A stretch of 64,000 nt of DNA from contig NC_092345.1 of the NCBI RefSeq assembly GCF_963676685.1, positions 72,912,001 to 72,976,000 on the forward strand, in the 5' to 3' direction. Under the pieces are notes generated by a model that worked only from the letters and a program-made list of their open reading frames with translations, had not been told where the DNA came from and did not search any database. The stretch is from Mytilus edulis (taxonomy: Eukaryota). Made by a program: the position numbers and the translations under genes. Position 1 is the stretch's first letter. Each line of letters begins with the position of its first letter. Positions 1 through 64,000 of this stretch are shown one piece after another.

Positions 1-1183
1 ATGTTAAATTCTATACTCATCTTTGCGTGTTAAATTTTGACGTTAAAATTGAATAATTTCAACTATCAACATTTTGGGCTTTGAAAATTAAAATATTGCA
101 AAAAAATACTTTTTAAATGCCCTAATATATCATTTATTATGTACTAAAAGCAATAGAGTACTCATTTGATTTATCAGAGTTAGCATCATTATTCAAAAGT
201 CAAATTTATATCAGCCTGGGCCTAAAAATTGAGGTTTTTCAATGAAAGGGGGCCTTACATGAAGATGTAATATTTTCCAGCAATTTTAAATTTGTGAAGC
301 TTTTTGGTTATAAATAATCCTTACATATGTATTGAATGTACTTTAAATGGAAAGAAAAGTCACAAATAACACATCATATTAGTTTAAAAGGGTCTTAAGC
401 CAAGTAAGACTGGAAAAAAATAAGGGTCAATTTAGGCCGTGCCACATATTTACATTAAAAAATGCATATTGAGGCTATAAGAAATAAAAAATTGTGTCTT
501 TTTTATCATTTCTATACTCATGTGATATGATACAACAAATCTGAGCACAAAAAGGCTCTTGCAATTAACTTTTCTTACAGACAGTATGGTCTGATACAAA
601 GATTTTTGCCTTTTTAATGAAAAACTTGATTGTAATTTTAGTCTCAACAGGCTTATATTTAAACCACTTGCTATCCTACAGAAGAAAAGAGAGATATTAT
701 GTGAGATGGAACAGGTACAATAGACATTGTAAAGTGCTTTTGATACAAATTTAGTGAGGTCTTTATTGTGGACTTCAAATTTTATGTACCAAGAACCCCA
801 CTTTTGACTTCATCCAAACAGGGCGTTAGACAAGGGTCATTTATACAACACATTTTGTACATATTGTCTGAGATAATCTTCTTTTCTGTAGATTCTGAGT
901 TCAAAAACAAGTAAAAGAACTAGATAAAGGCATAGAAACACAAGTATTGACACATGAAAGCCTGTCAGATAGAAAGTCAGGATGCCATGTATGCATCAGT
1001 ATTGAAAAAGCCTTGAAATGCCTATTTTGACCATAAAATGCCAAAATTGGTCATTTTTGCAGATATTCTATTAAATAAAAGTTTAAATCCTTTAGTTTCA
1101 TGCTATTTGACAAATTGACACCACCAAATCATTTAGGGAAGATGCCAAAGTACAGATTCTATATTTACAGACTTCACCTCTTA

Positions 1184-1634
1184 GGTCCGAGAACACAATT
1201 AATTCGTAGTGCATTTCTTTTAGAACATAAATGAAAATTAAAAAATTCCCACCTGCGCTTTCTCAATGAAATTTTTACAGTGTGTTGTACTACTTTTGGG
1301 ACAAATTATATCAAAATTATAGAAAACTTCATCGCCTCTAACTCAAAATATGGACAATTTTGTGTTTAGGGTGTCTTGAAATCTTTTGACAGCTTCCGAA
1401 GTGCTAATTTTTAACCTTTTTCAGCTGGACCAAATCACTACTTTTCTGTAAAATTCTGGACCCAAATTTTTTTACAGTGTAATTTCACCCCCCTACTTAC
1501 AATTTGAGGCATTAAACATGGAGAAATAAATTTGGAAGAGGTATAAAAATTATTGGCAAGTAACCCACTGTTAACACTAGGGACTATATTCGTGAACAAC
1601 GAAAATCAAGGGACGACAATTGTGGTCTCGGACC
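1184..1634. mobile_element. MITE-like element with 17-bp terminal inverted repeats
   Basis: ggtccgagaacacaatt (1184-1200) and aattgtggtctcggacc (1618-1634) are inverted repeats with one mismatch; noncoding interior; no clear TSD. Confidence 0.6.
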
Positions 1635-2157
1635 AGAACTGAGTTAGTATCTGTATGTAATTACGTTACTAGGAAATCACTATCACACATCCTTTTACTT
1701 TACATTTCCACACATGATTTGATCAATAAAAATGATACATTAGGAGCACTAAAGTTATACATAAGAAAGTGTTCAAAGTTCAAAGTGTTAATTGAGTTAA
1801 AATTCTTTACTGCAGCAGCTGAACGTTGTCTAGTGGGTTGTCGGACGGCTTGTACAGTTTAAAAATTTGCAATAACTTTGTAAAAATTTTATTTGAGAAA
1901 AATGTTATTTTCATTATTAATCCATCAAAGACAATTCATATAAAAATCAGTGATATCAAAGATTTCAAATAATCAGCAATCAAAATTCAATCAACAGTAA
2001 TTAAAAGTAATTATAAAATAAAGTGTAACAATGCATCCTAGAATTTTATTTCATTAATATTCTGTATTTAACTTTTAATAGATATACATAAATTTTAATA
2101 TATATTTCTTTCATTAATGTAACGTATCCATTGTACATATCATATTAAAATGAAAAT

Positions 2158-2258
2158 AGGGCGAACGAACCCAGGGCGAACGGATTACCAGGGCGAACAA
2201 ACTCAGTGCGAACGAACCTAGGGCGAACATGTAATCAGGGCGAACGATCCCGATACCA
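2158..2258. repeat. Cluster of (A)GGGCGAAC motifs, probable terminus of a foldback-type TIR element
   Basis: Six GGCGAAC-like motifs in about 100 bp; related motifs bound the element at 55454-56147. Confidence 0.5.
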
Positions 2259-2700
2259 TAAATGTCGCTACGGCGATACCAGTGGTATATTTTGTAGCCA
2301 TTGTTTATAAATTACTATCTGAACCATCAGTCTTGCTCTGATCTTTCAATGGCGACAAGGATACAAAACAAAGAAGGAAGCAGTATTTAGTGTAAATAAA
2401 GAACTTCTGGGATACGCAACTGTACTGCGTACTGGTTTGATTTCCACATGACTGAGTTAAATAAAAACAAATCTCCAAAAACACCATAATTAATTATGTT
2501 AACTACATGTAGCACAGCCAAATAATATAAATGACAATTTTTACAGCTTTCTGATGTGAATATCATGAATATAGAAATATGAACGCCTTTCTTTAAGCAA
2601 CAGCAAAAATCTACTACATTTTTAAATTTAACATGTATCGAAGTGAAGTACTTGAACTCTTGCATGTGCCAAGTACACACGTCACTTGTCCATTGTCAGT

Positions 2701-2826
2701 AGTACTAGTTCAAACAGTTATGACGTCTTGAAAGGCTATTATATTTTTTGGTTGACGCTATCAATGTAAGGGGTAAAAAAAAAATGTGATCTATAGCCTT
2801 TCAAGACGTCATAATTATTTGTACTG
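2701..2826. mobile_element. Small palindromic MITE with 9-10 bp target duplication
   Basis: 22-bp inverted arms ttatgacgtcttgaaaggctat / atagcctttcaagacgtcataa; flanked by direct repeat cattgtcagt at 2691-2700 and 2827-2836. Confidence 0.7.
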
Positions 2827-3958
2827 CATTGTCAGTAAAATGCTCTAAGGACGAAGATTATACTGAGCATATTTTTAAGGATGACTAAAAGAAACTTTGC
2901 ACGCATGCCATGTATTGTTGTTTTATAAATTTGAAAACCTCTGACCAATTTTTCTTAAACTTTTAATGATTATGAAGGATATTTAGATGTTCTAGGTTAT
3001 AGGATTTTCTGTCTATTTATTCATTCATTGAAAAGTGGTTTCAACAAAACCGAAAATTAATCCTGCTTTAATTTGTGCCCAGTACATGTAGGTCTGTAAT
3101 TATACATGACAAGAGGATTTTTTGTATGCGGGACATGTAAAATTACATAAAGTAATTAAAAATTAAAGTACAACTTTAGAAAAATATTGTTAAACAATGT
3201 ACATTGTAGGTTACTACCCAGCACTGTTGACTTAGATCTGCCTTTTTAAAATTATTGATGAATGTTTCACTGCAATCAAAAATTAACACTTCAAACCAGC
3301 GCAGTCTATGTGAAATTTCATGTATATTTTTAACTAAATTTTGATGTTTAAAAGACTTTATGTGTTCAGGTTTAACTGATTTACAGGCATGACAGGTGCA
3401 ATACTTTATGGAAGAAATATATCCGTGAACAATTCCAAAATGTATTCCTGATCTTAAGTCATTCTAAACTGACATCCTTTTTTGCTGGATGTTCTAAAAA
3501 ATTTCACTTAGGCTGCCAAGGTTTCACAAATAACTTTGCTTGCATGTCTGATTATTTTTTTTTTTTATTTAACATGTTTAAATATCCAACAAAGATCTGT
3601 TACTGCTGGATATAAATGATGTTTTGAACCCCATTGACTGTTCATAAAAATGTTGTGTAACATATTTAAAGTGGTTATAAGTACAAAATTAATTTTTGAA
3701 CAACCCCAAAAAAAATTTGCATTGTATTATGGTATGATGTTTTAGTCGTCGTCCCAAGACACATTTAGTTTTTTGAACAATAACTTAAGTTTAAGTGAAT
3801 GGATCTCTATAAATTTTTAAGAGAAGGTTTCTATATACCTATATATAATTATCATTGAATTTGACCATTGTTGACACCATATCATTTAATAAGGGATAAA
3901 TATATATACAAATGTAAATTTGCATGTTTGCATGAGTTTTTTTTTTGTTCTTTACAGT

Positions 3959-6023
3959 ATGGATGATACCTGCACAAGTAGAAAACAATACAGAAAAGAA
4001 TACAAGAGACAGTGGATAGCTGCTTCAAGAGCTTTGAGGCAGTCGTCTAGTCATGCTATTACCCAAGAACACTTATCTGACAATTACAACAGTGATGTTG
4101 AGCATCACTTCAATCATGAACAAGAAGTTGAAGATGTGGACAGCCTTTGTAGTTCATCATTCAATACTTGTCCACAGTTGGCGTCGCATGAACCAGAAGA
4201 AATTGTTTCAGTGTCAGATAACAGTTTTCCTACAATTGATCTTGAAGAAGATGATTCTGATTTGTTTCACTTTCATTCAATAACCACAGACATAGAAAAT
4301 ATTTTGGACTCTGATGAAGAAGACTTTGAAAAAGATACTATTTTAGCAAATGATCTTGCTCAATGGGTGAATGAAAATTCAATTGAACATAATGCTGTTG
4401 ATGCTCTTCTACATTGTAGGTGTCTTAAAAAAGCATGGACACTCTTCATTGCCATTGACTGCCAGAACATTGTTAGGAACTATGAAAAATGTGACAACAG
4501 AAATTAAATCAGGCATGGAATATATTTTTTTTGGTATAGTTAAACAGCTGCAATCGTGTTATTCTTCGCTGTCAGAAGAAAAACAGAGTGAATTGTCAGA
4601 AGTTAGCTTATCATTCAATATTGATGGTCTGCCATTGTTCAAAAGCACTAACACATCTCTGTGGCCTGTCATTTGTAAGGTTCACATCAAGCCTGTTCAA
4701 ATTTTTCCAGTTGCCTTAACATTAGGAAGATCTAAGCCATCAAATCTAGATTTTTTGAGAGAAACTATAAGAGAATTAGACAATGTACTTCAAAATGGAT
4801 TTCCTTCTGGTAATCGCACTATTAAAGTGAATTTGAAAGGCATAGTGTGTGATGCTCCTGCTAGAGCCTTTGTTAAAGGAACTAAACTATACTGCGGCTA
4901 CTATGGCTGTGATAAATGTGCCCAAAAAGGAAATTGGATTGGTAGGATGACTTACCAAGATATTAATAACTTGACCTTAAGAACAAATGAAACATTTAGA
5001 AACTCTTTAAATCAAGAACATCACAATTATCTCTCTCCATTTTGTGATTTACCAATGGACAAATTAGACATGATTAAACAGTTTCCTTTAGATTACATGC
5101 ACCTAGTATGTCTTGGTGTAATGAAGAAGTTACTTTTAACTTGGAAAAGAGGCAAATTGGATGTTAGACTGTCCAATCAACAAGTTCAAGAAATAGGTCG
5201 CAAACTAGTTAGATTACGATCATTTGTTCCTGAATTTTTTGCCAGAAAACCAAGAAACATGGATGAAATTGATCGATGGAAAGCCACTGAATTCAGGCAG
5301 TTTCTTCTGTACACTGGCAAAATTGTCTTGAAAGACATTTTAAGGTCAGATATGTATAAGAATTTCATGGCATTAAGTGTTGGAATATCAATATTGGTTT
5401 GTTCAAGTTCAGTCCAAAATCATGCTGACTATGCACACAATCTGCTCGAGTATTTCGTTGAAAGTGCAAGAATAATTTATGGTCCAGAGTTTTTGGTTTA
5501 CAATGTACACAGCTTACTTCATATTACAGACGAAGCTAAAGAATATGGAAATTTAGATGAATGTTCAGCATTTGCCTTTGAAAACTATTTACAGAAATTA
5601 AAAAAAATGGTAAGATCAGGAAGGAGTCCCATGGTACAAATTGTGAAAAGATTAGATGAGCTGGAAAAATTCAATAGTACCAAGAGAGAAGAAAGTTTTC
5701 GAAGGTCAAGTGTTCTAAAATTTAAACAACCAAACAATGCTTTTGTCATGGACAATAACCAGTGTTGTGAAATCATTTCAAGGACTCAACAAGTTGATCC
5801 AAATGATCCTGAAAAATTATTGTTGCTGTGTAGAGTTTATGAAAGATCAGAACCACTTTTCCGTGCACCTTGCGATTCAAGACTGATTGGGGTTTATAAA
5901 GCCTCACCAAGAAATACTAGGATGAAGCTCCTGTCACCTGACAAGCTGGGCAAAAGGGCAATGCTCATAGATATGGACCAGAATGAACCAGTAGCATTTT
6001 TAACTATACTGCATGAAATGTAA
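3959..6023 (+). pseudogene. EnSpm/CACTA-type DDE transposase, frameshifted by a 7-nt insertion (685 aa if repaired)
   Basis: Motifs FNIDGLPLFKS, LWPV, CDAPARAFVK, GYYGCDKC, FPLDYMHLVCLGVMK, RWKATEFRQFLLY, VYNVHSLLH and SAFAFENYL are typical of animal EnSpm transposases. ORFs 3920..4507 and 4371..6023 join as ...HNAVDALL-GVLKKHG... when 4412-4418 is removed. ATG 3959 follows acceptor tttacag. Confidence 0.88.
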
Positions 6024-6670
6024 TGTGAGTAAGTAAAAGTGAATAGAGCTAATATATATCTCCATTATAATATACATAATTACATTTGACATGTTAAAAA
6101 TTTACTGTACATGTAGTAAAAACGTCAAATTTCTTTTTCAATCAGACAAACTCAAATTCAAATTGTTTGGCACAGACTGTGTGTGTGTGTTTATTTATAA
6201 CATGTATGCAAGACTTGTCAAAGCTCTACCCACAGAACTAAATCTCCAACTGGTGAGACAAGCAAATTACTCCGTAATAAATGTGTTTTCCCCAACGATA
6301 ACATGGTTAAGTGCTGAAAGAAAAGGGTACATTGTACCAAATCATGTAAATTTGCATGTTCATGTACATTTTTTTAGATAGACATGTACAAGTATTAGTT
6401 ACAGAAACATGCATGTATGTGTAATAGTGTAGAGAGCATGGTACAAATGTACATGTAGATAATACTAACACTTAAATGGAAAGCATTGTGCATTAAAGAA
6501 TGGGCAAGAAGATGATTTATATGTCATGTATGTGATGTGAAGTACATTGTATTATGCAGATGAAATAGATTCTATCAATGTAGCCACCATGAGCTGAAAC
6601 ATCATTTATTTGTATTTAATTGTACATGTTATTCAGTATTTAACTAGTTTTACTTTTCATTATCTTTCAG

Positions 6671-9600
6671 ATGTCCAACCATAATGTGTATGTTGTTGTT
6701 GAGTTTCTAAGAGAAAAATCAGTTGAAGTGGTGCACTTATCATGGCTCGAAGGATCTGGAGAGGTAATATAATGTTTGTAACTTTTAAAACATTCTTTTA
6801 AAAAAATAACTGTACAATGTATACTTTTTCATACATCCTTTATAGTATTAGTACAGAAGTTTTCCTCAGTGTTTGTACTGCCGGTCACCAAGTTTCTAAA
6901 TCACCTCCTGTTCATAATTACTTTAACACCTGTCTACAGTTCAGTTTATGAACATCTTAGTGTATTATAATTTTATGTTGAAAAACTAGATTTTCACTAC
7001 ATACTATACTTTTGTGTATTCATTTATTTTTGTTGATTGGCTGAAGTCTCTACAAGGCTATAGAAATTTTGTATTAGTTGAATATTGAATTTCATGGTTC
7101 TCCAGTCCAGGAAAAAGGTAATATCAAGCTTACAATTATCTGTGTCAAAAGTCTGATGTGAAAATCAACTATTGTGTTGATAAATTATGAGTTTGAGATT
7201 TGTTTACTTTATATTTCTAGGATGCAGTTTGTTACTGGCCCCCAACCACAATAAATCTTGCCCAAAGAATTAGAAGAGGAGAGATACCAGACAAGGAAAG
7301 GTGGATCGCCCATCCTATTAGAACTTTTCATCATACAGGTAAACAAATTGATGGTCTAGAATACAGTTTATCAGGGAAGGATATATATATATATACTTTT
7401 TTTAAACTTGGGGCATAGACAGAAATTTTACATAGAATTAAGGTAGATCACAAGTATATATTTTTTGAGACAGAATTTTTTCATAATTTACCAAAATGAA
7501 GATTTTATTATGCTCTTTTCAAAAATTTAATAAAAAGTATGGGTCACCGTGCTATTTTTCAAGCTATGGGTCGTTGAAAATTGCCAAAATTTGGTTAGTT
7601 TGTTCATGAAAAAACACATTAGTGTGCATAAAAAAAATTCTATGAGGTAGAATTATGAAATAAATTGTGAGAAGAAAGGTTTCATAATATGTTTTAAGAA
7701 AATAAAAAGAAAACATGGTGTCACCGAACTTGTTTTCTTGCTACAAGTAAAAATAAAAAATTTCCCTATTAGCCCAGTATAAATTTTGTACTAAAAGAGT
7801 TATTTCCCCTTAAATGGCTCATTTGAAAAAAAATAATTTTTATACCAAAAAAATTGATATTTGTTAAAATATTTTGAATAATACAATTAATTAAGAATTT
7901 GTCTTCAAATAGAAAAAATAGTCTAACTATTGAATTGCCAATCTGTCTCCAAATTTGCAGATTTAGGCAAATAATTAGACCGATTTTGTACTGCGATTGT
8001 GCAATTCAAGATGGCGGTATACCATGAATCTACCTTAAGAAGATATATGGCAAGAAAGCCAATGAGACAACTCTCCATCCAATATATATATATAGACTAG
8101 TTAATATAGACTAGTTAAGACATACATACAAGTATTGTATAACCATGCATGGTTATTGATTATGTTCTCACTTTATTGTTTAAAGTTCTTACATGTATTT
8201 CATTCATGTCTTCTTTTTTTTTAAAGTAAAAGACAATCATTTTTATATATGAACAAGTAAATTGTTAATACTTATATGTTCATTTACGTTTTAACAGATG
8301 ACTATGATAAAGCAGATCAATACTGCAAAAAGTTTGAAGTTACGAGTAATGTCGAGTCAGAAATAGAGCAGGAAGTGGCACAGGGAAGAGTAATAAGTAA
8401 GCCTGACAGATTAATCTCAGATGATTCTGATGAAAATAATAGAGGTTGGTATATTTGGTGAAAAGCTATTTTTATGTCTTCAAAAATATTTTCAAAAGTA
8501 ACTCACATGCTTTATTAACCATGTATTACACATGCATAAAATTCTCTATAGCTGTTTAGACACTTAATCATAAAATGCAAAATGATTTCATGCTAAATAA
8601 AACAAGTGCAACTCTTATTTGAAATGAGTCTGCAATTACTTGTACTTTAATATTGTCACAAAACAATAGTTTTAATTTTATCTTCAAAATTGAAAGAAAT
8701 CCCTCAGATGGCTAAGCAATTTTCCGTTTTAAAATCGTTTCATTTTTAACTGTTGCCTTTTTGAATGTTCATGGACGTTTTAGAATAATGGGAAGAAAAT
8801 TCATGAAGTAAGTGAGATTTAACAGTCAAAACAAGTTAATTGAGTGAATTTTTGACATCGTTTTATTTTTATACATGTAAAGGACACCAAACTTTGAAGT
8901 TATCTCAAAATGACTAAAATTATGTTAAAATTTGCTAGATCCTTGTTCATGTGATCATTCATAGCACAGCTGTTGATTCTCTAATTTATTTGTAAAATTT
9001 CTTTCAGAAGAGCAGGATAATGAAAAATTACCAGACTTAAGCTTGCATGTACAAAAGCAGAGAAGGTTAAAAAAAAAAAGACAGCGTGAAGAAAGAGATT
9101 CTGACAGTAACGATGGTATGTTTTCCTATTCCCACCCTTATAATGAGTCTCATTTTCTACCAGACTCTTACACAATTGTGCACCATTCATATCAGCTTAA
9201 ATTATAGCAGTGATGTTTATGGTGAGGGTTGGACTTTCCTATGTTAGTCTTAATAGAATTCTTATTTCATCCTATTTTACACTCTGTAATCTGTTACACA
9301 TGCTCTTTTGTCAGGTTGTTGTCTCTTACATTTTCCCCATGACCCATATGGCCCAGATCTAGAGGTTTTTGTGCATACAAAAAGGTGCAATTTTTGTATA
9401 GGATATGTAATACATCCTTGAGATAAGGCATAAGCCCAATCTATTGTATACCAAGATTTGATGGTTTATCCGAAATAATAGACTTCCATATTTTTTTAGG
9501 GGGTCTCACAAATTTAACTTATCATATGGTTAAGCATTAGAAATGAATGATATATGATTATATTCAATGGCATTTTGGTGTTATTATTGATATAAAATGT

Positions 9601-12600
9601 ATATTGTAGAAGAAAGTGTACAGGAACCAAGGAAAAAACTTCCAGCTGCACCCAAGGCACCTATATTTGTACCAGACAGTGATGGGTCAAGGACACAGAA
9701 CTCAAGTCCTACATGTAGGCCTGATGAATCTAGGTTAATATCACCTAATAGAGATGCACATGTATCAGGAGGACTTAACTCAAGTCCGACGTGTAGGCCT
9801 GATCAATCTAGCCAATCTAGGTTTATTTCACCTAATAGAAATGTACAGGTATCAAGAGGACTTAACTCAAGTCCTACATGTAGGCCTGATCAGTCATCGG
9901 TGGTTACACCAAATAGAGATGTCTCAAAAAGACAGGATTCAGCATATAGGCCTGTTCCATCTACAAGTGGTCGATCAAGACAAGACTCCTCATGTAGTAA
10001 GTGTTCTATGGCATTTTTATGATGTATGTATCATTCTAGAGACATACATTTATCATGTTTATGTAATGAAGAGCACTTTTAACTCTTTTAAATAGAAAAT
10101 TATTTTATTATCAAGTAAAATGTGACAAGCTTGTGAATGCAATGATTTAGTACTCACATTTTCAAAAATAAAAATCACATTTTGGTCTGAAATCCTGTAT
10201 AGTGTATGTTAAATTTATTGATTTTCTGTAAATAAGGTAAACAAAACTTTATCATGTTTTTAATAACTCCTTATACATGTGTTATAGGTGAACATAATAG
10301 CAGGCAATAATTTCCGATTGTCTAGAACATCATTGCCAGTATGTCTGTCCCAAAAATTTGGGAAGATGACATTAAACCTTCAGTTGATAATATGTTTAGT
10401 TAACAAGACTTGTTGCTTTTATTTCACCCAGTGTAGTTATGTATGAGAAAAAAAACATGCACTTCATACCAAGACAATTGTAGAACTTACTTTCATCATA
10501 GAAATAGGCTATTTGATATTTTTTCCAGCTCAGTAGCTGAATTCTCTAAGATTTTTATCAATTTGTCTTGTAGACTGTCAAACTGTTATTGTTCAAAAAT
10601 TAAGAACATTAGAGGATGGCATCAAAGAAATTAAAACTGCCATTTCACAGCTGGCTGCAACAGGACATGGTGGTGTTGTGGCCACTAGTATTGTGGAAGA
10701 TGTTATTCAGCACCCCATCAACTACATACATGAAATGAGGGACCTTGAGGATAAAATGAAAGATGATCATTTCAAGAATAAACTTGTAAGTTGGTGTCTC
10801 TGATTATTCTTATATGGTTCTTGTTCTCTTTGACATCTCTTTAAAAAGCATTTCTTTTATGTTTTTATTTTTATCAAACTGATGCACTCTAATTTCACTG
10901 ATGTTTTTTACTTTTGAATTCATAGGTTAAATGCATAGAGCATACATAATTGGAGATACAAATTGAAAGAGTCTGTTTATGTATTGTTGTGCAAGTTATC
11001 TTAGAAAATTTAATGTGTCTCAAACATTAAATTTCACGGAAAATACATAAATAAAAACATGACTAAATTGTAATTTTGTAGGTCCAGTATTTGGTGTCAC
11101 AAGGTGGTCACAGCCGTTCAGACTGTATAAGACGGATGATGAAGAAGTGTGGCACTAATCAGTTATGGGCCAAATACAGTTTAAAGGGACAAAAAGGGAA
11201 GGAGGCATTCACAGGTCACCCTTTGTGCAGGATAGTCATGAGTAAGTTGATTACAAAAATATGTGGAACAGCCAGTGCCATTAACATTAGAATAAATTTT
11301 TCATCTGACTTTAATCTCAAAAAGAATTCATGTGATAAATTTGAATATCACATTTCTCACTTATCCATAAACAGAGTGCAACGTTATATAAAGTAATTAA
11401 ATATATAGGACTCAAATCTATGGTGGGTACCAGATCTACGGCAGAGTCTAAATCTATGGTAAATATGACGTCACATCATCCCAAAACTATGTCAGATTTT
11501 TTTAATGTCATAATCAATGGCAAGTTGATATTTCCTATTCTATGGCAGATTTTTGTTGTTTCCAAATATATGGCAAAACTGGGGCTTCTACAGGTACAGC
11601 AGATTTCGTCCTCATCTTTGGGATGATACATGTCAGTAAAATCTTTCTTTAAACCATCCGCAAATTGTTGGCAAGGGAAATACTTTCGACTGGAAGTTCA
11701 AATCTAAAGGTTCAGCTATCTTTGTGGCTGGGACAATTTTATATGGCATTATTCAATTGTGACATTTATTTGTTACCTTTTTTCCCTGGAAAATGATGCA
11801 ATTTAACAATCTCCCATAGTCAAAAACGAAAATCTGGCACAGACTTGATTTGTTTGACATTTGTAACATCACATATGCCATAGATTTGGAATCTGCCATA
11901 AATATGAGTCCCAATTATATATAAAAAAAAGATCGATACAGTTAAATATAATAAGAAAATCTGTAATACTTTTTTCAGAATGTTGTGCAAGAGTGTTTCC
12001 AAAATCAAAGGTTTCAGATATGGAGGAAGTGTTAATTGACTTCCTAAAACAGGCCCCGCACAAGCCAGGAGGACCAAAATATAAGGTATTTTTCGATTGA
12101 ATAGAATATCTTTTACATTTATCTGAAAGGCTTATTTATTTAAAAGTATATTTTTTGCAATTTGAATACTTAGATAAGACAATTTTTGCGCCTGTCCCAA
12201 GTCAGGAGCCTCTGGCCTTTGTTAGTCTTGTATTATTTTAATTTTAGTTTCTTGTATATAATTTGGAAATTAGTATGGCGTTCATTATCACTGAACTAGT
12301 ATATATTTGTTTAGGGGCCAGCTGAAGGACGCCTCTCCGGGTGCGGGAATTTCTCGCTACATTGAAGACCTGTTGGTGACCTTCTGCTGTTGTTTTTTTT
12401 TATTTGGTCGGGTTGTTGTCTCTTTGACACGTTCCCCATTTCCATTCTCAATTTTATTGTCATGTTCTTGACAATAAAATTATTGTCTTTATCCTACAAT
12501 TAAAACTTAATGTTTGTAGCATTTGATTTTGACACGTAAAATATTATTTGTTTGTTGCCCATCTTAGAAATTACTTGATATGCAAAAATTGCAGAAGTTT

Positions 12601-13010
12601 TCCTTGATTGATTATACTGTAAATTCAGAAATTATTGCGCACATTTATTATTGCGATTTTGTCATTTTACACTCGAATGCGATTTTAATTTTTACGATTT
12701 TGAGAAAAAGTCATGCTTAATTCAGTTAAAATATTACAAAATGCGAGTTTTAATTATTGCGTTTACAACTCCGTCGCATTATTGGCAATAATAAAAACCT
12801 CGCAATAATTTCTGAATTTACAGTTTTAAATTTGCATACATGAGAGCTTGATTAAAAGGGATTACAACAACTATAACTGGGGCTAGAATTAAATGCTTTA
12901 ATAGGGTGCTTGAAAGTACTGATTTTGTTAACAAATTACTTTTTTTATAATTTCAGAAACCTGCAAGAAAAGGACAGACCATAACACAAGATGAATTAGA
13001 GTCTGAATAA
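6671..13010 (+). CDS. DUF4806 (BEN-like) domain protein, 9 exons, 461 aa; accessory (ORF2/TnpA-like) gene of the EnSpm element
   Basis: Exons 6671-6763, 7221-7338, 8298-8444, 9008-9115, 9610-9996, 10574-10785, 11082-11241, 11979-12085, 12957-13010. All are GT-AG and phase-compatible, giving 1386 nt with no internal stop. N-terminus YVVVEF..SVEVVHLSWL..CYWPP, then an acidic/low-complexity linker and a coiled coil (QKLRTLEDGIKEIK). C-terminus SQGG...IRRMMKK.GTNQLWAKYSLKGQKGKEAF...LKQAP matches the DUF4806 pattern from memory. Confidence 0.8.
7442..8034. mobile_element. Non-autonomous TTAA-target element (Kolobok-like) in intron 2 of the DUF4806 gene
   Basis: TTAA|GGTAGAT...ATCTACC|TTAA; purine termini with a TTAA duplication. 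Confidence 0.7.
12182..12456 (+). repeat. Dispersed high-copy repeat (unclassified)
   Basis: gcgcctgtcccaagtcaggagcctctggcc...gggttgttgtctctttgacac...ccccatttccattctcaatttt; fragments of the tail recur elsewhere, e.g. near 9315 and 32447. Confidence 0.55.
12617..12823. mobile_element. MITE with perfect 23-bp TIRs (Tc1/mariner-like)
   Basis: ctgtaaattcagaaattattgcg / cgcaataatttctgaatttacag; TA on the left flank. Confidence 0.75.
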
Positions 13011-13274
13011 ATAAATGATTTAATGTACCTTGATTCTACTGATTTTAGTCCTGTCAATACTGTTTATTTAAGATGTTCAAAAAACTATATTCCAATTTCT
13101 GCAACAATTGAAGCTTTGGCTATAAACTAGATCATTGATTGACATTATTATGATTATATGTCAAATTCTCGTTTAAAGAGATATGAAATCTCCTTGTCAA
13201 TGCAAGAATTTAACCTTATTGAATTGACTTTGAAGGTAACAGGACCCAGTTTAAACAGTGAGAGGTTGACAAGC

Positions 13275-13535
13275 TTTCAATTCAGTGGTTGTCGTTTGTT
13301 TATGTGTTACATATTTGTTTATCGTTCATTTTTTTTTACATAAATAAGGCGGTTAGTTTTCTCGTTTGAATTGTTTTACATTATCTTATCAGGGTCTATT
13401 ATAGCGGACTATGTGGTATGGGCTTTGATCATTGTTTAAGGTCGTACGGTGACCTATAATTGTTAATGTTTGTGTCATTTTGGTCTTTTGTGGATAGTTG
13501 TCTCATTGGGAATCATGCCACATCTTCTTTTTATA
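13275..13535 (+). repeat. Dispersed repeat family ending ...gagttgtctcattggc..atc.t.ccacatcttcttt
   Basis: Same motif in either orientation at about 8040-8080, 24570-24645, 38300-38670, 50180-50460, 55140-55250 and 63900-64000. Confidence 0.65.
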
Positions 13536-13593
13536 TTTGCTTTGGCATAGTTTTTTTTCTCATAAAGAATATTTTGCCTTTAGAGCTTAAGTT

Positions 13594-13880
13594 GTAATGG
13601 TGAGTGTGTTCGCCTCAACTGAAGAGGTCTTGGGTTAGAACTCTGGCCCTGCCAAACCAATGACAATAAAATTATTATTTGTCGCTTCTTCCCAAATGAG
13701 TTAGAACAAAGACTTGTTGGCCTGTCGGGCTAGAACCAAAAAATCTGGCAAAACATGTTGGTCTATTACAAGACAGGGTTTAGCCCAGTTAGTATTAATT
13801 TCTAATAATATTATCTTCACATTAAGAATATGCATCTGACTTGCCACTGGTCATTAAACAAACAACCAACCATCCATCCA
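13594..13880 (+). mobile_element. Degenerate tRNA-derived SINE
   Basis: A-box/B-box-like head (gtaatggtgagtgtgttcgcct...gggttagaactc) and a simple-repeat tail cttgccactgg...aacaaccaaccatccatcc. Confidence 0.45.
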
Positions 13881-14242
13881 AGCTTATGGAGATGTCGCTT
13901 TTTCATCAATTAAACAGGTGCATTACAAATAAAGAAATGGATGATATACAAAACACTGCACAATCAATTATAAGTTTTTAAACCAAAGTAATGGTGGTAG
14001 CACTAATGCATCATTGTTACACAAATGTGTTAAAAATGTTTTTCAGAGGTTGACAGAAACGTTTTTCATAAAACCTTATTTCAACGTTTTCTGAATGTTC
14101 CATATAACGTTTCTTCAAAATGTTTTTGAAACATTAATAATTGTCTACAAATTTTTATTTTTAAAACGTTTCAATAAAACATTCTAGAAACCAAAACAAA
14201 ACATTTCTAAAACGTTTTTAAAATGTTGAATTGTTTGCTGGG

Positions 14243-14624
14243 TATGCATCAGGGGACAGTAGAACCAGGGGCAACCACAAATTTAGACAGACAAGAGTGA
14301 AGAGAGACGTCTTCTATCACTCATTCTTCCCGAGAACAACAAGAGAGTGGAACAAACTCCCAGAATCAGTAGTGGAGTCCGGATCACTAGAGGACTTCAG
14401 GGCCAGAGTGAACATCATCCCCTGGACCCAACCACACCTCAAATAGACAGCAGGAGAACCAGTGTATATAGTTGTAATTAAGCATATTTTATTGTAAATA
14501 CCATCCAGATTTTCCTGGACTTTTACTTTTGGCCAGAGAGGAGTGGCCTCCTGTCTGTTTGAGATGCGCCCGAGTCAATTACACTTTTATAGAGTTCGAC
14601 TCGTAACCGGGAAGAAGAAGAAGA
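14243..14624 (+). mobile_element. 3' fragment of a CR1/L2-group LINE (RT C-terminus, 3' UTR, (GAA)n tail)
   Basis: Translates as ...TRGNHKF...FYHSFFPRTTREWNKLP..VV...SLEDFR, the conserved C-terminal motif of CR1/L2 ORF2; stop at 14446; gaagaagaagaaga at 14610-14623. Confidence 0.75.
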
Positions 14625-15324
14625 GGAAAACATCAAATTTTGTCCAGATGTGAATGTTTCCGTCAACACTGTTCATTTAATTTAATAGAACATGGGCTTC
14701 ATTTTATTTGAGAGTGCCCTAGATTATAGGCTGGGTATTGATCCGTTTTTTTAATCCAGATCAATCAGACAGGAAAAGAGACAAAAGCTAAGATAAATAA
14801 ATAGAGTTATTCCTCTTTGTACTAGCGATCACTAGCTCTCTCCTTTCCTATGTACATAATTTGTATAATCATGTGAACATATTTGTTCTAAATCACATGT
14901 ATTTATTAACAATCAGTATATATTGCATGAGTTTGTGTGGATATTGTACTCATGAACTTTGTGATTTGTGTTGATGTATATATGGGCCTATTTATTAGGA
15001 ATAAAGTACCGACCGTGCGAGGGCTGCATGTATACTGCAGAAGCCAGTCAACGGGTCGTTAAAAACTTCCATTTGTAATAAAGATATTTGAATATATTGT
15101 TTTGATAGAAAATTAACTTTCTTGTGCTAATATTTTTCTTCTGGTCGCTTCTTTACGCTTATTGTACCTATGTATGTTAATTAGTGAGACCGGTACGAGT
15201 TGGTAAAAATAAGGTACGAGTTGGTTGAGTACGAGTTGGTCGTGTAACTTTTTGTGTTTTTTTTTCTATCTTTTACCTTAAAATGAAGAAGTAATCCGAA
15301 AGACTACGAATGGACAAATAAGAG

Positions 15325-45982
<30,658 letters not shown>

Positions 45983-48900
45983 TTCAGTGCAATACTATAC
46001 TCAAGTTAGCCATATTGGAGAGTTACAAGGCTTCATGATCTCAGTTATTGATTGTTTTGCTTGTTTATGGCATGAAATGCTATTTGTATTGTCTTATTAG
46101 TTGATATTGTATGTGTCTTGCTTCAGATTGTATGAAATAATACAACTATGAATAATCTATGCAGTTTATGATGTGATAACTATATACTGGTAGTTAGTTT
46201 TATGTGTAGTCATGTTTATGTATAATGATATTGAATAGGAGATAACTGTGATGAGATACCAAGTTGTGTCTTGAGATAAATTCAACTGTACAAATTATTA
46301 CTTCTGGGACATGTTTATTTATAGAAAACCTTTATCAGTAGAAGGCTTCTTTTTTTTTTACACCATTTGGGATAATAAAAAATGATAACTAAAATTCAAT
46401 CATAAAGAAGGTTTATGATGAAGGTGTAAGATTTTGCAATTTCGTTTTTGTCAGTTTGTTCATGTACTGTTACAATTATTATCACATGCATGTTTGATAA
46501 TAAATGCATTCATAGAAGGTACCATCAAAAATGATGTGGACTTTAATTTTAATGATTTTAGCTGAGCTTTTGTAGTAAGTCAAAATGTGCACCTTCAAAT
46601 AAACCTGCCTGCAATATTGATAAAAGAAGAATGTTTTGTATTATATGACCTTTTTACTTGATAATTGATATTTTTATATTAATTAATAACTGGGGAGGGG
46701 TGTTGGTTTATTCTAAAATAATACCAATGCATTAATTTAATTTTTTTTAAATAGAAAGAACACTAAATTCAAGTTTTCAAGCTTATTTGATGGTGAAATT
46801 TTGTATAACTACTAGTAGGTTTAACAATTTATATCATAAAATCTTTTACAGGAACTGAAACATTTTCTTTATAGAATGAAAATAACAATACATAAACTTT
46901 CAATACACGTATATGTTAGAGGATAATATGAAGTAAGATCATATGTAGTTACTTATACCAATGAAAACTTGTCATCTCTTCTCTTGGAACTTTGATAAGC
47001 ATTGTGATTCAAATAGAAAACTATTGGTAAATATTTTATACCTTTATTCATTTGGTGAAATTATTATCTCTTGCTCAAAAATTGTTTATTTTTGCAGTGT
47101 TTAATTTTCACTTATTTTTGTCTGTTAGATTACAAATAAGATATGATTGAAATAGCAATGGTAGTCAGCTCTTTTTTCCTCCATCATATCAAAGTCCAAA
47201 TATTGGTAGGCAATGGAAATCTGTGCACCATATTAATTATTGTATTTTTGTTCAGATGAGCAATGTGAACGCATACAAAAAATGAAAAAATTATTGAAAT
47301 AATTTGTATTTAGAAACTGGGTTAATATTTATTTGTTCATTAATTAATAGGTGAGGAAGAAAACTCAATACCTCTTTTTTCAGTTTCTTGTTTCCAATTG
47401 ATGAGTGTAATAATTGTATTTAATTGTCTCATACTCTATAGGAAATATTCTGACAAATTCATCTCTCATCTATTTTGCACGAACAGGCATCCTCTTCCTT
47501 GATATAAATCTAATTAAGAATAAATGTATTATAGATTGTGTTATGAAAGACTGTTATTGTGAAGAAAATATTATTTTTAACATTTTAAAATTTACTGATT
47601 ATTGTCTTTTAAAATTAAATATCACTTATTGTTACTGGTAGACTAAAAGTGCTTTCTGTATTATGTGCAATTTATAAATGTTGTCAGCCATTTGTTGTAA
47701 GTGTCTTATTTGTTTTAATCTCTTTAACTTTTTGCAGTTGCTCTGATAGTATCTTTCTATCTTTGTCAATTGTTATTTGTATATTTTGTTAAAGTAGGAA
47801 TAGTGGATTATGCAAGATAACCATCCTTAAAGATTTGTAAGGAAAGTGAATTTGTCAAATAAAGATTGGAGACACATGATATGAAGACTTGCCAACACAA
47901 ATTGTGATGTGATGGTCACAAGTGCAGTTCTAATTACAAAACAGAGCAAAACCAATAAAATTAAAAGATGTTTTCATCTCAAACTGACAATGATGACTTC
48001 AAATACAGTACTCCCTGTCTTATCATAACATGCAAAATATGATTTATAAATATCTTTGAAACACTGACTTAGATTTCATAACATTGTGGAGTATGTCTCT
48101 GACTGTCTACAATGAAAGTGATGAAAGATGCCTTTAAATCAAAAGAGGCATTACACATCATATTGCATTAGAATGAGTAATTGATATTTATGCAAAGTAT
48201 TCAATGACTTTATTAAGCTGCCTTCACCAATTCACAATGGTTGATCTAAGCATACCTGTTTATTTCTATGATTTTGTTGTAGTATCTATAAATATTCACA
48301 AACAACTTCCAATGATTATTTTCTTTTACTGCTTTGGGTTGATAGGCATTGGTAAATGAACATCGAAATTAGATGTAATTGGATGGAAAGTTGCATATGT
48401 TTTTATTTCATTAGTTTTCAATGTTTTTAAATAGTCAAAATTAGAAATTGTTTTAAACTTGTAACTGTGTCATAGATATAAAGATGTAAAATCATATAGA
48501 TGTAAAATCTAAAAAAAAATCTGATTTGGCCAGAAGATTTTACATTTGCAAAATTATATCAATTCAGGGGAGATAATGTTTGCAATTTCAAAATTCAGGG
48601 AAGATAATTGATAAAAAAGTTATTGTACAAGTAAAACAAATTTTTTATTATTGTATAATTTAATTTTGGATGTAACACATCTTCTGATTGGCTGAAGTAG
48701 TTTTGTTTATCAGCTCATAGACATAATTTTGTCATGTGACCATGATGTCATCAACGTTTTTTCCTGATTTTCCTGATTTACCCCCGTTTAAAATGGAATT
48801 AAGAATTAAATTATAAGAAATGGCTGTACTATTTTTTCTGTCTATTTGAAATAACATTAAAAAAATGTGGCTATGCGGGGTATTCAGTGTGCACCACATT

Positions 48901-50929
48901 TTTGACACTTCATAGACAGAAAAAATATTACAGTCATTCCTTAAATAGAATGGAAAGAAAACAAAAATATTTACTTAATATTTGCTTTAAGTAATTGATA
49001 TGAATTATGGGGAAACTAAAAATGATCAATTATTTTGGATAAGTTATTCACCCAAAATTGTCCCTCAATTAAATAATTAAGTTTAGAAACCAAAGTTTCT
49101 CAAACCCAGGTTTTATAATAGTGTCTATAATTGAATTTTTAGTTTATATATACATTTATCTTTCCTTTAGATAATAGAAAAAATTAATCATAAAAATGGA
49201 AAGAGCTATCGACTTTGACTATTTAAAAATATGTTTTTCATATTACATAATGTTATATCATTATTATGCTTGGCCATGGATTGTTATGATTTTTTAAGCG
49301 TCATATATATTACTTGTTATTTATATTTTATTTGCCTTTTATTTATTTTTACAATTTTAATAAAGACTGAATAAAAGAGTTTTTGTGTGTACTTTATTAT
49401 CTCTAATCCAAGCTGTGAGAGAATGTCTAGACATTTTTAGTTACTGCGAGTCCATTTTTATTCAGGGGATACCAATTTATGTGTTTTTTTTTTGTACAGA
49501 TTTACCACAAATTCAAATGTTCAACAAAAGCACATTTTCCATACTTGATAGGCTTTGTATATAGAGATTGACAAAACCACGAAATCAGTTTACCCACGAA
49601 AATGTCAGTTTTCCTCAATCCAAGAAAATTGATAGCCACAAAAATAAATGAATCCAGTTTCTGAATTAGAAGGATATCGCTTGGTCTATACCACATACAA
49701 AACAAACTGCAAGGATTTATTTTAGTTGATTATACCATCTTATAGACTACTTCTAGTATAATTGTAGTAAGCCAACCCACTAAGGTTCATACCAAAGTGA
49801 CAATTTATCATAGTGAATATTTCTGCCATTTTATATTTTTAGTACCCTATCAACAAGGTCGAAGGGGACTTTAAGTTTTCACTCCATCTGTCTCTTTGTC
49901 TAATTGTCAGTCCAGCAAATCAATTTTCCACTTTTTCTTGGTGCTTGAAGATATTAATTTCATATTTTGTGTATTGTTTTATCATGACAAGTTGCAGATC
50001 AAGTTTTAATCACAGGGACTCGGTTAGCAGATTAAAATTTTGTAAATCAATGTTTTTAATTTATTTTTAATTATTTCTTGTCTATTTGCATTACTTTATT
50101 AACGTATTTAACGTTGCCATCACTATTTCTTTGTTTTCTGGCAATGTGCAGTTTACTATCCATATCCGGATACGGAAAAAACCTTCCAGCAGAATTAAGC
50201 AGTTATAGGTCACTAAATGGCTTTTAACAATGAGCAAAGCCCATATTGTATAGTCAGCTATAAAGGATTTTGACATGACAAAATGTTCCAACGAACCATA
50301 AAACCATAAGCACTGAATTGCAGGCTCTTGATTTGGGACAGACACCTAAAGAATGTGGTACATGTATATGTTTGTAGGCATTCCACCCTCCTTTAAACTG
50401 TGACAGTGAAATTAAACATAAACTTAAGATTACTACAGACCACAAAAAATAACTCGTGAAGACAAGACACAATTGGTATAACTATCTGTCTGCACCGCTG
50501 TAATCAATTTGTATAAAGCTTTAGAAGTTTCCCTGAATATTCGTACATTGTACGCAGATACCTTAGTTTCTGTCTGCCATCTGTTCATTGTCCTTGACCT
50601 AATTTTCATGGTTTAGCAAATGCTTGAAAATAAATTAAGGGTTTTTTGTCATGTGAATTTTTTACTTATTATGAATTTATGAGTACATAAGATAAAGATT
50701 AGTTAAAGATATTTTATTTCCTAATCATAGGGCTCATAACAAGCATGTAATCACATAAAGTAAAAATAAAAAGCTTTCTCTCCCACTCGCATACACTCAC
50801 ACATACAACTATTGTTCTGATTAAGGATGATTGATTTAACGTACAGTACAACATGTAAATGAAAAATTAAATACAGATAAAAATACAGACACAAATGTAT
50901 TTTTATTTTTTTATGAGGAGAGTTGCCTA

Positions 50930-52600
50930 CATTGTATATGTGGAACGAAGGATAATGTAGTAGGATAACAATATTTGGTGTATGGATTCCTTGTAACGCC
51001 CATGTGTCCACTAGACAGATTTCACCTGACCTCGACCTCATTTCATGCATAAGTGTTCAATGTCAAAGTCAAATGATTAATACAGTTACTCAGATCCTAT
51101 AAGCAGTAGGTCAACTATATGTGGTGTATGGAATGATTGTTAGGGTACATGTCAGTCTGGCAGCTTAGCAGCTTTCATCTGACCGTGACCTCATTTTCAT
51201 GGTTCATTGGTCAATCTTAAGTTTTTGTGTTTTGGTCTGTTTTTCAAGTGCTATAAGCAATAAGTCAATTGTACCTGGTGTATGGAATGAATGTAAAGCA
51301 AACATGTAGGTCGAGTCTGTATCATCTGACCTTGATCTTATTTTCAAGGTTCATTGGTGAATGTTTTTCCAAATACTAATAGCAATAGTTCAGCTATGCT
51401 TGGTACATGGGACAATAATAAGGTGTACATGGCCATCTGAAAGGTATTATAGACCTTGACTTCATTTCATGGTTCATTCATCAATGATAAGTTTTGGTAA
51501 TTTTGTCAGTTCATCAGTTACTATAAACAACAGGTCAACTATATTATGGAAGGATTTTAAGGTGTACATATCTGTCTGAACTGGTCCATCTGACCATTAC
51601 ATCATCATTATAGAACATTGCTAATGTTAAGCTTAGGTGATACATGTAGTAAAATCTTCATAGTGGAACTGTGTATCAGGATTTTTTCTAATTTTTCCTA
51701 AAAATTTGTAAGAGACACAAGTTTTGTGTATTCAACTCCTCCTAGTTTTCATACCAGACCCCTGAAGCTTCACATGACCAAATCGCAAATATGATGAAGG
51801 TGTACACCTGCTATTATGGAATGGTTTAAAAGAATTTTTACATTTCAAATCAAATATTTAAATGTTTAATTTAGAGCATTCCTTATTGTTTAAGAAACAT
51901 TGACATTTTAATACTGGATTTTGTGTTTCAGAACAAATTTTGTACTCCCCTGCACAGATTTAAGTTTTAAAACCAGGAACCAGATCATGACAAAGATGTT
52001 AGGTTGCTGTCTCATGGACATAATTACTAACATGGGTCTCATCGACATACATACTGACATGGGTCTCATCGACATACATACTGACATGGGTCTCATTGAC
52101 ATACATACTGACATGGGTCTCATCGACATACATACTGACATGGGTCTCATCGACATACATACTGACATGGGTCTCATCGACATACATACTGACATGGGTC
52201 TCATCGACATACATACTGACATGGGTCTCATCAAACATCATTTTCATGGTTCATTGGTTTATGTAATGTTGTCAGTTTTTCATTAATAAGTAATAGGTTA
52301 AGTATATTTGGTTTATTATATGATTGTAGGTTAATTTTGTCTGACCTTCAACTAATTTTCATCATTCATTCATAATTGATCTATGTGAAGTTTTTAAGAT
52401 GAGATAAGTTTATCAGATAATATAAGTAAAATATAAACTATATTTTTAAGATATAAATCTGATTTTGATGTATACATGTCCTTCTGACCACATTAATTGT
52501 ACAATTAATGTTTTGTGATTGAGTGATTGACTCTGCTTCTATTATTTATGACTCTCACAATAAGGTTGAGTCAATATAGCAGGTGACTGTTTGTCTTACA
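50930..52600 (+). repeat. Degenerate repeat array with recurring tgacctcattttcatggttcattgg units
   Basis: Motif recurs near 51030, 51185, 51330, 51460 and 52240. Confidence 0.55.
52031..52232 (+). repeat. 27-bp minisatellite, about 7.5 copies
   Basis: catgggtctcatcgacatacatactga head-to-tail; explains the repetitive ORFs at 51908-52286. Confidence 0.92.
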
Positions 52601-53893
52601 GTGTTAATTTCAATATTAAAATGAATGTTATTTGATTGTTTATTCAAGCATAGTTTAAAAGTAACATGTTTAAAATATTTGATGACTGCATCTCTACATT
52701 TTTTCAACATAACACTTTTAAGATATTCAACAATTGCATCTCTACATCTTTTTCAACATTATTTACATACATAAAATAACTTACCACAAAAATGTATACA
52801 CATTATTTATTTTTTTTATATTAATTGCTTAAAATGCAACATAAGAATGCATGTAAAGTTACAGTGGCTTTGTAAATCAATAACTGTTTGTCCAAATAAC
52901 ATGACTTCTTTCTCATAATATTTTAGTCAGAAAAATGACTCAATCAATGGGCAAGATATAAACTAAATTCTATAAAACACAAATAAACTATAGATTCCAA
53001 AATCTTGCAAATTAACATTTAAAACATGTACACCAACAGTAATTTCAACCATACTAACTTTTAATCAATAGTGTGGTAACAACATAATTCAAACTGAAAA
53101 AAATATTCAATTAACTGCTGAGAGTTTCTGAAATAGAAGTTTCTAAAACCCTTTCACTTGTCAAAATATCTCAACATTAAGCAAATTCATTAAAATAAAT
53201 CAAGTAAATCTGATATTCCAGTATCACATCTATTCGTCTTGCATCCAAAAGCAGAATCCATATTACCAGTATGGAAAAATCCCTAAAATAGAGAAAGCAT
53301 GTGATCTACACAATAAAATCTTAACCCCCTTAAAAACAAATAAGTTATATGGTCATAATGGAGTGTTATCAATTGTCTGTCTACAATGACAACTATCTCA
53401 GAAGTTCTATGTTAACATAACATTGTTTCAAAATTAATACTTAAAACTTAAAGCAAAATATTTGTAACATTGGATGTCATTAATATTTTTCTTTAAGTTA
53501 TTTTCAAACAACATACATGTATATATCACAGGCAAGGCATAGAATACATTTTTTAACATAGATGCATACTTGTAGTTGTATTTTTTTTAGAGTTATCTGC
53601 CTTAGTTAAGTCGGTAACTAATGTGAAAATTAAAAGTATATTGAACACTTTTCAAAATACAATATGAGGTTTAATTATATTTCCTATCACTGCCTTCACA
53701 CGTCACATCATGGTTATACATAGTTCCATAATCTAAATAATTTCATCACATACAGTAAATTCTGTCAAAATGCCACGACTTATTAAAGCTTTAAAGAAAC
53801 CATATTTATCTTCATTCAAAACCGAAACTGATCATTTTCTGACTGTTAACTCTTTAAAATAGCTGTCTGATGAGAAACAAAAATTACAATTTA

Positions 53894-56800
53894 TTATCTT
53901 TTTCCCCATTTTATTGCTCCATCTCCAATATTAAAGTATGTCTTTAAAATATGTCTAGCTGACTGTCCAATTCCTATAGCTGCAAAACTCATAACAATTG
54001 TTCCTTGAACAGCCAAACGTGTGTGAATTAAATACATAGGAAGGTCCAGTTTTCTCGTCCTCAGCCCCCACATGGCATAAATAAACAAACCACCTGCTAC
54101 AGGAAGCCCTAAAACAAAAGAAAAGTCAAATTGAGGAATGTTGAAAAATTCCATGATAATATATTTAACTAATACAAGAACAAGAAATGAAAATGAGGTC
54201 CAAAGGGGCACATAAACTTAATAAATATAATCCTTCACAACACACAATATTGTTAAAAAAAACAAATATTAAAGGGTTGCTATTTCAAAGGCAAAGATAT
54301 TGTATATGTCCTATCACATAATTTTATCAGCAATTTTATTATTATTGTTTTATTTTCCACCTGTAAATTATATACATGTTTACAATCAATGGAAATATGT
54401 CCATAAAATTAACAGACCAACAGGAAAACATAATTTCATCCTCTTATTGTATTAAGAGGTGCATAAAAAGATGAGGTAGGTTAATAATTTTAAAATACTG
54501 CATGGTTTTAAATGAATTCTTCATGTTTTTGTTGGGAATAGGTTCTTTTTACAACCATAGAGGAGTGATAGAAACTATGCAAACAAAATCACAAGAAAAT
54601 TACCCTCTATTGTAACAGTTATGTTGTAAACCCTAATTAATCACACTGTTATTTTGGTATGATGAAGAATTGACACCCTGATACTATGTGAACAAGATGT
54701 CTTTTGGATTATTACTGGTGTTGATTGATGGTTACATAAACTGTCTTGTTGATGTTTACCATTTCTAACACCTTTCTACATAAAAATCTAAAAAATTTAA
54801 ATCTAAATATAATTTTTCAACCGATTAAGTTTTCTCATAATCCACCAGTCTATAAGTGAGAGGCCAGAATTAAATTATAAAGAACTTAATTTTTTTCTTC
54901 CTAATCATTTGTTCATACATGTACCATACAAAGATCTTACCTACATAGGGAACCATAAATTCAATTGGTCTACTGTTTGGCTTGGTCAACTCTGGAAACT
55001 CTTTCTTTGCTTCCTGATATTCTAACCAAGCTTTTTCCCGTTCTTCAGCCATCCATTGCTCTATAGGTGGGCGATCCAGATAAACTGGTTCATACCTAGG
55101 TTCTGAAATGGAGCAATATATTTTGTTGTTTATAAATATTAGAAGATTTGGTATGAGTGCCAATAAGACAACTCTCCATTCAAGACACAATTTGTAAAAG
55201 TAAACCATTATATGTCAAAGTACAGTCTTCAATGCAGAACCTTGGCTAACATTATGCTTACTCAAAAAGGAATGGCTAAGCTTAAGGTAACTGATAAAAT
55301 GCATTCAATGAGCATATCAAAATATAATGTTAATACTACCTGTGCCATACCAAAACTTACATTATCAAACTCTTTTACTTTGTATAATTCAATGATTATA
55401 TGAACTTCAACTTGACTGTAACTTCGTTTTACTCTGAGAACTGGTGATATATTGGATCTGTTCGCCCTGAGTTCATTCCCCCATAGACTGCATAGAGTCC
55501 CTTCACCCTGGATTCGTTCTGCTTACTTTTATCAAAGATTTGTATCTTACTATACAATCATTGCTTTTATTAAAAAATATTAATATTACAGTTATCATGG
55601 TTATTAAAGTTTACTAAATATACTCAGATATTTATATGGTATAAATTCTCAAATTCATGAAAATACATGGAAATTGTTTTTAGTTAATGGAAGAATATTG
55701 CCTTTTTTGAGCAATTAGTTGTTCATAATAATAGTTCTCACTGATTGTAATAATCATAATTGCATGTCTTTGATGAATTAATAATAAAACAACATGTTGT
55801 TTTGATGAACTAGTCACCTTGGAATGAGTAGAAAAACAATCATGTAGGTAAATCATGAAACGGATTCATACGTTCATTTATTATCATACTGCATAAAATG
55901 ACTGACCAGACTTATTTAAATTGTTAAAACTATGCAGATGAAAGGAAATTATAATTATTGACATTGTTTGGTAGCAGCAATACAAATATAAAGCGACTAT
56001 TTAGCAAACTTTAATGTACTCTGTTTAAATAATGAACACTCTGCAATGAAACTGAATGCAAAAAAATATAAATAAGGACGAATGGACCCTGGCCATGGAA
56101 GAACAGGTATCAGGGCGAAAATGAATCAGGGTGAACAGACCTGGATTCAGTAATATCTACTATTTGAACAAAAAAATGATGTATATATTATATATTGGAC
56201 CTCTGATTGGCTCTGAAACATGTAACATACAATATACATATTTTATGACAGTTCTTTGATTTTTTAGTCCACAATAACAAATGTACTGTATGAGGGTCAT
56301 AATGGGGGTACCTTCATGACTAATAACGGTAAAAATTCTAGCCAAATGACATTAACAGTAATTTTTGGAGTATGACGATAAAATGTACACTTTCTTTTAG
56401 ACGATATAAACATCGACTAAATTTGACGAATCACGTTAAATTTTTTCCAAAAATGATGGTAACGATAATTATTTGAGACCTCTGACCAACCAGATATTTT
56501 GAAGATTCATGGTAAAATTTTAACCAATTTGACGATAAGGGTAGCCGAAAAATGACTGTCTGATGCCTGAAGTTAAAGGACATTACTGAGGGGGGTAGGA
56601 CCTTTATTGTTACTGAGGGGGGGTAGAAGTGGTCATCATCCCGAAATCCCAGGCTTAAAAACACGAAATCCCGAGGTCCCGATTTAAAAAAATCTAAATC
56701 CCAAAGTCCCGAAATTAGAAAAAAGAATTCCCGGATCCCTAAAGGGTCAATCCCGAAATCCCGAGCTTAAAAACACCTGATCCCATAGTCCCGAAAAATA

Positions 56801-58666
56801 TATATTGGATCTGTTCGCCCTGAGTTCATTCACCCATAGACTGCATAGAGTCCCTTCACCCTGGATTCGTTCTGCTTACTTTTATCAAAGATTTGTATCT
56901 TACTATACAATCATTGCTTTTATTAAAAAAATATTAATATTACAGTTATCATGGTTATTAAAGTTTACTAAATATACTCAGATATTTATATGGTATAAAT
57001 TCTCAAATTCATGAAAATACATGGAAATTGTTTTTAGTTAATGGAAGAATATTGCCTTTTTTGAGCAATTAGTTGTTCATAATAATAGTTCTCACTAATT
57101 GTAATAATCATAATTGCATGTCTTTGATGAATTAATAATAAAACAACATGTTGTTTTGATGAACTAGTCACCTTGGAATGAGTAGAAAAACAATCATGTA
57201 GGTAAATCATGAAACGGATTCATACGTTCATTTATTATCATACTGCATAAAATGACTGACCAGACTTATTTAAATTGTTAAAACTATGAATAAAGATAAA
57301 TGACAATTCATAAATACACTGCCATTCCTGTATTCTACTATATATGCAGATGAAAGGAAATTATAATTATTGACATTGTTTGGTAGCAGCAATACAAATA
57401 TAAAGCGACTATTTAGCAAACTTTAATGTACTCTGTTTAAATAATGAACACTCTGCAATGAAACTGAATGCAAAAAAATATAAATAAGGACGAATGGACC
57501 CTGGCCATGGAAGAACAGGTATCAGGGCGAAAATGAAACCTGGATTCAGTAATATCTACTATTTGAACAAAAAAATGATGTATATATTATATATTGGACC
57601 TCTGATTGGCTCTGAAACATGTACCATACAATATACATATTTTATGACAGTTCTTTGATTTTTTAGTCCACAATAACAAATGTACTGTATGAGGGTCATA
57701 ATGGGGGTACCTTCATGACTAATAACGGTAAAAATTCTAGCCAAATGACATTAACAGTAATTTTTGGAGTATGACGATAAAATGTACACTTTCTTTTAGA
57801 CGATATAAACATCGACTAAATTTGACGAATCACGTTAAATTTTTTCCAAAAATGATGGTAACGATAATTATTTGAGACCTCTGACCAACCAGATATTTTG
57901 AAGATTCATGTTAAAATTTCAACCAATTTGACGATAAGGGTAGCCGAAAAATGACTGTCTGATGCCTGAAGTTAAAGGACATTACTGAGGGGGGTAGGAC
58001 CTTTATTGTTACTGAAGGGGGGTAGGAGTGGTCATCATCCCGAAATCCCAGGCTTAAAAACACGAAATCCCGAGGTCCCGATTTAAAAAAATCTAAATCC
58101 CAAAGTCCCGAAATTAGAAAAAAGAATTCCCGGATCCCTAAAGGGTCAATCCCGAAATCCCAAGCTTAAAAACACCCGATCCCATAGTCCCGAAAAAGGT
58201 CCTACCCCCCCCCCCCCCCCTTTACTACCCTCATGTATGTTACATTTTTCTAATATCCTTGACTGATGTGGGCCCCATTGGAGTCTAAGCGTGAGCAGGA
58301 TTGCCGATCTTTTGTAAGCATGACACGTGAATTACAAATTATTGTTCCGTGAAAACAGGAAATGAAGTCTAGCGGGTCGACACAGGAAATTAAAAAAAAT
58401 GAGAATTGCTTACGTAAATAGTGTAAGCGGGATATGGGAATCTGACAAAACAGTAAGCGGGATCCAGGATCAGAATCCCCCAATGAGACCCCCTCTGATG
58501 TCTTATAGTTACAAAAATTATAATATGTGGGATGAAAAGTCTATTATATTATGTATAAATTATAATAGACTTTTCATCCCACATATTTTATCTAATGAAA
58601 GTTTCAAAACTGCTTTTCATGGTGGGCTAGACTGTTATTACCTGGCTTCGTGTTATTTTCCGCCAT
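53894..58666 (-). CDS. HIGD1: HIG1 (hypoxia-inducible gene 1) domain protein, HIGD1-like, 3 exons, 133 aa
   Basis: Exons 58666-58642 (MAENNTKP), 55102-54941 and 54108-53894; GT-AG, phases 1/1. Two TM segments (FMVPYVGLPVAGGLFIYAMWGL; YLIHTRLAVQGTIVMSFAAIGIG) with the HIG1 LIHxRxxxQG motif. The exact paralogue cannot be resolved. Confidence 0.8.
55447..58197. repeat. Tandem duplication of about 1.35 kb in intron 1 of the HIG1 gene
   Basis: Copy 1 at 55447-56797, copy 2 at 56800-58197; nearly identical, with a few substitutions and two indels. Confidence 0.92.
57988..58212. mobile_element. MITE with ggggggtaggacc / ggtcctacccccc TIRs and internal TCCCGAA repeats
   Basis: Complete in copy 2; the copy at about 56589-56797 lacks the right TIR. 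Confidence 0.65.
58523..58587. repeat. Perfect hairpin with arms of about 27 bp
   Basis: aatatgtgggatgaaaagtctattata / tataatagacttttcatcccacatatt. Confidence 0.85.
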
Positions 58667-59146
58667 CTCGGTATCCACTTGGGCTCTATAATGTTTAAGT
58701 TTTTTTTTATATATATATATACCGACAGTGTGTTACGAAATCATCAACAAAGTTTCAACAAATTGACCTTGACCCTGAAATGATAAATCAAAACATTAAA
58801 GAGATCCATAGAAATCTGTGTCGGTTAGACGCATCAAAATAAATGCAAAACTAAGATGTCACATGCCCATAGAAGCTGGATTTTTAAATAGCTTACATAC
58901 TATTACACATCACACTCAATCAATTTATTAAAAAAAACACGTATTTTACATTTCATAAACATTGTACAAGTAAACTAGAAGAATAACAACCCGACAGGAT
59001 ATCAGATTACACTGTACAGACAAACTTCAAATGTACATTTCCTGAGTAATATCTGGTATCCTCATAAACATTTATAAACATTACATTTCTCTACATTACA
59101 CAGCTTTAAACTCAAGATCAAATGTGCATGTATTTCCCTTGAAGAG
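58667..59146. promoter_or_regulatory. Putative bidirectional promoter between HIGD1-like and STK11IP
   Basis: Divergent start codons (58666 on -, 59147 on +) are separated by only 480 bp; no specific motif was called. Confidence 0.55.
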
Positions 59147-62100
59147 ATGAAAGGAAAAGAATATGAATTAGTCGATCAACTGGCTTTACTTCTCAGAAAA
59201 AATGGTAATACTATAAATAATGTTAATAATTTTGTTCTAGGATCCAAATTTGATTTTAACAGAGACGTTTAATTGTAACTGGAGATCATGATTGTTATTA
59301 GAAAATCAAATCTTCTCTTCTGAGACTCGAACTAACATGACTAAGGACATCTGTCTTAACTGTTTCAAGTTAGTGCAGTAACCTAATGAGCTAAAAAAAA
59401 CTTAAAGTCCTTTCCTTGCTCAACTACTTAGGACTGGCTAAGTATCAACATCTAAATAGAAGCAATCCAGTCATATATATATCCCTCAGGTCATCATACA
59501 TGTACATGACATGCACCAGTATGACCCTCACAACCCTTTTTAGAAATCATCTCTTTAATACTAACATGGGATGTTAAAGACGAGTGACATATGTAACAGA
59601 AGAGCAAGATTCTTATTATGAAATCATATTGTCTACTAATTTAGAGAAAATGATCAAAACTGTATTTATTGTATTTTCATATCATGCATATATAACATAT
59701 ACATTTGTAATCCTAATTTCAGGTGACAGAATTTTAAATGGTGAAAGTAAATTAAGCCTTACTACACAGTCCTTGTCTTTACTAAATGTTTCCTTCAGAC
59801 GATACAGCGATGCCAAAAATAATGAGCCCAGTCGTAATAGGTCACACAGAGACCAGATGGAGAAATGGAAGTTGAATGTTCAGTACCTTCATGATTTTAT
59901 TACAAAGACTATTTCACTTAAGGTAATACAATGTATACGTTCAGATTGTTCAGTATGTTCATTATATGTATTTTGCAGGACAAATTTCATCTTAATCTAA
60001 ATATATATATAATATAGATTTTAATGCTGCATCGAGAGTGATATTTATCCACTAGAAACAGTTAAATTTCAAATATAAAACACAAGGCTTGCAGAGCGTT
60101 TTAAATGTTTTATATTTAACTGTCAGAAGTGGATAATAATTATTCTAACATGACGCCCTTCAAACGCTTTGAGTACACACCCGTGGTAAAATATGAATAT
60201 ATTGCATTGGCTGTTCCGATCGTACTCCCACGTCAAATGTTTTTTTATGAATGAAGTACCCGACGTCATAGAATGATGACGTAATAATTTAAGCATTTTA
60301 CGGGAAAATACACGCTTCTAATACCGAAAATCATCACAACAAGGAAACGTAAACAAACGATGTTAAAATGTGGTATAAGCCCATATTTTTTATACATAGA
60401 AGACATATAAGTAAATTATCATTAAAATTCATCCAAATCTATATAAATACGTTATTGTAAATAGTTTGAGCATGTCACTTATTCTGTTTGTTCCGTTCTT
60501 TTACGCAAATCTGAAAGTGCGGGAATTTATGGGAACGGCAAATATTTGCCTCCACCTAGAGCGCTTCTTTCCAAAAGATAAAATATTTGTCTTAAAGGGC
60601 CAACCTGTGGTAAAATCACGATATATTCAAGCCCCCATGAATTATTTCTTAAGTATTGCATGAGATTTAGTGGTGGAATCTGTTTCTCTAAAGATTTTTA
60701 GACGATATGCGGACAATCTTAATCCTTCTTTTCTAACACCTGCAAAAATATGTGTTCTTCTATGAGAAGTCATCAGGCATTGTTGCCTTTTGTCTTTGCG
60801 TCACAATAGATAGTTTAACGTCATAATAGATTTCTTACCAAAGAAGAACTGAAATTAAATGAACCACACTCAAAATAATTAAATGTAAATAATCAATGTG
60901 TAATTTAAATTGAATAAGAATTGGGGAAATATATGTACATGTGCCTTACTGCCTTTATCATATACATGTATCAAATCTGTACACTCCAAACTAACCCTTA
61001 GAGATAATTAAAAAGAATTAAGATTCAGATTTTTTTCTCAAATAATAATTTCAAGCTTTAATATCCTTCTGACAGATAAGTTGAAGACTTTCCGCTAATT
61101 CTGCTTTCTAGAGCTATTAAACAATTTATTGTAGATTAGCTCATAAGTTTTATTTATTATGATCTTGTTCTTTTTATCAAGTTAGAATATCTACATGTAA
61201 ACCTGTACTAATAGAAAAAAAAAGGATGGTGAAAAAATTTGCTTGCTATATATATGTTTGCATTCAGTACTTTTAATTTTTGGCATCTGTCTCTATAAAT
61301 ATGAATTTTAAAAATTCTTCTAAATGATATCTAGTTAGTAATTTAGCATAAGAAGAAGGTTTATGTAAAAATTCTTGGTCATACAAACAGTGTTGTTCAG
61401 TTACATCTGGCACCAATTCAAAATCCTAATAAATAAATTCAACCAAATTTGTGAATTTTCACAGCTCTCTTTTAACTACAAGAGAACCGTGCATATTATG
61501 AATTGTACACTTATATCACCTACATGGCAATTGTCAACCAATGTTGAAAGTCTTGTACATGTAGCAACACATAACTCTCCAGTATTCACCGACTTCTAAA
61601 ATTAACACTGGTTTTCTAAAAAATCTGCATATTAAAGCATACTATGTGCTCCACGACCCTTAAATACATGCATATGTTAATTTTGGCACAAAATGGTCAA
61701 AATATATTTTTCATTCAACAACAAATTTTCTCATGTAAATTCATTGGCTAGTATAATTGCATAAAAAGCTCTATTTTTGGTCACAAGTAGAACTTCTTTT
61801 AAATATGTTCTAAATGTTATTGTGTGACAGCTACCTAAGCATGAATAAATTGTTTTCTTTATTTGGTGTCTTTTTAAACCAACAGCAAATATATTTCAAC
61901 ATTTTATACCCACACTATAGTCAAGGACCATGACTTGTAATAACAAACAATAATAATGATGTAACTTCCTTTACAGATAACACACAGTACAGCAACTATG
62001 CAAGGTCCAATATTGATATCCAGGTTTCGCAGTGTTGAAGTCCTGGAACTGAAGAAAGTCCCCATTCATATGTTAGAAGGACTACATAGGCTACGGGGAC

Positions 62101-63821
62101 AAATAAAAATTATTATTGTTTCAAGATGCCTTAATTCCTTACAAGTAAATATATTGAACATTTAGATAAATAATAATTCAATGTATAACAATAATTTCAA
62201 AATCATATTTTTAGAGTAATTGTAAACTATGAATTGTATGTTTAAAAGAAGTTAATTTTACATCATGCATAACTGTTTTCATGCCTAGTAGGAAGATAAA
62301 TTTGATAGAATTAAAAATATTTCTGATTCATTTTGATATAAGGGCTATTCCAGAAAAAAATGTATGGAAGGGGTTGGGGTTGGAAGGCACATTGTATTAA
62401 TAATACATGGGTGATGGGTATCAGAGCAACTTTTCACACTATAATGTACTATTATTCTCAATTACAATTGTCTGGGTGGCGGGTGCTGACAAAAACTGCC
62501 TTCCACCCCCCCCCCCCCCCCCCCTTCCCCCCTTACATTTTTTTCTGGAATAGCCCTAATTTAGATTTTTGAATCCTGTGAAAATATCTTGTAGTAATTG
62601 TCACAGAAATAATTGTACAATATTTTTTCAGGATCTTTTTGAAGCCTGTGGAGGAGATCAAAGCTCACCAATGTCTTGGCCATGTTTAAAATCTATATTT
62701 TTAAGTTATAATGGACTGAGGAAATTAGACTCATCTTTGGTAAGTTAACTTGATGTCATTTCTGAAATTATTTTGTATCCATGACAAAATACAGATGTTG
62801 GGTAAATGTCAATGAGAGAGCATGACAACAATACTTATTAGAGAAAACAATATCTAGGGGTCAACAGATGTCTTCAACAATAGACATATTTCTATTGTCA
62901 TGAATTCTGATTTCATATTTTGCCCTCTCTCTTGAAGCCCCTTTAGAACAGTCCTTTCTGTTAATTTGCTTTAGAATATCAAAGCAAACAAAACTGAAAG
63001 TCTCTACTAAATGTTCTTTTAGAAACAGAAGGTTAAACCTTGATGACATTGAGAATCATTATGATGATGACTTCACCATCGTACATACCAGAACTGTGCT
63101 GAATGAAATAAACATTAAACTCTTGGGGCCACAGGATAGATTATTTCCTTGGTATATTAATACAAAAATACTTAAAGATACAGAAAAGTTGTAAGAACTC
63201 AACGCTACTAGAAAAAGAGCATGGAAACAGGATTAGTCTTTCAGTCTGATTGCGGAGAAGTAAATGGGCAATAGTATGATATTTTATGAAATCTTGCAAG
63301 CAACTAAAGCATGTGAAACTGCATACATTTGTATATGAATTAAAAGAAAATGTTTTAAATTACTTCTTTTATTCATCCCAATTTCCAATGTATAGCAGAT
63401 AAAAAAATCATTTAGATGGATGTACAAATGTATAGAATGCATGCAGTCATAGCAAATAAAATGACTTGAAATTGATATTCCTCTATTGTGTCCAAACAGC
63501 TTCTAATTCAAATTTTTGTTTTACTGATTCATTATATAAAAATTGTTGTAATCAAAACGATACTGATTTTTTTCCCTCTGTTTCATATTCTATTGTTGTA
63601 ATCGTATATATGATATTATATATATTCTGTTGGATTTCTTTGATTATATTTACTGTTAAGGTAAATACAGAAATTTTAAAGTGATTCTATGAAAACTGTG
63701 ACAGGATATGAGTTGCATTAATATATTTTTAAAACTCATTTAATTTCAGAGACTGCTACCTGTATTAGAAGTAATAGACATAAGTCATAACGATTTAGAG
63801 AGAACAGAAAATTATTTAGAG
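59147..63821 (+). CDS. STK11IP: Serine/threonine kinase 11-interacting protein (LIP1), first five coding exons; gene continues beyond the window
   Basis: Exons 59147-59204, 59723-59922, 61977-62144, 62632-62739 and 63750-63821, all phase-compatible. Peptides QLALLLRKNGDRILNGESKLSLTT, VQYLHDFITKTISLK and DLFEACGGDQSSPMSWPCL...LSYNGLRKLDSSLRLLPVLEVIDISHN (LRR start) match the STK11IP N-terminus. Confidence 0.88.
62342..62556. mobile_element. PIF/Harbinger-type MITE
   Basis: TIRs gggctattccagaaaaaaa(a)tgta / tacattttttt.ctggaatagccc; TAA duplicated on both sides. Confidence 0.8.
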
Positions 63822-64000
63822 GTAATTCTTATTTAAGATATAGAATGTTTCATAGCTATCGTACTGTCATTGCAGATTTTAACCATAAAATGTATACTTA
63901 AGAAAATGTGGTATATATGATTGCCAATGAGACAACTCTCAACAAGAGACCAAATGACACAGAAATTTACAACAATAGGTCAATGTACAGCTTTCAACAA

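Follow-up and report, generated by a model that had tools for sequence, protein, structure and literature searches.

Messages with two open reading frames have already been described from EnSpm/CACTA transposons of plants and animals. In maize Spm (the tnpD message) and in Schistosoma SmTRC1 (clone B4) the two frames lie in tandem and short forms predominate (PMC1636069). A TnpA-like arrangement in an animal element has likewise been described there for SmTRC1 (PMC1636069). Animal members of the group (TRC; the CMC/CMCT clade) are marked by a DDE triad in which motifs C(2)C and H(3-4)H follow the second D and precede the E (PMC12730594). In the accessible portion of a survey of Spm regulators, TnpA-like proteins are restricted to flowering plants, the DNA-binding domain of animal elements is typically fused to the transposase, and further accessory proteins are mentioned without being named (bioRxiv 10.64898/2026.08.24.746577). 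From other fields, the excerpted literature reports that oligomers combining BEN domains and coiled coils read unmethylated CpG (PMC11472053), that viral re-initiation requires a stop-to-start distance of at most 20 nt, and that re-initiation can rescue a message from decay; the distance rules for re-initiation after a long frame in cellular mRNA are stated there as unknown (PMC10275272). Here we compare with these systems a transposon of the mussel Mytilus edulis that overlaps a 64,000-nucleotide stretch of DNA (NC_092345.1, positions 72,912,001 to 72,976,000), referred to as the window.

Results

The element is a 16.2-kb animal EnSpm/CACTA transposon with CCC ends, a TA duplication and AACGTT arrays at both ends (Table 1). 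The original prediction of a two-gene element of this class holds, whereas its left end at 3217 was misplaced. The CCCAGCA at that position is internal, as a second copy (C12) aligns past it to window position -1945 (G000:C2:72910055; coordinate 0 is the base preceding window position 1). The true end, with a matching TIR and TA duplication, is located here, 1.9 kb before the window. The right end, for which AACGTT-like motifs had been noted, was confirmed at 14242, with five AACGTT in the final 250 bp, a count matched in 0 of 5000 Markov simulations. The left end has five in 400 bp (p=0.0006), and the 650 terminal bp thus contain 5+5 occurrences against 2 in the 15,538 bp of the interior. CCC-type TIRs with arrays were found also in copies C13, C11a and C11b. 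The 2-bp TSD is TA at the window element and, as read by eye, AT in C13 and AA in C11b. The window element interrupts a LINE-like frame that resumes on its far side. A search of positions 1-16000 against Rfam gave no matches.

Table 1. Features of the element in window coordinates
Feature	Position	Strand	Remarks
Element, in-window part	1..14242	+	starts upstream of window
Non-coding TIR insertion, 2203 bp (-568..1635), in-window part	1..1635	.	lies in intron 1, with AGAA duplication; C12 copy lacks it
CCCAGCA	3217..3223	+	internal, within intron 1
Transposase exon	3958..6024	+	acceptor 3957/3958, ATG 3959, stop 6021-6023, donor 6024/6025
7-bp insertion frameshifting the transposase of the window copy	4410..4416	+	absent from C12 copy
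Intron, transposase exon to partner ATG	6025..6670	+	646 nt here, 658 in C12; joint 3486-4145, X3 and X6
Partner exon 1	6671..6763	+	ATG is first base; start of Tudor-like domain
Partner exon 2	7221..7338	+	Tudor-like domain
597-bp insertion	7438..8034	.	lies in partner intron 2, TTAA-flanked; C12 copy lacks it
Partner exon 3	8298..8444	+	
Partner exon 4	9008..9115	+	disordered linker
Partner exon 5	9610..9996	+	disordered linker, three internal repeats
Partner exon 6	10574..10785	+	predicted coiled coil 284-313; DUF4806/BEN begins
Partner exon 7	11082..11241	+	BEN core; loose end of contig
Partner exon 8	11979..12085	+	BEN C-terminal helices
Partner exon 9 to stop	12957..13010	+	AATAAA at 13010
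Right end	13993..14242	+	subterminal AACGTT array and TIR, then TA

The transposase gene consists of a single exon, as expected, but it is not intact in this copy: the 7-bp insertion at 4410 divides it into two frames. This insertion resembles, and may be, a transposon excision footprint, and it is not present in the contigs of runs X3 and X6. In the C12 copy, 99.5% identical to that in the window, the transposase frame is open and encodes 685 aa. C12 combines open frames with a right end that lacks its final 7 bases, whereas the window copy keeps both ends with a dead transposase, so that the window copy could be mobilised in trans. The transposase carries the markers of the animal elements, namely the DDE triad and the motifs C(2)C and H(3-4)H; D220, D296, C315, C318, H515, H519 and E539 are each conserved in 48 of 48 aligned sequences. 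Fold searches point to a predicted RAG1/Transib-like DDE fold (E 9e-9, Z 16.8). The window protein has no match to Pfam Transposase_21 and stays under the cut-off for DUF4218; 15 of the 48 relatives match Transposase_21 at E<=0.01, and the paralog L010 exceeds the cut-off of that family.

The second gene, here called the partner, has nine GT-AG exons and encodes a protein of 461 aa, a structure read initially from the genomic sequence and now matched by database model P0017, which is identical at 461 of 461 residues beyond its N-terminal extension. The predicted fold comprises a Tudor-like domain, a coiled coil and a BEN domain (pLDDT >90 for the latter), and the best fold matches are to BEN and Tudor; no TnpA-like structure appears among the matches listed, an absence that carries no weight. 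For the BEN domain, BEND6 is the best match (Z 10.7, rmsd 1.8, 83 residues aligned); the best five rows of the structure comparison (VIA) are all BEN, as are the eight best in Foldseek, though with E>0.1. Pfam DUF4806 scores 24.8 bits on the partner against a cut-off of 25 (E 2.8e-5), and 86 of 120 aligned relatives match it at E<=0.01; searches with individual exons returned no relevant Pfam match, and scanning the genome for the DUF4806 family gave no hit, nor did the control of that scan. The anticipated DUF4806/BEN-like character is thus supported by the BEN fold, with a DUF4806 score marginally below threshold. The partner is predicted to be a DNA-binding helper. Prediction of a complex between the transposase core and the first 90 residues of the partner, with alignments unused, gave no answer (score 0.00).

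Splice junctions were taken from the contigs of X3 and X6 (two sets), which are RNA by presumption only. In X3, one of the two runs, the donor of a non-coding leader exon covering at least -1278 to -1161 is joined to 3958. In both sets, the donor one base past the transposase stop (6024) is joined to the partner ATG at 6671. The contigs thereby show that the acceptors 3957/3958 and 6670/6671, proposed from their position directly ahead of the two start codons, are in use. The proposal that one leader is spliced to either frame stands for the transposase; in these contigs 6671 is instead fed from the transposase-end donor. It follows that the observed message has leader, transposase and partner in tandem, and the spliced RNA would be a dicistronic message on a single full-length molecule, its joints sitting on separate contigs. 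Exact GT-AG joints were found for partner introns 1-5 in X3 and/or X6, introns 7-8 falling outside the reference. Database models P0002 and P0018 start with four residues encoded at 6013-6024 and hence use the 6024 to 6671 joint, while P0016 and P0019 (two accessions each) are without the transposase-end peptide, implying other 5´ exons. In the raw RNA runs X21 and X24, of which 6% and 18% were read, nearly all reads were repeat-derived, with almost no exon coverage and no junctions. A junction skipping from the leader to 6671 occurs in neither contig set (0 of 2), a result that cannot show absence: contigs drop minor isoforms. The models without the transposase-end peptide, and four families with a very short spacer (see below), support such an isoform indirectly. 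The partner contig of X6 extends unbranched for 680 nt into the transposase, which counts against the skip isoform as the main partner message; that role may fall to the long form.

After splicing, stop and ATG are 1 nt apart here, as seen in the contigs, and the predicted spacing is 14, 17, 13 and 12 nt in C13, C3, C8 and C11b, the four other reconstructed copies. C3 and C8 have an intron placed before the transposase stop and still keep the short spacing; in L034, stop, stop and ATG follow each other without an intron. The relative frames differ among copies (0, +1, +2), which rules out a read-through fusion of the two proteins. All these observations, and the fact that 6671 is reached from the transposase-end donor in both contig sets and from the leader in none, would suit a dicistronic RNA that is the main or only message, with the partner made by termination-reinitiation after the 685-codon frame. 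Such a mechanism would shield the RNA from nonsense-mediated decay and fix the ratio of the two proteins. We nevertheless regard it as unlikely. A strong donor within -15 to +45 nt of the transposase stop is present in only 14 of 48 families (controls 46/480 and 22/159, with an approximate matrix), leaving 34 without one, a scarcity that weighs also on the reading favoured below; the short spacing may merely follow from ATGs lying directly behind acceptors; and the database models show other 5´ variants. The TURBS core, UGGGA, which is complementary to 18S rRNA, is not enriched before the stop (4/48 against 14/240 control windows).

The depth of X6 jumps from 3-5 to 14.7 near window position 5345, a step that could mark an internal start. 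The partner would then have its own promoter in the 3´ end of the transposase or in the spacer, as in the split genes SPM2/5/6/9 of Arabidopsis, and the transposase part of the contigs would be 5´ UTR. The X6 contig does start approximately 680 nt inside the transposase with a mean depth above that of the upstream pieces, model P0017 uses a spacer exon (6202-6252), a transposase mRNA of its own could terminate at one of the AATAAA-type words (6276 and 6492), and split genes are known in plants (PMC13547354). However, the depth of X3 climbs smoothly (4.4-5-4.7-6.4-10.8), as with 3´ bias, the depth given for each contig is an average over its whole length and unable to reveal a start, and a transposase-derived 5´ UTR would contain many upstream ATGs. 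A separate partner promoter appears improbable to us.

Linkage of the two genes had been expected to be general, and of 48 related families 42 indeed have partner exon 1 downstream of the transposase, with position and strand conserved (26 of the 28 where at least 1.5 kb is available). A YAG acceptor lies within 15 nt ahead of the partner ATG in 27/37 cases compared with 59/358 control ATGs, and likewise ahead of the transposase ATG in 18/35. In four families (L047, L055, L058, L092 type) this acceptor falls within a spacer of 35-66 nt; the spacer is too short for an intron and an upstream donor is therefore needed. Distances among the transposases are correlated with those among the partners (Mantel r 0.63, 0/2000 permutations, with host kinship left in), and intron positions are shared. 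Five other places in the genome hold partner-only relics, as might be expected if the partner were cargo or a captured host gene without a role for the element. But these relics consist of C-terminal exons only, several with right-end arrays, and the five regions, one covered over only ~4.6 kb upstream, contain no partner-only element with an adjoining leader. The conserved position and strand, shared introns and correlated divergence largely refute the cargo reading, which we consider very improbable.

Discussion

We consider it probable that leader, transposase exon and nine-exon partner form one two-gene message, with the partner likely made from a skip isoform and likely binding the end arrays. 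A single promoter near the left end seems quite likely. The partner would be made mainly from the shorter leader-to-partner isoform, which we expect, with reasonable though not strong confidence, to be present at an appreciable level. By a narrow preference, we propose that the partner resembles maize TnpA in binding the arrays of the two ends, here AACGTT, possibly as an oligomer and in a CpG-methylation-sensitive manner. The long message may be prone to decay because nine junctions follow the transposase stop; decay would hold transposase levels down, unless translation were resumed by ribosomes at the ATG one base further, a possible but rather doubtful regulation. More speculatively, the element could represent a widespread animal transposon lineage in which re-initiation on a spliced dicistronic mRNA, 1-17 nt past a frame of ~685 codons, yields a Tudor-BEN helper. 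Both the making of the helper and the avoidance of nonsense-mediated decay would be coupled to transposase translation, and the helper would read the CpG-containing end arrays as an independently arisen counterpart of TnpA. We advance this extended scheme tentatively, as one that would be somewhat surprising if correct.

What is new is the spliced-contig evidence for a junction with stop, one nucleotide and start, together with the predicted spacing of 12-17 nt for four related copies. The published literature that we searched contains no link of DUF4806/BEN to EnSpm and no account of such a junction; Repbase and subscription papers, outside the search, may describe them. DUF4806-type proteins, a large orphan family (3303 representatives at E<=0.001), likely have their home in animal EnSpm elements, where they would be encoded by the helper gene. 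A separate helper in animals contrasts with the finding, in the available text of the survey, of separate TnpA-like regulators solely in flowering plants. The short spacing makes both re-initiation and decay testable. As a natural system of small size, the junction lends itself to studying how re-initiation follows a long frame of a cellular animal mRNA, and how a transposase might limit itself through decay.

Subterminal repeat arrays are a feature that maize En/Spm shares with the mussel element. As far as the excerpts cited here describe it, the TnpD/TnpA system also has one transcription unit, a transposase nested before the helper exons and a dicistronic tnpD-type message (PMC1636069, PMC13547354). 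It differs in its CACTA ends and 3-bp duplication, compared with CCC and 2 bp in the mussel element, where the transposase is intronless. TnpA has a tandem HTH (PMC1636069, PMC13547354) and the mussel helper a BEN-like predicted fold, and the short skip isoform of maize has a counterpart junction in neither of the 2 mussel contig sets.

Other systems resemble the mussel element in single aspects. TURBS-type termination-reinitiation also has stop and start within 20 nt of each other after a long frame (PMC10275272), but the mussel junction is made by splicing and the TURBS core is without enrichment. BEND6, BANP and NACC1 (PDB 7yul, 7yuk, 8yzs) share the BEN fold, and BANP also has a coiled coil ahead of it (PMC11472053); they are host chromatin factors with 9-17% identity to the partner. 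The elements of the Spm survey likewise accompany their catalytic core with a DNA-binding module (bioRxiv 10.64898/2026.08.24.746577), whereas in the mussel lineage the helper has stayed separate and unfused and has another fold. The animal TRC/CACTA elements, represented by SmTRC1, have the same CCC termini, 2-bp TSD, large transposase frame in a spliced unit and a clone with two frames in tandem (PMC1636069). In SmTRC1, according to the same partial account, short forms that skip the transposase dominate, the second protein is without an assigned domain and the stop-to-start spacing is not a subject of discussion (PMC1636069); in the mussel, the long junction is seen and the partner combines Tudor-like, coiled-coil and BEN parts.

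Results

The element and its ends

A protein search of the 1.37 Gb genome revealed a second copy of the element on C12. Its alignment with the window copy, on C2, spans -1945 to 14235 (negative positions lie upstream of the window), with 68 substitutions in 13,147 aligned bases (0.52%). The alignment and an inverted repeat place the left end at -1945, and position 3217, taken for that end in the original prediction, is internal. The C2 element measures 16,188 bp, counting three insertions or C12 deletions of 2203, 175 and 597 bp. The flanking DNA reads as a single open frame that is similar to a LINE reverse transcriptase near its end, and the interruption of this frame fixes the insertion point. 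AACGTT occurs five times in the first 400 bp (p 0.0006), five times in the last 250 bp (a count reached in 0 of 5000 simulations) and twice in the 15,538 bp interior. The genome search found the left end in these two copies only, which is a minimum number. In the C12 copy the final 7 bases of the right end are missing, and C4 has another right-end fragment. CCC ends and AACGTT arrays recur in the related families C13, C11a and C11b, with duplications of AT and AA where both ends are visible. The related element C11a (G000:C11:38720844 region) has an intact transposase and a left end; within 18 kb it shows neither partner gene nor right array, and tRNA-like genes come next.

Features in and around the C2 element
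Feature	Position	Remarks
Left end	-1945	imperfect CCC-type inverted repeat, TA alongside
Right end	14242	imperfect CCC-type inverted repeat, TA alongside
Non-coding insertion, 2203 bp	-568..1635	17-bp inverted ends, AGAA duplication
Insertion, 597 bp	7438-8034	TTAA duplication, GGTAGAT ends
Array of GGGCGAAC units	2158-2245	in intron 1; both C2 and C12 copies
Inverted-repeat pair, 33-nt arms	2707-2825	within intron
Inverted-repeat pair, 52-nt arms	11424-11913	within intron
Inverted-repeat pair, 24-nt arms	12616-12824	within intron
Dispersed repeats	12195-12457, 13279-13536	
Tandem arrays, 41-nt and 35-nt repeats	19263-19577 and 17632-19000	apparently introns of downstream gene

The 597-bp insertion looks Kolobok-like, and the three inverted-repeat pairs are probably nested MITEs. 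Differences of 6-7 bp between C2 and C12 at 4410, 6067 and 6199 produce or abolish words similar to TACATGTA, which the window contains 22 times where 3.5 would be expected; these differences look like excision footprints of a TA-targeting transposon. A host gene runs from 15322 onward, its start about 1.1 kb beyond the right end; its first exon, which we take to be TMEM245-like, had no Pfam match.

The two proteins

The 7-bp insertion at 4410 disrupts the C2 transposase frame; the C12 transposase, which starts at the ATG at 3959, is 685 aa long. D220, D296, E539, C315/C318 and H515/H519 are unchanged in 48/48 aligned relatives, a pattern given as the CMC signature in PMC12730594. The structure model (pLDDT 93.9) matches RAG1, BbRAGL and HzTransib. 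Pfam Transposase_21 matches 15 of the 48 relatives and does not match the C2/C12 transposase.

The hidden nine-exon partner is borne out: its exons translate to 461 aa, identical to the database model P0017 beyond that model's N-terminal extension, so the gene is already annotated, as an uncharacterized protein. The C2 partner differs from model P0019 by two residues. The predicted DUF4806/BEN-like character of the partner is supported. DUF4806 scores 24.8 bits on P0019, just under the cut-off of 25, and matches 86 of 120 aligned relatives; the C-terminal part of the P0019 structure model has a BEN fold (BEND6, Z 10.7, rmsd 1.8, 83 aligned), and the five best rows of the fold search are all BEN. 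A DUF4806-BEN link is mentioned in PMC10789644. The model further has a confident N-terminal barrel with a middling match to the ARID4B Tudor (Z 5.5, rmsd 3.0, 53 aligned), then a disordered linker, and a helix at 284-313 resembling coiled coils. The transposase model likewise has a small barrel at about residues 575-682, with weak Tudor/KOW/BAH matches (Z 5-6). One possibility is that the two modelled barrels are relics of a split ancestor.

Splicing

Four runs were mapped to the C12 copy: contigs X3 and X6, guessed to be RNA, for which their exact GT-AG skips argue, and raw RNA X21 and X24, which gave almost no exon coverage. The contigs show partner introns 1-5 spliced. The proposed leader shared by both frames stands for the transposase, a donor at -1161 being joined to 3958 (X3 only); the partner ATG at 6671 is instead joined to a donor at 6024/6025, 1 base past the transposase stop (X3 and X6), and a 2015 nt X6 contig runs from 680 nt of transposase into partner exons. 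The X3/X6 contigs contain no leader-to-6671 joint; such data cannot prove its absence. The 7-bp insertion of C2 is missing from the contigs, and a 13-nt insertion in the X3 leader is present in C2 as well, so transcripts arise from other alleles or copies. Models P0002 and P0018 start with four residues encoded by 6013-6024 and thus use the same 6024-to-6671 joint, P0016 and P0019 (two accessions each) begin at 6671, and P0017 includes an exon at 6202-6252; from these differing 5´ parts, acceptor 6671 appears to take several donors.

Relatives

Screening covered 86 regions, 80 of them the best among 488 metagenome loci and 6 from the own genome; 16 were left out for want of the terminal motif at the end of the frame, and clustering of the remaining 70 at 70% identity gave 48 clusters. 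Linkage of the two genes extends to other copies: 42 of 48 clusters have partner exon 1 downstream in the same orientation, and so do 26 of the 28 in which the downstream sequence reaches 1.5 kb or more (the misses are L060 and the truncated C11a). Distances among the transposases correlate with those among the partners (r 0.63, 35 of 42 clusters, host kinship not removed). An acceptor lies within 15 nt upstream of the partner ATG in 27/37 (controls, 59/358) and of the transposase ATG in 18/35, which makes start codons directly behind acceptors, as originally described, a family trait.

Donors near the transposase stop were scored with an approximate matrix, at three thresholds and against two control sets. 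Strong predicted donors number 14/48 against 46/480 (p 3e-4) and 22/159 (p 0.03) at one threshold, 17/48 against 110/480 and 36/159 at the second, and 6/48 against 22/480 and 11/159 at the third; such a putative donor is enriched, but not general among relatives. Splicing leaves 1 nt between stop and ATG in the contigs, and a predicted 14, 17, 13 and 12 nt in other, reconstructed own-genome copies. In C3 and C8 the transposase stop lies within partner exon 1, L034 reads stop, stop, ATG with no intron between, and four families have the acceptor inside a 35-66 nt spacer and so need an upstream donor. A TURBS-like core near the stop is not enriched in relatives. Partner exons 1-3 run together with no introns in L059 and in the 2386-bp L034; the latter may be an intron-less copy or a transcript.

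Discussion

The element is most likely an Spm-like unit in which a single promoter would drive the leader exon, the transposase exon and the exons of the partner, here a helper. The transposase would be made from the long dicistronic form, and most helper likely from a form with the leader spliced directly to 6671. By the exon-junction rule for RNA decay (PMC10275272), the long form would be marked for decay except where ribosomes re-initiate at the neighbouring ATG. That re-initiation is the main route for the helper is a bolder reading, and we consider it rather unlikely. Maize TnpA binds its repeats, and by analogy the helper would likely oligomerise and bind the CpG-containing end arrays. 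This proposal draws on BEN-protein behaviour (PMC11472053).

Plant elements alternate between spliced and split designs (PMC13547354). The text of a preprint (10.64898/2026.08.24.746577) has TnpA-like proteins in flowering plants only and animal DBDs fused; we found no paper linking DUF4806/BEN with EnSpm, and the preprint's figures or supplement may cover the helper. SmTRC1 already has CCC ends, a 2-bp TSD, alternative splicing and tandem ORFs, and tandem ORFs are already described for Spm tnpD (both in PMC1636069).
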